This document shows, in pieces, positions 1-64,000 of a stretch of DNA of 64,000 nucleotides (position 1 is the stretch's first letter; every line of letters begins with the position of its first letter). Origin of the DNA: Candidatus Thorarchaeota archaeon (GTDB lineage Archaea; Asgardarchaeota; Thorarchaeia; Thorarchaeales; Thorarchaeaceae). The position numbers and the translations under genes were made by a program. Below the pieces are notes generated by a model. It did not search any database. It was given only the letters and a program-made list of their open reading frames with translations, and had not been told where the DNA came from. The stretch lies in NCBI GenBank assembly GCA_016933575.1, contig JAFGAR010000081.1:64001-128000 (forward strand). The letters are read 5' to 3'.

Positions 1-447
1 CGTTCAGTGGTTCGAGTCCAAGAGGTTCTAGAAACTATCCGAATGTGTCGATGGATGTTAGACAATCTGCCAGATGGCCCAATTCGTGAGCGTGTTCGTC
101 CAAAGATTCAACCTAACGAAGTGTTAGCACGATACGAAGCTCCTAGAGGAGAATGTGTGCATTATCTTATCACTGGTGACGGAGCCGGAAATGCATCAGA
201 CAAACCCTACAGAATAAAGGTTCGAGCACCTACTCATGCAAACTGGGTATCCATGTCTGACTGCTTACGTGGTAACCATCTTGCGGATGCTCCCATTATC
301 TTAGCTGCCATTGATCCCTGTTTCAGCTGCACAGACAGAGTCGTTTTAGTTGATGCCAAAGATGAGTCTATACAACTAGTCCCCCTCGATGTAATGCGCG
401 ATAGAGCTAACAAATGGTACTCTGATAATGCAAGGAGAGTTGCTTGA
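1..447 (+). CDS. Group 4 membrane-bound [NiFe]-hydrogenase large subunit, C-terminal part (5' truncated)
   Basis: YEAPRGE, RIKVRAP and the Ni-binding DPCFSC-TDR motif followed by a C-terminal extension; reading frame open from base 1. Confidence 0.9.
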   Translation, partial: RSVVRVQEVLETIRMCRWMLDNLPDGPIRERVRPKIQPNEVLARYEAPRGECVHYLITGDGAGNASDKPYRIKVRAPTHANWVSMSDCLRGNHLADAPIILAAIDPCFSCTDRVVLVDAKDESIQLVPLDVMRDRANKWYSDNARRVA

Positions 448-448
448 G

Positions 449-1537
449 ATGCAAACAATTGTTGATTTTACGCTCTCATTGGTTATTCAAGGTCTCTGGA
501 TCCTAGTATTTCCAGGTATCTTCTTCATCACTTTTCTTGCCCTTCTCTGGGAATGGACAGACAGGAAAATCTATGCTCGTTTACAGAATCGAATGGGTCC
601 GCTTCATACAGGATGGCGTGGTATTCTTCAACCTTTGATGGATTTTCTCAAACTACTTGGGAAAGAGGACCTCACTCCAAGAAAAGCTAACAGGAGAGGA
701 TTTGCAGCAGTTCCGGTTGTAATGCTCGTGATGAGTCTTCTACTGTGTATGTTTTTACCTATTGTTGATATGAACCCTTCAATTGCAGGGATTCAGGGAA
801 TTCTCAGTTTTGAAGGTGATTTGATTCTTATCCTATTCATATCCACTTTGATGGCTTTCACAATCATCTTGGCTGGATATTTCTCATCAAATCCCTTTGG
901 CCAGACTGGTGCTGCTCGTACTGGTATGCTTCTGATTAGTTTCGAGATTCCACTAATTCTCTCAATTATAACTCCAGCTGCATTAACAGGTAGTCTTAGA
1001 GTGAGTACAATTATGAGCACACTTGGCAGTATACCCTCAATTCTTGGTATACACCCAATATTGTTAATGCTTCTTCTAGCTGGGCCTCTTGTCATCTTTT
1101 TGATTGCTATTCAAGCTGAACTTGAACGAATTCCATTTGATGTTAGCCATGCTGAAACTGAGATAGTGCATGGTTGGCAGGTTGAGTTCAGTGGTAAGAA
1201 GTTGGCAATGATTCATCTTGCTGAGGACATCATGTTGGTTTCTGGCGTAGGCCTTGCTGTAACATTGTTTCTTGGAGGTCCATATCTACTGGAGTTCATA
1301 CCACTCCCTATCTTTCAGACCTTTGGCACAGTCATTGCATCATCAATAGTCGGTTGGATATACTATACATTGGTGTTCATGTTCAAGTCCGTGTTAGTTA
1401 TTCTTATTCTGAGTAATGTGCGGACAGTGTTCGGTCGATGGAGAATAGATCAGATTGTGCATGCAGCATGGCGTTACATTGTGCCAATCTCACTCGTCTG
1501 GCTTGTTATGATACAGCTAGTATTAGGAGGTCTCTAA
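449..1537 (+). CDS. NuoH/HycD/EchB-like membrane subunit of energy-converting hydrogenase
   Basis: RKIYARLQNRMGP, GILQPLMDFLKLLGKE, ERIPFDVSHAETEIVHG; multiple TM helices; start moved to ATG 449. Confidence 0.9.
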   Translation: MQTIVDFTLSLVIQGLWILVFPGIFFITFLALLWEWTDRKIYARLQNRMGPLHTGWRGILQPLMDFLKLLGKEDLTPRKANRRGFAAVPVVMLVMSLLLCMFLPIVDMNPSIAGIQGILSFEGDLILILFISTLMAFTIILAGYFSSNPFGQTGAARTGMLLISFEIPLILSIITPAALTGSLRVSTIMSTLGSIPSILGIHPILLMLLLAGPLVIFLIAIQAELERIPFDVSHAETEIVHGWQVEFSGKKLAMIHLAEDIMLVSGVGLAVTLFLGGPYLLEFIPLPIFQTFGTVIASSIVGWIYYTLVFMFKSVLVILILSNVRTVFGRWRIDQIVHAAWRYIVPISLVWLVMIQLVLGGL

Positions 1538-1539
1538 TC

Positions 1540-1911
1540 ATGGCACGACTCGGTAAGATGGAACGTGAATTACTCAAAAGTGCATCTTCAAAACAAGCAA
1601 CAGTACTGTACCCGTTCACGAAAGAAGGTCTCAATATTCCTGACGGTCTCAGGGGGAAATGGGTATACAAGAATCCCGATAAATGTACAGGCTGTAAGAT
1701 CTGTGAACGAGTATGTCCATCTGGAGCAATTGAGATGATTGAGTGCAGGCCTAAGGATGTTCAAACAAAGACTGGTTTCCGTCCAGTATGTCACTTTGAT
1801 AGATGTATTCTATGTGGGCAATGCGTTGAGAGCTGCCCTAGAGATGTACTTGCTCTCTCTGGTGAGTTTGAGATGGCTTATCTCAGTCGTGATGACATGG
1901 TCATTGACTAG
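1540..1911 (+). CDS. NuoI/EchF-like 2[4Fe-4S] ferredoxin subunit
   Basis: ATVLYP, CTGCKICERVCP and CILCGQCVESCP; start at ATG 1540. Confidence 0.88.
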   Translation: MARLGKMERELLKSASSKQATVLYPFTKEGLNIPDGLRGKWVYKNPDKCTGCKICERVCPSGAIEMIECRPKDVQTKTGFRPVCHFDRCILCGQCVESCPRDVLALSGEFEMAYLSRDDMVID

Positions 1912-1937
1912 TACCATATAGATGTGTGAAAAAGAAT

Positions 1938-2504
1938 CTAAGCATCTTGAGCGAGTGCTTCTTCACCTGCTTTCATACCAAGTTCCAATGCAAGTAGATT
2001 GCTCTTGAGAAATCTTGGCCACCTCTCTTCTATCCGGGCTTTAAGGCCTTCAATAGAGAGTGCTTTTGTAATGACCGCAAAGGCTCCAAGCATAACCACA
2101 TTCGTTGCCTGTTTGTTGCCCACATCCTTGTCTGCAATCCGTGTTGCTGGAATCTTGTAGACCTTCACACCCTTGGGCAATTTTCCTTCAACTTCTACAA
2201 GGTCTTCATCTAGTATCAGTGTTCCATTCTCTTTGAGACCATCAATATATTCCAGGTATGCTGCTCTGCTAAGCACTACGAATACATCGGGTGCTTGGAC
2301 TTTAGGATAGTCAACCTCTTCATCCGAGATGACAATCTCGCTCTTACTGGCCCCACCACGAGCCTCAGGTCCATAGGACTGTGTCTGAACGACATATTTC
2401 TTGTCATAGAGCGATGCAGTTTCTCCAACAACTACTGCCATCGTTACAACGCCTTGACCGCCAAATCCTCCAATCCTAACCTCATACCTACTCAAGTCAA
2501 TCAC
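1938..2504 (-). CDS. korC: 2-oxoacid:ferredoxin oxidoreductase gamma subunit
   Basis: GFGGQG, QSYGPEARGGAS, NVVMLGA. Confidence 0.9.
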   Translation of the reverse strand: MIDLSRYEVRIGGFGGQGVVTMAVVVGETASLYDKKYVVQTQSYGPEARGGASKSEIVISDEEVDYPKVQAPDVFVVLSRAAYLEYIDGLKENGTLILDEDLVEVEGKLPKGVKVYKIPATRIADKDVGNKQATNVVMLGAFAVITKALSIEGLKARIEERWPRFLKSNLLALELGMKAGEEALAQDA

Positions 2505-3343
2505 CTTTGGGCTTTCTTTTGCATCTCTCTGAGAACTTCTGTGTACTCTGGCTTCTCAATATCCACGAACTCACCACACACAATTCTAGTTGCATAGTCG
2601 AGTTCTGCCTCATGGGGTGGAAGCCCGTTCTGAATTTCTGCTACTTCCAGTAGGTGTCTGTGCATTTCAACACCATCACCAAGCCGATTCATTCGACCAT
2701 ATGCTGTTGGACATGCTCCAATGATCTCAACGAAAGAGAATCCCTTCTTTACTATTCCTTTCTCAATCGATTTTGTTGCACGTCGTGCTTGGACTGCAGT
2801 CCATCTCGCGACAAAAGTTGCTCCTGAGGATGCTGCTAACTTCACTAGATTGAATGGATGCTCAATGTTTCCAATTGGTGCTGGACTTGTCTGTGAGTAT
2901 CGTTCATGTTCGGTTGTAGGCCCGAACTGTCCGCCGGTCATGCCATAGTTGAAGTTGTTAATGCAGATTACCGTCATGTCGATGTTTCGTCTGCATGCAT
3001 GAATCAGGTGATTTCCTCCGATGGCTGCAATATCTCCGTCACCACTGACAACAATGACCTCAAGCTCTGGGTTTGCAATCTTTACACCTTCTGCAAATGC
3101 AATAGCCCTGCCATGCGTAGTGTGATAGGTCCCAGTCTTGAAATAACCTGATGTACGTCCAGTGCATCCTATTCCTGAGATAACGACTGTCTTGTTGAAG
3201 TCAATCCCAAGATTGTCGATTGCTCGTGCGATCATCCCGGTAACAATACCGACGGAACAACCTGAGCAGTAAATCCAAGGCTGACGATCTTCTCTGATGT
3301 ACTTAGCCATTGGATGTTTGAGGACGTGTACAGACTCTGTCAT
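2501..3343 (-). CDS. korB: 2-oxoacid:ferredoxin oxidoreductase beta subunit (TPP-binding)
   Basis: CSGC, SGIGC, HGRA, GDGD...GGNH, NNFNYGMTGGQ. Confidence 0.92.
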   Translation of the reverse strand: MTESVHVLKHPMAKYIREDRQPWIYCSGCSVGIVTGMIARAIDNLGIDFNKTVVISGIGCTGRTSGYFKTGTYHTTHGRAIAFAEGVKIANPELEVIVVSGDGDIAAIGGNHLIHACRRNIDMTVICINNFNYGMTGGQFGPTTEHERYSQTSPAPIGNIEHPFNLVKLAASSGATFVARWTAVQARRATKSIEKGIVKKGFSFVEIIGACPTAYGRMNRLGDGVEMHRHLLEVAEIQNGLPPHEAELDYATRIVCGEFVDIEKPEYTEVLREMQKKAQR

Positions 3344-3792
3344 CGGAGGTACTCCTTATCACGAGTTCGATGCAAACATGATAAAAGGGTTGTTGATGCG
3401 GTTGTCCATTTCAGGATGCAGAATTAACACTGTTAATAGATAACTTACTAATGAATGACCTTAATGGCTAGTACTATACCCTTCCAATCTTGGTGTTTTG
3501 TTTAGAGCTTTTGAAAAATCCCGTCATATCCAAATTGAAGTTATTTATACATTCTAGTGAACGATTGTTGCCTCTAATCCTCAGTCATGACATCATAGTA
3601 GTCGTTACATGATATCCTGTTATCAGTATAGAATGTCTTTCAGGCATTGTTTGTTCAATTAAGCAACCTTGCGAAGCTATATACTGATGATTGTACACCA
3701 TGATATTCAGTATGTATCTCAATTAATTAGATATAACGAATCACTCCCTCCGAAGAAGGCTAATATTCATCCTCCACAAAGACTCCATTAAG

Positions 3793-5385
3793 GTGGGTCA
3801 AATGGCTGGCCATGTAATTGAAGCAATCCTCATCACTGACAAAAACAGTAATCCTCGATTCTACATGCAGCTTGACCCGAGAGCGTTTGGGATGGACCCT
3901 ATCCTTGCATCTAGTTTCTTTACAGCAATAGACATGTTCTCAAAAGAAGTATTCCAGCAGAGTGCTCCTGTCTTCCATGTTGACTATGGGGCTCATATCT
4001 TCACCGTGCTGAATGGTGAGACTGCCCACCTGATTGCTGTTGGTGTCCAACGACTAAACACTGAGATTATTCAGATTCTTGATTCTCTGTTGAACGAGTT
4101 TGAAGATAAATGGCTACCAACTACTCAGATGCTTGATAGTGATGCTCCTTTTGTAGATGCGTACCTAGAACCCTTTGGCGAGAGCGTCATGATGAAGCTC
4201 TCCTTTGATGATCTTCCAGATTCTTGGGTTCCCTATTTCACAGTGGATCCAAATGCTATCGTCACAACAAGTGGTACGCTTGTACCTATCATTAATGGCT
4301 CTCGGAACATGAAAGAAATATTGGACTTGAGTGGTCTCTCAAAACGCGATCTCTACCTTGAGATATCCAAATTGTGGGCTTATAGGGTAATTCGTTTTCG
4401 AAACACCCTTAGCTTCAATGATTTTGTTGCATCACGAATTGAATTCTTCAAATACGTTCAGACGACCTCTCGAGAAACTGAAACTCTACGTAGTATTCAT
4501 CCAAATATGGTCACCATTATTCCAAGACTTGCGGGGTTGATGGATGGTCGAAGAAGTGTTAGAGAGATTCTTGTCCATCTAGGATCTATATACGATGAGC
4601 GTGAAATTCTTCGAGTTCTCGATTATCTACTTGAAAAAGGAGTCATCGAGGCACTCCCCCCAGAGAAACGACGTATCCTCCTCGTGAAAGAAGTTCTTGA
4701 GATGACCCTGCGTATTGCTGAAGAATATCACCAGCAGGAAACAGTAACTAATCTTCTAATTTCTGCAATGACAGCCAGCGAAGCGCCTGAGACCCTTGCC
4801 CAACTACGCCTCTCGGACAATCATTGGTCTGTTGATTTCGATATCAAGATACTAGAGGGTCTCAATAATCGAAGGCTTATGCTAATCTTTGGTGAATGGA
4901 TAAAGATTCTCGCTCAGTTTTCCGCAGGAATTGACCCAAAGAACCTCAACGCATTTGTCACTAAATTGACCAAAGCATTTCACGATAGAATCGCGACTCG
5001 CTTTGCCGGATTTGATCTACGAGGTTTTGAAGAGTACTCTTTCTGGTTAGAGCAATTGACCCATCAAGATATGATTCAGGTCAAGACCATAAGGACTGGG
5101 TCCTTGAAGCCCACTGGAGAGAATCCTGCTGAAGAGATGATTTTCACTTTGGTAACTAGAGGTCAAGCAATATACGGTACAGATCGAATTACGCGAATCT
5201 GTGCAGCAGCCAACATACCACTGATGGATATTCCACCGGATTATTGGGTGGACTGGCAAAAGAATCAGAGCCTTCAGCGCCTGATGTTGGAATATGCAAA
5301 ATTTGGAAGTGCTGCAAAATTCACTCTATTGATTCTTTCAATTCGTCTAGGGATTTCTTTGCCGCAGTCTATCACTTTTGAATAG
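3793..5385 (+). CDS. Longin-domain protein with tandem winged-helix domains (NPRL2/GATOR1-like architecture)
   Basis: N-terminal longin pattern (AILITDKNSNPRFY...LASSFFTAIDMFSKEV...FTVL...HLIAVG); two DG/NG-x-x-[SN]-x-x-EI wHTH segments. Confidence 0.6.
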   Translation: MGQMAGHVIEAILITDKNSNPRFYMQLDPRAFGMDPILASSFFTAIDMFSKEVFQQSAPVFHVDYGAHIFTVLNGETAHLIAVGVQRLNTEIIQILDSLLNEFEDKWLPTTQMLDSDAPFVDAYLEPFGESVMMKLSFDDLPDSWVPYFTVDPNAIVTTSGTLVPIINGSRNMKEILDLSGLSKRDLYLEISKLWAYRVIRFRNTLSFNDFVASRIEFFKYVQTTSRETETLRSIHPNMVTIIPRLAGLMDGRRSVREILVHLGSIYDEREILRVLDYLLEKGVIEALPPEKRRILLVKEVLEMTLRIAEEYHQQETVTNLLISAMTASEAPETLAQLRLSDNHWSVDFDIKILEGLNNRRLMLIFGEWIKILAQFSAGIDPKNLNAFVTKLTKAFHDRIATRFAGFDLRGFEEYSFWLEQLTHQDMIQVKTIRTGSLKPTGENPAEEMIFTLVTRGQAIYGTDRITRICAAANIPLMDIPPDYWVDWQKNQSLQRLMLEYAKFGSAAKFTLLILSIRLGISLPQSITFE

Positions 5386-5468
5386 GAACACTATTCTATC
5401 TTTGTAATGATAACCGTTATCTGATACCAATCACAAGTGTCCAGTATAAGTATGTGAGATGATTTAGA

Positions 5469-5990
5469 ATGAGTCCGACATATCTTCTCAAAGTAGTCAC
5501 CGTTGGATCCGCATCTGTTGGGAAGACAAGTCTCATTATCCGATACTCAACTGGCGTCTTTCGAGAACACTATTCCCCAACTCTTGGAACTGGATTTGCA
5601 TACAAGAAGATGCGGATTGATAACAACCTGGTGAATCTTCAGATCTGGGATTTGGGATCACAGGATTTTCTTGAACGGGTTCGAGCGAATTACTATATTG
5701 GGACCCAAGGAGTCATCTTTCTCTATGATGTTACTTCTTGGGAGTCGCTGAACGATGTAGAAGAATGGAAGAACGAAGTGGATCGCAATGTCGAGGATTA
5801 TCAAGCACTACTGGTGGGCAATAAGGTTGACCTTGTAAATGAACGTGTGGTTCCCATAGAAGAAGGTCTGAAACTTGCTGAACGTTTTGGGATGAAATAT
5901 ATCGAAACTTCTGTACGTGATGACAAGAATGTCAACAAAGCATTCGAAATGATTGCAAGGAGTATCAGCGAGTCGTTGTTCAAGAAATGA
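5469..5990 (+). CDS. Rab-like small GTPase (Ras superfamily)
   Basis: G1 GSASVGKT, G2 YSPTLG, G3 WDLGSQ, G4 GNKVD, G5 ETSV; no C-terminal prenylation cysteines. Confidence 0.92.
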   Translation: MSPTYLLKVVTVGSASVGKTSLIIRYSTGVFREHYSPTLGTGFAYKKMRIDNNLVNLQIWDLGSQDFLERVRANYYIGTQGVIFLYDVTSWESLNDVEEWKNEVDRNVEDYQALLVGNKVDLVNERVVPIEEGLKLAERFGMKYIETSVRDDKNVNKAFEMIARSISESLFKK

Positions 5991-6965
5991 TCAATGGTCA
6001 ACTCCAGAGTAGTAGGGTGATGCGTCGAGAATTCTCTTCATCGCCTGTCCTTTGAAGAGCTTAGCAATGTGTCTTTTCATACCCATCATTGATTTCATTT
6101 CTTCAAGGTACTGATCAAAGGTCCTTGTCTGAAATTTCAAGAGTCTCTGGGATTCTTCCGTATCTAGCCAATCCGTGTAGAAATACTCTTCAGGTTTTGT
6201 GGCAATCTTGAAAGCTGAGTCAGGAGGCATCTCCATACCCATTGCTTCCATGAATTTCGAAAGGAATTCACGTTGTAGCATTTGTCCTGATTTTCCCCCT
6301 CCAATCAGAAGGGTTTTCCCCACAGTATCTGCTTCCACTGCATTAGCGCACGCTAATCCGACATCTCGAGAGTGAACAAATTCAATTCTCTGATCCAATG
6401 GTATTTCAAACAAGATTGGATCAATATTAGTACCCACATTCATTGGAGGCGCTGCAGCAAACCGAAGGATTGTCCAAGGAAGTGAAGACGCTCTAACCAA
6501 TTTTTCGCATTCAATTTTGGTTTCCGTGTAGGTGTCTGTTGCTATAAGTGGATCATTAATAGTTCTCGGTGGTTGGAGATGCATGGTTGGTCCGAATGCT
6601 GATACCGAGCCAGCAAAGATGAACTTTGGAACTTGTTCTTGACCCTCGGCAACCTCGAGCATATTTCGAGTCCCCTCTAGATTCACACCTCTAGCTAGTG
6701 TTGGTTTCTGTTCGGAAAGCGGTGGGATGATACCTGCAAGGTGAATGACGCAATCTACTCCTTCGAAGATTGGCTCCAGATATATTTTTTCTTGAATATC
6801 TCCCCAGACTGTTTCAAACTTGCCTCTTCTACTCAGCTGCTTCTGCTTCTTCTCATTATTCTTTGTAAATAAATCAAAACATCGAATATCATATCCTTTT
6901 GAGAATAATGCTAAGAGTGAACTCTCACCAATATTTCCGAAAGCACCAGTCAATAAAACTCTCAT
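5991..6965 (-). CDS. NAD-dependent epimerase/dehydratase (extended SDR)
   Basis: TGAFGNIG Rossmann motif, VIHLAG, YxxxK (YTETK). Confidence 0.85.
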   Translation of the reverse strand: MRVLLTGAFGNIGESSLLALFSKGYDIRCFDLFTKNNEKKQKQLSRRGKFETVWGDIQEKIYLEPIFEGVDCVIHLAGIIPPLSEQKPTLARGVNLEGTRNMLEVAEGQEQVPKFIFAGSVSAFGPTMHLQPPRTINDPLIATDTYTETKIECEKLVRASSLPWTILRFAAAPPMNVGTNIDPILFEIPLDQRIEFVHSRDVGLACANAVEADTVGKTLLIGGGKSGQMLQREFLSKFMEAMGMEMPPDSAFKIATKPEEYFYTDWLDTEESQRLLKFQTRTFDQYLEEMKSMMGMKRHIAKLFKGQAMKRILDASPYYSGVDH

Positions 6966-7033
6966 AGTTTATGGTAGTAATTTCTTCATCTTAACTTTTA
7001 CCAAAATCAAAGATTGCCTCTTTCGGTGCAGAC

Positions 7034-8170
7034 TCACATTGAATTGATATCTCTGATTTTGTCTAAGATTTCATGGGGTAATTGAGGCATTCCCGCAGGC
7101 TTTGCCATAAGGTGAACTGGAGTCGGAGCAGCAGATGCACGCACCATGTGGTATACTTGTCCCAGATTTTGTTCTGCTACAATAATATGGTCGACCTCAG
7201 TAGCAAGTTCTGCTACTTGCTCGTCTGGAAATGGCCACACAGTCTTTAACCGCAATAAGCCGACTTTGATTCCTTCTTTCCGAGCTTCTTTTATTGCCCT
7301 CTTTGCACTTCTGGATGGTGTGCCATATGATATTACAGCAATCTTAGCATCATCCAATGCAACACGTTCTAAATCTATTATTTTGTCTGCATTGTGTAGG
7401 ATCTTGTTATTGAGTCGAGTAATAAGGTCGATCTGGACTTTCTCCTTATCACTTGGATATCCTCTCTCATCATGAGTCAATCCCGTTGCATAGAACTGAT
7501 ATTTTGACCCGAAAAGTGCCATTGGCGGTACAAGATCATCATCGGGTTTGAAGGGGAGATAGTCTTCTGGGTCCACAGTTGGTATTTTGCGATACTCAAT
7601 CTTCAGGTCTTTCTCATCTGGAATGACAAGTTTCTCTCTCATATGACCAACTGTTTCGTCTGCGAGGACAAAGACAGGTGTACGATATCTCTCAGAAAGA
7701 TTGAATGCCTGTACTGTCTGATCAAACATCTCTTGAACTGATGCTGGGGTCAATGCAATAATCTGGTAATCCCCATGACTTCCCCATTTTGCCTGCATGA
7801 CATCTCCTTGCTGTCCTCTTGTTGGTTGGCCAGTACTTGGTCCACCTCTCATGATGTTCACCAATACCAAAGGTGTTTCAGTCATCACTGCTAGACCAAT
7901 AGCTTCAAGCATTAGACTCACACCCGGTCCAGAGGTTGCAGTCATTGATTTCACTCCGGTCCAAGATGCTCCAATCACACTTGTTATCGATGCTATCTCA
8001 TCCTCATATTGGACGTAGGCTCCACCTACTTCTGGCATCCTCTGGGACATCCATTCAGCTATCTCTGTTGCAGGGGTTATGGGATACCCACCAAAATAAC
8101 GACAACCTGCACTTAGCGCTCCTTCTGCACTGGCAATATCGCCCATTGTGAACATGATCCGTTCAGGCAT
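7034..8170 (-). CDS. korA: 2-oxoacid:ferredoxin oxidoreductase alpha subunit
   Basis: YPITPATE, EDEIAS, ATSGPG, RGGPSTG. Confidence 0.92.
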   Translation of the reverse strand: MPERIMFTMGDIASAEGALSAGCRYFGGYPITPATEIAEWMSQRMPEVGGAYVQYEDEIASITSVIGASWTGVKSMTATSGPGVSLMLEAIGLAVMTETPLVLVNIMRGGPSTGQPTRGQQGDVMQAKWGSHGDYQIIALTPASVQEMFDQTVQAFNLSERYRTPVFVLADETVGHMREKLVIPDEKDLKIEYRKIPTVDPEDYLPFKPDDDLVPPMALFGSKYQFYATGLTHDERGYPSDKEKVQIDLITRLNNKILHNADKIIDLERVALDDAKIAVISYGTPSRSAKRAIKEARKEGIKVGLLRLKTVWPFPDEQVAELATEVDHIIVAEQNLGQVYHMVRASAAPTPVHLMAKPAGMPQLPHEILDKIRDINSM

Positions 8171-8521
8171 CTATTTTGAAGCCTCCTGATTTTTAGACTC
8201 GTTATCAAACTCTGGAATGACAGTTCCTTCTTCAATAGCACCAGTTTTGTATGCATTTTCTGCTTCTTTTCGTTCTGCAAGGAAAATTGCCATGTCTGGG
8301 CAGATACGTTCGCAGAACTCGCAATTCACACAGGCTTCGATATCGCATGCAGTTACAGGATGGTATCCTTTACGATTATAGATATCAGTAAAACAAAGCA
8401 CATTTTTTGGACAGAATTCCACACAGAGACCGCATTCTTTGCACTGCTCCTGCAATATCACGAGAACCTTATCTCTAACTCTCGGTGGTTTTGGTGTAAT
8501 TGGTTTTCGAACCGTAGACAT
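8171..8521 (-). CDS. korD: 2-oxoacid:ferredoxin oxidoreductase delta (ferredoxin) subunit
   Basis: CKECGLCVEFCP and CVNCEFCERICPD; abuts the alpha gene. Confidence 0.85.
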   Translation of the reverse strand: MSTVRKPITPKPPRVRDKVLVILQEQCKECGLCVEFCPKNVLCFTDIYNRKGYHPVTACDIEACVNCEFCERICPDMAIFLAERKEAENAYKTGAIEEGTVIPEFDNESKNQEASK

Positions 8522-8717
8522 GTATGTACTCTCCTGTCTTTTTACAAGAGCTAAGTTCTTCGATAGGCTTGCTCATGCAGTGCATACAGGCATGACCCAT
8601 GGCGAACTAATACCCCTTTTTAGCCTTGCCTTATTGGACCTGACCATTACCACCAGATTAGCAGTCTTTAAGAGTCACTTTTTATTATCTTTAGTCAGGA
8701 TATTGGAGTCGCGGGTC

Positions 8718-9185
8718 TTGACCAACGAGGAGCCTACTGATGAACAATTGGCGGATCTAATTAAAGGCAAGACTCTATCAGTATATTGGTATATGCTCCG
8801 TCATCCTCAACCTATGACCGCAAGAGAAATACAACGTGGAGCTGAACTATCCAGTCCATCTCTGTCGATGCACCATCTTGAACGCTTACGTCAATATGGA
8901 CTTGTGGAGAAGGATGTTCACGGACAGTATAGCATTACAAGGGATGTCCGCATTGGAATATTGAATCAATTCATGGGCCGCGGTCGTCTTATGGTCCCAA
9001 GATTCTTGTTCTATGCTACATTCTATACATCACTTACAGCAGCTCTAGCTACACTTGCGTTTTGGTTCATAGACTGGTATTCTGCTGTCCTTATCATACT
9101 CCTCATATCCATATGTGTTGTCCTGTGGTATGAAGCCCTCAAAGTATGGAGAGAACAACCATTTACAGAAGGTGAAAGAGATTGA
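8718..9185 (+). CDS. Membrane-anchored winged-helix transcriptional regulator
   Basis: wHTH (MTAREIQRGAELSSPSLSMHHLERLRQYGLVEK) followed by two hydrophobic helices; start reassigned to TTG 8718. Confidence 0.7.
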   Translation: MTNEEPTDEQLADLIKGKTLSVYWYMLRHPQPMTAREIQRGAELSSPSLSMHHLERLRQYGLVEKDVHGQYSITRDVRIGILNQFMGRGRLMVPRFLFYATFYTSLTAALATLAFWFIDWYSAVLIILLISICVVLWYEALKVWREQPFTEGERD

Positions 9186-9199
9186 GAGTCGGAAGGAAA

Positions 9200-10126
9200 A
9201 TGAATCATAATAAATCGTTGATTCGAATGACGCTTGTCTCATTGTTATCTATCTTGCTAGTCTTATCATTTCTACAAGCCTCTTTATCAATGCAAAATAG
9301 GTTTCATAGCCACACTACATCTGATTTATTCGAGACTTCAGCAGAGGTTCCAAGTCTTAATCTCTATTATTATACACAGGATGATCCAACATTGAAAGTA
9401 GTCACAGATGTGTCTTTCCTCGTGGGTGATCATGTTATAATCCGATCCCGATGGGATCCACTATTAGTAAATCATTCACGCCTGGAGATTATTGCTCCTG
9501 CAATTCCCGCATCACTTCTTCAGGAAGAGATGTCTCATATAGTTGACATTGACACGAGACATCTTGGAAATAATGCAACATGTACGATTAAATGTACAAC
9601 TTGGTTATCCAATGGATCCGCATATACGGTGACATTTGATGAAGTTTTCATTGGTAATTTCTTCTATCCACATGTCAACGTTCTCGCTCCTAATGGTGGC
9701 GAGGTCTGGACAGACACCCATAGTATTACCTGGGAAGCAATTGATTTGAATGAAAATGAAACGCTTCTCTTTGATGTCCTAGTATCGTCGGATTCCGGAG
9801 TGACTTTTAGTATACTTGCATCAACCTTGACAACCACTTGGTTTGAGTGGAATTGTTCATCCTTTGAAGAGGGTGATACCTATCTTATCGAAGTCAGAGT
9901 GACGGATGGAATTTATTTTGTATCTGATAGGTCTGATTCTCCATTCACAATTGGAACAGCGGTCATAACTACAACAACAATTACTACAATTACTACAACT
10001 ACAACCACAACTAATACTACAAATCTACTAACGGATTTGCGTTTCATTGTCTTTATAGTCATATTATTTACATCAAGTGCGGTCATGGCTTTGATCGTCT
10101 ATTATGCTGCACGAAAGTGGTTCTGA
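9200..10126 (+). CDS. Cell-surface protein: signal peptide, Ig-like domain, Thr-rich linker, C-terminal TM anchor
   Basis: N-terminal hydrophobic stretch, APNGGEVW...ITW...SDSPFTI Ig-like motif, poly-Thr, TM followed by RKWF. Confidence 0.7.
   Translation: MNHNKSLIRMTLVSLLSILLVLSFLQASLSMQNRFHSHTTSDLFETSAEVPSLNLYYYTQDDPTLKVVTDVSFLVGDHVIIRSRWDPLLVNHSRLEIIAPAIPASLLQEEMSHIVDIDTRHLGNNATCTIKCTTWLSNGSAYTVTFDEVFIGNFFYPHVNVLAPNGGEVWTDTHSITWEAIDLNENETLLFDVLVSSDSGVTFSILASTLTTTWFEWNCSSFEEGDTYLIEVRVTDGIYFVSDRSDSPFTIGTAVITTTTITTITTTTTTTNTTNLLTDLRFIVFIVILFTSSAVMALIVYYAARKWF
9967..10020 (+). repeat. Low-complexity ACN (Thr) coding tract
   Basis: act/aca codon run encoding the poly-Thr linker. Confidence 0.8.
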
Positions 10127-10137
10127 TATATAGCAGT

Positions 10138-11034
10138 TTAATCTAGAATCTTGTCCAATGCTGGCTGTGTATTTATCATGTGGACTCCTAGCCCAAGTTC
10201 ATCGGGATTCAGATCCATTGCTAAGCCTAAAAGCTGAGTAAAGTAGAGTACTGGTATCTGGTACTTTTGTTCTCCCAATTCCTTGTTTAATTGTACTTGT
10301 GATGCTTCGAATTGCAAATGGCAGAATGAACATACATTCACAATACAATCTACTCCTGCTTCAATCATATTATCTAGCTTCTCTTTGGCAATATCAACAC
10401 TCACTGCAACCTGACTTCCTCGTACTCCTCCACCTGCGCCACAACAGAGAAATTTGTCCTTATACTTGACACTTGTTGCTCCAGTTGCTTCCACGAGCTC
10501 ATCAAGAAAGGTGTGGCGTTGGGTCTGTTTCCATGGTCTGTTCTTACTGGGTTTTAAGAGGTGACAACCATAGTGCACACCTACTCTTAGTCCATCGAGT
10601 TTTTTGGTGACCTTCTTCTTGATTCCATCGACACCTATCTCATCAATAAGCTCGATAATGTGTTTTACACCAACTTTCCCCTCGAACTTTATTCCCATTC
10701 CCTTGAAGACCTCTTGCACCTCTTTTAGTCTCTCAGGATGCTTACGAATCTCTGCTAGAGATTCCATGAAAGTACCATAGCATCCGTTACAGCCAGTCAC
10801 AAGGTCATGTCCAGACATCTCTGCAAGGGCTAAATTTCTAGAAGCAATAGCAAGCCATGTTGGTTCATCAAATGATCTAATGACGCCTGGAGCGGGACAA
10901 CAACTTGCTCCCTCAAGATCCTCCAACTCAATACCTAATTTTGGTAAGACCAGTCTTATGCTTGCTTCCACATTTGGAAATCTATTTGGCATTACACAAC
11001 CAAGAAAGAATGAATATGTCTGTGGTTCTGTCAA
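10138..11034 (-). CDS. hdrB: Heterodisulfide reductase subunit B, copy 1
   Basis: FLGC, SCCPAPG, CNGC, HYGCH, CCGAGGG, CSFCH (two CCG domains); start likely TTG 11034. Confidence 0.92.
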   Translation of the reverse strand: MTEPQTYSFFLGCVMPNRFPNVEASIRLVLPKLGIELEDLEGASCCPAPGVIRSFDEPTWLAIASRNLALAEMSGHDLVTGCNGCYGTFMESLAEIRKHPERLKEVQEVFKGMGIKFEGKVGVKHIIELIDEIGVDGIKKKVTKKLDGLRVGVHYGCHLLKPSKNRPWKQTQRHTFLDELVEATGATSVKYKDKFLCCGAGGGVRGSQVAVSVDIAKEKLDNMIEAGVDCIVNVCSFCHLQFEASQVQLNKELGEQKYQIPVLYFTQLLGLAMDLNPDELGLGVHMINTQPALDKILD

Positions 11035-11035
11035 A

Positions 11036-11584
11036 TCAGCTCTTCTCCTTAACATCTTCGATGAGTTTCTTGAATCCTGTTCTTTCCATGATCTTTTGTA
11101 CATCATTAAGAGCCTTCTTACTCGAATGCGTGGTTGGAGGTTCTTCCGAGAGACCCATATCTTTCCTTATTGCTCGGTTTGCATCATCGATAGGAACTGC
11201 ATGGCCAGTTTCCAAGAGCTTCTGAGATGCTTTGCGGTGTTGTGGCAGCATATACCCTTCTTTGACTGCCATATTTCTCATTATGATTATTGCATCAGTC
11301 ACCTTGATCTGTCTTGGACATCGTTCCAAACAGGTCAGACAAGTAGCACAGAGCCAGAGATCTGGACTTGAAAGGACCTCATCTTTGAGTCCAAGAAGAG
11401 CTTTTCGAATCAATTCCCGAGTTCTAAATGCAGTCCGTCGACCACTGGGACATACACTGGAACAAGTACCGCACTGAATACAAGTTCGAAGTCTATCAGC
11501 TCCTGCTTCTACAACTTTGTCAAGAAAGTCTGGGTCAATAGCTTCATTCTCTATTGTTTCACGGGAGATGTTGTCTGTCATCAA
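11036..11584 (-). CDS. hdrC: Heterodisulfide reductase subunit C, copy 1
   Basis: CIQCGTCSSVCP and LWLCATCLTCLERCPR. Confidence 0.92.
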   Translation of the reverse strand: MMTDNISRETIENEAIDPDFLDKVVEAGADRLRTCIQCGTCSSVCPSGRRTAFRTRELIRKALLGLKDEVLSSPDLWLCATCLTCLERCPRQIKVTDAIIIMRNMAVKEGYMLPQHRKASQKLLETGHAVPIDDANRAIRKDMGLSEEPPTTHSSKKALNDVQKIMERTGFKKLIEDVKEKS

Positions 11585-11631
11585 GAGACCTCAGCATTCC
11601 AATTATGCGCTCCCTCAATTTGAGAGATATA

Positions 11632-11680
11632 AGGGTTAAGGCGTTGACCCTACGACCTTTTGGTAATGGATTTAAGGTCG
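11632..11680. promoter_or_regulatory. Two adjacent inverted repeats in the divergent hdrC/hdrC promoter region
   Basis: AGGGTTAA-ggcg-TTGACCCT (one mismatch) and CGACCTT-N14-AAGGTCG. Confidence 0.4.
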
Positions 11681-11715
11681 AAATTCAAGCAAACGCGCGC
11701 AGTCGGTGTGTAATC

Positions 11716-12261
11716 TTGACGAGTACTGAAGAAAAAACCGCAATTGACATTGACATTCCTGACGACTCGTTCGTTAAGATGATTATCAAAACAGGGGGTC
11801 CGAACATACAGAACTGCTATCAATGTGGTACATGTTCTGGAAGTTGCCCTGCAGGAGCCCGGACAAATTACCTTGTGCGTGGAATTATTAGGAAGGCACT
11901 TCTGGGATTAAAGGAGCAATGTATCTCAGCTCCTGAGCTGTGGTATTGCACTACCTGCTATACTTGTACAGATAGATGCCCACAAGATGTGAAACCAACC
12001 GATGTAATCAAGGCAATTAGAAACATCGCTGTCGCTGAGGGATACATGCTAGAAAATCATCAGAAAACAGCACAGAAAGTACTCGAAGCTGGTCATGCTG
12101 TTCCCCTTGATAAGGACTCATGGCAAGATCTGCGGGAGAAGGTCGGAGTAGAGAGAGTTCCTCCAAATGCAAGCAGATACTCTGAGGCAATAGAGGAGAT
12201 TAGAAAGATTGCAAAGAAGACTGGTTTCGACAAACTAATCTCAGACGAGAAGGAGGCATAG
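11716..12261 (+). CDS. hdrC: Heterodisulfide reductase subunit C, copy 2
   Basis: CYQCGTCSGSCP, LWYCTTCYTCTDRCPQ; start likely TTG 11716. Confidence 0.92.
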   Translation: MTSTEEKTAIDIDIPDDSFVKMIIKTGGPNIQNCYQCGTCSGSCPAGARTNYLVRGIIRKALLGLKEQCISAPELWYCTTCYTCTDRCPQDVKPTDVIKAIRNIAVAEGYMLENHQKTAQKVLEAGHAVPLDKDSWQDLREKVGVERVPPNASRYSEAIEEIRKIAKKTGFDKLISDEKEA

Positions 12262-12263
12262 TC

Positions 12264-13187
12264 ATGGCAAAGAAGTCATTCTATCATTTCTTAGGTTGCA
12301 TTATCCCTCATAGATATCCAAGTGTGGAGAAAGCTGTCAAGTTGGTCTTTGAAGATCTTGGAATGGGGCTTCTTGATATGGAAGGCGCGACCTGTTGCCC
12401 AGCTCCTGGTGTCTTTGGTTCATTCGATAGAGTCACGTGGGCTACCATTGCTGCACGAAATCTGACTATTGCGGAGGCTGGAGGACATCCAATAACAACC
12501 GGGTGCAATGGCTGTTTTGCAAGTCTGTGGGACGCTAACCACGAACTGAAGCACGATGATGAACTACGTGACAAAGTCAACGAGAACTTGGCTGAGATTG
12601 ACCGCGAGTTCAAAGGTACAATTGAAGTTTGGCACTATGTTGATGCCCTCGTTGAGGTTGCTGGTCTTGATAAGATACGTGAACATGTGATACGTCCCTT
12701 TACTGGAGTTCGGATGGCACTACATCCAGGTTGTCATTGGATGCGGCCGAAGTTGGTCAAGCAAAAAGATGACTCAGAAAGGCCTCATATCTTCAGAGAA
12801 CTCTGTGAAACCTCCGGAGCTGTATATGTACCATACAAGGATGAACTCATCTGTTGTGGGGCTGGAGGTGCAGTTAGGACTGCTGATCTTAAAATCTCAC
12901 TGGAATTTACTATGCAGAAATTTGACAGTCTTAATGAGGCTGGTGGGGCAGATATGATGATAACTCCTTGTCCATTCTGCGAGCTACAACTGGACATGGG
13001 CCAGGTAGAGATTCAGAAGAATTTTGAAAAGGAGTACAAGTTGGACATACTTCATGTTGTAGAACTACTAGCTTTAGCATTTGGTCATGAGCCTGATGAG
13101 TTCGGCCTTGCTACTCATCTTCAATATATGCAGAGAAAGACTACACCTCAATGGGAGAAACTTGGAATCAAGATGGAAGAATCATAG
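12264..13187 (+). CDS. hdrB: Heterodisulfide reductase subunit B, copy 2
   Basis: FLGC, TCCPAPG, CNGC, HPGCH, CCGAGG, CPFCE. Confidence 0.92.
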   Translation: MAKKSFYHFLGCIIPHRYPSVEKAVKLVFEDLGMGLLDMEGATCCPAPGVFGSFDRVTWATIAARNLTIAEAGGHPITTGCNGCFASLWDANHELKHDDELRDKVNENLAEIDREFKGTIEVWHYVDALVEVAGLDKIREHVIRPFTGVRMALHPGCHWMRPKLVKQKDDSERPHIFRELCETSGAVYVPYKDELICCGAGGAVRTADLKISLEFTMQKFDSLNEAGGADMMITPCPFCELQLDMGQVEIQKNFEKEYKLDILHVVELLALAFGHEPDEFGLATHLQYMQRKTTPQWEKLGIKMEES

Positions 13188-13376
13188 AATTATCGAGTCT
13201 GTGGCTGAGCAAAGCTTACAATCTCAATTTTACTAAGATCCTCAAACTGTGTAGTCTCCCGGCGGTGTTTGGTACGCGCCAGATAGACTCGTGTAAAGAG
13301 TCTAGTGGCTTTCATAATTCTAGGACGTTATCTCTGTAATATTAAGTCAATGCATTAAAAATTGTTAAGTGAGATG

Positions 13377-13402
13377 GATTGGCGCCAAACCTAGCGCCAA
13401 TC
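13377..13402. terminator. Hairpin between convergent hdrB and icd
   Basis: GATTGGCGC-caaaccta-GCGCCAATC, 9-bp stem just downstream of the icd stop. Confidence 0.5.
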
Positions 13403-13407
13403 TGTAA

Positions 13408-14736
13408 TCAAAGATTTTTGATTATCTCATCACTGAACTCAGTAGTAGAGATTGGATCAATTGGTGGGTCTAACTGTCTTGCAATGTCATAGGTGACTTT
13501 CTTTGATTCAACAGTTTTTGAAACAGAGGTCTTAATCATCTTTGATGCCTCATCCCATCCCATATGTTCTAACATGAGACAGGCTGAGAGTATAATGGAT
13601 CCTGGATTGATCTCGTTTTTGCCTGCATGTTTTGGAGCTGTACCATGAGTTGCTTCAGCAAAGAAGATCTCATCATTCAGGTTCGCTCCTGGAGCAAAAC
13701 CAAGTCCTCCCACCTGAGCTGCCAGCTGATCTGACAGATAATCACCATTTAGATTCGGTAAGGCTAGAACCTCGTACTCCATCGGTCTGAGTAAGACTTG
13801 TTGAAACATTGCATCCTGAATCCTGTCATTGACAATTATTTTTCCATCAGCAATAGCTTTCTTCACATCTCCGCTATATCTCTCATCGAGTTCTTCTTCA
13901 GTGACAATAGTATCTCTGAATTCCTCCTTAGCCACATCATATGCCCAGTTTCTGAATTGCCCCTCTGTGGCTTTCATTATGTTCCCCTTATGACATATTG
14001 TAACAACATGACGTTTCTTCTTGATGGCATAGTCAATGGCACTCCTTACAAGGTTCTTTGAGTTCTCTGGGGACATGGGTTTGACAGAGATACCTGATGA
14101 GTCACGCAGACTCTCCGAGTCCTCTGGAACTTTCCATTGTTTTCTAAGAAAATCGATCATCTGTTTGGCACGATCCGTATTAGGGTATGCTTCAATTCCA
14201 GCATAGATGTCTTCCAAGTTCTCGCGAAATACCACCATGTCAATTGCATCTGGATTATTGACTGGAGCTGGAACTCCCTTAATATGCCAGACTGGACGTA
14301 AGCACACATTGAGGCTTAGAAATTGACGAAGTCCAACGTTGATGGATGAGAATCCCTTTCCAACAGGTGTTTCGCATGGTCCCTTTATTGCAAGATGATA
14401 TTCTCGCACGGCTTTTAGAGTATCATCAGGAAGGTATACCTTCCGTTGGTCTTGCGGCGATAATTCCTTTAGCTGTTCATCAGTGATACTTGGGTTGTAG
14501 AGCTTTCGTGCTTTATCTCCTGCATATATTTCAAACCACTCGATTTTGCGTTTATCTTTGTATGCTTTCTTAATTGCTGCATCTACGACCTTTCTCATTA
14601 CACTACTAATTTCTGGGCCAATACCATCTCCCTCAATCCAACAAATAATTGGATTATCCGGAACATTCCATTGACCATTTTTCACAATGATTTTCTTACC
14701 CTTTGTTGGGGGTACAAGTTTTTCAAATTCCACCAT
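13408..14736 (-). CDS. icd: Isocitrate dehydrogenase (prokaryotic homodimeric type)
   Basis: IEGDGIGPEI, AIKGP, FRENLEDIYAGIE, HKGNIMK, NLNGDYLSD, EATHGTAPK; start ATG 14736. Confidence 0.93.
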   Translation of the reverse strand: MVEFEKLVPPTKGKKIIVKNGQWNVPDNPIICWIEGDGIGPEISSVMRKVVDAAIKKAYKDKRKIEWFEIYAGDKARKLYNPSITDEQLKELSPQDQRKVYLPDDTLKAVREYHLAIKGPCETPVGKGFSSINVGLRQFLSLNVCLRPVWHIKGVPAPVNNPDAIDMVVFRENLEDIYAGIEAYPNTDRAKQMIDFLRKQWKVPEDSESLRDSSGISVKPMSPENSKNLVRSAIDYAIKKKRHVVTICHKGNIMKATEGQFRNWAYDVAKEEFRDTIVTEEELDERYSGDVKKAIADGKIIVNDRIQDAMFQQVLLRPMEYEVLALPNLNGDYLSDQLAAQVGGLGFAPGANLNDEIFFAEATHGTAPKHAGKNEINPGSIILSACLMLEHMGWDEASKMIKTSVSKTVESKKVTYDIARQLDPPIDPISTTEFSDEIIKNL

Positions 14737-14764
14737 TATGTAAATTCTCACCTTTTTATCGATT

Positions 14765-16603
14765 TTACTTCGAAGTGTAAAGTATCTCATCCCAAGGTTG
14801 TCTGTAGAGACCCGCACGCTGTCTCTTTTGATCAAAGATGTGCCCCATCATCCCAATTGACCTTCCTAACACAAACAACCCATTCAACATTTCAGTATCT
14901 AAGATATCTTGCTTCTCCTCAACCGTGAGATCCAAATTCTCCATGAGGTCTAAGAAACAGATACCGATACATCCATCCACATTGAGAATCAAGTTATTTC
15001 GCTTGACTGTCGTTAATTTTTCGACTTCAAGTGCGTAATCAAGGTACGGATGATTTGGAAAGTTGTTTCGAACGTATTCCTTGAGCAATTCCACACGAAT
15101 GTCTGGATTCTGGACAGATTTTACACGATGTCCGATTCCAGGGATGTTCATGCCTACGACATCCTTCATGTAGTCAATGAATTCTTGAGGGGTCTTACCG
15201 GAGTCAAATGCATTCTTGAAGTACTTTGCCGCATCTGAGATTGCTCCCCCAAATCTGGGTCCTACCGTTAGAATGCCTGAAGCTAAGGAAGACATGAGAT
15301 CTTTGCCAGCTCTAGCTGTCACAATTGCATTATGTGCGCCTGACACGGCTGGACCATGATCTGCAGTCAATTTTAGCACAATATCGATGTATTTCTGTGC
15401 AAATTCAGGGAATTCTTTCTTGAACCAGAGATGTCCTATCACATAACCAAGTGATAGGTCTTCTCGTATGATCTTGTCAATGGGTACACCATTGTAAGTG
15501 AGTACATCACCAGTTTCGTTTGATATTGTTGTGACGACATCAGTTGGCCGACGTACGATTCCCCTTGCAATAGCCTGATTGAAGTCCATGGGAAGTTCCG
15601 GTGGGTCGAATTCGACAACAGGATCTATCTTGCCATCAGACATCAATCTCTCGAATATTTCTCTAATCTTATCTCCAAAGTCATCAAATGATGTTGGTAC
15701 AATTACTCCAACATCAGCCAAAGCTTTATTCTTTGCATCTGCGGTTTCCAATTCAGTTCCAGCCATTGCTCCAGCATGCCCAAACTGAACGCCTGCAGGA
15801 AAGACCTTGGAACATGTACCTGTCACCCACATGACTATAGGCTTCTTTATTTTGTTGTTCTTAATAGCATCAACAATGGTATATTCATCCTTTCCGCCAA
15901 CTTCTCCAAGACACACAATCATTTTGATTTTTGGATTGGCCTCAAATCTTAGGATATGATCAATGAGTGTTGAACCTGGATAGCGGTCTCCGCCTATAGC
16001 TATTCCCTCATAGATGCCATCGGAGTTTTGAGCAATCATGAAGTACATCTCATTGCTCATTCCTCCTGACTTTGACACAAATCCTACACTCCCAGGTCTA
16101 TAGAGTTTTGATTTGATAATGTTATCAATAGTCCCTGCTGTGTTGGCAATCTTAAAGCCTCCAGCAAGAATCCCTCCTACAGTTGCTGGTCCAATGATGA
16201 CTTTATTATTTTTAGAGGCTAACTTGATTAGTTCTCTACTTTGTCTCTCAGGAATTCCTTCTGCTATGATGACAACGGTTCTAATGCTTGCAGTTTCAAG
16301 AGCTTCCTTCGAGGTAGGATACGAGGATCTGAACGATGAGAAGTTAATCATTACATCAGCATTTGGATGATTTTTAACAGCTAACTCAAAAGTCCTATAG
16401 ACAGGTATTACAATCTCCTTACTACCCCAGAAGACCTTGTGATATTCAACAGCTCCCTCTTGAGTCAGATGAATTACCGCAGCCACACTTGGAGTATCTC
16501 TTTTACAGATATAATCAAAGTCTAGCATTCTTTGAATCGCATTCGCCTGAAACCCGTAGATGATGGCCTGTGTATTTCTATCAAATAGATCGTATTTCTC
16601 CAT
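14765..16603 (-). CDS. aclA: ATP citrate lyase, large (alpha) subunit
   Basis: QRMLDFDY, IIGPATVGG, SKSGGMSNE, phospho-His motif FGHAGA, ADHGPAVSGAHN, GPRFGGA, IPGIGHRVKS, NLILNVDG. Confidence 0.93.
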   Translation of the reverse strand: MEKYDLFDRNTQAIIYGFQANAIQRMLDFDYICKRDTPSVAAVIHLTQEGAVEYHKVFWGSKEIVIPVYRTFELAVKNHPNADVMINFSSFRSSYPTSKEALETASIRTVVIIAEGIPERQSRELIKLASKNNKVIIGPATVGGILAGGFKIANTAGTIDNIIKSKLYRPGSVGFVSKSGGMSNEMYFMIAQNSDGIYEGIAIGGDRYPGSTLIDHILRFEANPKIKMIVCLGEVGGKDEYTIVDAIKNNKIKKPIVMWVTGTCSKVFPAGVQFGHAGAMAGTELETADAKNKALADVGVIVPTSFDDFGDKIREIFERLMSDGKIDPVVEFDPPELPMDFNQAIARGIVRRPTDVVTTISNETGDVLTYNGVPIDKIIREDLSLGYVIGHLWFKKEFPEFAQKYIDIVLKLTADHGPAVSGAHNAIVTARAGKDLMSSLASGILTVGPRFGGAISDAAKYFKNAFDSGKTPQEFIDYMKDVVGMNIPGIGHRVKSVQNPDIRVELLKEYVRNNFPNHPYLDYALEVEKLTTVKRNNLILNVDGCIGICFLDLMENLDLTVEEKQDILDTEMLNGLFVLGRSIGMMGHIFDQKRQRAGLYRQPWDEILYTSK

Positions 16604-16604
16604 T

Positions 16605-17888
16605 TTAGTTACCCTCCCCTAATGCAAGTGGAACAATTCTTGTCATGTGCGTATACCTATCATAGACTTCGATAGGAACTCCAATCTCTTTTCCAACATC
16701 TCGCATGAGCTCGAGTCCTTCGGTTTCATTTGGACCACCGCGTCGCACATAGATTCTTACATTTGCATCTTTTAGCTTCTGGGCTGATTTTCTTAGTGCA
16801 CTTACAATCCCCTGAAATGTTGCCTTGACATCAGTGAAGTTTGCTATTCCTCCTCCAATTAGAAGGAATTTTGGTCTATTCTTCGGATCTGGTTTCTCTG
16901 TCATCAGGTCAATGATTGTCTGGGCATATAGCTCTGTGTGTTCCCGTGTTGGGTTGCCACTATATTCTCCATAATTCGCTAGTTCATTACCAAAGCCAAG
17001 ATCAACAATCGTGTCCGCGTATATCACACTGGCTCCGCCTCCAGCAACCATAGTCCAGACACGACCTTTTCGATTTAGAATTGTAAGTTTCAATGAAGAG
17101 CCAGTCTGTTCATCTATGCTCTGTATAAACGCCTCTTCCTTGGACGATTTCTGACCAAAGGATGCTGGAAACTCAATCGGAGATTCGGGATTTCCCCATG
17201 TATTTGCATGTCTGAATGCGGCAGTGTCGTCTAGACGAGCTTTCAAATCCAGAGGTACAATAAGACCATCAGGGGTCAATGCAAATGGGTTAATCTCTAG
17301 AAATGCGAAATCCTGATCAACATACACTTTGAAAAGTCCCTTTAGGAATGGGATGACTATTTTCTTGAGTTCACCCAAGCCCTTGATCTTTCCTTCTAGG
17401 TCAAAGTCCGTGATATCCGTACCAATTGGGATTGGTATATGGAGTACTTTATCCCAGTTCTCCTCCACGAATATGCCCCCTTCGAAAGAGAAGTGCAAAA
17501 TATCATATTCTCTTTCTGATGTGATAGATACATAGAACTCCTTCTCATGAGGTATGAATGGTTCCACTAGAAATCGTTTCAGTTCTCCTTTTGTACTCCC
17601 AACCTCAATCTGCCTTCCTAGATTCTCCTTCACAAATTTCTTCAACTGGGTTAGATCAGCATCAAGAAGTAGTAAGTTTGCTTTTCCTCTCTTGCCAAAC
17701 AGCTGATCTGGTTTTGCGACCAGTCTATCTGTCTTCAACCAGGGGTGTTCTTTCTCGAACTTGACCCAGTTGGTCTTCGGAGTAATTACAGCAAGTTTAC
17801 GATGATACTTGAATTCTGGAAAGTATTTTTCCAGTTCATCAGCTATAAGTTTCTTTGCAGAATATTCGTAGATTGATCTCTGTGCCAT
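16605..17888 (-). CDS. aclB: ATP citrate lyase, ATP-grasp/citrate-binding (beta) subunit
   Basis: LVAKPDQLFGKRGK, WTMVAGGGASVIYADT, LANYGEYSG, IGGGIANFT, RRGGPN. Confidence 0.93.
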   Translation of the reverse strand: MAQRSIYEYSAKKLIADELEKYFPEFKYHRKLAVITPKTNWVKFEKEHPWLKTDRLVAKPDQLFGKRGKANLLLLDADLTQLKKFVKENLGRQIEVGSTKGELKRFLVEPFIPHEKEFYVSITSEREYDILHFSFEGGIFVEENWDKVLHIPIPIGTDITDFDLEGKIKGLGELKKIVIPFLKGLFKVYVDQDFAFLEINPFALTPDGLIVPLDLKARLDDTAAFRHANTWGNPESPIEFPASFGQKSSKEEAFIQSIDEQTGSSLKLTILNRKGRVWTMVAGGGASVIYADTIVDLGFGNELANYGEYSGNPTREHTELYAQTIIDLMTEKPDPKNRPKFLLIGGGIANFTDVKATFQGIVSALRKSAQKLKDANVRIYVRRGGPNETEGLELMRDVGKEIGVPIEVYDRYTHMTRIVPLALGEGN

Positions 17889-17907
17889 AGAAATACCTCC
17901 TCTAGTT

Positions 17908-19854
17908 CTATACTCCTCCTCCTTTCGTATAGTTCAGAAGCCCTCCAGCCAACACTATGTTTCGCTCTCGGTCAGTTAGTTGGCAGGTAATGGGTATCTT
18001 GGTACCCTTCCGTTTATTTATGATGAAGAAATGTGGTTCCCCCGCTTCAAGGATTTTACGGATTCCTTTAACATCAAGGATGTCACTTGCATCGATTTTT
18101 TCGAATAATGTAGCATCATCCAATGTACAGGGTAAAATTCCAAAATTGATGAGATTTGCCTTATGGATTCTCGCGAAGGATTTTGCGAGAATCATCTTCA
18201 CCCCAAGGTACATTGGTGCAAGGGCTGCATGTTCTCTACTAGAACCCTGTCCATAATTATTTCCTGCAAGTATGACTCCGCCTCCTCTATCCTTTGCCCT
18301 GAGTGCAATCGATACGAATGATGGATCGACTTGTTCAAAGACATGCATGCTAATCTCCGGAAGGTTTGACCGCAATGGCAAGATCTTTGCGCCTGCTGGC
18401 ATGATGTGGTCTGTTGTGATATCATCATTGAGTTTAATGAGTACTTGGATAGACGAGAGGCTTTTTGGAAGTGGGTCCATCTTTGGTAAGGGCACAATAT
18501 TGGGTCCTCTAATAACCTCTACACTTTCTGGTTTATCTGATGGTGGAAGTATCATAGAGTCATCAATATCGATTTTCGCAGGTAGATTAATTTTTAGTGC
18601 TGCACCAAGCTTCTTTGGATCTGTTATTTCGCCGAAAATTGCTGCTGCAACTGCAACCTCTGGACTTACCAAGTAGACTTCTGCATCAGCTGTACCACTC
18701 CTTCCGCTGAAGTTTCGATTGAAAGTTCTGAGTGATACTCCTCCTGATGGTGGTGCAAATCCCATGCCGATACACGGTCCGCATGCGCTCTCTAGGATTC
18801 TTGCTCCTGCAGAGATGATATCAGCAAGTTGTCCATTTTTGGCTAGATATGATAGTACCTGACGAGAACCCGGTGAAACTCCCAATACTGTATTCGGATG
18901 TATTTTCCGCCCCTTCAATAGTCCACCTACTGCGAGCATATCTTTCAGGGAGGAATTTGTGCAAGAACCAATCGCAACTTGATCAACTTTTAATCCGATA
19001 AGTTCAGAAAGTGGTACAACATTGCCCGGAGAATGAGGTTTTGCTATAAGTGGCTCAAGTTTACTTAGATTTATCTTGATAACCTGTTCAAAGTCCTTTT
19101 CGTTTGCTTCAGGAATCTCTACCCAATCATGTTCTCTCTGTTGCATGATTAGAAACTCTTTCGTGATCTCATCAGAAGGAAAGATTGACGTCGTAGCCCC
19201 TGTTTCAGCCCCCATATTTGTTATTGTAGCCCTCTCTGGAACTGAGAGTTCTTTTATCCCCGGTCCAAAGTATTCCAGAATCTTGTCTACTCCTCCTTTG
19301 ACCCCAAGCCTTCGTAGAACTTCGAGAACAATATCCTTAGCTGAAACATATTCAGGCATTTTACCAGATAGATGTACTCCGATTATCTCTGGTGCCTTCA
19401 GGTAATAAGCTCCTCCACCCATTGCAACAGCAACATCGAGGCCTCCTGCACCAATTGCTATCATCCCTACCCCACCTGCTGTGGGTGTATGAGAGTCAGA
19501 TCCGATGAGAGTTCTCCCTGGTTTTGAAAATCGTTCTAGGAAAACCTGATGGCATATACCATTTCCCGGCCTTGAAAAATAGATGCCATATTTTGCAGCG
19601 ACTGTTTGTAGGTATCTGTGGTCATCAGGATTCCTAAAGTCCGTCTGTAGTGTATTATGATCTATAAATGATACCGACAGTTCAGTCTTGACCCTCTCTA
19701 GACCCATTGCCTCAAATTGAAGATAAGCGAGTGTCCCTGTGGCATCTTGGGTAAGTGTGCGGTCAATCTTAATTCCAATTTCATCGCCAGGGTGAAGCTC
19801 TGGATCCCCTGACATAATATGCTCAGAAAGTATCATTCTTGCTATTGAGGTCAT
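17908..19854 (-). CDS. Aconitate hydratase (short ~650 aa type)
   Basis: QDATG, DHN, GICHQV, GSDSHT, IGSCTN, CGPCIG, FNRNF, TTDHI, GSSREHA. Confidence 0.9.
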   Translation of the reverse strand: MTSIARMILSEHIMSGDPELHPGDEIGIKIDRTLTQDATGTLAYLQFEAMGLERVKTELSVSFIDHNTLQTDFRNPDDHRYLQTVAAKYGIYFSRPGNGICHQVFLERFSKPGRTLIGSDSHTPTAGGVGMIAIGAGGLDVAVAMGGGAYYLKAPEIIGVHLSGKMPEYVSAKDIVLEVLRRLGVKGGVDKILEYFGPGIKELSVPERATITNMGAETGATTSIFPSDEITKEFLIMQQREHDWVEIPEANEKDFEQVIKINLSKLEPLIAKPHSPGNVVPLSELIGLKVDQVAIGSCTNSSLKDMLAVGGLLKGRKIHPNTVLGVSPGSRQVLSYLAKNGQLADIISAGARILESACGPCIGMGFAPPSGGVSLRTFNRNFSGRSGTADAEVYLVSPEVAVAAAIFGEITDPKKLGAALKINLPAKIDIDDSMILPPSDKPESVEVIRGPNIVPLPKMDPLPKSLSSIQVLIKLNDDITTDHIMPAGAKILPLRSNLPEISMHVFEQVDPSFVSIALRAKDRGGGVILAGNNYGQGSSREHAALAPMYLGVKMILAKSFARIHKANLINFGILPCTLDDATLFEKIDASDILDVKGIRKILEAGEPHFFIINKRKGTKIPITCQLTDRERNIVLAGGLLNYTKGGGV

Positions 19855-20079
19855 TTCTTATGAGCACCTTCTTTTAGATACTCTGACTCCTCTAATGAGA
19901 ACTGGCCAAGAGAAACTACAATGACCCTCTCACGTGTTTGCCGCGCAATCTCCAGCTATAAATTCTTGTTGATGCCACCCCTTCACAAGAATGTCGAAAT
20001 TCGACACAAAATGTACGTTTTAAGACCACATCAATTACCAAGCTAGTGATTTGATGATATTTATTGTTTCTATTTTCTT

Positions 20080-20646
20080 CTAACCAAGCTTATTCTCGCC
20101 ATAAAAGAGCTGACCAAGTCTCTTCATCGCATCACGAACGCACTCTTTCTTTCCACTGACTTGAAGATGGCGATCTCCATTAAGAAAGACATTGACCCGG
20201 CAGTCTTCTGCAAGCTCTGATACAATCTCCACAGGAATATAATCTGGAAGTTTGATCCTAAAGTAGGCAGTGTCTTTATCTCGTGGAATATCTGAGATTG
20301 GCACCTTGGTATCGATATCCGTGTGAAGCAATTTTCCCTCTAATGCTAGATTGAATTTATGTTCCCACACCTTTCGAAAATCAGGTCCAACTCTCTCTTC
20401 TGCTCTGATAAGGAGTGAGTCTTTGAGAACAAGCACTTTCTGTTCTATCTCAAGTTTCAGTTGGGTGTCACCGCCTTCTCCAGCTCTGATATCATCTTCA
20501 AAGGAACTGAGATATTCTATGACCATCTTTGAGTTTCTAAGATCCGCATAAGCTAAATCTGAGAGAACGACACCGTTTCTCTCTAACTCTCCCATTAGAT
20601 CATTTAGAACCATCCAGACGGAGCGAAGATCAGCAAGCGAAGTCAT
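20080..20646 (-). CDS. DUF2096-like archaeal conserved protein
   Basis: SVWMVLNDL N-terminus and ELAEDCRV...VSGKKECVRDAMK C-terminus resemble DUF2096; follows hdrA; start ATG 20646. Confidence 0.55.
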   Translation of the reverse strand: MTSLADLRSVWMVLNDLMGELERNGVVLSDLAYADLRNSKMVIEYLSSFEDDIRAGEGGDTQLKLEIEQKVLVLKDSLLIRAEERVGPDFRKVWEHKFNLALEGKLLHTDIDTKVPISDIPRDKDTAYFRIKLPDYIPVEIVSELAEDCRVNVFLNGDRHLQVSGKKECVRDAMKRLGQLFYGENKLG

Positions 20647-20650
20647 GGAA

Positions 20651-23600
20651 TCACTCCTTGAGCATATCTTCAATCTCATCGAGCAAACTCTGTTCTCTCC
20701 ACCATCGTAGATCTCTTGCTCCAGTGGGGCAAATAGCTGCACATGCTCCACATCCTTCACATCTTAATTCATCAGTGACACTCTTTTTAACGCCAGGTTC
20801 GACCTCGACCATGCTAATCGCATCATATGGACAAATTTCAGAATAGTGGCAGAGATCACATCCAACACATAATTCTTCGTCGACTTCGGCTGTAAGCAGC
20901 TCTATCTCAACTGTTCCCAAGTTTAGCGGAATACTTGCCTCATTTGCGGCTCCTCTTGCTTGGTTTATTGAGTCTGACACATTCTTTGCATAGGTGCAAC
21001 CAAGAAAGACACCAGGAACAGTAGTCTCAACAGGACGGAATTTCATATGCATTTCAGATAGAAAACCATCCTGTCCTCTATTGATTCCCAATGCTCTAGT
21101 CAATTCACTGACGTCGTGTGGTGCTTCAAGACCCAGAGCAAGGACTACCATATCCGAGTGAATCTTGAAAGTCTCTTGAGAGAGTGTATCGTATATCGTC
21201 ACAATAGCTTCATCACCATCAGGAGACTTCTCCACAGTAATAGGTTGCTCACGCTCCCATCTAAGGTACGCAACGCCATTCTGTCTATTTTCTCTCCACA
21301 TCTCTTCCATACCGTTAGCAAATGGACGGATATGTTCCTTATACGCTGAGAATATCTTTGTTTCAGGGAATATCTCTTTCAACTCATGTTGAATCGATAT
21401 CACTGCTGAACAACACACTCTAGAACAATATCTATTGCCTTCACCAGGATTCTGACGTGATCCTACACAATGGATGAATACTGGATTCTTTGGAGCCTTC
21501 TTTAACTCGCCATTCCTAAGTTTTCTCTCCAAATCAAGTGTAGTAATAACACTTGGAACAACCCCCCAACCATATTCACCCTCTTTTGGATCGTAAGTGT
21601 CCATGCCAACAGCTATTACCATCGTACCAATTCGATGAACGGTTTGCTCGCCTGTTTTAACATCTTCAACATGGATATCATAGTTGCCATACGAACCATC
21701 ACGACCAACTACTTTCGTATTCAAAATGACCTTGATTCGTTTCTCCTTCTTTATCCGCGCGACAAGACCATCGACGATTTCTTGTGCAGAATTCATCTTG
21801 GGAAAGATATTATGTAATTCATTGAGTCGTCCTCCAAGTCTATCCTGTTTCTCAATGAGTAGAACATCAAATCCTTTTCTTGCAATATCGAGAGCTCCTG
21901 TCATTCCCGAAACTCCGCCACCCACAACCATCGAGGTTCGAGTCACCTCAACTCTCTTACGAGGCACTTCTTCATTGTTGAGTGCCTTTGCTACTCCACT
22001 TCGGATCATATCTTGCGCTTTCTCTTGCCGTACCTCTGGTGGCGCTTGGGTATGAACCAATGCAAGATGTTCTCGTAGACCTACAGGACCTACGAGATAA
22101 TATCCAGAGAGACCTGCAGCTTCCATTGCATTTCGGAATGTCTGTTCATGTTGAAGTGGCGAACATGAACCTACAACAATACGGTTGAGTTTATGTTCTT
22201 TTATCGCATTTGTAACAAATTCCTGTCCTGGATCCGAGCACATGAAGATGTAGTCTGTTGAAAATGCAACATGTGGAATGTCCTTTGCCCAGTCTGCTAG
22301 TGCCTTCGGATCAATCTCATTAGAGATGATACCTCCGCAATGGCAAATGAAGACGCCCACTCTTGGTTCATCACCCATCTCAGCAGGTGGTACTTCAGGA
22401 GGCATTTCGGGCACGGGAATTGGCAATATTGAATGAGCTGCCATTGCTGCACCCTTTCCCTCATTCACAGAATCTGTACCATCACGCGGGCCATGAGCGC
22501 ATCCCGCAACAAAGATACCAGGTCTGTTTGTTTCCAATGCTCCTGCATTTGGATCTCGTTCCTTTACCCAACCTGTTTCGTCAAGGTCAATTTTTAAAAT
22601 CTTTGCTAGATTTTCCAAGTCCTTCATTGGTCTGAAACTTGAGTTGAGAACGACCATAGATATCTTATCAAGTTCAATTATATTTCCTGTTTCTGTATCC
22701 TCCATCTTTACAAACAAGTCGTGAGTGTCGGGATCTTCTTGAATCTCAGCCACTCTACCTCTGATGAACTTGACCCCACGATTCTTTTCAGTATCCCAGA
22801 GAAACTCTTCCAATGCCTTTCCAGCAGTGCGCATGTCCATATAGGTGTAAATTATCTCGCAGTGATCTTCAGGATAATGCATCCTTGTGACCTGTGCAAG
22901 CTTCACACCAAAGGAACAACATACACGGTTACAATGATTGCTATAACCCTGTATATTCTCACGTACATCTCTGCTGCCTACGCAATTGACAAAGAGTACC
23001 TTACTTGGTTCTCTTCCATCCGAAGGTCTTACCATGTGGGCGTCCGTCGGTCCAGTAGGGTGCGTTTGTCTGTCATATTCAAGCGATGTGACAACATTTG
23101 GAAATACACCATACCCGTATTCTCCATAGTCAAATGGTTTGTATTCTTCAAAACCTGTCGCAACAATAATCGAACCAACATTAAGCGTGTATACCTTGTC
23201 TTCATCAGTGTAATCAATGCACCCCTGAGGACAAATGGCAGCACAAGTTCCACAGCCTATGCAGACATCTCTATCAATGGTGGCTACTAGTGGGATCTGT
23301 TGTGCAAAGTTGAAGTAAATTGCTTTTCTGAGAGACAACCCAAAGTCATATTCGTTTGGAACCTCTATTGGACACGATTTTACACAGAGGCCACAGCCAG
23401 TGCATTTATTCTCATCAACATACCTTGCTTTCTTTCGGATAGTGACTGTGAAGTTACCTGCTTCACCTTCTACCTTCTCCACTGTAGATAATGCATGTAT
23501 TGTGATATTCTGATGTTTTCCAACAAAGGAAGTAAGTGGTGTCATGACGCATGCAGAACACTCTAAGGCGGGGAAGATCTTGTAGATGGCAACATAGTTA

Positions 23601-23755
23601 CCTCCAATATTTACCGTCTTCTCAATCATGTGAGCATGATGTCCACCATTTGCCAATCCAAGGGCGGCATTGATACCGGCCATTCCACCACCGATTATCA
23701 AAACATCCGTGGGTTTAGCACTATTATCCGATTTTTTGGCTGCCTCGCTGACCAT
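20651..23755 (-). CDS. hdrA: HdrA-like tandem/permuted flavoprotein (two FAD modules plus ferredoxin domains)
   Basis: Two GGGxxG FAD motifs, two CVGSR...CxRVCC motifs, internal RVGVFICHCG domain, two 2[4Fe-4S] domains. Confidence 0.88.
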   Translation of the reverse strand: MVSEAAKKSDNSAKPTDVLIIGGGMAGINAALGLANGGHHAHMIEKTVNIGGNYVAIYKIFPALECSACVMTPLTSFVGKHQNITIHALSTVEKVEGEAGNFTVTIRKKARYVDENKCTGCGLCVKSCPIEVPNEYDFGLSLRKAIYFNFAQQIPLVATIDRDVCIGCGTCAAICPQGCIDYTDEDKVYTLNVGSIIVATGFEEYKPFDYGEYGYGVFPNVVTSLEYDRQTHPTGPTDAHMVRPSDGREPSKVLFVNCVGSRDVRENIQGYSNHCNRVCCSFGVKLAQVTRMHYPEDHCEIIYTYMDMRTAGKALEEFLWDTEKNRGVKFIRGRVAEIQEDPDTHDLFVKMEDTETGNIIELDKISMVVLNSSFRPMKDLENLAKILKIDLDETGWVKERDPNAGALETNRPGIFVAGCAHGPRDGTDSVNEGKGAAMAAHSILPIPVPEMPPEVPPAEMGDEPRVGVFICHCGGIISNEIDPKALADWAKDIPHVAFSTDYIFMCSDPGQEFVTNAIKEHKLNRIVVGSCSPLQHEQTFRNAMEAAGLSGYYLVGPVGLREHLALVHTQAPPEVRQEKAQDMIRSGVAKALNNEEVPRKRVEVTRTSMVVGGGVSGMTGALDIARKGFDVLLIEKQDRLGGRLNELHNIFPKMNSAQEIVDGLVARIKKEKRIKVILNTKVVGRDGSYGNYDIHVEDVKTGEQTVHRIGTMVIAVGMDTYDPKEGEYGWGVVPSVITTLDLERKLRNGELKKAPKNPVFIHCVGSRQNPGEGNRYCSRVCCSAVISIQHELKEIFPETKIFSAYKEHIRPFANGMEEMWRENRQNGVAYLRWEREQPITVEKSPDGDEAIVTIYDTLSQETFKIHSDMVVLALGLEAPHDVSELTRALGINRGQDGFLSEMHMKFRPVETTVPGVFLGCTYAKNVSDSINQARGAANEASIPLNLGTVEIELLTAEVDEELCVGCDLCHYSEICPYDAISMVEVEPGVKKSVTDELRCEGCGACAAICPTGARDLRWWREQSLLDEIEDMLKE

Positions 23756-23920
23756 AGGAACAGACTCCGTTGTCAGGTAGTAACGACGGCATCAACAGAG
23801 GGGGTGATATAATCTTTCTGTCGTGACCTTTACTACAATATCTATTCCCGAAAATTCGGTTGTGCACTCACACAGAATCGCTTATCAGTAATGAATTGAG
23901 CATGATCTTTGAGGACTGTA

Positions 23921-23940
23921 ATTAGAACACGTGTTCTAAT
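23921..23940. promoter_or_regulatory. Perfect 20-bp palindrome, candidate operator
   Basis: ATTAGAACAC|GTGTTCTAAT in the hdrA/hydB divergent intergenic region. Confidence 0.65.
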
Positions 23941-24023
23941 GATACGTCCACATCTTTCATTTTATTAATAACCCACGATGGTACATCCTTGTCGACCGTA
24001 ATTACTGCGAGGTGTATCCCGAT

Positions 24024-25055
24024 TTGAGATATGTAAAAATCTCCACTCAAAATACGTATGAATTCCTTGAGCGATTAAAAAAAATTGGAGTTCTTTACGC
24101 CCCACATAAGATATCGGACAAGTTCTATGATTTTTGTGAAGTAGAAGATGTGAATAATGTTGTCTTTAATTATCACCGAACTATCCGTCCTCCGCGACAT
24201 TTCTTCTATCCTGAGCGCGAGGTTCTTTTTGCATTTGATACAAGAAAGGTAGAGTTGTATGAAAACACTCCTTCTAAAAGAAAGCAAATCCTATTTGGAG
24301 TACATTCATGTGATATAGTAGCCTTGAGAACCATGGACTCTAAATTTCTTGACGACCAACCAGATCCATACTATAAGACACGACGAGAGAATGGAATTAT
24401 AATCGGGCTGTCTTGTCTTCCTGATGAATATTGCTTCTGTAATGTACGACGTGTTGAGTTTGTTGATGCTGGTTTTGATTTATTCTTCCATGAACTGCCT
24501 GATGGCTTCCTTGTTCGTGTGGGTACGGTCGTGGGACACAAACTCGTTGATCCATATGAAAAGGAACTCTTCCAAGAGGTTACACCAGCTGATGTCGAAT
24601 ATATGTCAAGTTTTGAAGAGAAGCGGTCTTCCATGTTTACTGTCAAGGGGAATTGGGACAATCTTCGATATTTCATGGAGCTTCGTTTAGATCATCCCAT
24701 GTACATGCGGGAGAGCGAGAAATGTCTGGGATGTGGAAATTGCACATTGACATGTCCTTCCTGTAAGTGCTATGATGTTCAAGATATTCCGAGCATTGAT
24801 GGTAGGACTGGTGAACGTGTTCGTTTCTGGGACTCGTGTCAATTTCGTTCTCATGGGTTAGTGGCTGGAGATCATAATTTCCGTGAAACTAAGAAAGACC
24901 GGTTCATTAATCGTTACCACTGTAAGAATTCGTACTGTACAGCAACTACTACTTCCTATTGCGTAGGGTGTGGCCGCTGTACCTATTTCTGCCCTGCAGA
25001 GATTCAATTCAAGAAGAATTTGATGGAAATCGCAGGATATCACGGAGGTGCATAG
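24024..25055 (+). CDS. hydB: Group 3b sulfhydrogenase beta subunit
   Basis: LRYVK...[11 protein letters not shown]-terminus as in Thermococcales HydB; [24 protein letters not shown]; start TTG 24024. Confidence 0.88.
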
Positions 25056-25057
25056 CG

Positions 25058-25933
25058 ATGGCAGTTCCTGTAGCAAGAGATGAGGGTAAGGACAATATCT
25101 ATGATACTGCAAAATGTCGTCTTCTGCGAAAATACAATCTTTCAGAAAATGACAAGTTGTTTCTCTTTCGATTTGAAGATCCAGAGATTGCAATGAATTG
25201 GCGTTTCAAACCTGGTCAATTCGTTGAAGTTTCATTACTTGGTCTCGGAGAAGTGCCTATCTCAATTAGTTCGTCAGCTCGTAGAATGGGCTTCTTTGAA
25301 TTATGTATCAGGAATGCTGGTCGTGTCACATCTCAGATACATAAACTTGAACCAGGTGCATTAGTTGGCATTCGTGGGCCGTATGGTAACGGGTTTCCAA
25401 TGGAGCAATTTCACAACCGAGACCTACTTCTTGTTGCAGCAGGTCTGGGAATGGCTCCACTTCGCTCAGTCTTTCTTTATGCACTCGATAATAGATGGTT
25501 ATTTGGTAACATCACAATCATCAACAGTGCGAAATTTGGAAACGAGCTTCTCTTCAAAAGAGAACTTGAAGCAATGAAAGATATCGCAACTGCTGAAAAT
25601 ATCTCTATAGTCCAGACAGCAACACGCGACCCTGATTTCAAAGGTCTCCAGGGTCGGGCTACTGCACACTTTGACAAGGTCAATGTGAATCCGAAAAACT
25701 GTGCAGTTGCAATGTGTGGTCCTCCAGCTATGTACAAGGGTATGTTTGAAGAGCTCATTGCTAGGGGGTACGATCCACGATACATCTTCGTGACCTTGGA
25801 GCGACGTATGAAATGCGGTGTTGGAAAATGTGGACATTGTAATATCGGTACAGCTACAAGCTGGAAGTATGCTTGCAAGGACGGTCCTGTCTTTGATTAC
25901 TATGCAATCACAAGTATTCCGGGGTTGATTTAA
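25058..25933 (+). CDS. hydG: Group 3b sulfhydrogenase gamma subunit (FAD/NAD(P), 2Fe-2S)
   Basis: FKPGQF, IRGPYGNGF, GLGMAPLRS, CGPPAM, ERRMKCGVGKCGHC, CKDGPVF. Confidence 0.9.
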   Translation: MAVPVARDEGKDNIYDTAKCRLLRKYNLSENDKLFLFRFEDPEIAMNWRFKPGQFVEVSLLGLGEVPISISSSARRMGFFELCIRNAGRVTSQIHKLEPGALVGIRGPYGNGFPMEQFHNRDLLLVAAGLGMAPLRSVFLYALDNRWLFGNITIINSAKFGNELLFKRELEAMKDIATAENISIVQTATRDPDFKGLQGRATAHFDKVNVNPKNCAVAMCGPPAMYKGMFEELIARGYDPRYIFVTLERRMKCGVGKCGHCNIGTATSWKYACKDGPVFDYYAITSIPGLI

Positions 25934-25934
25934 G

Positions 25935-26750
25935 ATGACAATAATCGAAGGATGTGATGGCGAGTGCAGACCACGTGTTGGGGTATATGCATTAACATCT
26001 TGCTACGGTTGCCAACTGAAGCTTGCCACGGTACAGAAGATACTCGAGATTGCCAATGCAGTGACGTTTGAGAGTTTCTACATGCTATCAAGCGCAAGTA
26101 AGATGCCTGCAGATGTTGATGTAGCCTTTGTTGAGGGATCGGTTTCAACTGAGAAAGACTTGGAAGAACTTCTTGAGATACGGAAACATTCTCGGATTCT
26201 TGTGGCATTGGGAGCCTGTTCCGTTAATGGTGGAGTCCAGAGCTGGGCAGAAGGTGAACTGGATTATGAGGAACTCTATTCCAAAGTCTATGGTGAATCA
26301 AAGATTGATATGAAAGGTCTTCAAGCAACACCCATATCGAAACACGTTGAAGTGGATTATTATCTTCCTGGCTGTCCCCCAGAAGAAGATGAGATATTGT
26401 ATTTCATATCTGCCTTTCTCTTTGGAACATTTCCTGAACCCAAGGACTATCCTGTATGCTCTGAATGCAGATTGGCTGGTAATCCCTGCATTCTCATTGA
26501 ACGCGGGGAACCGTGTCTAGGACCCGTGACTACTGCTGGTTGCAAGGCTCGGTGTATCTCCTTCAATGTACCATGTATTGGTTGTCGGGGTCCAGTTCCT
26601 CATGATACCGCTTGGTTCGACTCGTTAGCATTGACATTCAAGAACAAAGGTCTCTCAGAAGAAATAGTACGTCATCGATTCAGGATTTTTGGTGCTCACA
26701 ACCCGAATCTTGAACCGATGCTGAAGAAGATTTACGGAGGGAATAAGTAA
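25935..26750 (+). CDS. hydD: Group 3b hydrogenase small (delta) subunit
   Basis: LTSCYGCQ, VEGSV, LGACSVNGG, PGCPP, CLGPVT, CIGCRG. Confidence 0.9.
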   Translation: MTIIEGCDGECRPRVGVYALTSCYGCQLKLATVQKILEIANAVTFESFYMLSSASKMPADVDVAFVEGSVSTEKDLEELLEIRKHSRILVALGACSVNGGVQSWAEGELDYEELYSKVYGESKIDMKGLQATPISKHVEVDYYLPGCPPEEDEILYFISAFLFGTFPEPKDYPVCSECRLAGNPCILIERGEPCLGPVTTAGCKARCISFNVPCIGCRGPVPHDTAWFDSLALTFKNKGLSEEIVRHRFRIFGAHNPNLEPMLKKIYGGNK

Positions 26751-28093
26751 TGACAGAGAACCCAAAAAGCAAGTCTTCTAAGAAGATTATTCGGCCTATC
26801 AGTGTAGATCATATCGCACGCATCGAAGGTAAAGCTGGCATCGAGATTAGACACGATGGAAAAAATGTGCAAGTATCGCAGGTCAATATCTTCGAGGGTC
26901 CTCGGTATTTCGAAGCCATTACATTAGGCAAACCTATTGAAGAAGCTACAGCTGTATTTCCAAGAGTATGTTCATTCTGTGCAGCTGCTCACAAGATTAC
27001 GGGACTTCAAGCAGCTGAGAAGGCAATTGGACTCCATCCAACCAAACAGACAGTAAAACTTCGAGAACTCCTCTATATTGGCGACTACATTGAGAGTCAC
27101 GCTCTGCATCTCTTCCTACTTGCACTTCCTGACTTCTTAGGATATCCTGATGCATTCTCCATGTCGAAAGACCATCCCACAATTCTTGCAGCAGGAATGG
27201 CACTCAAAGACATCGGTGCGGATATTCAGACTGTGATCGGTTCAAGATATATCCATCAAGAAAATGTCATGCTTGGCGGTTTTGGGAAGTTGCCCACAAA
27301 GAAGAAGTTGGTGTCCCTTGGGCAACGACTTAGAGGTCTTCAAAATGAAGCAGAACAAGCTCTTGAAACTCTAGTGAGTTATCGTAACTGGCCTGAAGTT
27401 GATGCCTCACGGATTCATCTCGCACTAGAGCCCTATGATGGGACATATACAATGTTAGGCGATGTTGTGCATGCATCTGACAACTCAAAATTCAAGGTAG
27501 ATGCGTACAAGATGCGTCTCCGAGAGAGTATTGTAAGCCATTCCTTCGCGAAACATAGTCACTACAATGAACAACCCTTCATGACCGGGTCTTTATCCAG
27601 ATATCATCTCTTTGGTGGCGGGATGACTGGTCGCGCAAAGGAGCTCGCAGAGATGTATGTTGAGTTTCTTGATCCAAATAATCCCATGTCCAATAATTTT
27701 GCACAAGCTGTTGAGATCATTTACTTTGTTCAACGTGCTGAGAGTATTATCAGTGATATTGCATCAGCTCTCAAACCAAATGAAAAGAGAATCAAGCCTC
27801 AAATTACTAAGGCTGGTACTGGTGTTTCAATGACAGAAGCGCCAAGAGGGTTACTCGCTTATACTATCAGTGTTGATAAGAATGGAAAGGTGAAGAGTGT
27901 TGATATTATTACTCCCACAGCCATGTTTCTCCCAATCCTAGAAAATGATTTACGAAGGATGTCAGAAGGTCTATTGAAACAAGGAGTCAAGGATGCGAAA
28001 GTCATTGGACCAAAACTGGAAACAGTTGTTCGATCTTATGATCCCTGCGTATCCTGTAGTGTCCATGTCACAGAAGTAACAGACCGTAAATGA
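26750..28093 (+). CDS. hydA: Group 3b [NiFe]-hydrogenase large (alpha) subunit
   Basis: ARIEGK, RVCSFC (L1), EAPRG, DPCVSCSVH (L2) plus a short cleavable tail. Confidence 0.93.
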   Translation: MTENPKSKSSKKIIRPISVDHIARIEGKAGIEIRHDGKNVQVSQVNIFEGPRYFEAITLGKPIEEATAVFPRVCSFCAAAHKITGLQAAEKAIGLHPTKQTVKLRELLYIGDYIESHALHLFLLALPDFLGYPDAFSMSKDHPTILAAGMALKDIGADIQTVIGSRYIHQENVMLGGFGKLPTKKKLVSLGQRLRGLQNEAEQALETLVSYRNWPEVDASRIHLALEPYDGTYTMLGDVVHASDNSKFKVDAYKMRLRESIVSHSFAKHSHYNEQPFMTGSLSRYHLFGGGMTGRAKELAEMYVEFLDPNNPMSNNFAQAVEIIYFVQRAESIISDIASALKPNEKRIKPQITKAGTGVSMTEAPRGLLAYTISVDKNGKVKSVDIITPTAMFLPILENDLRRMSEGLLKQGVKDAKVIGPKLETVVRSYDPCVSCSVHVTEVTDRK

Positions 28094-28098
28094 TAGAG

Positions 28099-28128
28099 TT
28101 CTGAAAGGAGTGATTCCTCCTTTCAGAA
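28099..28128. terminator. Perfect 12-bp stem hairpin between convergent genes
   Basis: TTCTGAAAGGAG-tgattc-CTCCTTTCAGAA. Confidence 0.7.
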
Positions 28129-28139
28129 ATTTCTATCTC

Positions 28140-29231
28140 CTATAATTGCTCAACTTGTTTCTTCCGTTTAAGATAGAGATAGACGACTCCTCCAAAGACA
28201 AATGCAAGCAGATAGAGAATAATGGGGATCCAGAGGAACTCAACACGCATTAGATACTCTAGCGGTCTTCCATATCCCCCAAAAGCAATGGGCAAATAGA
28301 TCCAAGCCAGAGCTCCAAAATACCCTGCATAAACTAACCATCTGATTTCTCGCCTGACTTTGAAGGCATACATGTATGTGAACACAAACATGAACGCAAA
28401 TCCTGATGCAAACATTACCCACATATCAGCGCTAGCATGTTGAATGGTGTTATATACAGCGACAAAGAATGCATGAATTCCAACGAAGCTCTCAAGTAGA
28501 ACTACCCATCCTTGATTCACATGTACTACCGTATATGCTAACGAGAGTTGGATAAAGAGTAAGAACATGTAGAAGAATCCGGTCACAAGTTGTGGGTCAT
28601 AGGCCATAGGATGAAACCAGAATGTATACACAAGTGCCCATGCAATAATATATTGATGGTTTCTTCTGAAGAATCCTGACACCTGAGCAGTGATAGGTTT
28701 CCCTGCTTTTCGTCCTATGAAGAAGCCCCGTCTTGGATTTTCAATGATGAGAATCAATACGAGCATTACGATGACAGAACCTTGACTAGTCCAGATGGGT
28801 ACATCCTGCGCAAGACCATCAAACCATATGTGAGTCTGAACGAGATGTAGAATGATGAATGCTGCGTTAATTGTCAGAGTTGCCCAGTTGTATCTAGTCA
28901 ATCCTGTTGTAGGTTTCGTCTTGTATTCCACAAGGTTCTTCTGTGCCCAATAGATAGCCGCCCAGATTGCGAATTGGTGTGTGAGATAAAAACTCCAAAC
29001 AATCAACATGATGAGAAAATCACGTGTCGGGAGTTGCCAGAAGTACCAACTTGCTCCAAGATCCGGTCCAAATGTGGCGATGACTGGATCCAGCAAGGGC
29101 CCAAGCAACCAAATAATGAATGTAAAACCGATGGCAAAGATCAACGCGATTGCCCACGCATAATAAGCTCTTCTCGATTGATTGTCTTGAGCTCTACCAG
29201 TTTCCGTATTGTCTTGTAACAAATACAACAC
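28140..29231 (-). CDS. Polytopic membrane protein of unknown function
   Basis: About 9-10 TM helices; Trp/His-rich motifs WYFWQLP, HLVQTHIWFDGLAQD, YTFWFHP. Confidence 0.7.
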   Translation of the reverse strand: MLYLLQDNTETGRAQDNQSRRAYYAWAIALIFAIGFTFIIWLLGPLLDPVIATFGPDLGASWYFWQLPTRDFLIMLIVWSFYLTHQFAIWAAIYWAQKNLVEYKTKPTTGLTRYNWATLTINAAFIILHLVQTHIWFDGLAQDVPIWTSQGSVIVMLVLILIIENPRRGFFIGRKAGKPITAQVSGFFRRNHQYIIAWALVYTFWFHPMAYDPQLVTGFFYMFLLFIQLSLAYTVVHVNQGWVVLLESFVGIHAFFVAVYNTIQHASADMWVMFASGFAFMFVFTYMYAFKVRREIRWLVYAGYFGALAWIYLPIAFGGYGRPLEYLMRVEFLWIPIILYLLAFVFGGVVYLYLKRKKQVEQL

Positions 29232-29322
29232 CTTCTCAGGTTTTTGTTAAGATACCTATTAACATCACGGTCAGTCAGAAAGTATAACTCGGTATTTGTG
29301 AAATAATATACCTGGTGTCCAT

Positions 29323-29655
29323 ATGACAAAAGAGAAAATATTGGCTCAACTTCAGGCACTTGCAGAAAGATTCGAAGACCCCAAAATACAGCGAAGGTTC
29401 AAGGACTATCATAAGACTCTCCAGTTTATCTTCCCTGACATCGATACCAAAATGTACATGACTATTGGAGACGCAAAGCTTGAAGCTGTGGCAGAAGGAG
29501 AGGTTGATTCTGAACTAAAGGTGACAATGGATACTTCCGTCTTCTTTGGTATAATGGATAAGACTGAGAGTCCTATGGCAGCATACTCCGCAGGCAAGTT
29601 GAAGACTGTTGGAGAAGTACCCGACCTCTTGAAACTGCAGAAATTACTCCTCTGA
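29323..29655 (+). CDS. SCP2 (sterol carrier protein 2)-like lipid-binding protein
   Basis: C-terminal PMAAYSAGKLKTVG..DLLKLQ pattern. Confidence 0.8.
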   Translation: MTKEKILAQLQALAERFEDPKIQRRFKDYHKTLQFIFPDIDTKMYMTIGDAKLEAVAEGEVDSELKVTMDTSVFFGIMDKTESPMAAYSAGKLKTVGEVPDLLKLQKLLL

Positions 29656-29997
29656 ATCATTGAGATCTTTCTCAATGACCTTTGATACCAGTTCTCTCAT
29701 TCTAAGCATCTGATCTCTCACCTGCTTTGCCCCATCTTGAGTTAAGCTCACTATAGTCGTCGGTTTTAACTCAACAAACCGTTTTGATATTCTGATGAGA
29801 TTAAGTTCTTCTAATTTTCTTAGATGACTTGACAGATTGCCAGAGGTTAGTCCGAGTTTCTTCTGGAGAATGGTGAAATTAGCATTCTGAGTGAAGTAGA
29901 GATATATCAGTATAGAGAGTCGAGTGGGGACCATAGTCTCACGGTCTTCTTCCATGAGCTCTACCAGTGATGATAGAAGGTCCCTGTCCAGACTCAA
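29644..29997 (-). CDS. Winged-helix transcriptional regulator (HTH_34/ArsR-like)
   Basis: TRLSIL, FTILQKKLGLTSGNLSSHLRKLEE, PTTIVSLTQDG. Confidence 0.85.
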   Translation of the reverse strand: MSLDRDLLSSLVELMEEDRETMVPTRLSILIYLYFTQNANFTILQKKLGLTSGNLSSHLRKLEELNLIRISKRFVELKPTTIVSLTQDGAKQVRDQMLRMRELVSKVIEKDLNDSEE

Positions 29998-29999
29998 CT

Positions 30000-30680
30000 C
30001 TATCCCTGCCCTTTGCTCTCCAACAGCAGTTGTTCAGCAGATATCAGCATATAGATACCAATAACATAGATTCCGCCCATATTGACGACAATCAGGACCA
30101 GAAATGCAATCTGAGGAAATACAAGCATTGGAATTACACCCAGAAGTATCGCAATAGCAAAGTAGAGCTGTTCCTTTGAAAAGAACTCAAGTTCTGAGCC
30201 TGTTCTTCTACCAAAGAGATAGTTCATAGTAAAACCAAATGCCATTACTATTTGGAGAGCTGGTGGGAACAGTTGGGCTTGTCCTATTTGGAAGGTGATG
30301 AGTGAAGTTATGACAATGGCTGTACAAAGAACAGTCCATAATGCATAGATTTTCCTGTCAGCTTTTGATGGATCTGATTTTTCCTGATAGGAACGGGTAA
30401 GTGGTACTATCAATCTGAATCCAATCACCCACGATAGACCCAAGCTCAAAAGAACAAAACCCACATTGACTAAGAATGGGTCACCAGGTCCCAGTATGTT
30501 TTGAAGTGACATGAATATTAGAGTGGCAAATGAAATACCACCAGCAATGAGGATGTAGACAAGACCTGATACTCTACGTGCGATTACCTGTGGATACTTT
30601 TCAACCAGATCTGTAAGTAAAAGAAGCTGTCTAGCTTTCTTTATCATATCATCATCCATTTCCGTTTCATCCTTATTCAA
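30000..30680 (-). CDS. Membrane protein (about 6 TM), co-transcribed with the wHTH regulator
   Basis: Hydrophobic helices; 2-bp gap to the regulator. Confidence 0.65.
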   Translation of the reverse strand: MNKDETEMDDDMIKKARQLLLLTDLVEKYPQVIARRVSGLVYILIAGGISFATLIFMSLQNILGPGDPFLVNVGFVLLSLGLSWVIGFRLIVPLTRSYQEKSDPSKADRKIYALWTVLCTAIVITSLITFQIGQAQLFPPALQIVMAFGFTMNYLFGRRTGSELEFFSKEQLYFAIAILLGVIPMLVFPQIAFLVLIVVNMGGIYVIGIYMLISAEQLLLESKGQG

Positions 30681-30738
30681 TCAATCACCTCAAATCTAAT
30701 TACTTTCATTTCTAATACCTCCCTAATAACTGTAGCAG

Positions 30739-30767
30739 GAAAAAAAAGAGCCCATTTCCGGGCTCTT
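30739..30767 (-). terminator. Intrinsic terminator-like hairpin with U-tract
   Basis: AAGAGCCC-atttcc-GGGCTCTT preceded by an A-tract on + (U-tract on -) at the permease stop. Confidence 0.65.
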
Positions 30768-31926
30768 AGCGTGAACCATATTTCTCAAAGAGAATGATTC
30801 CTACAAGCACTAGAAGAATACCAACAACCGAAACGATAGCCAGATTTATCCAAATGATTGGAGTTGTTATAGGAGCCCCTCTAAGAAACAGAGTGGTTAA
30901 AGCTTCAGTAACATATCTACTTGGAATGAACATCGAAATTGCTTCTGTCATTTCACCCAGGGGCATAAATGTTCCCAAGAACATCTGGGGCATAATGAAG
31001 ATGAAGCTCACTCCGGTAGCAGCTTCTGCAGACTTGGATAGTGTAGCTGATAAAAGCCCAAATCCCACAGCTACGAGTGAGAATGCTAGTGCTATCACAA
31101 AGGTAAATGCGATTCCTACAATTCCAGTCGCTGGTCTATATCCAATTATGAACGATGATACTAGAACCAGTGCAACCTGGACCGCTGCAATGATCATGTA
31201 TGATAGTGTTTGACTTATCATATAATCAGCTGATGACGCTGGAGTTGTTCTCAGTCTTCTCAACAATCCCTCGTCTCTCTCACTTGTCATTGTCTGAGCA
31301 ACAATCATTGTCAAGAATATTGCAGCAAAGGCAAAGATACCTGGGGCCATAAAGTCCCACTGCGTAAAAGTACTTGACTGTACTAATGCTGGGCTTGCAA
31401 TCTCAATTGGCAATCCAATCGTCGATGCACCCTCTCCAAAGATTGTCGTTATTAGTACCTGTCTTACCAGTGGTGGAATTGCTGAAACAGCCATCATTGA
31501 TCCGCTATCGACATAGAGACCAATCGTAGTGTTTACCCATGCACTAGTATTGAATGGAGCACTATTGTATGATACAATGCTATCACCAAATCCTTCAGGT
31601 ATGATAATGAACGCATCGAGGGCTCCCTGCAGTAGAGCAGCCTGTCCTGTGTTATTGTCTCCATATTGATAAACAACAAAGACATCAGAAGATGTCAAAT
31701 TGCCAACAAATGAAGAACCCCAGTTGGCCTGCGGGCTGGTAGTATCTAGATTTAGAAGTCCAACATCGAAACTTGTTGTGGTTCCTCCACCAATTCCACC
31801 AAATGCAAGACCAAACACGAATGTGATCGTGATTGGGAATATAATCAGAAGAAAGAGAACTGCAGGTTCTCGCGCGGTCTTCTTTAGCTCTTTCTTGGTT
31901 AATGCTAGTATACGTCTTAGGTTCAT
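30766..31926 (-). CDS. ABC-2 type exporter permease
   Basis: KKELK...REP, extracytoplasmic loop, FMAPGIF, SERDEGLLRRLRTTP, FLGTFMP. Confidence 0.85.
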   Translation of the reverse strand: MNLRRILALTKKELKKTAREPAVLFLLIIFPITITFVFGLAFGGIGGGTTTSFDVGLLNLDTTSPQANWGSSFVGNLTSSDVFVVYQYGDNNTGQAALLQGALDAFIIIPEGFGDSIVSYNSAPFNTSAWVNTTIGLYVDSGSMMAVSAIPPLVRQVLITTIFGEGASTIGLPIEIASPALVQSSTFTQWDFMAPGIFAFAAIFLTMIVAQTMTSERDEGLLRRLRTTPASSADYMISQTLSYMIIAAVQVALVLVSSFIIGYRPATGIVGIAFTFVIALAFSLVAVGFGLLSATLSKSAEAATGVSFIFIMPQMFLGTFMPLGEMTEAISMFIPSRYVTEALTTLFLRGAPITTPIIWINLAIVSVVGILLVLVGIILFEKYGSR

Positions 31927-31928
31927 CT

Positions 31929-32675
31929 CTAAACAGCCTCCCTCAGTTTCTTTCCAGTGATCTTCAGAAATACCTCTTCCAGATTCTTTGAGTGGTTTTC
32001 TCTCATAAGTTCCAAAGGAGACCCAAGCGCAATCAGTTTGCCCTCATCAATGATAGCAACTCTGTCACATAGTTCTTGGGCCTCTTCCATATAATGAGTT
32101 GTGAGAATGATTGTCTTGCCTTGACCCTTTAGTTCACGTATGAACTCCCAGACAGCTCGTCGAGATTTAGGATCCATTGCAACTGTGGGCTCATCTAGTA
32201 GAGCAATTTTGGGGTCATTGATTAATGCCATGAGCATACTGACTCTACGAATCATTCCCCCACTGTAGTCCTTAGCACGTCTATTGATGTGATCTTCCAT
32301 ACCAATTTTCTCTACCATGGTCTTGATTCGTTCTTCAAGGATGTCTTTGGGAACGAGATGCATATCTCCCATGAGAGTGATGTTTTCTTTGCCTGAGAGG
32401 AATCTATAGTATGCTGGCTCTTGCGGACAGACACCAATCACCTCACGAACACCTGTTGAATCAAAAACCACATCGTGTCCATCCACTATCGCTGAACCCT
32501 CTGTAGGTTCAAGTAGTGTATTTAGAATATTAACGGTCGTGCTTTTTCCAGCACCATTAGGTCCGAGAATACCAAATAGCTCGCCCCAACCAATCTCAAG
32601 GTTGAGATTTTCTAGAGCTGTGATATCGTCGAACCGTTTTGTAAGATTAGTTATTGTGATTGCAGATTCTGACAT
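31929..32675 (-). CDS. ABC exporter ATP-binding protein (DrrA-like)
   Basis: GPNGAGKST, YSGGM, LLDEPT, TTHYMEEA. Confidence 0.9.
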   Translation of the reverse strand: MSESAITITNLTKRFDDITALENLNLEIGWGELFGILGPNGAGKSTTVNILNTLLEPTEGSAIVDGHDVVFDSTGVREVIGVCPQEPAYYRFLSGKENITLMGDMHLVPKDILEERIKTMVEKIGMEDHINRRAKDYSGGMIRRVSMLMALINDPKIALLDEPTVAMDPKSRRAVWEFIRELKGQGKTIILTTHYMEEAQELCDRVAIIDEGKLIALGSPLELMRENHSKNLEEVFLKITGKKLREAV

Positions 32676-32840
32676 TGTAATTCACAGAAAATAACATGTA
32701 TAGAATGAATATAAGACATCGACAATCTTTGACTGACATGGTAGTCTGTGCCGCAAACTTGCTTGCCAACCAAGATGTCGATGAACGTTTAAAGGCAGGA
32801 TTGCACATAGTTAATTTTCGATTGACTAGGACGGATTCAC

Positions 32841-33839
32841 GTGAAGATACTCATCACCGCCCCTCTCTCACAATCTGGTCTGAACATGTTATACGATGCA
32901 GGTCTTGAGGTCGATTATCATAATTGGCTTGAAACCGGGAAATTGTATCTTGGAGGTTCATTGCTCTTGCTTATTGAGAAGAGTAAACCTGACATCGTAA
33001 TTGTTGAAGGGGACGAGATTAAGGATGAGATTTTGCAACGATGTTCATTGAAATTGATTGGGTCCGTCCGAAATTCCCCAAATAACATAGATGTCCTTCT
33101 TGCAACGAAGATGGGGATTCCCGTCATCTCTGCACCAGGGAGAAATACTATTGCAGTTGCTGAGCTTACTATTGCATTGATGCTATCCCAATCGAGGAAT
33201 CTAATTCGTGCAGAGCGTCTCTTAAAGACCGATTTCTTTGTAGATGATTTCAAAGACTTTGCTAATATGTACATGAATCTAAAGGGTTTCGAATTATGTA
33301 ACAAAACTGTAGGAATCATTGGCCTTGGAGCGATTGGAACAGAAGTGGCAAAGCGGCTTCAAGCTTTTGGGGTTTCTATTCTCATTTATGATCCCTATGT
33401 TACCGAAGACCGTGTTTCAGATGTGAAAGCAACTCAAGTGGATTTGAATACCCTCCTTTCAGAGGCTGATATTATCACAATACACTGCACACCTACTGAC
33501 GAAACCCTACATCTACTCGGGCCAGATGAAATAGCCTCGATGAAGAAGACTGCTTTTCTTATCAATACTGCAAGAGCATCAATTGTGGACGAAGATGCAC
33601 TCTATAACGCCCTCACGTCAAAATCCATTGCTGGAGCTGGCTTAGATGTCTTTTCTATGGAACCTGTTGATTGCGATAACAGATTTCTTGAACTTGATAA
33701 CGTAACGATCATGCCTCATATGGGTGGCAACACAGTTGAGACTATTGAGCGGCAATCTGCTTCGATTGTTACCGACATACTTACGTTCATCAAAGGTGAG
33801 CGGCCCAAGCATCTCTTGAACCCGGAGGTGTATGAGTAG
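32841..33839 (+). CDS. D-isomer-specific 2-hydroxyacid dehydrogenase (SerA-like)
   Basis: PGRNTIAVAE, GLGAIG, INTAR, LDVFSMEP, PHMGG. Confidence 0.88.
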   Translation: MKILITAPLSQSGLNMLYDAGLEVDYHNWLETGKLYLGGSLLLLIEKSKPDIVIVEGDEIKDEILQRCSLKLIGSVRNSPNNIDVLLATKMGIPVISAPGRNTIAVAELTIALMLSQSRNLIRAERLLKTDFFVDDFKDFANMYMNLKGFELCNKTVGIIGLGAIGTEVAKRLQAFGVSILIYDPYVTEDRVSDVKATQVDLNTLLSEADIITIHCTPTDETLHLLGPDEIASMKKTAFLINTARASIVDEDALYNALTSKSIAGAGLDVFSMEPVDCDNRFLELDNVTIMPHMGGNTVETIERQSASIVTDILTFIKGERPKHLLNPEVYE

Positions 33840-35339
33840 ATGGTCGTTGCTGCAATAGATGCAGGCACTACTGGTGTTCGTTGTATGGTTGTAGATTCTA
33901 CAGGACATGTTGTATCTCTTAGCCGGCGATCCTGGGAGTATACGACACCAATTGATCTTGAAATTGCTAAGGAATTTGACCCAAACCATTTCTGGCATCT
34001 CATATGTACTGTTGTGAAGGAGGCCTGCAAACAGGCAAACTTGAGCGGCCTTGAACTAGAGGCAGTATCAACGACCAGTCAAAGACATGGTTGCATCTTC
34101 CTCAACAAACTAGGGGATGAGATCTATGCTGGGCCGAATATCGATGCTCGAGGAGCTATGACACAATACATTATTGAAGAGTCCTTGGGTGAACGCTATC
34201 ATGAGATTACAGGCTGCTGGCCCCCCCTAATGTTCTCTCCATCGAGACTATCGTGGTTTGAAGAAGAAGCACCCGATGTGTTCGAATCGGTTGCTCATCT
34301 ATTACCAATCAATGACTGGATAACATACAAGCTTGCTGATGTCTTTGTGACAGATCCATCTGGAGGGAGTGGGACTGGATTCATGGACGTATCTTCTTGT
34401 GTTTGGAGTCATGAAGTAGCAGAAGCAGTTGGAATCAATCTGGACATATTACCCCAGATTCAGCATACTGGTTCTGTGGTCGGTGAAGTGACTAAGACCG
34501 CTCATAAGAAGTGCGGATTACCAAAGGGATTGCCTGTGATTCAAGGTGGTGCTGACACACAGTGTGCCCTGCTTTCAACCCAAGCACAATCTGGCGAGAT
34601 TGCAATAATTGCTGGTAGCACAGCTCCAGTCATGATGGTCATAGATGAACCATATTGCGATGCTACACAAAAAATCTGGACCTGTTGTCATGTGATACCT
34701 GGAAGATGGGTCCTAGAGAGTAATGCAACTCTGACTGGTGCTTATCTTCAATGGGTTGTAAATCTTCTCTGCGAACGCGCAAATTCACCTAAGGAATGCG
34801 TGACGACGACTCTCTCCAATCTTGACAATATCCTGGCTGATATTCCTCCCGGAAGCAATGAAACGTTTGTTGCCCTTGGTCCAAGTATTATGGATTGCCA
34901 AAGAATCACGGATGTAAAGCAGGCAAAGATGGTATTTCCACAACCTGTCCTGCCACAAGTGATCCCTCTTAATTCAGCTCGCTTCATTCATGCGGTCCTT
35001 GAAAATATTGCATATGCTACTAGAGGAAATTGCGAACAATTAGAAGAGTATCGTCAGGCGACTTGCATTAAGACAATCGGTGGCATGACACAATCCAGAA
35101 TCTGGCCTGATATGCTAGCAAATGTTCTTGGACGACAAATACACACCCCACTTCAGGCTGAAGGAAGTCTTCTAGGAGCTGCAATATGCGCAGCAACTGG
35201 CATAGGTCATTACTCTAGCTTAATGGATGCTGCAAAAGCTATGGTCCAGTGGAAACCAATTAGTAATCCAGATGATAGAGCGGACCTTTACAGATCCTAT
35301 TATTCCAAGTGGACCAATATGTACTGCGAAGGTGATTGA
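33840..35339 (+). CDS. FGGY-family carbohydrate kinase
   Basis: IDAGTTG, TSQRHG, GGADTQ, IGGMTQS, LLGAAICA. Confidence 0.88.
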   Translation: MVVAAIDAGTTGVRCMVVDSTGHVVSLSRRSWEYTTPIDLEIAKEFDPNHFWHLICTVVKEACKQANLSGLELEAVSTTSQRHGCIFLNKLGDEIYAGPNIDARGAMTQYIIEESLGERYHEITGCWPPLMFSPSRLSWFEEEAPDVFESVAHLLPINDWITYKLADVFVTDPSGGSGTGFMDVSSCVWSHEVAEAVGINLDILPQIQHTGSVVGEVTKTAHKKCGLPKGLPVIQGGADTQCALLSTQAQSGEIAIIAGSTAPVMMVIDEPYCDATQKIWTCCHVIPGRWVLESNATLTGAYLQWVVNLLCERANSPKECVTTTLSNLDNILADIPPGSNETFVALGPSIMDCQRITDVKQAKMVFPQPVLPQVIPLNSARFIHAVLENIAYATRGNCEQLEEYRQATCIKTIGGMTQSRIWPDMLANVLGRQIHTPLQAEGSLLGAAICAATGIGHYSSLMDAAKAMVQWKPISNPDDRADLYRSYYSKWTNMYCEGD

Positions 35340-35977
35340 TTTTGTACGAGGATGTAAAAAAGGAATTGCTAGATATCTGTTTACAGATGATAAAGAACAA
35401 TCTTGTCATTGGATCATCTGGTAATATTAGTGTGCGCGTAGAAGACCATGTCGTCATAACTCCTAGTTCTGTTCATTACACAGAGATGTCTTCTGAGGAC
35501 ATGGTTGTTCTAGATTTGAATGGCAAAGTCCTTGAAGGTGCAAGGAATCCGAGTGTAGAGCATCCTATGCACCTTGAACTCTACAACACTCGTGATGATA
35601 CAAAAGCAGTTGTTCATACACATAGTCTCTATGCCTCAGCAATGGCAGTATTGAACGAACCTTTACCCCCAATAATAGATGAGACTGTGCCAAAACTTGG
35701 TTCTCATATTCGGGTGAGCAAGTATGCTATGCCCGGGACCAAACAACTTGGTGCTAATGTTCGAGATGCCATAGAAGAGAGAAGTGCTGCACTTATAGCA
35801 AATCATGGTGCCGTCTGCATTGCCAAGACCCTCAAAGAGGCGCTCTTTCTTGCCATTCTATTGGAACGCACATGCAAGATATACATGCTAGCAAAACAGG
35901 TTGGAACACCAAGGCTTCTGCCAGATGATGTAGTTGAAGATGAACAAGAAATTTGGGAAATGATGCGAGGGTATTAG
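35336..35977 (+). CDS. Class II aldolase (L-fuculose-1-phosphate aldolase family)
   Basis: GNISVR, ITPS, PSVE..MH, VVHTHS, NHG. Confidence 0.88.
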   Translation: MILYEDVKKELLDICLQMIKNNLVIGSSGNISVRVEDHVVITPSSVHYTEMSSEDMVVLDLNGKVLEGARNPSVEHPMHLELYNTRDDTKAVVHTHSLYASAMAVLNEPLPPIIDETVPKLGSHIRVSKYAMPGTKQLGANVRDAIEERSAALIANHGAVCIAKTLKEALFLAILLERTCKIYMLAKQVGTPRLLPDDVVEDEQEIWEMMRGY

Positions 35978-37759
35978 ATGAATGGTTATCAGGGGCATAT
36001 CCTAGCAGCTGATTTGTCTAAGGACGAAATTCATAGTATCCCAATTGATGAAAATATAGCCAAAGCCTTTGTGGGGGGGAGTGGGTATGCAAGCTATTTA
36101 CTGAATTATCTGTTGAATCCAAAATCCGACCCTCTTGGTCCCGAGAATATGCTTCTTTTCATGACTGGTCCATTAACTGGAACACTTGCTCCCTGCACTG
36201 GACGTCATGTTGTATGTGGAAAGTCTCCTATTACTGGACTCTGGGGAGAGTCGCACGCTGGGGGACACTTTGGGGCGCAGATGAAGGCAGCTGGTGTTGA
36301 TGGAATACTAATTACTGGTACTTCTAAAAAACCAGTCATTCTTCAAATCTATAATAGAGATGCAGAGATTCTTGATGCTACAGACCTCTGGGGAATGGAT
36401 ACTGAAGAGACCCAGAAGCATCTAAAGAAAGAGAATAAGCGATCACAAGTTTCCTGCATCGGACAAGCTGGAGAGAATCTCGTCAAGTATGCGAGTATTG
36501 TAAATGATGAACGAGTAGCAGCGCGATGTGGTCTCGGTGCAGTCATGGGCTCGAAGAAGCTGAAGGCAATAATAGTACAAGGCGACCTAAGCACACCTCT
36601 AGGTACCTTGGATGAATTCAATGCACTAGCCCTCTCTTCCTCGAAAATTCTTGGTGAAGCAATGTCGATGCTTCGTGATCAGGGTACTGCAATGTATGTT
36701 GATATTGGAATGATGTTCAATGACATTCCTATTAGATACTTCCAAGATGTAGAGTTTGATGATATTGATCTTATCAATGCTGGTGCAATAGGGGATATCT
36801 TGACTGGTAGAATTGCATGTCATTCATGTCCGATTGGTTGTGGAAGAAAGGTCTCAATTCCAGATTCACCTCTTGAGAACATCGCTGGACCTGAATACCA
36901 GACAATAGCAGCATTTGGTACAAATCTGTTGATTTCGGATCTGAAGAAGATAGTTCTCATGAACCGTCTATGCAATCAATATGGGATGGATACCATCAGC
37001 TGCGGAAGTACTATAGCTCTTGCAACGCAGCTCTCAAAGATTGGAAAAGCTAACTATGATTTACAATGGGATGATGCTGATAGAGTAATTGAGCTCATTC
37101 ACCATATAGCACAGCGCAAGGGAATTGGGGATATCCTCGCTGAAGGGTCTCTTGCACTAGGCAAGAAGCACGATGCAGAAAACATGGTCCTTCATGTTAA
37201 TGGCCTTGAGATTCCAAATCATGACCCTCGAGCTTTCTCTGGAATGGCTACAGTGTACGTAATGGCATCCCGTGGAGCAACTCATCTAGAGGGCGATATG
37301 TATAGCGTTGATATGGGTGCTGACGTTAGAGAGCTTGGAATCACTAGCGGGGATAGATTGGAGAACCACGGTAAGGGGTCGATTGCAGCAAGAGCTCAAG
37401 ACTTCAGAGCCTTTTTTGACTCAGTTATAATGTGTCACTTTGCTATAGTTCCTCCTCAGAAGATTATTGATTTACTTAATCTAGCAATCGGGCAGTCATA
37501 CACACTGGAGGATCTATTGAAAATTGGTGCACGCTCTGTTACAATGAAACGCATCTTCAATCTACGTGCCGGTCTTACACCTCAAAATGAGAAATTGCCT
37601 CAAGCCCTTCTTACTCCTCAAGCAGATAGCGTTACAGACGATTTTATCCCTGACCTGGATCTTCAACTAGAAGACTACTATAAATATAGAAAATGGGATC
37701 AGCTCACTGGAAGACCCACTAAAGAAGCCTTGCATGAACTTGGACTTGATATCAACTAG
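35978..37759 (+). CDS. aor: Tungsten aldehyde:ferredoxin oxidoreductase family protein
   Basis: KSPITG, GAVMGSKKLKA, CHSCPIGC, GPEYQT, GMDTIS, HDPR, RGATH. Confidence 0.9.
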   Translation: MNGYQGHILAADLSKDEIHSIPIDENIAKAFVGGSGYASYLLNYLLNPKSDPLGPENMLLFMTGPLTGTLAPCTGRHVVCGKSPITGLWGESHAGGHFGAQMKAAGVDGILITGTSKKPVILQIYNRDAEILDATDLWGMDTEETQKHLKKENKRSQVSCIGQAGENLVKYASIVNDERVAARCGLGAVMGSKKLKAIIVQGDLSTPLGTLDEFNALALSSSKILGEAMSMLRDQGTAMYVDIGMMFNDIPIRYFQDVEFDDIDLINAGAIGDILTGRIACHSCPIGCGRKVSIPDSPLENIAGPEYQTIAAFGTNLLISDLKKIVLMNRLCNQYGMDTISCGSTIALATQLSKIGKANYDLQWDDADRVIELIHHIAQRKGIGDILAEGSLALGKKHDAENMVLHVNGLEIPNHDPRAFSGMATVYVMASRGATHLEGDMYSVDMGADVRELGITSGDRLENHGKGSIAARAQDFRAFFDSVIMCHFAIVPPQKIIDLLNLAIGQSYTLEDLLKIGARSVTMKRIFNLRAGLTPQNEKLPQALLTPQADSVTDDFIPDLDLQLEDYYKYRKWDQLTGRPTKEALHELGLDIN

Positions 37760-37765
37760 TAGTAG

Positions 37766-38113
37766 TTATGCTTTCAAGAGATGCTGCAATTTCATAAGAT
37801 CCTTGGCTGGTCCATCTGCTTTGATTCTCCCACTCATGAACGCTCGCATTGCAGAGAGATTACCACCGAGAATATCGATGATAGTCTTACTATCAGTCTT
37901 GATAGTCATATCCGGAGATGCCGGTGCCCCTTTTTCAACCACTCCTTTACCATCTCTAAATATGACAGATATATCGATGTTCAGATCACTAAAAGTCATC
38001 ATGAGACTCTTGTTATAGCCCTGAAAACGTTTCTCCATCTTTGGATCTTCAGTCCTTCTAATCATCTCATGAATGGCTGTCAGAAGTTCTTCCTCTGTTA
38101 CCATAGACTGCAA
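37766..38113 (-). CDS. SCP2-like lipid-binding protein, paralogue 2
   Basis: AMRAFMSGRIKADG..KDLMKLQ; similar to 29323-29655. Confidence 0.8.
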   Translation of the reverse strand: MQSMVTEEELLTAIHEMIRRTEDPKMEKRFQGYNKSLMMTFSDLNIDISVIFRDGKGVVEKGAPASPDMTIKTDSKTIIDILGGNLSAMRAFMSGRIKADGPAKDLMKLQHLLKA

Positions 38114-38219
38114 TCTCCCAACATACTGAATAGACCATATCTTTGCGAACTACTAAGGTTTAACGTGGTGATGCATCTTCCGGTAGCTTATTCCGCAGGA
38201 ATACTTGCACTCACGATAG

Positions 38220-39155
38220 GTGTTGACCTTACAATCTCTACTAGAAACTACACTTCAATTTGGCCAATTCTATGGATTTATTGTAATTGGTTATCTAGTG
38301 GCTAAACTATCAGGAAAAGGAAAAGAGGTTAACAGGCATCTAAATTCGCTATTAGTCAATATTCTTGTCCCTGTCCTATTCATCTACACCCTCCTTACTG
38401 CCTCCCTGACAACTATGTCCGAAATTCCCTTGATCATTGTTATTGCTATCTTTGTCCATATCTTAGGACCAATTTTAATGTACATTCGATTGTGGGGTCG
38501 AAATCTTGACGAATCAACCAAGGGTGTTTTCTATATCTGTGTGACTTTCAACAATGCACTCTTCATTCCTCTTCCACTTGTTCTGATGTTCCTTGGAGCA
38601 TCATGGATTCCAGTAGTAATCATTTTTTCATTAACTCAGATGACATTGTTGGCAACACTTGGTTCTTTTATGGGAGCTATTTTTGGAGGAAAGGATTCTA
38701 GCTATCAAAAAGTAGTGAAAGATGCACTCACATTTCCGCCATTCATTGCAGCAATAATTGGTGTATTCCTTCTAATAATCAATATTCATATTCCCTTTGA
38801 GATTGCCAGTCTCCTCTCATATACTGGTCCTCTGACTACCTATCTCTCATTGATCGCAGTGGGGCTTGCTATCGGCGTACGGTTCTCGCTTGTAGAGGTT
38901 CGGTCTGTTCTAGAAGTCATAGGCATTCGGCAAATACTGGTTCCCTTTATCGTGTTTCCCATCATCCTTCTATCTAGACTCTCACAAATCCCTGCAGCAA
39001 TCATCATGCTCGAGGCTATGATGCCTCCTGCTGTTCTCACAGTGGTTTATGCAACTAGCTTCAATCTCGATGCTGAGAAGGCTGCCACAATTGTAACAGT
39101 AGGAACTCTCTTCCTCTTACCCTTCATACCAATCATTCCCTTACTACTGGCTTGA
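38220..39155 (+). CDS. AEC (auxin efflux carrier) family transporter
   Basis: FNNALFIPLP, PPFIA, EAMMPPA; about 10 TM. Confidence 0.8.
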   Translation: MLTLQSLLETTLQFGQFYGFIVIGYLVAKLSGKGKEVNRHLNSLLVNILVPVLFIYTLLTASLTTMSEIPLIIVIAIFVHILGPILMYIRLWGRNLDESTKGVFYICVTFNNALFIPLPLVLMFLGASWIPVVIIFSLTQMTLLATLGSFMGAIFGGKDSSYQKVVKDALTFPPFIAAIIGVFLLIINIHIPFEIASLLSYTGPLTTYLSLIAVGLAIGVRFSLVEVRSVLEVIGIRQILVPFIVFPIILLSRLSQIPAAIIMLEAMMPPAVLTVVYATSFNLDAEKAATIVTVGTLFLLPFIPIIPLLLA

Positions 39156-39529
39156 TAAATTACCCAATCTTAAGGCATATATTGCCTACCGAGTGTGGTA
39201 TCTATGAGTTGTCTAACTTGGGTAAACATGAAACTCGAGATCCTAAAGAGATTAGAGAATCATTAGATGATCTTGTTGATAAGCTAAATCAAGACACTGA
39301 TTCTAGTGAGAGTTGGAATGAATCAGTAGCATCAAACAAGGAAGAGTGGGAATCACTTAAGATTAGAATCGGAGAACGTCAAAGAGAACTCAAACAATTA
39401 GTAACTGATAAAAAAGCAGGACTCATCGGAATTGATGAGTTCAATGAGAAATATCATAGACTTCAGGATGAACTTACTGAATTGGAAACTACCGTTTATA
39501 ATATGCGGCTAGGAACTCATGTCGAATAA
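39152..39529 (+). CDS. Small coiled-coil hypothetical protein (true start uncertain, probably downstream)
   Basis: Charged heptad-rich helices; AGLIGIDEF motif. Confidence 0.55.
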   Translation: MINYPILRHILPTECGIYELSNLGKHETRDPKEIRESLDDLVDKLNQDTDSSESWNESVASNKEEWESLKIRIGERQRELKQLVTDKKAGLIGIDEFNEKYHRLQDELTELETTVYNMRLGTHVE

Positions 39530-39535
39530 TTCCTA

Positions 39536-40600
39536 TTACTCTGCTCTAGCTCTTTGAATAAGAAGAACTGCTTCGATGGTTGCAATCACTCCAAGAACCC
39601 CTGAGAATACAATCAATCCAAAATTAACTGTTTGATCTGCAAGTTTTCCAGACCGCCCCTCAATTCCAGAAACAAGAGCTCCTAAATTATATGTCATTAT
39701 TGAAAAATAGTCTGAAATCTCATAGAACACAGTCTTCCACCATATCAGAGTCCCTCCATAGTCTTCCTGAATCTGGTAGGCAAACTCTCCACCTGCCTGA
39801 TATTGGGCAACATCTGAACCTAGAATTAATGTGACTGTACCATTTTTCAGGGCTGATTGAACTTCCAATAGTTTTCCACCAGACAAGGTGATGTCTTCAA
39901 CTTGGAGGACTGCATCACATTGGATACCAAATGCCTCCGCCACATATGCTTCTGCAGGTGCTACAACGATTGCTCGCATCTGTGAAAATCCATGAATCTC
40001 ATCAAGAGAATCAATCAAGGTATCAAGGCTGTTCATTTTCTCTATGAACGCGTTGAAATTACTATCCCAATAAACAGACAGTGTGGAGTTCAATGTAGTG
40101 AGTGCATATCGGGTTGCGTTCCCAATAGCAATTGCATTCTCCGGAAGCAGCCAATAAGCATGTGGATTTCCACTATCCCCATGTTCATCCTCTCCAATTG
40201 TGCTGCCCCCAGGCATTGGTGAGAGTTCTGCTCCGTAATCCTTATAGCTCTCCCACGCATTGATATCATCCAGTGTAATATATGGTGTTGCCGTCTGATT
40301 GGCTAGCTCTTCTTCCCAGTGAAAATGCCCTGACAGGACCAATAAGTCTGCATCATTTGCTATTTGCAAGGTAAGAGGAGTTATTGTAAAAGCATGCGGA
40401 TCGGTTTCTTGATTAAGGAGTATCGAGATATTGATCAGATCTCCTCCAATCTCTTCAACTATGCCTGAAAGAGACGCAACAGATACCGCAACATTATGGA
40501 CAGGTTGGGTCTGTGCTTGAACTTCCATGGAACCTCCTCCTATCATGAGTGTAATAAATAACAATACTAATGGAAAAACGACGGCTTTTCTGCACTTCAT
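39536..40600 (-). CDS. Metal ABC transporter substrate-binding protein (ZnuA/TroA family), C-terminally anchored
   Basis: DPHAF, NPHAYWL; signal peptide and C-terminal TM; start ATG 40600. Confidence 0.85.
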   Translation of the reverse strand: MKCRKAVVFPLVLLFITLMIGGGSMEVQAQTQPVHNVAVSVASLSGIVEEIGGDLINISILLNQETDPHAFTITPLTLQIANDADLLVLSGHFHWEEELANQTATPYITLDDINAWESYKDYGAELSPMPGGSTIGEDEHGDSGNPHAYWLLPENAIAIGNATRYALTTLNSTLSVYWDSNFNAFIEKMNSLDTLIDSLDEIHGFSQMRAIVVAPAEAYVAEAFGIQCDAVLQVEDITLSGGKLLEVQSALKNGTVTLILGSDVAQYQAGGEFAYQIQEDYGGTLIWWKTVFYEISDYFSIMTYNLGALVSGIEGRSGKLADQTVNFGLIVFSGVLGVIATIEAVLLIQRARAE

Positions 40601-40712
40601 AACAATCACTTTTGTAATCCTAATAAGAGGGGACTCATGCATTTTAACAGCTCCTTCTGAAATATTATTAAGGATTATGAAATAGTTACTAACTCAATTA
40701 GCGAGATATCTG

Positions 40713-41120
40713 GTGGTCATCATGCCAATTGTAGCAATCTCTATGTCTGAATCCGATCTTGATGAGCTTGAGCGACTTCAAAATGAAGGGCAGTTCTCAA
40801 ATAGATCTGAGGTTGTTCGACACGCTGTGCATACTTTGATGTCCAGACATCGTAATATTGAACGGGCTGCAGGGATGATAACAGCAGTTGTCACTGCACT
40901 TTACTACAAGAAAGGACAAGGTCACAATATCAGTGCTGTACAACACCAGTATCGAGAATATCTCACTGCTACAATTCATGCTCATACGACAGAGGGCAAT
41001 TGCACAGAAGTCATGATCATCGACGCGGACGCAGATGTAGTACGAAAATTTCTCAAGAAGTTGAGGTCTCAGAAGAAAGTACTACGGGTTGATGTGAATC
41101 TTGTCGGAGGTGGTCATTGA
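40713..41120 (+). CDS. nikR: NikR-family ribbon-helix-helix metalloregulator
   Basis: VAISM...NRSEVVRHA RHH domain; QH...HAH...C ligand pattern. Confidence 0.8.
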   Translation: MVIMPIVAISMSESDLDELERLQNEGQFSNRSEVVRHAVHTLMSRHRNIERAAGMITAVVTALYYKKGQGHNISAVQHQYREYLTATIHAHTTEGNCTEVMIIDADADVVRKFLKKLRSQKKVLRVDVNLVGGGH

Positions 41121-41923
41121 TGAAAGCACCTCCTTTGATTGAAGCAAATGATCTAGCTGTACGATATCCCAACGGAGAACTCGCTCTCCATCATGTGACA
41201 TTTCGCATTGACTCTCCTAGTTTTACTGCTATCATTGGACCAAATGGTTCTGGCAAATCCACCTTGGTCAAGACAGCTCTTGGTTTGATCAAACCCTCCA
41301 GGGGAACAATTAGTGTGAATGGATATGACTCCGTGAAGAAGGCAGGTAAGATACGAAAGATGGTCCGATATGTGCCGCAACGTGATCGAATCGAGCTGGC
41401 TGTACCCATGAAAGTGAAAGATATCGTTCTAATGGGGCGACTTCTCAAGAAGCTTCCACCTCGATTCGCTACATCTAAAGACATCACTGCGGCAAAGGAA
41501 GCATTGCGCGAGGTCAACATGGAAGCCCTTTGGGACCGTCCCTTTCCTGAATTATCTGGTGGACAAAGACAGCGTGTGTTGGTCGCTCGCGCTCTAGCAA
41601 GCGAGGGTTCAATATTAGTCCTTGACGAACCTCTGACAGGCACTGATGTTGAGAGTCAAGACCTCATTGTAGAGGCCCTCGGTCGTTATCACAAGGAGAA
41701 TGATGTGAGTATCATAATGATTACTCACGACCTTAACCCAATACATACATTGGTTCAAGATGTAATTCTTCTCAAGAATACAATTGTTGGAATCGGAGAA
41801 CCTTGCTCGGTAATGGATCCAGAGCTTATCAAGAAAGTCTATGGACCTACTGCTCAAATTGTGGAATATTCCGGTCATAAGTACTGCATGACCCGTGACT
41901 CAGGATTGGATCGCCATGATTGA
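41117..41923 (+). CDS. Metal ABC transporter ATP-binding subunit (ZnuC-like)
   Basis: GPNGSGKST, YVPQ, LSGGQRQR, LDEP, THD. Confidence 0.88.
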   Translation: MMKAPPLIEANDLAVRYPNGELALHHVTFRIDSPSFTAIIGPNGSGKSTLVKTALGLIKPSRGTISVNGYDSVKKAGKIRKMVRYVPQRDRIELAVPMKVKDIVLMGRLLKKLPPRFATSKDITAAKEALREVNMEALWDRPFPELSGGQRQRVLVARALASEGSILVLDEPLTGTDVESQDLIVEALGRYHKENDVSIIMITHDLNPIHTLVQDVILLKNTIVGIGEPCSVMDPELIKKVYGPTAQIVEYSGHKYCMTRDSGLDRHD

Positions 41924-42854
41924 TATACTTCAAATAATTCTCGAGAGTCCCTTTCTTCAAAGGGCTTTGATCGGAGCTCTCTTGGTAGCGATAATTGCTG
42001 CAGCAAGTGGAACCTTCCTTGTATTTCGAGGACTCTCATTCATGGCTTCAGGAGTAGCTCATGCAGCACTTGGTGGGACAGCTCTTGGAATCTTTCTTCA
42101 AGACTCAGGTCTTGTTCCTTGGTTTGATCCAGTTCTAGGAGCATTACTATTCAGTGTACTTGTAGCTGTCTTTACCGGTTATGCTGGCGAATCTGGAATC
42201 ACACAAAAAATGGAAGTTGCTGTGGGTGTATCTTTTGCCCTATCGATGAGTATTGCTGTGTTCCTCATGTACTACATTCCTCCATACAGAGTTCCTCAAA
42301 TCTGGGGTTATCTCGTTGGAGACATTCTTCTGTTGAATAATTTTGATATCATCCTGTTGGGTTGCACGACTATTCTACTTGCTGCAATTACGCTAATGTT
42401 CAACAAAGAATTCGTCTATGTGAGTGTTGATATGGAAGGCTCAACCGCTCACGGGATGAATGCTCGTGCCTATCATTATCTAATGCTCATTATTTCTTCC
42501 TTGGCGATTGCACTTGCAACAAAGGCTGTAGGGGCAATCTTAGTCTATGCAATTATGGTAGCTCCTGCAGCAGCATCGAACGAATTAGTGAAGTCCATAC
42601 GAGGTGTAATCATATCTGTGTTCTTGATAGCACTGATATCCGAATTGATTGGTATCACAACATCGTTCGTCTTGCTTGTATCCCCTAGTGCAATTGCAGG
42701 AATTCTAGCCGCCCTATCTTACATACTGGCACTACAGATAAAGCGTATCCGAGAACGAGTCCATGTGTCAATCGATGATTTTAGTTCTGAAACGATGGAA
42801 ATAGATCTACCCATAATAACCTCTATTGATGATGCACACGATCATGAACATTGA
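41916..42854 (+). CDS. Metal ABC transporter permease (ZnuB-like) with His-rich tail
   Basis: FLQRAL, GVAHAALGG, YLVGDIL, VGAILV; ends HDHEH. Confidence 0.88.
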   Translation: MIDILQIILESPFLQRALIGALLVAIIAAASGTFLVFRGLSFMASGVAHAALGGTALGIFLQDSGLVPWFDPVLGALLFSVLVAVFTGYAGESGITQKMEVAVGVSFALSMSIAVFLMYYIPPYRVPQIWGYLVGDILLLNNFDIILLGCTTILLAAITLMFNKEFVYVSVDMEGSTAHGMNARAYHYLMLIISSLAIALATKAVGAILVYAIMVAPAAASNELVKSIRGVIISVFLIALISELIGITTSFVLLVSPSAIAGILAALSYILALQIKRIRERVHVSIDDFSSETMEIDLPIITSIDDAHDHEH

Positions 42855-42994
42855 ATGAAGTGCAGTGGGAACTCCTCGATTACTGCATTGAGGAACAGAA
42901 TAGGTGGCGTGTATCTGTTGGACGACATTGAATCTGTCGGTATGTTTAAGAGTGAAACATAAAACCTCGATTTCTAAGGTCGGTGTGAACAACA

Positions 42995-43393
42995 GTGAGC
43001 GATGATACCCCCGAAAGAAACGAAATGGTACGCTCAACAGTGATTACAATAATATTCACAGTTGCATTCTTAATCTTGGGATTGACATTTTGGGCCTGGT
43101 CTTCACCAGATATCATTGAAACGAGTCCAATTGGTATCCTAAACAGTATGAATCTTTACGTCACCGTCCTTCTAGAATCTCTTACAATGCTAGGATTCTT
43201 CATTTTTCTCTCTGTTACAGTCTTCAATCTGCGTCTTTACGTGACTCAGATTCGGTCTGGTTGGTTTGACCTCTTAGCAATCTTCATTCTAGTCGTAGCT
43301 ATGGCTTGGATTATGTTTGGTACTGCAGTAGGCGCTGTCACTGCAATCCTCTCTCTTGGATTTACAGTCTATCTATACCTCTTGCAGGAATAG
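42995..43393 (+). CDS. Small 4-TM membrane protein
   Basis: Hydrophobic helices, no recognised motif. Confidence 0.6.
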   Translation: MSDDTPERNEMVRSTVITIIFTVAFLILGLTFWAWSSPDIIETSPIGILNSMNLYVTVLLESLTMLGFFIFLSVTVFNLRLYVTQIRSGWFDLLAIFILVVAMAWIMFGTAVGAVTAILSLGFTVYLYLLQE

Positions 43394-43610
43394 TCTAAGA
43401 GTAATCCTACTAATACCAAGCATGTGATGGTCAATTCACGACGCACCAGAAGCTTTATGTGGCTAGGTCTGGAATTTGCAGTTAGCCTAGAGGCAGACCA
43501 GCCTAAGGCTGCAGTAATGGAGTCTTTCAACTCCTCGGAATTGTCAGGCAGTGCCCACGAGTGGGTTCTGGCTTCCGGAGAGTTCTAATGATATCCTGGA
43601 GGAATAAGTT

Positions 43611-44345
43611 ATGTTTGGAATCTCGGGTGCAGGGTACGATATGAGTACTAGCATCTTCAGCCCAGATGGACGAATCTTTGCCGCTGAATATGCAAAGAAA
43701 GCAGTAGAGCAAGGCGCAACATCAATCGGTGTTCTTGTCAACGAAGGAGTTGTTCTCCTGACCGAGAAAAGATTGGAGGCTCTTCAAGAACCTGACAGCG
43801 TTGAGAAAATCTCTAAGATTGATGAACACATTGGAACTGCTACATCTGGTCTTATGGCTGACGCTCGAAAGCTTGTCTATGAAGCTAGGATAAAGGCACA
43901 GTCATACTGGCTCACATATGAGGAACCTGTTCCAGCTGAGGCTGTAGCAGAGCATATCTGCAATAAGAAAGCAGAGTTCACTCAAGGTGGCGGTGCGAGA
44001 CCCTATGGTGTAGCTATGATCATCGGATCTATTGATTTCGATGGTTCACCAAGACTCTTTGTAACTGACCCTGTTGGTACATATTGGGGTTTCCTTGCTG
44101 CAGTAATTGGAAAAGGCACATCGAAGGCTGGAGAATATCTCGAGAAGAACTATTCACGAGAAAAATCGCTATCGGAAGCAGTGAAATTAGCTCTCGGTGC
44201 ATTACGTGAAACAAGTGAGCGAGACCTCACCGCAGATATAGTTGAGATTGCTAGGATTCCATTGAGCACACGCAAGTTTGAGAAGCTCTCCAATGCAGAA
44301 ATTGAGAAGTTTCTTAATCCAACCAAACCTGTAAAGAAGGAGTAG
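43611..44345 (+). CDS. psmA: 20S proteasome alpha subunit
   Basis: GYDMSTSIFSPDGRIF, GLMADAR, RPYGV, TDPVG; SD-like GGAGG upstream. Confidence 0.95.
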   Translation: MFGISGAGYDMSTSIFSPDGRIFAAEYAKKAVEQGATSIGVLVNEGVVLLTEKRLEALQEPDSVEKISKIDEHIGTATSGLMADARKLVYEARIKAQSYWLTYEEPVPAEAVAEHICNKKAEFTQGGGARPYGVAMIIGSIDFDGSPRLFVTDPVGTYWGFLAAVIGKGTSKAGEYLEKNYSREKSLSEAVKLALGALRETSERDLTADIVEIARIPLSTRKFEKLSNAEIEKFLNPTKPVKKE

Positions 44346-44359
44346 GAGTTGACCAAAAT

Positions 44360-45091
44360 TTGATGGGTGGAGGTTCAGGTAGAAAATCCGGTGATACATG
44401 GATTGACATTGATGCAGTTGTAGTAGGTATAAAAAAGGGTCATCTCAGATTTGAGTTATTTGTTGATCCAGATTTAGCCTTCAGATACAGACGCGGCGAG
44501 AATATTCCTCTTGAGGATATACTCAAGTCTTATGATATCTACGAAGATGCAAAGAGAGGCGAACATGCGACTGATAGTTTGGTTAAAGATGCATTTGGCT
44601 CTGATGAAATCTTTGATATTGCACCTGAAATCATCAAGCAAGGAGAATTCAAACTCACCCATGAGCAACGCGTTCAACTAGTCGAAGAGAAGATCGAAGC
44701 AATTATCGATAATCTATCGAAGCGTGCAATGAATCCTCAGACTGGTCATCCCCATCCCCCTGACCGAATCCGTCAGGCGATGGAAGAGGCTAAAGTTCGA
44801 ATCGACCCATTCATTGGAATCGATGAACAGATTCCAAGTGTAGTAAAAGCTCTAAGAGTCATAATTCCAATATCCTTTGAAAGCGTAAAACTACAGATTA
44901 CCATACCTGCAGCTTATTCAGGTAAAGGATACAACATGGTTTCAACAACAAGTGTAATCAAATCAGAAATTTGGAATCCTGATGGTTCTTGGACAGGTCT
45001 AGTCGAAATACCAGCTCAAAAGAGACAAGAGCTTTACGATGAGCTAAACAAGCTAACAAAGGGTCAGATTCGGATAGAGGTAGTCAGATAG
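44360..45091 (+). CDS. sdo1: Ribosome maturation protein SBDS/Sdo1
   Basis: RFELFVDP, NPQTGHPHPPDRI; position in the exosome operon. Confidence 0.92.
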   Translation: MMGGGSGRKSGDTWIDIDAVVVGIKKGHLRFELFVDPDLAFRYRRGENIPLEDILKSYDIYEDAKRGEHATDSLVKDAFGSDEIFDIAPEIIKQGEFKLTHEQRVQLVEEKIEAIIDNLSKRAMNPQTGHPHPPDRIRQAMEEAKVRIDPFIGIDEQIPSVVKALRVIIPISFESVKLQITIPAAYSGKGYNMVSTTSVIKSEIWNPDGSWTGLVEIPAQKRQELYDELNKLTKGQIRIEVVR

Positions 45092-45149
45092 TTGAATCCT
45101 ACGACAAAGGATAATGAAGATGAAATTAGATTACAGAGGGAATAGATAA

Positions 45150-46019
45150 TTGGCAGTATACTTTCAAAAACGAGAGGTCGTAGTTCCCGGGCAGCTCCTT
45201 GCAGAAGGTAGGTACCGGGCATCCTATGGCACATTTGATGATGGTGGAAAAATTTACTCCACCCTCGTGGGTCTAGCCGAGCTCAGAGGCAATACGGTTA
45301 AAGTTGTTGCACTTGAAGGAGTCTACATACCCAAAGAAGGCGACTTGGTCATTGGTATTATAACAGCTGTAGCTGGAAATAACTGGAAGGTCAGCATTGG
45401 CGGCCCATATGGTGCATCTCTTCACGCAAATAACGCGCTCCGAAGACCATACTCAGATGATATCTCAGAGTACATGGATCTTGGTGATGTTATTGCGGCA
45501 GAGGTTATTGCATTTGATCGTCAGACAGGACCATTCCTATCAATGAAAGGTAGAGGTCTTAGAGTATTGGAACGCGGAATGTTGTTGGATGTTAGTCCTG
45601 CAAAGATACCTCGAATCATTGGTAGGAGAGGATCTATGATTAACATGATCACAGACCACTTGAAAATACAGACAGTCGTCGGACAGAATGGTCGTATATG
45701 GATTAAAGCAACTGATATTGCATCTCTACGACTGGCGATTAAAGCATTCAAGACAATTGAAGCACAAGCGCATACCTCCAATCTGACAGAGCGAATAAAT
45801 CGAATGCTATCAGAGGAGCTTGCAGAAATACGTGAATCCACACCTCTAGAACCTGATGAAATAGATATGGAGAACGAGGTTGTGGAAGAAGAAACAGATG
45901 AATTGGAACCAGAGCCAGATGTGGATGAATCTATGGAAATCGAAATCATAGAAGAGGCTTCGGTTGATGATGATGAAGAAATTGATGATATTGATGAAAT
46001 GGAGGAAGTGAACGAATAA
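45150..46019 (+). CDS. rrp4: Exosome RNA-binding subunit Rrp4 with acidic tail
   Basis: VVPGQLL, YIPKEGDLVIG, PRIIGRRGSM, VGQNGRIW. Confidence 0.93.
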   Translation: MAVYFQKREVVVPGQLLAEGRYRASYGTFDDGGKIYSTLVGLAELRGNTVKVVALEGVYIPKEGDLVIGIITAVAGNNWKVSIGGPYGASLHANNALRRPYSDDISEYMDLGDVIAAEVIAFDRQTGPFLSMKGRGLRVLERGMLLDVSPAKIPRIIGRRGSMINMITDHLKIQTVVGQNGRIWIKATDIASLRLAIKAFKTIEAQAHTSNLTERINRMLSEELAEIRESTPLEPDEIDMENEVVEEETDELEPEPDVDESMEIEIIEEASVDDDEEIDDIDEMEEVNE

Positions 46020-46834
46020 TGAGTCCAGAAACAAAGCCCGATTTCTTGATTAGTCCGGAGGGCTTACGAGTTGATGGTCGAAGACCTGATGAGTTGCGAC
46101 CTGTAGAGCTGAAAGTTGGTGTACTGAAACAAGCTGATGGTTCTGCATCAATTAGACAGGGAAAGACCTACATAATTGCAGGAGTCTATGGCCCGAGAGA
46201 GTTACATCCAAGACACCTAACCATGAATGATAGAGCATATCTTAGAGTAGTATACAGAATGGCTACATTCTCAGTTCCTGATAGAAAGAGACCAGCTCCC
46301 TCTCGAAGAGAAAAGGAGATTTCTATGGTCATAGCCAATGCGCTCATGCCAGCTCTCTTTCTTGAAGAATTTCCCCGAGCAGTAGTTGATGTGTTTATCC
46401 AAGTAATCCAAGCTGACGGTGGGACTCGATGTGCTGCGATCAATGCTGCATCATTGGCTCTTGCCGATGCAGGAATTCCAATGCGAAGTCTTGTTCCAGC
46501 AGTTGCTGTCGGAAAAGCAGATGGAGTCCTTGTAGTAGACTTGGGCGATGAAGAGGATAAGTATGGCCAAGGTGATGTACCCATGGCGATTATTCCCGCA
46601 ACTGAGGAAATTACCCTCCTTCAGCAGGATGGTTTCTTTTCTCGTGAGGAACTCATGGAAGCTATACAGATGGGAATCAGCTCCTGTAAATATCTTCACG
46701 AACTCCAGAAGGATGCTCTGAAGAAGGCCTATGTCAAGAAAGGTCCAGATGATGAGGATGACATGGATGATGATGAATTTGATGACGACCTCGAAACCGA
46801 TCTTGGTGAGGCAGATATAATGGAGGATGAATAA
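46019..46834 (+). CDS. rrp41: Exosome catalytic subunit Rrp41 with acidic tail
   Basis: RVDGRRPDELR, VYGPRE, ADGGTR, DEEDKYG. Confidence 0.95.
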   Translation: MSPETKPDFLISPEGLRVDGRRPDELRPVELKVGVLKQADGSASIRQGKTYIIAGVYGPRELHPRHLTMNDRAYLRVVYRMATFSVPDRKRPAPSRREKEISMVIANALMPALFLEEFPRAVVDVFIQVIQADGGTRCAAINAASLALADAGIPMRSLVPAVAVGKADGVLVVDLGDEEDKYGQGDVPMAIIPATEEITLLQQDGFFSREELMEAIQMGISSCKYLHELQKDALKKAYVKKGPDDEDDMDDDEFDDDLETDLGEADIMEDE

Positions 46835-47663
46835 AGTGGGTGACTTTTCTTCAGAAACAATTAGTCGAATTGACCGCGAGTTTATTGCCGATCTTCTTAA
46901 CAAAGGCAATCGAATTGATGGTCGTGCATTCGATGAATACCGCCCAATTGAGATTGAAGCGAATGTGGTTCCCGCAAAGGCGGAGGGCTCTGCTCTCGTA
47001 CGACTTGGCGATACAAGTGTGGTAGCTGGAGTCAAGGTCCTCGTTGGAGAACCTTACCCTGATTCACCAGATGAAGGAGTCACTATGGTGGCTGCAGAGA
47101 TGTCCCCCATAGCGTCACCGCTCTTTGAATTGGGTCCTCCTAAAGAGGATGCTATCGAGCTTGCTAGAATAGTAGACAGAGGAGTTCGTGAATCTGAAAC
47201 TATTGATAACAAGCAATTATGCATTGTTGAGGGCAAAAAGGTCTACATGGTCTTCGCTGATGTATATCCTCTCGAATACGATGGTAACTTGATTGATGCA
47301 TCATCTATTGCAGTGAATGTTGCGCTTATGACAACAAAATATCCAGAGATGGTTGTAGAAGAGAAAGAACTTGTGCCCTCCGGCAAAGTACTCAATCTCC
47401 CAATCAAGAATATTGCAGTTGAACACACTATTTCAAAGATAGGTGAACATCTAATCGTAGACCCAATTCTCAAGGAAGAATTTGTCCAAGATTGCAGGTT
47501 GACAATGGCAGTTGATCAGAATAACAACTTTACAGCCCTACAGAAAGGCGGTGCAGCTGGACCTATGTCTGTCGATCTTATCGATCAAGCTATGGGACTG
47601 GCTCTTGACAAATCCAAAGAAATCCGTGATATTATCAACGAAGCTGTAAAAGCTGTGCAATAG
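46827..47663 (+). CDS. rrp42: Exosome subunit Rrp42
   Basis: RIDGRAFDEYR, AEGSALVRLGDT, ELARIVDRGVRES, DGNLIDA. Confidence 0.95.
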   Translation: MNKVGDFSSETISRIDREFIADLLNKGNRIDGRAFDEYRPIEIEANVVPAKAEGSALVRLGDTSVVAGVKVLVGEPYPDSPDEGVTMVAAEMSPIASPLFELGPPKEDAIELARIVDRGVRESETIDNKQLCIVEGKKVYMVFADVYPLEYDGNLIDASSIAVNVALMTTKYPEMVVEEKELVPSGKVLNLPIKNIAVEHTISKIGEHLIVDPILKEEFVQDCRLTMAVDQNNNFTALQKGGAAGPMSVDLIDQAMGLALDKSKEIRDIINEAVKAVQ

Positions 47664-47672
47664 ACTGAAATT

Positions 47673-47702
47673 GTGCTCCAGGTCTTTCTGTGAGCACTTT
47701 TT
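47673..47702 (+). terminator. Hairpin with T-tract after rrp42
   Basis: GTGCTC-N13-GAGCAC followed by TTTTT. Confidence 0.5.
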
Positions 47703-47809
47703 CTCTAGAAACAGATAGGTATGCTAATAAGCAAAACTTACGGGCGACTGATAGGCTCCAACAGCCATCAATCGCACTGTGTGTGAATAATAACTAGGAG
47801 AATACTAAA

Positions 47810-48211
47810 TTGGCAGGAACCAAAAAGGTTGGTAGTACAGGAAGATTCGGAGCAAGATATGGTGCCAAATTACGACGTCGTGTCTTGGATATAGAGAAGA
47901 AGACAAGTGAGCCCGTTCGATGTCCTGCCTGTGCAACAAGAGCATTAAAGAGAAAAGCTGTTGGACTTTGGAAGTGCACCAAGTGTGACCTTCTCTTTGC
48001 AGGTGGTGCATACGTACCATTCACAGATGCAGGCAAGGCCGCCAAGCGTGCAATTACTCAGAGAGTTACGGGAGACTTTCTCGCTCTTCGTGATGATGAA
48101 GACATTGAAGACGTTCTTGAATTCCTTCCGAATGTTGACAAGGATGAAGAGATCGTACTTGATGCTAAGACAGTTTCCACTTCTGATACAGAGGACCTCT
48201 CTGATGAGTAG
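47810..48211 (+). CDS. rpl37ae: 50S ribosomal protein L37Ae (eL43) with acidic C-terminal extension
   Basis: TKKVGSTGRFGARYG, CPAC, WKCTKC, FAGGAY. Confidence 0.93.
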   Translation: MAGTKKVGSTGRFGARYGAKLRRRVLDIEKKTSEPVRCPACATRALKRKAVGLWKCTKCDLLFAGGAYVPFTDAGKAAKRAITQRVTGDFLALRDDEDIEDVLEFLPNVDKDEEIVLDAKTVSTSDTEDLSDE

Positions 48212-48228
48212 TTCAGAGCCGAATTGAC

Positions 48229-48801
48229 TTGCCGAGTCTATTGCTTACAACTTCGCGGAAGACATCTAACAGAGTCCGTTCTTTTTTGCGTGACTTATCT
48301 TCAGTCCTTCCAGGAACTGAACGATTCAATCGTGGTGGAATGGGTCTTCAAGAATTAGTTGCTCGAATTAATCAATCTGGAGCTCAAGGGGCACTTGTAA
48401 TATCAATATGGAGAGGGAATCCAGGAGAACTTACCTTTATCTCTCCTACTGGGTCGGAGATGCTAAAACTTCGCCTCGATACTGTCCTTCTTAGACGCGA
48501 GGTGAATGCGAATGGCTCTGCAAGAATTGGTAGAGCTGAGTTCGTAGCAGTACCAACAATGAGCAGTGAAAGAGTAAAGATACTTGCTACAGATATTGCG
48601 ACATTACTCAACATCAATATTCAAGAACATCAGAGCGCTACTGAATTGGTTGGAGCTAATGACCAAAGTTGTATCTGGTTTGAAGATACTCCCTCTGGGA
48701 AACTACTTTGGACCCATTACGATATTAATAATCAGATAGAGATTGGTCCAAGAATTCGTATTAGCACTGTCTGGAGGAAATTTGGAAATGAGTCTGAGTG
48801 A
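48229..48801 (+). CDS. Brix/Imp4-domain ribosome biogenesis protein
   Basis: LLTTSRKTSNRVRSF, NRG, GNPG, IGPRI; operon context. Confidence 0.85.
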   Translation: MPSLLLTTSRKTSNRVRSFLRDLSSVLPGTERFNRGGMGLQELVARINQSGAQGALVISIWRGNPGELTFISPTGSEMLKLRLDTVLLRREVNANGSARIGRAEFVAVPTMSSERVKILATDIATLLNINIQEHQSATELVGANDQSCIWFEDTPSGKLLWTHYDINNQIEIGPRIRISTVWRKFGNESE

Positions 48802-49072
48802 AGTAAAAGGAAGAACGGTACTTGAGATTCCTCTTGAATCAAACCAGGTGGCTAAGATTCTATATTCTGCTTTGGTACCAGAAACAGAGTCCATCCCCTC
48901 AGACCGTGCGACTACTATGGTCTCTGTGAAGGGCAAATCATTACTTATCGAAATTGAAGCTAGTGATTTAACTGCCATGCGGGCAGCCATTAATTCTTAC
49001 ATTGCTTGGATCTCTGCATGTATGCGAACAATCAAGTCTATAGACGAGAAGAGGCTTGATGCAAAGCCTTAA
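48788..49072 (+). CDS. pcc1: KEOPS complex subunit Pcc1
   Basis: LYSALVPE, IEASDLTAMRAAINSY. Confidence 0.85.
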   Translation: MSLSEVKGRTVLEIPLESNQVAKILYSALVPETESIPSDRATTMVSVKGKSLLIEIEASDLTAMRAAINSYIAWISACMRTIKSIDEKRLDAKP

Positions 49073-49134
49073 GTCACAAGTCCTAACGCGCAAATTGAAA
49101 CGGCGCTTTTGTCGATTTTGGGAGAGAAATAGTT

Positions 49135-49497
49135 ATGGCTCAGAAAATACCCCCTGCATTGGAAGCAGAACTTCAAAAGTTTGACACCATGCGTAGAAAC
49201 CACGAGACCCTCACTACAATGTCGCAAGCACTTCAGACTGAATTGACTGAGGTGAAGGGGACATTGGATGAACTTGTTAAACAACCCGATGATGTTGTGG
49301 TCTACAAGTCAGTTGGTCAGGTCATGTTCAAAGCAGAGAAACCTGCTCTAGTAGAAGAGCTTGATGACCGCCAAAAAACCCTTGAGATGCGCTTGGCATC
49401 CACAAAGAAACAGCTTGAAAGCTTAACCGAGAAGCTTCAAGAGCTGCAGAACAAGATCCAAATTGAACTATCCAAGCAGAACTTACGTCTCCAGTGA
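49135..49497 (+). CDS. pfdB: Prefoldin beta subunit
   Basis: Coiled coils flanking VYKSVG. Confidence 0.9.
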   Translation: MAQKIPPALEAELQKFDTMRRNHETLTTMSQALQTELTEVKGTLDELVKQPDDVVVYKSVGQVMFKAEKPALVEELDDRQKTLEMRLASTKKQLESLTEKLQELQNKIQIELSKQNLRLQ

Positions 49498-49805
49498 ATG
49501 AGATGACAAGAATTACTGATATCGGGCTTCCAGATATCTCAGAGGAAGAAATCGAACAGCTAGCGGAAGAGTGTGAAGTTCAGATTACTAAATATCTTGT
49601 TAATAAGATACCAGAGAAAAGTATTGAGAATCTGTTCATCAACTGTACCCTTAGCCTACTTGATAATCAATTGGATGTTGATGTCGATATTGAGATTGAT
49701 CAGACATTCGACACTGGACAATCTCTTAAAGACCTCCTTCAGGAAGCAACTGATTGTGGCATAGAGTGGCTTGAGAATCAGTTGATGGAGATGAAGAAGA
49801 AATGA
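49494..49805 (+). CDS. DUF3194-like acidic protein
   Basis: IGLPDISEEEI, LDVDVDIEI; conserved position after pfdB. Confidence 0.6.
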   Translation: MNEMTRITDIGLPDISEEEIEQLAEECEVQITKYLVNKIPEKSIENLFINCTLSLLDNQLDVDVDIEIDQTFDTGQSLKDLLQEATDCGIEWLENQLMEMKKK

Positions 49806-50803
49806 ATCTGAGGTCTCTTCTTTCCGAATCAAAAAGCCCTCTAATACTTGGTCATCAAAATGCTGATCCTGATGCGGTATGCTCGATGATTGCTTTCTCG
49901 AAATTATTCAAATTTATCAATCCGGATGGAAATCCTATACTGATGGCTGATGATCTCAGTCGACTATCTCAACAGGTTATCGAGTCCTTCGCTCCAGATT
50001 CTCACATACTTGAACCATCTATTGTAGATTATGATTTAGCAGTCCTTATGGACACAAATAGTAGATTCCAGCTTGGTCTCATCTATCAAGAGTTCCTTCA
50101 AAATCCGGATAGAACTGTGGTAATTGATCATCATGAGTACAATCCAGAAACTGAAACACTTTCAAAGCACCTCTTTGTAAGAACCGATCGTTACTCAACG
50201 TGTGAGATGATGGTCCCTATCTTTGAGGAACTAGAAGCGCCGCTTGATCCTATGATTGCCAATCTCCTTCTTACTGGAATGATATTTGATACAAGACGGT
50301 TCTTTTTTGCAGACCTGAATACACTTCAGACTGTAACCAAGCTCATCGAGTCTGGAGCAGACTACGAAAGGTGTGTGAGGTCTCTGCAAGTACGACCTGA
50401 CCGCTCAGAGCGAATTGCTCGGCTAAAAGCAGCTGGAAGGGTACGTGTATTTCTTATTGGCTATTGGATCATTGCTGTTTCGAAGATTAGGTCCTTTGAA
50501 GCTAGCGTCTGTCGGGGACTAATTGACATGGGTGCAGATGTAGCAATAGTTGGGGGGAAGCCATCTAAATCTGCAATCAGAATCAGTTCTCGAAGCACTA
50601 GAGAATTCTCTGAAAAGACCAAAATCAGCCTAGGCAAAGATGTCATGGAACCTCTTGGCAGTCTGATTGAAGGCGAGGGTGGAGGACATGTCAATGCTGC
50701 TGGAGCTAATGGGAAGAAGAATCTTGATGAAGCCATATCAAAATCAGTTGAATTGATAAGACATCTAGTTGAGAATATATCCTCATCCTCTATCGAATCC
50801 TAG
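49802..50803 (+). CDS. DHH/DHHA1 phosphoesterase
   Basis: HQNADPDA, MDT, IDHH, GGGHVNAAG. Confidence 0.9.
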   Translation: MNLRSLLSESKSPLILGHQNADPDAVCSMIAFSKLFKFINPDGNPILMADDLSRLSQQVIESFAPDSHILEPSIVDYDLAVLMDTNSRFQLGLIYQEFLQNPDRTVVIDHHEYNPETETLSKHLFVRTDRYSTCEMMVPIFEELEAPLDPMIANLLLTGMIFDTRRFFFADLNTLQTVTKLIESGADYERCVRSLQVRPDRSERIARLKAAGRVRVFLIGYWIIAVSKIRSFEASVCRGLIDMGADVAIVGGKPSKSAIRISSRSTREFSEKTKISLGKDVMEPLGSLIEGEGGGHVNAAGANGKKNLDEAISKSVELIRHLVENISSSSIES

Positions 50804-50816
50804 GAGTATTCTTACG

Positions 50817-51659
50817 ATGCCTCTAATTGAGTTTCAAGACTTCAGCTTCAAGTACTACGGAGCTGACTTCCTTGCCCTCAAGAAAATCAGCTTCTCAGTA
50901 GAGGAAGGTGAGTATCTCGTAATTACAGGTCCGAGTGGTTGTGGAAAGACTACTTTATGCAGAACTATTAATGGTTTGGTTCCACAATTTCACCGAGGCT
51001 ATATCGCCGGAAATGTCATTGTGGATGGAAAAAACACTCGTGACAATAGTGTAGCTCAACTAGCTCAGACCGCTGGTCTAGTATTTCAACAACCCGAGAA
51101 TCAACTTGTCACACTCAATGTAGAGAAAGAGATTGCTTTTGGTCCCGAGAATCTTGGTATTGATCCTATTGAAGTACGTCGTCGAGTTGAAGAACTCATC
51201 AGTTTACTAGAACTTGAACATCTTAGAGAAAAACATCCCCATGAGATGTCTGGTGGAGAACAGCAGCGAGTAGCTATTGCGGCCACATTAGCACTAAAAC
51301 CAAAGATATTGGTTGCAGACGAACCAACATCAAATCTGGATCCCAAGAGTGCTGAATTAATTTTGGATATAATAGCAAGTCTGAACAAACGCGATATGAC
51401 TGTAGTCTTGGTGGAACACCGATTAGACCTAGTTTCAAAAGATGCAAGCAGAATTCTACTAATGAACGATGGTCGAATTGTTGCTGATGGTCCTCCTAGA
51501 GAGATTCTTACATTAGACCTCTGCCAAGAAATTGGTGTAGGCGTACCAAAGGCAACTATGGTATACAAGCGTCTTCTGCAACATGGTTTACATCTGAAAC
51601 AAGTACCACTGACTGGTGAGGATCTTGCATTGCTAGTGAAGGAGGCTGCTAGATCTTGA
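50817..51659 (+). CDS. ecfA: ECF transporter ATPase EcfA
   Basis: GPSGCGKT, VFQQPENQ, AFGPENLG, MSGGEQQR. Confidence 0.88.
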   Translation: MPLIEFQDFSFKYYGADFLALKKISFSVEEGEYLVITGPSGCGKTTLCRTINGLVPQFHRGYIAGNVIVDGKNTRDNSVAQLAQTAGLVFQQPENQLVTLNVEKEIAFGPENLGIDPIEVRRRVEELISLLELEHLREKHPHEMSGGEQQRVAIAATLALKPKILVADEPTSNLDPKSAELILDIIASLNKRDMTVVLVEHRLDLVSKDASRILLMNDGRIVADGPPREILTLDLCQEIGVGVPKATMVYKRLLQHGLHLKQVPLTGEDLALLVKEAARS

Positions 51660-52480
51660 TCATTCTGGAGGATGTGCATTTTGCCTATGATGGTCTGTAT
51701 ACAGCACTCCAAGGAGTCTCTCTCCAGATTGATAATGGCGAGAGAATTGCCATCATGGGTACAAATGGTGCTGGGAAGACCACTCTGGTGAAACATCTCA
51801 ATGGACTCTTACGCCCTTCTAAGGGCAGAGTCATTCTCGATGGCATCGATGCCAAACACTATTCAGTGGCCGAGCTTGCGCGAGTAATTGGTCTTGTTAT
51901 GCAAAATCCTGACCATCAGCTCTTTCTAGACAGCGTGGAAAAAGAAGTCGTCTTTGGATTGAAACAACTCGGGTTTTCAGAACTGGAATCAAAGGAACGG
52001 TGCGACAGAACACTATCCAGTCTTGGGCTTGAAGGTCTCTCTGAACGGTCACCATTTACATTATCTGGTGGTGAACGAAAAAGAGTTGCACTAGCCTCAG
52101 TTCTAGCTACCGAACCACAAGTTCTCGCACTTGATGAGCCAACAATTGGTCAAGATGCGAAACAAAAAGAAAATCTTGCAGAGATGCTCATTGATCTGAA
52201 TCAAAAAGGTCGGACTGTTATTGTCGTGACCCATGACATTGAATTCGTCATTGAGAATTTTCCTCGAACTATTGCCATGGCTAATGGTCGAATCGTCGCT
52301 GATGGTCCAACTAACTCTGTACTAAGCAATCCTATTGTGATAGACCGTTGTTCTCTTACGACTCCACAACTAAATGCAGCAGCCTGTTCAATCCATGAAG
52401 TGTTTCCAGATGTTTCCGAGAGACTGACTCTCTTATCAGAACTGGAATCTGAGATTGTCCGTATCTTGGGAGGTGAATAG
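51656..52480 (+). CDS. ecfA2: ECF transporter ATPase EcfA'
   Basis: GTNGAGKT, QNPDHQLF, SPFTLSGGE. Confidence 0.88.
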   Translation: MIILEDVHFAYDGLYTALQGVSLQIDNGERIAIMGTNGAGKTTLVKHLNGLLRPSKGRVILDGIDAKHYSVAELARVIGLVMQNPDHQLFLDSVEKEVVFGLKQLGFSELESKERCDRTLSSLGLEGLSERSPFTLSGGERKRVALASVLATEPQVLALDEPTIGQDAKQKENLAEMLIDLNQKGRTVIVVTHDIEFVIENFPRTIAMANGRIVADGPTNSVLSNPIVIDRCSLTTPQLNAAACSIHEVFPDVSERLTLLSELESEIVRILGGE

Positions 52481-53242
52481 TTGTCATTTCTTGAAGTATT
52501 TCAATATACCCGCCAAGATTCTATAATCCACCGACTTGATCCAAGAGCGAAGTTGCTGATGTCGATTGTGTCCGCAACTATATCTCTCCTATTCCTTGAG
52601 ATTATCCCGTTGCTCATTGTCCTTGGCTTTTTGATACCTTTACTTGTTGCAGCCAAGTCTCTTGGTCGTTGGTTAAAGAGTATGAAAGGACTTGCTGTAC
52701 TACTGGTGTTCATCCTTGTATTCAACACCCTTCTCTCAACAGCTCCCAATCCTGTGAATCATTCTATCTCATTGACTCTCAGATTGGTCTGTCTAATGAC
52801 ATCATTCTCAATCTTCTTCCTTACAGTTCATCCCGATGAGCTCTCTCAAGCTTTAATCCAAATGAGAGTACCATTTGAGTTTGCCTTTGCAATGAGTATG
52901 GCAATGAGGTATGTACCTACTCTAGGTCAAGAAGCCTATGCGATTATGGATGCACAAAAAGCACGAGGAGTCGAGCTAGATAAGGGCAATCTCCTCAAAC
53001 GCATACGAAATATAATCCCAATCATAGTCCCTCTCATAATAGTATCAATTCGTCGAGCTCTCTCAATAGCAGAGAGTATGGAATCTCGAGGATTTGGTGC
53101 TAGTAAGACCAGAACTTATATGGATACACTATCTTTCAGAAAACGTGATTGGGGTGTTGTGATTCTATCACTCCTGGCACTTCTTATTGTCTTTTATCTC
53201 CGATTTTTTGTCACTCTACCGAGCTGGAGCCTTCCATTTTGA
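52481..53242 (+). CDS. ecfT: ECF transporter transmembrane component EcfT
   Basis: LDPRAKL, AQKARG, MESRGF. Confidence 0.9.
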   Translation: MSFLEVFQYTRQDSIIHRLDPRAKLLMSIVSATISLLFLEIIPLLIVLGFLIPLLVAAKSLGRWLKSMKGLAVLLVFILVFNTLLSTAPNPVNHSISLTLRLVCLMTSFSIFFLTVHPDELSQALIQMRVPFEFAFAMSMAMRYVPTLGQEAYAIMDAQKARGVELDKGNLLKRIRNIIPIIVPLIIVSIRRALSIAESMESRGFGASKTRTYMDTLSFRKRDWGVVILSLLALLIVFYLRFFVTLPSWSLPF

Positions 53243-53320
53243 CGTTTTTTGATTTTCAATACATTCTGTAATGATTTATCTGATAGAATAGCACACATAT
53301 TCACATATTCAGAGGGTGAA

Positions 53321-53893
53321 ATGGCTTTGCAACTGCCTACTAGAAAGAAGTACGCTGTAAAAGATGTCATGAATGATTTAAAAAAGATAGGACCCACGCC
53401 AAGCCAACTTAGTGAAATTGGGTCAAAGCTGATTTATTACGAGTGGAGTTGTTGTGAGAATCTCCTCGGTGATGATCACCCAGTCACAGTAAATCTCAGC
53501 GATACTTTGCAATTCATGGAACATGGTTATGAAGAATTACTTGTTACTGGAGAATTATGGCGAATCAAGGATACACCTCAAGGTGCAATTAATGATTTCT
53601 TGAGAGGCCGTCCTAAGGAATTCCTAGAGTATACACTTGATAGATCTGCAGACTATATTAGAGGTCTTCTCGAATCAGTTGCAGATGAGAGAAGAGATGA
53701 GATTAAGCAATATAAGAAGATGGAATCTGCTGTAAAGCGTGAAATCAAAGAGTCTCCCAAGGACCCTGAGGTTTGGAACAAATTGCGCCTTCTTTTATGG
53801 ATTGTTGGCAAATACTCTGAAGCAAGTGAAGCTTTCAAAACAGCTAAGAGTCTTGGTTGGTCCAAGGAAACCAGTGCAATTGTGGCACTCTGA
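53321..53893 (+). CDS. Hypothetical protein with a single C-terminal TPR-like motif
   Basis: PKDPEVWNKLRLLLWIVGKYSEASEAFKTA; start ATG 53321. Confidence 0.6.
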   Translation: MALQLPTRKKYAVKDVMNDLKKIGPTPSQLSEIGSKLIYYEWSCCENLLGDDHPVTVNLSDTLQFMEHGYEELLVTGELWRIKDTPQGAINDFLRGRPKEFLEYTLDRSADYIRGLLESVADERRDEIKQYKKMESAVKREIKESPKDPEVWNKLRLLLWIVGKYSEASEAFKTAKSLGWSKETSAIVAL

Positions 53894-54007
53894 TATATTC
53901 TTGATGATTCATTCAGATACTTGGGAAGATGTAAATACATCCCATAAAACCTGTATTTGGGGATTAAAATCAAGTCAAGTGACAATCCTTCAGATGCTTT
54001 GAAACCA

Positions 54008-54901
54008 ATGGTTTTGCGAAATGCTACAGGTGATTCTTCGATAATTAGAGCAATTGCTGTTGACGACGACAATTTGTACATAGCTTCTAGTACTGGTAAC
54101 CTAGCAATCTGGAAGAAGCCTGAATTTGTTTCGCCAATGATAATCCCCGGACAAACATCCACACAGATTGAATCACTTTTAACTGATGGGCAATACTTGT
54201 ATAGTGGAGGTATAACAGGAGATACCACAATCCGAATCTATGATAGAGACCTTGTTCTTGTTCACATTGTAAGAGGACATGCCGGAACGATTTTTGATAT
54301 GGCTTGTGATAATAACCATCTAATCTCAGGCTCTGGTGATGCCACTGTCAAGATCTGGTTGAAAGATGATTGGAACCTAGAGGCATCCATCCTTGCTCAG
54401 GCTCATTTTGTTCTGACTGTTGCATTAGACAGCTCTTACATCTATGCTGGTGGAATCGATAATTGTACAAATGTCTTCAATCGTTCATCGATGAAACGAA
54501 TAACTTCACTGCATGGTCATGATGCGAATATTCTGTCTCTGGATGTTGATGATCAATTTGTCTACTCTGGGTCTGGAGAACTATGGTGGGGCGGTCCTGG
54601 TTCTCCTCGACCAAGTTCCTTTGAGAGCGCAATTAGAGTCTGGGATAAGAGTGATTGGAGTTGTGTCGCAGTGCTTGGGGGTCATCGGGACAATGTAAAT
54701 GCTATAGGTAATGACTCACGGTATGTCTATACAGCATCTGATGATGGGACTGCACGTATCTACTCGAAGTCCGACTGGTCCGAAGTAACCTCCATCGATT
54801 TTGGAGTAGGACGAGTAATTGGATTGACCAAAGACACTGAAACCATTTTCTACGCTTGTGCTGATGGGAATATATACCATCTATCCCTCTCCACTCTCTG
54901 A
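54008..54901 (+). CDS. WD40 beta-propeller protein
   Basis: GH...SGSGDATVKIW, GHDANI...RVWD, GHRDNV...ASDDGTARIY repeats. Confidence 0.85.
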   Translation: MVLRNATGDSSIIRAIAVDDDNLYIASSTGNLAIWKKPEFVSPMIIPGQTSTQIESLLTDGQYLYSGGITGDTTIRIYDRDLVLVHIVRGHAGTIFDMACDNNHLISGSGDATVKIWLKDDWNLEASILAQAHFVLTVALDSSYIYAGGIDNCTNVFNRSSMKRITSLHGHDANILSLDVDDQFVYSGSGELWWGGPGSPRPSSFESAIRVWDKSDWSCVAVLGGHRDNVNAIGNDSRYVYTASDDGTARIYSKSDWSEVTSIDFGVGRVIGLTKDTETIFYACADGNIYHLSLSTL

Positions 54902-54903
54902 AA

Positions 54904-55278
54904 TCATTCGAATCCTATAGGTTCTATTGGACCCAGGAATGTTTGAAACTCCAAAGCCCTACCTTCTGGGTCTTTGGCGAAGAACTGGTATATATCATAT
55001 CTCTCATTTTCAATTGGCGTCGTTGTAGCAATATGCTTTAACATATCATACATGACATCAACATCCTCCTTAGTTGGATAGAACAACGTGATCATCCCTT
55101 CCAGTTCAGCTGTGTCACGATTACAAAATCCAAGTAGAAGATTTCCGTGACTAAGAATTGTACAATCTTCCTGTTCTAACCAGATGTGCATTCCTAGTTC
55201 ATTGATATAAAAATCAGTAATCTCTTGCAATCTGGTAGTTCTAAAGAATACTATGCCTGCCACTAGAAGCACCTCCAT
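54904..55278 (-). CDS. VOC/glyoxalase family protein
   Basis: FYINELG, FFAKDPEGRALEF. Confidence 0.8.
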   Translation of the reverse strand: MEVLLVAGIVFFRTTRLQEITDFYINELGMHIWLEQEDCTILSHGNLLLGFCNRDTAELEGMITLFYPTKEDVDVMYDMLKHIATTTPIENERYDIYQFFAKDPEGRALEFQTFLGPIEPIGFE

Positions 55279-55397
55279 GAATATAATTCTCTCTCCTCAT
55301 ATCCTTTTGGAACCTCAAGAACTAGATAATATGTGCGGCGCACAAAACCGCAGTAGTTGTTTCGTTTTTTAGCTGTTTTTGTTTGTTGTTCTGTTCA

Positions 55398-55437
55398 TAT
55401 CCCAACGTCTGAGTTCACGCACATAGATATTCATTCT
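55398..55437 (+). promoter_or_regulatory. Upstream motif shared with the second wHTH module
   Basis: TATCC..TCTG..CGCA..ATAGATAT..TTCT; recurs at 57751-57791. Confidence 0.4.
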
Positions 55438-55482
55438 CGTCAGCTATTGTATACAAGTATTTCAGAATGAGGTTGAACAAAA

Positions 55483-55785
55483 TTGTCCATAAAACCCGGA
55501 AGAACACCAAAGAGCGCAATCTTAGTCTTAGGCACTCTAGCAAAGGATGGACCAATGTGCCCCAACGAAATAAGTGAGAAGCTGAATATGGCTCCCCGTA
55601 CAGTGAGCTTCGCTATACGAAGTCTACTTGGCTGGAAGATGCTACGTAGAATTCCGAATCTCACGGATATGCGGTGTCCTAAGTATCATGTGAATATGGA
55701 CCTAGCTAAAGGACTTCTTCAGAAGTATAATGATTCTATCTTTACTTCTCAGCCATCAGCCATGTCTTGGAATCGAAAGATCTGA
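55483..55785 (+). CDS. Small archaeal winged-helix (MarR-like) protein, module copy 1
   Basis: PKSAILVL...GP...RTVSFA...PNLTDMRC.Y. Confidence 0.75.
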   Translation: MSIKPGRTPKSAILVLGTLAKDGPMCPNEISEKLNMAPRTVSFAIRSLLGWKMLRRIPNLTDMRCPKYHVNMDLAKGLLQKYNDSIFTSQPSAMSWNRKI

Positions 55786-55819
55786 TATGATGGTAAGCTG
55801 CTAGGAGCAAACATATCCA

Positions 55820-56251
55820 TTGCCAGAAATGATTGACCTTCCAACGAAATATCGCGAAATCATTAGGCAACAAAAAGATGCTGCACCTCATCATGATAAC
55901 TCAGAATCAGTATCTCTTCTCTTCAAGACTGATTGGGTTCGTATACTAGTAGTACAATCAGCTGATAACACGGACGTTGTTTCCATAGAAATTGAAATGT
56001 CCATGTTCGACTCCTCTCTTTCCCCCTCCTCCAGCTCTCCTCTCCCAAAACCTGAGAAGAATGCTAGCACTATACTAGAGCAATTAATTGAGCATATCCA
56101 CTATCTTCTCAGGCTTGAATCCCTAGGATTCACTTTAGAACTCGTCAGTACTGGTTGTTTACTACTGGCATATCGGGATTTTTCTGAAGATCCAAGTGAT
56201 GAGACCTTCAAGCTCCTTCTACCGCCATCATTCTCTCAAGAATGTGTGTAG
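55820..56251 (+). CDS. Unknown protein, module copy 1
   Basis: Paralogous to 58118-58543 (TDW.RILVV, IEIE.SM, YLL.LES.G). Confidence 0.75.
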   Translation: MPEMIDLPTKYREIIRQQKDAAPHHDNSESVSLLFKTDWVRILVVQSADNTDVVSIEIEMSMFDSSLSPSSSSPLPKPEKNASTILEQLIEHIHYLLRLESLGFTLELVSTGCLLLAYRDFSEDPSDETFKLLLPPSFSQECV

Positions 56252-56275
56252 AGGGAGCTATCACTATTTTTCCCA

Positions 56276-57616
56276 TTAACCAAGAAATCTCTTGACAATC
56301 TCAAGATATCCCAGATACGTTAGTTCAATAGTCCGGAGTGGTATTCTTTCATCAGTCCCGTGGAACAATGACATTATCTCAGCGGTTGTTAGACTGCCAT
56401 CATGAATACTAAAACCATAGGCATTGGTTCCAAATGCTCTCCTGAAGAACCTTGAATCAGTGGCCCCTGGAGATACCATTGGAACAAGTGCATAATCAGA
56501 GCCTCTCAAGTCTCTGACTACATTTTCAATTATACTTACAAGAGGAGAATGGATATCACTCTTATTTCCTGCTGAGTAGTCGCCCCCCATCTCAAGTGGC
56601 ACTCTCTCTATCATTGCCTCGCTACTGAGATTACCAAGTGCTTTTCGAAAGTGGTGTCTTACATACTCCTCATCCTGACCTGGCAATATTCGAACATCCA
56701 CATCAAGACATGCTTGTCCGGGTATTGTGTTCACTTTTGCTCCGCCCTCGCAAACATTTGGTGATAATGTCATTTGGCTAAGTGAATGCAAGAAGGCTGC
56801 TTCTTTCTTATTTCTCTTAGACAGTAGTGTGAGTATCAATCCCAAGAACCATCGGTTTCCCATTAGTCCTCTTGTTATTCTTCCCATACCCATGCCCTTT
56901 ATGAAAGGTTTCAGAACCGAGGTATCTCTAGGAGGTTGATACTCTGAAATCTTCTTTATAGCTTTAGCCATCTTCACAACTGCATTATCTGATTTGAAAG
57001 GAGCTGAACCATGCTGCTCCACACCCTTGAATCTCAATCTTGTCCATGCGGTCCCCTTTTCTCCGTAGAGATAGGTCAATCGATTTTCTGCAATAGGGTC
57101 TCCTCCCGCTTCGGTGATTAAGTAATCAGTTTGTACTTTGTCTGGATAGTTCTGAACCATCCAACTTGCACCAACTGTTCCAGCTGCTTCTTCATCAGCA
57201 ACCACTAGTAATTTCAAATCTCCCCTTGGTGTAAATCCTTCATTATGAAGTTGCGTGAAAGCAACGACTTGACTAGCTACTATATAGAGCATATCAAGTG
57301 CACCTCTCCCCCAGAGACAACTATCTCTAATTTCACCACTAAAGGGTGGGACTATCCAATCCTCTTCATTCTCAACAGGAACCACATCGACATGCCCCGG
57401 TCCAAGCATCAAACTTGGGTGATTTCCCACCCCCTTCATCACTGCCAGCAGATTGCCCCTCTCCGATTCGGCTTCAAAAATTTCTGGTTCAATTCCATAT
57501 GACTGAAGATACTTCTCTATTGTCCGAATAGACCGCATCTCACCACCTGGTGGGTTCACGCATTTATTACGAATCATCTCTTGCATCAGGGCTGTTATTT
57601 CACTGAGAATCTCCAT
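56276..57616 (-). CDS. M20 family metallopeptidase/deacylase
   Basis: GHVDVVP, GRGALDM, ADEE, HGS, GATDSR, HGTDE; start ATG 57616. Confidence 0.88.
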   Translation of the reverse strand: MEILSEITALMQEMIRNKCVNPPGGEMRSIRTIEKYLQSYGIEPEIFEAESERGNLLAVMKGVGNHPSLMLGPGHVDVVPVENEEDWIVPPFSGEIRDSCLWGRGALDMLYIVASQVVAFTQLHNEGFTPRGDLKLLVVADEEAAGTVGASWMVQNYPDKVQTDYLITEAGGDPIAENRLTYLYGEKGTAWTRLRFKGVEQHGSAPFKSDNAVVKMAKAIKKISEYQPPRDTSVLKPFIKGMGMGRITRGLMGNRWFLGLILTLLSKRNKKEAAFLHSLSQMTLSPNVCEGGAKVNTIPGQACLDVDVRILPGQDEEYVRHHFRKALGNLSSEAMIERVPLEMGGDYSAGNKSDIHSPLVSIIENVVRDLRGSDYALVPMVSPGATDSRFFRRAFGTNAYGFSIHDGSLTTAEIMSLFHGTDERIPLRTIELTYLGYLEIVKRFLG

Positions 57617-57750
57617 CAAAATCATATACAAAATTAAGATTTCCAACTAAAAAGGACTATGTATGCTTCTATCTTGTATCTTCTTATCTTAGGTGCATAT
57701 TTCCGAATCTCCAAGTTCAAAAATCTACGTTATACTTAGGAAAAATGTTG

Positions 57751-57791
57751 TATCCTGAACTCTGCTTCTCGCATGAATAGATATGCCTTCT
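57751..57791 (+). promoter_or_regulatory. Upstream motif shared with the first wHTH module
   Basis: TATCC..TCTG..CGCA..ATAGATAT..TTCT. Confidence 0.4.
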
Positions 57792-57830
57792 ATGCACTGT
57801 ATTACATACGAAATCATAGGATGCTTAACG

Positions 57831-58091
57831 ATGCTATCAGGAATACGATTACCAAAGAGTGCTGTACTAGTACTGGATTATTTGAACAAAAGAGGACCAC
57901 TTCCACCCAGAGTCATCAGTGAAGAAGCCAAAGTTCCTCTCAGAACTGTGACCTTTGCTTTAGATCGTCTTGTTGATACAGAAATCTGTAGAAAAGTACC
58001 CAATCTCGCAGATATGCGTTGTACATTGTACACAATAAATCAAGAGAAAGCCCGCGCTGTTTTTGATAGATACGGGTTGCGTTTCTCGTAG
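57831..58091 (+). CDS. Small archaeal winged-helix (MarR-like) protein, module copy 2
   Basis: PKSAVLVL...GP...RTVTFA...PNLADMRC.LY; start ATG 57831. Confidence 0.75.
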   Translation: MLSGIRLPKSAVLVLDYLNKRGPLPPRVISEEAKVPLRTVTFALDRLVDTEICRKVPNLADMRCTLYTINQEKARAVFDRYGLRFS

Positions 58092-58117
58092 ATTCCGGTT
58101 GTTATCTGTATTCTAAG

Positions 58118-58543
58118 GTGTGGCAAATGATGCTATCTCCCTCTGAAATGAATCAACGGTATCAAGAAATAGTGCATGCGCCTATTAGTTCAGTTGATAG
58201 TGAATGTGGGGAGTCCATTTCCAATTTATGCAACACGGATTGGATCCAGATATTAGTAGTACGTAATCTCGATTCTCCAAATATATGTAATATCGAAATT
58301 GAGATCTCCATGCCCACATGTGTCGTAGAGCCATCTCTAACCTTACCGCAACCTCTACGAGAAAAAGCTCGGACGCATATTGAGAACACAATCAATCATC
58401 TAAAGTACTTGCTAAATTTGGAATCTGTGGGAATGACTCTTGGAGTGCTCTCAGCTGAAGGAATTTGGAGTGCAGTACTCGAAATGAAGGACTCTCCTGA
58501 TGATACTCTGTTCGAAAAAATCTCCCCTCCTGTGGTGATCTAG
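58118..58543 (+). CDS. Unknown protein, module copy 2
   Basis: Paralogous to 55820-56251. Confidence 0.75.
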   Translation: MWQMMLSPSEMNQRYQEIVHAPISSVDSECGESISNLCNTDWIQILVVRNLDSPNICNIEIEISMPTCVVEPSLTLPQPLREKARTHIENTINHLKYLLNLESVGMTLGVLSAEGIWSAVLEMKDSPDDTLFEKISPPVVI

Positions 58544-58651
58544 CCCAGCTTCTCAATTGCTCTCTATTCGCTTCTCACATCAATTTCGTGTAAGTCGAGT
58601 CCTTTATGAGGAAGCAAACATTTTTTGAAACCACTCAATGGAAGTGTCTCT

Positions 58652-60673
58652 ATGACAGTTGATGTATCAAAGGCAATGACGATTAAATTATCGTCTGAGC
58701 TTCCTCCAAAACCTGTTTTCGATCCCAAGATACGTCGAGCTCCTAATCGCGGATTCGATCTCAATCCTCGGGAAACTATTATCGCAGTGAAGAATGCACT
58801 ACGCTATATTCCTGAGAGTCTTCACAAGGCACTCGCTCCTGAATTCTTGGATGAACTGCTCACACGAGGTCGTATCTACGGGTATCGATATCGCCCACAG
58901 GGTGCCATCAAAGCAAGACCTGTTGATGAATACAAGGGAATTCTAGAAGCTCGTGCCATTCAACTGATGATTGACAATAACCTTGACTTTGATGTGGCTC
59001 TTTATCCATATGAGCTTGTGACGTATGGCGAGTCAGGTCAAGTATGTCAAAATTGGATGGAATATATTCTCATCAAAAAATATCTTGAAGCCATGACCGA
59101 CGAGCAGACCCTTGTGGTAAGTTCCGGTCATCCTGTCGGCCTCTTTCCATCTCGTAAAGAAGCTCCTCGAGTCCTCTCTACAAACGGTCTCATGGTGGGC
59201 ATGTTCGACACTTCTGAAGGTTTCCATCACGCTGCGCAACTTGGATCGGCAAATTACGGACAGATGACAGCAGGGGGGTGGATGTACATTGGACCACAAG
59301 GCATTGTTCATGGAACTTACATCACTCTGCTTAATGCGGGACGACTATATCTTGGTCTTCCTGATAATAAGGACCTTCGTGGGAAAGTCTTCTTAACGTC
59401 TGGTCTTGGCGGGATGAGTGGTGCTCAAGGAAAGGCTATTGAGATAGCTGGAGGAATAGGCATCATAGCAGAGGTTGACAAGAGTAGAATTGATACGCGA
59501 CACGAACAGGGTTGGCTGAGGAGGTTCTCTTCTGACTTGGATGAGATATTCAAATGGGTTGATGAATACAGAACCAAGGCTGAACCCGTATCCATTGGAT
59601 ACTATGGTAATGTCGTTGACTTGTGGGAATATGTTCTTGAGAACAATATTACCATTGAGCTTGCCTCGGATCAGACTTCCTGCCATGATGTCTATGGTGG
59701 TGGTTACACTCCACAGGGTGTTTCATTCGAAGAGGGGCGCGAGCTTCTCAAGACTGATAGAGACCGATTCAAGAAACTAGTGGATGCTTCTCTACGTCGT
59801 CAGTTTGAACTCATCGATGGGATGTCAAAGCGTGGTACCTACTTTTGGGACTATGGAAATTCATTCATGAAAGCTGTCTTTGATGCTGGTGCGAAGAGGA
59901 TAGCCAAGAATGGAAATGATACCTCTGAGGGCTTTGTCTTCCCCTCCTACGTTGAGGACATCATGGGGCCAATCTGCTTCGATTATGGCTATGGTCCATT
60001 CAGATGGGTTTGTCTAAGTGGAAAACATGAAGACCTGAATCGAACAGATGCCGCAGCAATGTCTTGCATTGACCCGAACCGTCGAGGACAGGACCGAGAT
60101 AATCACCATTGGATTCGAGATGCTGAGAAGAATGCACTTGTGGTTGGTTCTCAAGCAAGAATCCTCTATGCTGATGCACAGGGTCGAGTAAATATTGCAC
60201 TGGAATTTAACAGACTGGTTCGAGAGGGAAAAGTAGGTCCTATCATGCTTGGTAGAGACCATCATGATACCGCAGGGACTGATTCTCCATTCCGAGAGAC
60301 CGCTAACATATACGATGGTAGCAATGTCATGAGTGATATGGCTCATCAGTGTTGGTCTGGAAATGCAGCTCGAGGAATGACAATGTGTGTTCTCTCAAAT
60401 GGAGGCGGTGTTGGAACAGGGAAAGCAATCAACGGTGGATTCGGACTTGTTCTCGATGGCAGTGACCGTGTAGATAGAATCATTCAACTTGCTCTTGACT
60501 GGGATGTCATGGGCGGCGTTGCTCGTCGCGCCTGGGCAAGAAATCCACCCGCGATTGAGACCGCGGCAGAGTGGAACAAACGAAATACAACCCATGGTCA
60601 AATCTCACTTCCATTCATTCCAGAAGACGGTCTTGTAGAAGATCTGGTCAAGAAACGATTTGAGGAGGACTAA
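58652..60673 (+). CDS. hutU: Urocanate hydratase (long ~675 aa form)
   Basis: PYELVTYG, YGQMTAGGWMYIGPQGIVHGT, SDQTSCH, GPFRW, GRDHHD, DSPFRET. Confidence 0.95.
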   Translation: MTVDVSKAMTIKLSSELPPKPVFDPKIRRAPNRGFDLNPRETIIAVKNALRYIPESLHKALAPEFLDELLTRGRIYGYRYRPQGAIKARPVDEYKGILEARAIQLMIDNNLDFDVALYPYELVTYGESGQVCQNWMEYILIKKYLEAMTDEQTLVVSSGHPVGLFPSRKEAPRVLSTNGLMVGMFDTSEGFHHAAQLGSANYGQMTAGGWMYIGPQGIVHGTYITLLNAGRLYLGLPDNKDLRGKVFLTSGLGGMSGAQGKAIEIAGGIGIIAEVDKSRIDTRHEQGWLRRFSSDLDEIFKWVDEYRTKAEPVSIGYYGNVVDLWEYVLENNITIELASDQTSCHDVYGGGYTPQGVSFEEGRELLKTDRDRFKKLVDASLRRQFELIDGMSKRGTYFWDYGNSFMKAVFDAGAKRIAKNGNDTSEGFVFPSYVEDIMGPICFDYGYGPFRWVCLSGKHEDLNRTDAAAMSCIDPNRRGQDRDNHHWIRDAEKNALVVGSQARILYADAQGRVNIALEFNRLVREGKVGPIMLGRDHHDTAGTDSPFRETANIYDGSNVMSDMAHQCWSGNAARGMTMCVLSNGGGVGTGKAINGGFGLVLDGSDRVDRIIQLALDWDVMGGVARRAWARNPPAIETAAEWNKRNTTHGQISLPFIPEDGLVEDLVKKRFEED

Positions 60674-61302
60674 TCCTCTCTATCATCAAGCAGTTCTCTG
60701 GACAATCGGTGCGCTTGGCGCAAGACTTCAGGATAGCCCTCTATGCATGAGTTTCTTACAATTTGTACAGCTGTTTCTAATGAGACTCTATGTCCTATTG
60801 AGATATAGATTGGTCTTTTTTTATTCATCCACAATGCTCGTCCAAGAAGTTCGTCTTCATGGATAATATCCGCAGTGTTTCCTGAACGTACTCCTAGCTC
60901 CCCTAGCATGAGTTTCTTCGCTACTCCTACAGTCTGAAGATTCATCGTTAATCCTACATAAGAGGCAAGGCCAAATCGTCGAGGGTGAAGTATTCCATTT
61001 CCATCAATCAGGACAATTCCAGATGGTACTTTCAATCTCTGAAGTAACTTGATAAGTATCGGTCCTTCTCGTAGTTGGAAAAATCCCGGAATATATTCTG
61101 ATTCAATACCGGAAGTGACTGTAGTAGAGTATATTATCTCCCTTGTAGTGATGTCTGAAACCACAGCACATCCAAACGCAATGCTGTCACTATATGAAAC
61201 ATCAACGCCAGTCACGACCGTACCAATATCCTGAGGCTCATCATATCTCTTGACAAAATTAGAAAGTTCTTCTTGATCTGTTGCCAAGGTCTTCAGATTC
61301 AC
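60670..61302 (-). CDS. nfi: Endonuclease V
   Basis: GVDVSY, YIPGFFQLRE, IDGNGILHPRRFGLA, GVAK, ISIGH. Confidence 0.92.
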   Translation of the reverse strand: MNLKTLATDQEELSNFVKRYDEPQDIGTVVTGVDVSYSDSIAFGCAVVSDITTREIIYSTTVTSGIESEYIPGFFQLREGPILIKLLQRLKVPSGIVLIDGNGILHPRRFGLASYVGLTMNLQTVGVAKKLMLGELGVRSGNTADIIHEDELLGRALWMNKKRPIYISIGHRVSLETAVQIVRNSCIEGYPEVLRQAHRLSRELLDDRED

Positions 61303-61455
61303 TGTTCTATCACTCTCTCTTCTACTAGGTTTCTTTACTAAAATGGATTTATCGGACCTTTTGTGCTTGTTCGATAACTACTAAAGAGAGCTTCTGTGAA
61401 TTTCTCCTGACAGGTACGTCTTCATACCGTTTACTAGTCAGAGGTTGTTCCTACG

Positions 61456-62985
61456 ATGATTTTGATAGATGGAGAAAGTCTTTCGATTGAGGATGTTGTT
61501 CAAGTTGCTCGTTATAAGAAGAAAGTCGAGCTTGCTGTAGCAGCAATTGAAAAGATCAAAAAGAGTCGTGATGTCGTCGAGACTGCCATCAATGAAGGAC
61601 GTACTGTATATGGAGTGAATACTGGTTTTGGTGAACTTGCAAGTGTTTCCATCAGTAGAGTAGATTTAGCGAGTCTTCAAGTGAATTTAATCCGAAGTCA
61701 TTGTGTTGGTGTTGGTGACCCCTTCGTAGTTGAGGTCGTCAGAGGAATGATGCTTCTTCGAGCAAACGCTCTCGCTAAAGGATATTCAGGGGTTCGACCT
61801 GATGTGATAATCACTTTGATTGAAATGCTTAATGCTGGAGTGGTTCCAGTCGTTCCCCAACAGGGATCCGTTGGTTCAAGCGGTGATCTTGCGCCTCTTG
61901 CCCATATGGTCTTAGTGATGATTGGTGAGGGTGAGGCTTTCTACAAAGGAAAGCGAGTGCCCGGCTGGGATGCCATGGAGAAAGCAAAAATCAAACCGTT
62001 GGTTCTTCAAGCGAAGGAAGGCGTAGCGCTCATCAATGGAACGCAGCCAATGACATCAATAGGAGTTCTTGCAGTATATGATGCACTGTCTACAATTAAG
62101 GATGCAACTATTGCTGCTTCAATGAGTCTTGAAGCTCTTCGAGGAACACGTGCAGCGCTTGATTCAAGAATACATTCACTTCGTCCGCATGAAGGGCAGG
62201 TTGAGATAGCTGATGCAATGCGCCGAGTCCTTCTTGACAGCGAGATTAATCAATCACATGCAAACTGTGGTAAAGTCCAGGATGCCTATTCACTCCGGTG
62301 TTCTCCCCAAGTCATCGGGGCATCCTTAGACACAATACGTTATGTCCAGAGTATCTTGGAGACCGAGATAAATTCTGCAACTGATAATCCTCTTGTCTTC
62401 CCGGAAAACGGAACTGTTGTATCTGGTGGGAACTTTCATGGTCAGCCTATAGCCCTAGCAATGGACTTTCTTTCTATTGCTCTATCAGAGCTTGCAAACA
62501 TCGCTGAGCGAAGAATCAATCGGCTCGTCAACCCTCATCTAAGTGGTCTTCCTGCCTTCCTCACCACTGAGAGTGGACTTGAATCAGGGATGATGATAGC
62601 TCAGTATACTGCAGCAGCTCTTGTATCAGAGAATAAGGTACTTGCACACCCTGCAAGTGTTGACTCAATTCCTACAAGTGCTGACCAAGAAGATCATGTC
62701 AGTATGGGTACGATTGCGGCACGAAAGGCTTCTACCATTCTAGAGAATGTCAAGAATGTCATAGCAATCGAGTATATGTGTGCCGCCCAAGGCATTGACC
62801 TACTTTCCCCTCTAAGACCATCAGGACCTCTCCAAACCGGTCATTCAACACTACGAAAAGCTATCACTAAACTCGAAGACGATCGAGTTCTTAGTGAGGA
62901 TATCTCCAAGATTCGTGAATTAATGGACCAAGGTGCTATAGTGAAAAGTGTTGAGACCATCACGGGTCATCTGTTGGATGTCTAA
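61456..62985 (+). CDS. hutH: Histidine ammonia-lyase
   Basis: YGVNTGFG, GSVGSSGDLAPL, KEGVALINGT, QDAYSLRC, SGGNFHG, QEDHVSMG. Confidence 0.95.
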   Translation: MILIDGESLSIEDVVQVARYKKKVELAVAAIEKIKKSRDVVETAINEGRTVYGVNTGFGELASVSISRVDLASLQVNLIRSHCVGVGDPFVVEVVRGMMLLRANALAKGYSGVRPDVIITLIEMLNAGVVPVVPQQGSVGSSGDLAPLAHMVLVMIGEGEAFYKGKRVPGWDAMEKAKIKPLVLQAKEGVALINGTQPMTSIGVLAVYDALSTIKDATIAASMSLEALRGTRAALDSRIHSLRPHEGQVEIADAMRRVLLDSEINQSHANCGKVQDAYSLRCSPQVIGASLDTIRYVQSILETEINSATDNPLVFPENGTVVSGGNFHGQPIALAMDFLSIALSELANIAERRINRLVNPHLSGLPAFLTTESGLESGMMIAQYTAAALVSENKVLAHPASVDSIPTSADQEDHVSMGTIAARKASTILENVKNVIAIEYMCAAQGIDLLSPLRPSGPLQTGHSTLRKAITKLEDDRVLSEDISKIRELMDQGAIVKSVETITGHLLDV

Positions 62986-62987
62986 TT

Positions 62988-64000
62988 CTAGGGACCAAAT
63001 TTTGTATGTACTAATTGCCCATTCACAACCACGGTATGAACAAGATTGACTCCAAATCTCCAAGTAAGAAATTCAGGATTCGGACAATCAAGAATTAGAA
63101 TGTCTGCTCTCTTACCTTCTTCTATGCTTCCTATAGAGTCAGCTCGATCAATAGCGTGTGCTGCGTTAATCGTGACTGCAGATATGGCTTCTCGAGGTTG
63201 CATCTTCATCTTATAGCACGCTAGTGCAATTGTAAAGAACATGGACTCGTTGGCGCAATTGGGGTTGAAATCCGTAGCAAGGGCTACAGGCAATCCCATC
63301 TCTATCATCTTGCGTGCGTCTGCATAGTTTGTATTGAGGCTAAATGCAGTTGCTGGGAGTAGGGTTGCAATAGTACCTGCCTTCAACATTGCCTCTAATC
63401 CATCATCTGAGGCCATCAGTAAGTGGTCTGCTGATATGGCTCCCATCTCAGCCGCTAGTTCTGCACCCCCTAGCTGAACGATCTCATCAGCGTGAACTTT
63501 CAATTTCATGCCTGAGCATTTTGCAGCGTATAGAATATTACGTGACTGTTCAACTTCAAAGACTCCTTTTTCACAGAAGACATCACAGAATTCCGCCAAT
63601 TTCTTTTCAGCAACCGCAGGTATCATCTCATTGATGAGAAGGTCCACATAATCCTCAGCACGTCCCTTGAATTCTGGTGGGATTGCATGTGCCCCTAAGA
63701 ATGTTGAGACCAGACCTGATGGTATCATTCGACCAAGCTCTTGAACAGCTTGGAGCATCTTGAGCTCATTTTCGGTGTTTAATCCATAGCCACTCTTTGC
63801 CTCAATGGTCGTGGTTCCCATGCTCAACATACTCTCTGCGTAAGAGAACGCATTGCTGACAAGCTGATCTTTTGTTGAAGCTCTCGTATGCTTCAATGTA
63901 TTAAGAATCCCACCTCCTGCTTCAAGAATCTCTAGATAGTTCTTTCCTTCCAATTTCATCGAGAAGTCCTTCTCTCGAGACCCTCCAAATGTAAGGTGGG
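62988..64000 (-). CDS. hutI: Imidazolonepropionase (5' truncated by the window edge)
   Basis: GGGI, GTTTIEAKSGYGL, FLGAH, DVFCE, HADE, SADHL, ATDFNP. Confidence 0.93.
   Translation of the reverse strand, partial: HLTFGGSREKDFSMKLEGKNYLEILEAGGGILNTLKHTRASTKDQLVSNAFSYAESMLSMGTTTIEAKSGYGLNTENELKMLQAVQELGRMIPSGLVSTFLGAHAIPPEFKGRAEDYVDLLINEMIPAVAEKKLAEFCDVFCEKGVFEVEQSRNILYAAKCSGMKLKVHADEIVQLGGAELAAEMGAISADHLLMASDDGLEAMLKAGTIATLLPATAFSLNTNYADARKMIEMGLPVALATDFNPNCANESMFFTIALACYKMKMQPREAISAVTINAAHAIDRADSIGSIEEGKRADILILDCPNPEFLTWRFGVNLVHTVVVNGQLVHTKFGP

Follow-up and report, generated by a model that had tools for sequence, protein, structure and literature searches.

Within a 64,000-nt window of the Candidatus Thorarchaeota contig JAFGAR010000081.1 (positions 64,001 to 128,000) we found a gene for an NPRL2/NPRL3-like protein directly followed by a gene for a Rab-like small GTPase. 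The two products probably form a dedicated, co-evolving pair of scaffold and switch that is GATOR1-like in architecture and unlike GATOR1 in its binding mode, a reading to which we assign a probability of roughly 60%.

The initial annotation described a 530-aa ORF with a GTPase ORF 83 bp downstream on the same strand, and both were present. The larger ORF, read from GTG at 3793 to 5385 on the plus strand, is real. This GTG, however, lies inside a Shine-Dalgarno-like GGTGG motif read from the sequence (3792-3796, plus strand), and translation probably starts at ATG 3802, giving 527 aa, because the motif is located 5 nt upstream of this ATG and database relatives align from the methionine at 3802. 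Nearly all of these relatives have lengths of 524-533 aa. The gene for the large protein (P0003; subfamily A, with fused C-terminal module) spans 3802-5385 and is separated by an 83-bp intergenic spacer (5386-5468) from the co-oriented gene for the 173-aa GTPase (P0002, 5469-5990), all on the plus strand. Judged by homology, neither gene is a chance ORF, because the large protein has 104 database relatives and 98 loci in GTDB species genomes, and the GTPase matches Pfam Ras with an E-value of 2e-46 (157.9 bits). The relatives were recovered at E<=1e-3 among 5.8 billion proteins and all derived from Asgard MAGs, the named ones from Thorarchaeota or other Asgard MAGs. Of the 87 genomes of the class, 66 encoded a family member.

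Direct sequence searches with the large protein against Pfam, NCBIfam and the PDB gave nothing significant (no Pfam match at E<=0.1), with faint PqqD/MarR wHTH hints only. In its AF2 model (pLDDT 82, pTM 0.75) a longin domain precedes a tandem winged-helix unit, and the best 13 Foldseek matches of the whole model were all NPRL2, NPRL3, Npr2 or Npr3 (E 6e-6 to 1e-3). The longin domain (aa 1-135; 3802-4206, plus strand) has the topology β-β-α-β-β-β-α-α in the model. Residues 4-138 matched synbindin, Sec22b, adaptin sigma/mu and TRAPP subunits in VIA with Z 10-12 (113-131 residues, rmsd ~3 Å), which bears out the longin-like N-terminus proposed in the initial annotation. The domain also matched MglB and Asgard roadblocks.

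The tandem winged-helix unit (aa 136-287; 4207-4662, plus strand) is the equivalent of the NPRL2/NPRL3 C-terminal domain. Since longin matches filled the VIA list of the whole model, residues 136-425 were folded alone (pLDDT 90). The best 14 Foldseek matches of this sub-model were without exception NPRL2/3 or Npr2/3 (E 9e-4 to 0.17), and the next match after them had a probability below 0.1. A wide VIA search of 48,161 chains, which is independent of Foldseek, ranked NPRL3 first (Z 9.3, 147 aa) and Npr2 second (Z 9.0, 150 aa). Clusters NPR2, NPR3 and HTH_NPRL3 were matched in an Atlas search, and the top three PDB matches of a family HMM came from human NPRL2 and yeast Npr2 (E 0.03-0.6). The first wHTH shares with NPRL2/Npr2 the motif VP.FT...IDG.R....I. 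The segments that had suggested NPRL2-like winged helices from the sequence alone (VPYFTVD, TLVPIINGSRNMKEILDLSGLS, ISKLWAYRVIRF, MDGRRSVREIL, LDYLLEKGVI) were all located in the translation, and the suggestion held for both winged helices, which specifically matched the NPRL2/NPRL3 C-terminal domain by Foldseek, VIA, family HMM and Atlas; NPRL2/3-type proteins took all top places in the Foldseek comparison that had been proposed along with it. Pfam NPR2 (PF06218) and NPR3 (PF03666) matched none of 61 family members, none reaching the gathering score, and HTH_NPRL3 matched weakly in 8 of the 61 (best E 0.0036). Because the Pfam NPR2/NPR3 thresholds were not reached, the homology to NPRL2/3 rests mainly on structure and on a borderline HMM match. 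The second wHTH resembled RRE/PqqD domains too. Bacterial PatA_N clusters appeared in the Atlas at TM 0.49.

GATOR1/SEACIT, which acts as GAP on RagA/Gtr1, contains NPRL2 and NPRL3 (Npr2 and Npr3 in yeast) as its longin subunits, and these share with the large protein the order of longin and tandem winged-helix domains. The large protein differs from them by ~240 additional C-terminal residues. A family-specific helical domain (aa 288-425; 4663-5076, plus strand), which is absent from NPRL2, contains the invariant motifs EKRRILL (288-294), ILAQF (369-373) and RGFEEYSFWLE (407-417), and its invariant columns and interface residues mark it as the predicted main GTPase-binding surface. In the wide VIA search residues 286-425 gave generic helical matches only (Z 5-6). 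The C-terminal module (aa 426-527; 5077-5382, plus strand), likewise lacking in NPRL2, consists of a linker and four helices with predicted contacts at 424-438 and 452-456, and is encoded by a separate gene of ~100-120 aa in subfamilies B and C.

The downstream GTPase is Rab-like, as had been annotated. Its best PDB matches were Rab1/Ypt1 (8e-39), and in Pfam it belonged to Ras and not to Gtr1_RagA (19.5 bits, below the cut-off of 22). It carries the motifs GSASVGKT (G1), T38 (G2/switch I), NKVD (G4) and TSV (G5). The G3 motif is a non-canonical WDLGSQ in place of DTAGQ; this variant is shared without exception by 36 orthologues and paralogues and retains the catalytic glutamine. In contrast to eukaryotic Rabs with their prenylatable C-terminal cysteine(s), the C-terminus (...SESLFKK) contains no cysteine, and none was present in the C-terminal tails across the GTPase alignment (A2).

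Synteny across Asgard genomes, which had been proposed as a check, showed that the linkage of regulator and GTPase is conserved and co-duplicated. The GTPase gene lies directly downstream of the regulator in practically all loci that offer space for it, and it is the sole neighbour common to all clades (66 loci). Midpoint-rooted trees (MAFFT, FastTree) of regulators and GTPases showed an identical split into two paralogous pairs with 40 and 22 loci, without exception. The linkage thus persists through a duplication and in regulators with as little as 36% identity. In the more distant subfamily C, a di-iron ODP protein takes the place of the GTPase. The gene order there is core, ODP (PF19583, 1e-51) and C-module homologue (E 8e-13) in all 11 loci examined. 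The C-type cassette was not seen in the 85.5%-complete genome from which our window derives, where ODP matches were found in ORFs of ~400 aa away from family members.

Modelling of the two proteins together, also suggested in the initial annotation, gave an ipSAE of 0.82 (runs 0.84, 0.82 and 0.81), with 0.00 for the best of 3 controls. Scores at this level were obtained for 58 of 80 solved complexes and for 2 of 110 mismatched pairs, a calibration that applies only roughly to our runs, in which own alignments were used and GTP/Mg included. The runs shared at least 90% of contacts, with a partner pLDDT of at least 89. In the predicted complex, switch I, switch II and the P-loop of the GTPase rest on the helical domain and the C-terminal module, and no longin residue is found at the interface. 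The predicted interface comprises residues 288, 291, 325, 356-375, 407-418, 424-438 and 452-456 of the scaffold and residues 16, 24-30, 33-45, 58 and 65-78 of the GTPase. It includes the invariant E288, R291, G408 and E411 and the near-invariant W415, A371 and Q372; its linker part (424-438) is variable, and conservation was not enriched over the whole interface compared with the rest of residues 288-460 (permutation p 0.21). Of the cognate, GATOR1-resembling regulator-GTPase pair originally proposed, the pairing is upheld by linkage, co-duplication and predicted complex, whereas the resemblance does not extend to a contact via the longin domain, which the prediction avoids, or to a Rag-like partner.

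We propose that the large protein acts as a four-part scaffold of longin domain, tandem winged-helix unit, family-specific helical domain and small C-terminal helical module, the first two of which together reproduce the NPRL2/NPRL3 architecture, and that the small protein is its Rab-like switch, whose switch II (D-x-G-S-Q) is both unusual and conserved. The helical domain and the C-module would clamp the GTPase over switch I, interswitch, switch II and P-loop, and since the clamp would cover the switch regions and the P-loop, binding would depend on the nucleotide state and might possibly also alter it. The NPRL2-like longin/wHTH half would be left free for dimerisation or downstream partners. 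The large protein would read or set the switch state of the GTPase. We lean towards an effector or transducer, which may also carry GAP or GEF activity, because the sister subfamily keeps scaffold and C-module with a di-iron ODP sensor-type protein replacing the GTPase.

Alternatively, the helical domain could itself be a new type of GAP with a TBC-like Arg/Gln pair (R291 and Q372), or a GEF whose acidic finger (the invariant E410/E411) would perturb switch I and the Mg site in the manner of Sec7 or Vps9. The predicted interface does span residue 16 of the P-loop together with both switch regions, T38 in switch I and Q65 in switch II among them, and R291, Q372 and E411, all invariant or nearly so, lie within it. 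E411 is among the lowest-error predicted contacts to S36, T38, L39 and G40. Furthermore, the helical motifs track the presence of the GTPase, LAQF and RGFEE persisting in subfamilies A and B, which are linked to the GTPase, and decaying in distant members that lack it. However, structural comparison linked the domain to no catalytic GAP or GEF fold, whether TBC, Sec7, Vps9 or another, its matches being the generic ones at Z 5-6. The sister subfamily moreover pairs the scaffold with the non-GTPase ODP, and the ancestral role was therefore arguably partner binding rather than nucleotide chemistry. We regard a catalytic helical domain as rather unlikely.

A GATOR1-type GAP, in which catalysis would take place on the longin platform, with an arginine finger provided by this domain to the neighbouring GTPase, appears more doubtful still. 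We take the arginine finger of human NPRL2, which acts on RagA, to be Arg78 in the longin β4-β5 loop. The NPRL2/3-like architecture would fit such a GAP, and so would two loops of the longin domain. The loop before strand 2 follows the consensus G-G-x-P, in which G16-x-P18 is kept at >=90% even in distant family members, and is reminiscent of the GP hallmark of GAP longins at this position (PMC12290439), although its spacing differs from GP. The β3-β4 loop carries a DYG-x-R arginine (R65) in 47 of 61 members. The near-invariant G-x-P loop and the DYG-x-R loop show that the longin domain possesses a conserved surface in its own right; as a point against the clamp proposed above, this surface could still act on this or another GTPase. 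Yet the glycine of G-x-P is a serine in our protein (NSNP, thus S-N-P), and R65 is replaced by histidine (DYGAH) here and in the entire subclade. As a candidate arginine finger R65 was rejected, both for this histidine in our protein and because longin topology places the β3-β4 loop across the sheet from the G-x-P loop. The β4-β5 loop (aa 71-75), which adjoins the GP loop, reads NGETA here and [NSH]-G-[VEK]-x-T in the family; mapped by secondary-structure topology, its columns contain no conserved arginine equivalent to Arg78, in agreement with the initial annotation, which could not locate one. The predicted GTPase contact also avoids the longin domain, unlike in GATOR1, TRAPP and DENN, and the adjacent partner is Rab-like where the client of NPRL2/3 is a Rag/Gtr GTPase. 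A search for DEPDC5/IML1, a further component of the NPRL2/3 complex, in the same 85.5%-complete genome found no match, with control searches likewise matching nowhere. Matches to Gtr1_RagA in this genome were short GTPase-only ORFs without a roadblock tail, hence not Rag-type.

That the winged helices bind DNA and the protein is a GTPase-gated transcription factor is very improbable. The two wHTH domains would allow it, the large-protein gene is divergent from korB/korG with a potential target region of 458 bp in between, and in 22 related loci the regulator-GTPase unit sits within the kor operon. However, this context is limited to one clade and absent from other A-type and all B-type loci, and proteins or peptides, rather than DNA, are the ligands of the nearest wHTH relatives (the NPRL2/3 C-terminal domain and RRE/PqqD). 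It is equally hard to credit that the genes are merely co-inherited neighbours with non-interacting products: the complex score is the model's own confidence, but the controlled prediction passes by +0.82 and the linkage survives both deep divergence and duplication. Two metatranscriptome runs of the source study gave no match to this stretch, an outcome that counts neither for nor against expression.

Returning to the scaffold/switch pair, an NPRL2-like family in most Thor MAGs was catalogued by Liu et al. in 2020 (bioRxiv 10.1101/2020.10.19.343400, Fig. 5c; later Nature 2021). The large protein is a member of it as far as the available part of that work describes the family, whose architecture and Asgard distribution both fit and whose reported distribution matches the relatives found here; the family itself is therefore not new, which tempers the value of our finding. 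In the available part of the text there is no mention of a binding mode, of the obligatory Rab-like GTPase encoded downstream, of the additional helical domain and C-terminal module, of the co-duplication of subfamilies A and B, or of the subfamily linked to ODP. How GATOR1, folliculin and C9orf72-type longin regulators arose, and how Rab/Rag control arose in general, is an open question of eukaryogenesis, to which this locus contributes a one-to-one co-evolving Asgard pair that can be directly expressed and assayed. Predicted docking on the helical domain, together with a scaffold paired elsewhere with a di-iron sensor-type protein, offers a falsifiable alternative to an ancestral longin GAP.

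The pair might resemble an ancestor of GATOR1/Rab control. More specifically, and only tentatively, it could represent a modular Asgard cassette in which an NPRL2/3-like scaffold and C-module are combined with an interchangeable Rab-like GTPase (A, B) or di-iron ODP protein of oxygen/iron-sensor type (C). The GTPase would then be the input to a non-longin helical clamp and not the substrate of a longin GAP, and NPRL2/3 of GATOR1 would have descended from the scaffold half. FLCN/SMCR8-type GP-motif longins of Heimdallarchaeia have been proposed as relatives of eukaryotic GAP longins (PMC12290439). They share with our family the conserved glycine/proline loop before strand 2, but they keep the GP motif and the arginine finger where our family has G-x-P and no equivalent arginine, and have DENN C-terminal parts instead of wHTH domains. 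A small GTPase encoded in an operon with a protein of the roadblock/longin superfamily, as in our regulator-GTPase pair, is also found in MglA-MglB and in Asgard LAMTOR1-like/Rab-like/DENN operons. MglB consists of a lone roadblock domain and contacts MglA via its platform face, whereas the large protein has four parts and a predicted contact through its helical domain.

Among the genes of the window we found a conserved couple of a regulator and a GTPase, with a true NPRL2/NPRL3-like half in the regulator. The ORF of the large protein (P0003, positions 3793-5385, forward strand, 530 aa counted from GTG) is followed after a spacer of 83 bp by that of a Rab-like GTPase (P0002, 5469-5990, forward strand, 173 aa). 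All peptide strings quoted from the large protein in the initial annotation were present in its translation. Its start is likely ATG 3802, because a GGTGG motif (3792-3796, forward strand) lies 5 nt upstream and database relatives (524-533 aa) align from this Met. Residue numbers of P0003 refer here to the resulting 527-aa form, and are lower by three than those of the initial annotation. Together with an NAD-epimerase gene (5991-6965, reverse strand), the pair splits a reverse-strand 2-oxoacid:ferredoxin oxidoreductase operon (1938-8521) into korB/korG (1938-3343) and korD/korA (7034-8521). The same arrangement is seen in 22 related Thorarchaeia loci and not in other clades; in some of these loci the epimerase is missing or flanks the pair at its other end. 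We attribute the arrangement to synteny within the clade rather than to function.

Direct searches of Pfam, NCBIfam and PDB with the P0003 sequence gave no match, and its family consists of 'hypothetical proteins' restricted to Thorarchaeota and other Asgard MAGs. The AF2 model (61 relatives, pLDDT 82, pTM 0.75) divides the protein into four: residues 1-135 form a longin domain, residues 136-287 two winged helices, residues 288-425 a helical domain bearing a small hairpin, and residues 426-527 a linker with a four-helix module, here termed C-module. The longin assignment is solid, with Z scores of 10-12 to synbindin, Sec22b, adaptin small and medium chains, and TRAPP subunits in a structural search. 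A Foldseek search with the whole model returned NPRL2, NPRL3, Npr2 and Npr3 as its first 13 chains (E 6e-6 to 1e-3), and with residues 136-425 folded separately (pLDDT 90) the top 14 were exclusively these proteins. When 48,161 chains were scanned independently of Foldseek, NPRL3 (Z 9.3, 147 aa) and yeast Npr2 (Z 9.0, 150 aa) ranked first, both aligning to residues 1-152 of the sub-model, which form the tandem winged-helix unit, and the ESM Atlas yielded NPR2, NPR3 and HTH_NPRL3 clusters. The three best matches of the family HMM among PDB sequences were human NPRL2 and yeast Npr2, at E values of only 0.03-0.6, with the alignment falling on VP.FT...IDG.R....I in the first winged helix. The resemblance to NPRL2 pointed out in the initial annotation is thus real, and homology of the family to NPRL2/3 is probable. 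None of the 61 family members passed Pfam NPR2/NPR3, to which the family does not formally belong, and eight matched HTH_NPRL3 weakly. Bacterial proteins with PatA_N (PF14332, PATAN) and PadR were also retrieved from the ESM Atlas (TM 0.49 over 190 residues, aa 166-417 of P0003) and may represent a distant counterpart of the winged-helix and helical part.

P0002 matched Ras in Pfam (2e-46), with a score for Gtr1_RagA below the family cut-off. Its closest solved structures were those of Rab1/Ypt1 (8e-39), and the crystallised Thor-Rab 7EZB matched at 9e-32. An alignment of 36 orthologues and paralogues showed an invariant P-loop, switch I Thr, NKxD and catalytic Gln, and no C-terminal Cys. The G3 motif reads W-D-[LM]-G-S-Q in place of the usual DTAGQ, with D-x-G-S-Q in 35 of the 36 sequences and D-L-G-G-Q in the single exception.

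That regulator and GTPase are a linked pair, as initially proposed, held across 79 loci, in which the GTPase was encoded immediately downstream in the same orientation whenever the contig left room for it. It was also the sole neighbour common to all clades (66 loci) when all flanking ORFs were clustered. Since the genome encodes 15 Ras-like GTPases, abundance alone does not explain this adjacency. Two paralogous pairs were distinguished: subfamily A, including P0003, with a fused C-module and GTPases 63-85% identical to P0002, and subfamily B, with the C-module as a separate gene of ~120 aa and GTPases 51-57% identical. Regulator and GTPase trees (FastTree, midpoint-rooted) gave the identical 40/22 partition. 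The window's own genome carries a subfamily B cassette as well (G000:C101:25315-28849, locus L081), encoding in order a core (425 aa), a separate C-module (122 aa), an inserted beta-lactamase-family protein (PF00144) and GTPase-B (53% identical to P0002). Another A-type paralogue, a 585-aa ORF (L019:5056-7749 and L020), lies beside a NifU/IscU-fusion gene without an adjacent GTPase, the nearest Ras-family gene being 3.6 kb off and only 35% identical.

Putative binding of P0002 by P0003 was supported by complex prediction from both alignments with GTP and Mg (ipSAE 0.82; runs 0.84, 0.82 and 0.81), the best of three controls scoring 0.00. Among solved complexes 58 of 80 attained this ipSAE mark, against 2 of 110 among mismatched pairs; this calibration holds only roughly here, as alignments of our own and ligands entered the prediction. 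Runs shared at least 90% of contacts, with a partner pLDDT of at least 89. Unexpectedly, the predicted interface contains no longin residue. It comprises residues 288, 291, 325, 356-375, 407-418, 424-438 and 452-456 of the scaffold, and P-loop S16, helix 1 (24-30), switch I with strand 2 (33-45), Q58 and switch II (65-78) of the GTPase. Overall the interface showed no conservation enrichment (p 0.21); predicted contacts involve E288, R291, G408 and E411, all invariant, as well as the near-invariant W415, A371 and Q372, and those of E411 to S36, T38, L39 and G40 were among the lowest in error. The GTPase N-terminus, M-S-P-x-Y-L, is almost invariant in both paralogue groups, and its residues 6 and 8 fall within the predicted interface.

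Distant scaffold members (subfamily C, L088-L098, e.g. L090:4001-6317; ~417 aa, 20-40% identity) lack a GTPase next to them. They adjoin a gene for an ODP-family di-iron metallo-beta-lactamase-fold protein (PF19583, ~1e-51) in all 11 loci examined, ten of which also encode a ~108-aa homologue of the P0003 C-module (E 8e-13); the eleventh (L097) stops inside ODP. The ~108-aa gene often overlaps the ODP gene by ~10 nt. One more divergent member had neither partner. The interface motifs LAQF and RGFEE are retained in A and B and decay in distant relatives without a GTPase. As the ODP loci keep scaffold and C-module, it is the third component that appears swapped, which favours P0003 as a scaffold that reads its partner rather than as an enzyme pure and simple; a helical domain acting as GAP or GEF is a live alternative. 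The predicted binding mode and the putative pattern of swappable partners are new; the NPRL2-like Asgard family itself is already catalogued by Liu et al. (bioRxiv 2020.10.19.343400), who described it in most Thor MAGs. In the literature searched, only Liu et al. and PMC12290439 name Asgard and NPRL3 in the same text, and the accessible parts of both gave no description of a GTPase pairing. Near the ODP loci L090 and L091 we observed two-component genes (HisKA/HATPase_c, Response_reg-PAS) and PadR/MarR regulators.

GAP longins are marked by a GP motif ahead of strand 2 with an Arg next to it (PMC12290439). The P0003 family carries G16-x-P18, conserved even in the most distant members, with S-N-P at this position in the window's protein. 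In the longin sheet the b4-b5 loop, which carries Arg78 in NPRL2, adjoins the motif before strand 2. The family alignment columns held no conserved Arg there, in agreement with the initial annotation, which had failed to locate an equivalent of the NPRL2 arginine finger. DYG-x-R65 is conserved in the family, and from the topology R65 should lie in the b3-b4 loop at the opposite end of the sheet. In the window's subclade R65 is replaced by His, along with V73E and N76H. Positions 59, 65, 73 and 76 (aa 59-76, window 3976-4029) change jointly in this subclade, from the Q/R/V/N of other clades to H/H/E/H, and this His/His/Glu/His set stands where most relatives keep the DYG-x-R arginine.

Follow-up and report, generated by a model that had tools for sequence, protein, structure and literature searches.

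A candidate two-protein transcription switch beside the histidine-utilisation genes of Thorarchaeia

The window analysed here, a 64,000-nt stretch of one contig from a Candidatus Thorarchaeota archaeon, carries two copies of a gene pair that encodes a minimal MarR-type winged helix-turn-helix (wHTH) protein, W, and an acidic partner of about 140 residues, P. We give somewhat better than an even chance to the reading that W and P together act as a two-protein transcription switch specific to the Thorarchaeia lineage, composed of an autoregulated local factor and a protein-binding modulator. What the analysis shows is the genes themselves, their ancient duplication and operon-like spacing, their fixed synteny with the histidine-utilisation (hut) cluster, a footprint at the promoter, the topology of the folds, and the complementary charges of the two proteins. 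To our knowledge, Asgard archaea have hardly been explored for transcription control, and not at all for the regulation of amino-acid catabolism, a presumed mainstay of their lifestyle. The locus is a compact system that combines a minimal MarR-type DNA binder, a conserved candidate promoter/operator element, and an undescribed acidic partner family, and P recurs beside different winged-helix regulators. If P binds and controls such regulators, it would represent a new class of archaeal co-regulator, and a function would be assigned to a family now called only hypothetical protein.

The two W–P pairs lie on the same strand and bracket an M20 peptidase gene on the reverse strand. This arrangement had been reported in the initial annotation, and the open reading frames were found where it had placed them; the protein motifs that it quoted for W and P were all present.

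55483–55785, forward strand: W_a, a 100-aa basic (pI 10.2) minimal MarR-like wHTH protein with a TTG start and a conserved C-terminal tail
55820–56251, forward strand: P_a, 143 aa, acidic (pI 4.6), undescribed family, predicted alpha-beta3-alpha-beta2-alpha topology
56276–57646, reverse strand: M20/M25/M40 peptidase, convergent with P_a and divergent from W_b (Pfam Peptidase_M20, E 1e-26; M20_dimer, E 1.5e-18)
57831–58091, forward strand: W_b, an 86-aa minimal MarR-like wHTH protein with an ATG start
58118–58543, forward strand: P_b, 141 aa, acidic (pI 4.5), the syntenic copy immediately upstream of hutU

For P_a, the ATG at 55829 is a second possible start. The W_b start at 57831 is favoured by the orthologues and by an 86-aa gene call (P0153), and a longer reading frame from 57783 would overrun the promoter motif. 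W_a and W_b share 44% identity across 77 residues (E 4e-23), P_a and P_b 37% across 131 residues (E 2e-25). Trees calculated for W and P from about 45 related genomes placed W_a and W_b in separate clades, with SH-aLRT values of 98 and 97, and P_a and P_b were likewise separated. The duplication is therefore older than the genus, in support of the old duplication under selection that had been proposed.

Obligatory pairing of W and P, which the initial annotation had put forward for testing, was not supported. All 22 W_b genes in the tree are accompanied by a P at a gap of −4 to +54 nt, forming an operon-like conserved pair, and one genome retains P_b beside a W_b remnant of only 17 residues. 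W_a stands without P in 16 of the 20 genomes. Among the relatives sampled, about half of the P paralogues lack a W and lie instead beside or near a protein of about 300 residues with a double wHTH of AsnC type. In the P loci of related genomes, 44 of the 63 P genes have W or this double-wHTH protein as an immediate neighbour; within two genes, the proportion is 50 of 63, as compared with 193 of 760 for the other genes of the same loci. P is present in 1–7 copies per genome, W in one W_a and one W_b copy, each in a fixed metabolic locus.

These neighbourhoods bear on a reading in which P works independently of W and is merely co-transcribed with it. P would then be a small adaptor, or would help to assemble the catabolic enzymes or transporters encoded nearby (hut enzymes, peptidases, ABC-2 exporters). 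P paralogues do occur inside ABC-2 transporter operons and by genes of peptidases and amino-acid catabolism, sometimes three to four genes away from any wHTH gene, and the frequent W_a without P would also suit this reading. We nevertheless consider it unlikely, given that the adjoining enzymes and transporters change from clade to clade and that a wHTH regulator is the only type of neighbour common to most P clades.

The assignment of W as a wHTH regulator, made in the initial annotation, was supported by sequence matches and by the model. W_a gave 24.9 bits with Pfam HTH_24, above the cut-off of 21.9, and the Pfam MarR match of W (21 bits, E 3e-4) fell under the cut-off of 24.6. Sequence comparison with the solved MarR structure 4b8x yielded an E value of 7e-5, and a precomputed PF01047 match exists for many W orthologues; those of W_b in Thorarchaeota MAG records are labelled MarR family or hypothetical. 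The W model has a MarR-like wHTH fold, and its top Foldseek matches were all MarR proteins, the best being Rv0880 (E 3e-5, probability 1.00). In the model of the W_b type (86 aa), helices 18–30, 35–42, and 46–58 are followed by a two-strand wing and a C-terminal helix 80–89. The N- and C-terminal dimerisation and ligand helices of MarR are absent from the W model. The suggested redox sensing through the wing Cys was rejected, because this residue is Arg in most orthologues: DMRC is found in only 4 of 45 W sequences, the majority have DMRR, and a few carry L, K, or Q.

Being very small and very basic, W could also act as an architectural or global DNA-binding protein of the Lrs14 or Sso10a type, with P as an acidic chaperone or DNA mimic that keeps W soluble or off the DNA. 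The acidity of P would fit a DNA mimic, NCBIfam returned a weak Lrs14 match for W (E 0.11), and other W-like paralogues, which stand alone and have coiled-coil-like tails, are present in the genome. However, the single W_a and W_b copies in fixed metabolic loci, the specific conserved promoter element before each W, and the company that P paralogues keep with other, specific AsnC-type regulators render an architectural role decidedly unlikely.

Judged from database searches, P appears to be a previously undescribed family confined to Thorarchaeia, found in three Asgard families only. It comprises about 160 clusters at 50% identity, and its only present label is hypothetical protein. The P proteins are acidic, with a median pI of about 4.5 and a charge of about −10, whereas W is basic (pI about 10.2), and residues E59, Y95, L99, G103, F104, and P135 are near-invariant. 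The partner had been described as belonging to no recognised family, and we found no match in Pfam, NCBIfam (for the copies in the window), a PDB sequence profile search, PADLOC, or PHROG; the Pfam search of all 131 aligned relatives likewise gave no known family. The one long match to P, at 7228 aa, is repetitive in sequence and seems to be a spurious hit.

The AF2 model of P (pLDDT 87.6, pTM 0.81) has the order alpha-beta3-alpha-beta2-alpha, with helix 7–21, strands 30–36, 40–46, and 54–60, helix 82–101, strands 105–109 and 114–121, and helix 127–133. A second model, calculated for a P_b orthologue, has the same element order, which is also that of the type III secretion chaperones and YbjN. 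The best Foldseek matches were the class I type III secretion chaperones SrcA, ExsC, CesT, and SicP, together with YbjN and AmyR, none of them significant. Structure searches of P with Foldseek against the PDB and with VIA (a wide search and a second look) gave nothing above noise, and HutP was absent from every list that they produced. P resembles type III secretion chaperones, ARPC2/ARPC4, and kinase N-lobes only weakly; the likeness gives no evidence of kinship but makes an experimental structure of P worthwhile.

Several candidate relatives were discarded. For YbjN, the hhalign comparison of the P profile with 30 Asgard YbjN open reading frames gave a probability of 0.55% (108 columns collinear); neither YbjN nor CesT was found in any of the 131 P sequences (25 listed Pfam families, E up to 1), and a true YbjN open reading frame exists elsewhere in the genome. 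An ARPC4 identity was rejected, as the Pfam ARPC4 model matched nothing in this genome or in any P sequence. VPS13/BLTP-like eukaryotic clusters appeared in an ESM Atlas feature search (0.92–0.95) and are probably chance matches with nothing else in support. A bolder reading takes P as the obligate adaptor of truncated winged-helix regulators, a 'split MarR' with its dimerisation/signal part on a separate polypeptide of secretion-chaperone/ARPC2–ARPC4-type fold, which could even be distant kin of the eukaryotic Arp2/3 scaffold subunits. We hold this to be very unlikely.

In one related locus, L058, reading naturally through the stop codon of W_b yields a W_b–P_b pseudo-fusion, which was modelled from a block alignment with a pTM of 0.62 and a disordered linker. 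The fused W–P model was collinear with Rio2 (1zar) over about 207 columns (E 4e-4), and none of 18 genomes of the genus yielded Rio2_N. Both observations would suit W and P as a split, degenerate relative of Rio2, in which a winged helix precedes a kinase N-lobe and P would be the pseudokinase-like N-lobe. However, the TM value was only 0.24, the similarity of W to Rio2 is of the generic wHTH kind, and hhalign aligned the P profile with the Rio2 alignment at a probability of 0.4% over 13 columns. P has neither the Gly-rich loop nor the beta3 Lys, the near-invariant beta3 residue being Glu, and one genome carries both Rio2 and P. Kinship of P with Rio2 or kinase N-lobes was rejected on the hhalign value and the lack of the RIO signature and ATP-binding residues; a split Rio2 is extremely unlikely.

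Both W genes are preceded by a shared motif, at 55396–55442 and 57749–57795, which contains the following elements.

55408–55430, forward strand: putative promoter/operator core of W_a; the 17-mer TTCACGC-A-C-ATAGATAT at 55414–55430 lies about 55 nt before the TTG and is unique in the genome
57761–57784, forward strand: putative promoter/operator core of W_b, TCTG..TCGCATGA-ATAGATAT, some 50 nt ahead of the ATG start (57831)

The motif had been claimed for both upstream gaps, and its presence at both was upheld, with the similarity within the window proving marginal: when the two intergenic regions were aligned locally with each other, the score was 24, a value reached by 35 of 2000 dinucleotide shuffles (p about 0.02). 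The composite TCTG-N4-7-CGCA-N1-3-ATAGATAT occurs at only two sites in the 3.47-Mb genome, the pattern itself being derived from these two. Seven CGC-N1-3-ATAGATAT sites exist in the genome, only one of which, upstream of an MFS-like open reading frame (contig C9:115-127), looks like a promoter. Independent support came from phylogenetic footprinting, in which the core TTCACGC-N-ATAGATAT is near-invariant upstream of the W_a orthologues in 20 genomes, though the proteins have diverged, and a related core was found upstream of W_b in relatives. By its position, where an archaeal BRE/TATA would lie, the W_a core is likely a BRE/TATA with an overlapping operator. The conserved promoter-zone motif is compatible with the autoregulation suggested in the initial annotation; the 17-mer could also be just a strong core promoter.

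The initial annotation had missed a conserved link of the W–P units to a hutU/hutH/hutI histidine-utilisation cluster. The features that flank the units in the window are the following.

54904–55278, reverse strand: glyoxalase/VOC-like gene (cluster c6) with a weak Pfam Glyoxalase match, divergent from W_a across a common 204-nt intergenic region
58594–58611, forward strand: hutU promoter element, CGAGTCC-TTTATGAGG, just past the P_b stop codon and conserved across orthologous loci
58625–60673, forward strand: hutU (urocanase), as read from the collinear similarity of the open reading frame to urocanases
61456–62985, forward strand: hutH (histidine ammonia-lyase), a conserved cluster member whose family name comes from reading the sequence
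62991–64000, reverse strand: amidohydrolase, probably hutI (imidazolonepropionase), with an Amidohydro_1 match (E 2e-19) and conserved synteny, cut at the window end

The true start of hutU is probably the ATG at 58652. The gene order is ECF transporter, glyoxalase-like gene, W_a, P_a (optional), an Fe–S and/or M20 gene (optional), W_b, P_b, hutU, hutH, and hutI, and this synteny is fixed in about 30 genomes. In most relatives, the glyoxalase-like gene lies upstream of W_a and is transcribed away from it. The two units of the relatives are directly tandem or split by an Fe–S protein gene, which the M20 gene may or may not accompany; an orthologue of the M20 gene is present in one related locus (L004). 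The arrangement of the two units around the M20 gene alone is particular to this genome.

Each of hutU, hutH, and hutI has its own conserved promoter elements. A k-mer comparison revealed no operator common to the W promoters and those of hutU, hutH, hutI, M20, Fe–S, or glyoxalase-like genes, each of which has conserved elements of its own; the sole sharing is the W_a motif, which the divergent glyoxalase-like gene has in the reverse orientation. Adjacency is therefore the only ground for proposing that the W–P units control the hut genes.

The fixed synteny also bears on the toxin–antitoxin-like module considered in the initial annotation, and on a defence module more generally; the wHTH protein would then be the antitoxin and P the toxin. 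The small two-gene operon, the autoregulation-like promoter motif, and the 1–7 copies of P per genome are in line with this idea. It was abandoned in view of the synteny in core metabolic loci across genus and family, the lack of any mobile-element context in about 60 neighbourhoods examined, the lack of PADLOC or PHROG matches, and the strongly acidic nature of P, which has no known toxin fold. In addition, W_a persists without P and P without W, and the pair shows neither the known family nor the patchy mobile distribution of type II systems. A toxin–antitoxin function thus has hardly any probability left.

For the two-protein switch that we favour, we infer a W–P contact, an operator, a regulon, and a signal as follows. 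W would most likely bind its own promoter, at an operator overlapping the unusual BRE/TATA-like element TTCACGC-N-ATAGATAT, and would thereby repress itself. It would probably also repress its divergent or downstream neighbours, i.e., the glyoxalase-like gene, the M20 peptidase or Fe–S gene, and perhaps the hut genes. P, predicted to be co-transcribed with W, would act most likely through protein–protein contact. It could scaffold or dimerise W; alternatively, it could titrate W off the DNA on a nutritional signal from amino-acid/histidine catabolism.

Small autoregulated regulators beside catabolic genes are typical of the MarR family. W is predicted to share the winged helix-turn-helix DNA-reading core of MarR regulators such as Rv0880 (4yif), HpaR (7el3), and E. 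coli MarR (5h3r). MarR proteins, however, have about 140–150 residues as compared with 86–100 in W, and their N- and C-terminal helices, which form the dimer interface and the ligand pocket, are absent from the predicted W structure. Unlike MarR, W is encoded with a separate partner protein.

With class I type III secretion chaperones and the YbjN/AmyR family (SrcA 3epu, ExsC 3kxy, CesT, SicP; YbjN 6vu7, AmyR 5fr7), P has in common the predicted element order, a similar size (about 130–140 aa), and its acidity. In that group of proteins, ExsC, Spa15, HrpG, Scc4, and AmyR control transcription by binding regulators (PMC5398634). The likeness of P to ARPC2 (p34) and ARPC4 (p20), scaffold subunits of Arp2/3, is at fold level only, with scores under the usual noise ceiling of 7–8; the gene neighbours of P are regulators and catabolic genes, none of them cytoskeletal.

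In the one-component Lrp/AsnC regulators, the effector module is fused to the HTH, whereas P is a separate polypeptide, with no fused form among the best 150 of 160 representative matches. The RAM/ACT order, beta-alpha-beta-beta-alpha-beta, differs from that of the P model, which also has no Pfam match. The logic of the two systems is the same, a wHTH with a small alpha/beta module that answers to amino-acid status, and P paralogues adjoin double wHTH proteins of the AsnC type.

The ORF listing bears out the layout that the initial annotation claimed, namely two pairs on the + strand around an M20 peptidase gene. Each pair consists of a small winged-helix (wHTH) gene, W, and a gene for an acidic partner of about 140 aa, P. 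The host MAG (G000, in which the window is C57:64001-128000) has a size of 3.47 Mb and is 85% complete.

Features of the W–P locus, in window coordinates
Upstream side of the locus: WD40 protein gene and ECF-type ABC transporter
Upstream of W_a, divergent: glyoxalase-like gene
55483-55785, + strand: W_a, 100 aa (ORF listing)
55820-56251, + strand: P_a, 143 aa (ORF listing)
56276-57646, reverse strand: M20 peptidase (Peptidase_M20, E 1e-26)
57831-58091, + strand: W_b, 86 aa (ORF listing)
58118-58543, + strand: P_b, 141 aa (ORF listing)
58625-60673, downstream of P_b: hutU
Between hutU and hutH, reverse strand: endonuclease-V-like gene
61456-62985, downstream of the pairs: hutH
Downstream of hutH, reverse strand: amidohydrolase, probably hutI

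The longest hutU ORF begins with TTG at 58625 (58625-58654), and conserved promoter spacing together with the N-termini of orthologues points to ATG 58652 as the true start.

The copies have diverged to 44% identity for W_a and W_b (E 4e-23) and 37% for P_a and P_b (E 2e-25). About 60 neighbourhoods were taken from relatives and their genes were clustered. The W tree contained two well-supported clades with one copy per genome each, W_a (20 rows, SH-aLRT 98) and W_b (22 rows, SH-aLRT 97). In the P tree, four species make up a P_a clade (SH-aLRT 94), P_b falls into two clades, and several others are present. The duplication is therefore older than the genus radiation, in line with the old duplication proposed at first. 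Strict pairing did not survive the comparison, and the asymmetry is clear: P follows W_b in 22 of 22 tree members, at gaps of -4 to +54 nt, whereas W_a is accompanied by a P of its own in just four genomes, including the window's, and stands alone in 16 of 20. Moreover, W is absent from the vicinity of roughly half the P genes of the relatives sampled.

Among the relatives examined, the M20 gene separates two full pairs in this genome only. Elsewhere, the W_a and W_b units are directly tandem (G017, G025) or have an Fe-S protein gene between them, sometimes together with M20. At loci L048-L063, most relatives carry between W_a and W_b, in the place of the M20 peptidase, a protein of 376 aa whose N-terminal part is a 'putative Fe-S cluster' domain (PF04060), and some have M20 too. 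Two damaged loci were also seen. In L041 (G012:C8, 3225-3275), W_b is reduced to its last 17 residues, fused to a WD40 ORF, and P_b is intact; in L037 (G006:C176, 7620-7769), a 50-aa W_b fragment remains, P_b is missing and W_a–P_a is intact. Either case may be genuine decay or an artefact of assembly.

The partner had been described as belonging to no recognised family, and the searches agree. P matched nothing in Pfam, NCBIfam, PADLOC or PHROG, and a Pfam scan of 131 aligned P relatives, one by one, yielded no family. The P profile found no family among PDB sequences, the faintest match being ATG2 (E 0.49). The AlphaFold2 model built on the 131-sequence alignment (pLDDT 87.6, pTM 0.81) predicts the order alpha1, beta1-beta2-beta3, a low-confidence 20-residue loop, alpha2, beta4-beta5, alpha3; a P_b orthologue modelled separately had the identical order. 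Foldseek was led by class I type III secretion chaperones (SrcA, ExsC, CesT, SicP, SycT, SpcU), YbjN, AmyR and the MotA C-terminal domain, with E-values from 2e-3 upward and TM values of 0.27-0.40 only. Three sets of structures bear a resemblance to the model, though not a convincing one, and all fall under the tool's stated noise ceiling of 7-8. All have in common a beta3-alpha-beta2 meander plus a single helical layer, and the scores are therefore unable to tell them apart. We concluded that P forms a new sequence family, whose topology resembles that of secretion chaperones and whose ancestry is unproven.

Profile tests pointed to no homology, with YbjN kinship at a probability of 0.55% against 30 Asgard YbjN ORFs, despite 108 collinear columns. 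A true YbjN-family ORF does occur in the window's genome (G000:C38:27053-27361, minus strand, locus L096; 23.2 bits, above the cut-off), and the family, which has no sequence kinship with P, is frequent in one of the sister families within the phylum (16/19 genomes). The ARPC4 model matches nothing in the genome. ESM Atlas features of P_a (55820-56248) fell near eukaryotic VPS13/BLTP/Hobbit-like clusters (0.92-0.95); this resemblance, like that to ATG2, is probably chance from amphipathic beta-strand composition, and no other tool agrees with it. W and P might also be read as a degenerate, split Rio2, for which the profile test on P returned a probability of 0.4%. As to Rio2 itself, Pfam Rio2_N has no match in 18 of 18 genomes of the genus (best E in the window's genome 0.8) and matches 11 of 12 representatives of the phylum's other families; the only RIO-domain ORF of the window's genome is C7:37735-38286 (273 aa). 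Rio2 may have been lost or strongly diverged in this Thorarchaeia genus.

W belongs to a very well known superfamily, of which it is an ordinary if truncated member. By sequence it matches HTH_24, with W_a above the cut-off, and MarR, just under the cut-off, and MarR 4b8x is the nearest solved relative by sequence (E 7e-5). Public records, nearly all from Thorarchaeota MAGs, label the orthologues 'MarR family' or 'hypothetical'. The model shows three helices, a two-strand wing and one short C-terminal helix, and all of its best Foldseek matches are MarR proteins. In MarR, terminal helices build the dimer and the ligand pocket; the modelled W lacks them. The proposed redox switch through a wing Cys finds no support as a conserved feature, since this residue, present in both window copies, occurs in 4 of 45 family members, most having Arg and a few L, K or Q. 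Four more small W-like wHTH genes lie in the window's genome without P nearby (C140:75408-75704, C5:34133-34426, C7:15163-15408 and C140:23211-23456), two with coiled-coil-like C-terminal tails recalling Lrs14/Sso10a-type proteins.

W is strongly basic (pI about 10.2). P, whose median pI is 4.5 and net charge about -10, is strongly acidic, which argues against direct DNA binding and fits a basic partner. A rival explanation is that W is an architectural DNA-binding protein and P its acidic chaperone.

The distribution of P shows what accompanies it. The window's genome has P_a and P_b only, and relatives have 1-7 copies. In one P clade (SH-aLRT 99), the next gene, on the same strand, encodes a protein of about 300 aa with two HTH_24/AsnC-type winged helices (double-wHTH); among its neighbours are genes for a C25 peptidase, an ornithine cyclodeaminase, an HpaB-like enzyme, a phosphoribosyltransferase, TetR and MFS. 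Members of other clades are found in operons for ABC-2 transporters, the double-wHTH gene being a few genes off. P might accordingly serve neighbouring enzymes or transporters, unconnected with W. A W or double-wHTH gene, however, is directly beside 44 of 63 P genes and at most two genes away in 50 of 63, as against 193 of 760 for other genes of P loci, a control biased by the centring of the loci on P. What stays constant beside P is a winged-helix regulator, not any one enzyme, and this is the main argument for a functional link of P with transcription factors.

In the phylum, only three families yielded P (57/85, 18/19 and 10/22 genomes), and about 270 genomes of the others gave no match. 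A word-indexed search of a 5.8-billion-protein collection returned four P proteins, and an exhaustive profile search 160 representative clusters. Among the best 150 of these, P stands alone at about 105-177 aa, excepting fragments and one repetitive 7228-aa match, and no fusions were seen. The family is undescribed and lineage-restricted. A toxin-antitoxin-like module, as first suggested, is the weakest explanation: the core synteny is fixed, the neighbourhoods examined show no mobile context, defence databases give no match, the would-be 'toxin' P is acidic, and W and P each persist without the other.

The two sites upstream of W_a and W_b align in the way the initial annotation gave, but the significance of this shared motif is marginal: a local alignment of the intergenic regions scored 24, a value that 35 of 2000 dinucleotide shuffles also attained. 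The composite pattern, itself derived from these two sites, has no other occurrence in the whole genome. Unlike the pairwise alignment, a cross-species footprint gives independent sequence evidence for the motif. Over 20 species, a near-invariant TTCACGCAAATAGATAT precedes the W_a start codon by about 55 nt and is followed by a Shine-Dalgarno-like GGAGG, 10-15 nt before the GTG/TTG start. Upstream of W_b, the footprint has a related core, (C/G)ACG(C/T)G-N-ATA(G/C)A(T/A)A, with a conserved ATTCTGAAC ahead of it and TTTCGGAAGCT as a more distal block. The position would suit an archaeal BRE/TATA lying some 25 nt ahead of the predicted transcription start. A 17-nt block stays invariant while the proteins diverge, which suggests a candidate operator overlapping the core promoter of W. 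The distal blocks sit within promoter zones of divergent genes. Immediately past the P_b stop codon, hutU has its own distinct conserved element, CGAGTCC-TTTATGAGG, so that the W–P unit and hutU are promoted separately; promoter comparison found no operator common to the W promoters and the hut genes. Outside the window, G000:C9:115-127, on a contig of 2.2 kb, carries TTCGCGTATAGATATTCG, a near copy of the W_b-type promoter core of sister species; an ORF for an MFS-like transporter of 420 aa lies about 200 nt downstream. This ORF could be a further regulon member.

The best-supported reading is that W–P is a local, autoregulated transcription switch. W would bind an operator overlapping its own BRE/TATA, and its control would probably extend to divergent neighbours, and possibly to the hut genes. 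P, co-transcribed with W, would modulate it by protein–protein contact. Since W lacks the MarR dimerisation helices, P could provide dimerisation or signal sensing, as in a 'split MarR'; alternatively, P may sequester W. A read-through W–P pseudo-fusion was modelled with a pTM of 0.62 and a disordered linker.

We know of no account in which a secretion-chaperone-like acidic protein is repeatedly associated with winged-helix regulators in Asgard archaea, and the literature that turned up on Thorarchaeota hut genes, the chaperone-like fold and Asgard ARPC4 did not address such an association. The association, of a transcription factor with a protein modulator as we infer, is real and testable, and not startling. 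Precedents for the proposed role of P come from proteins of the fold that it resembles: ExsC, Spa15, HrpG, Scc4 and AmyR affect transcription by binding regulators or RNA polymerase (PMC5398634).
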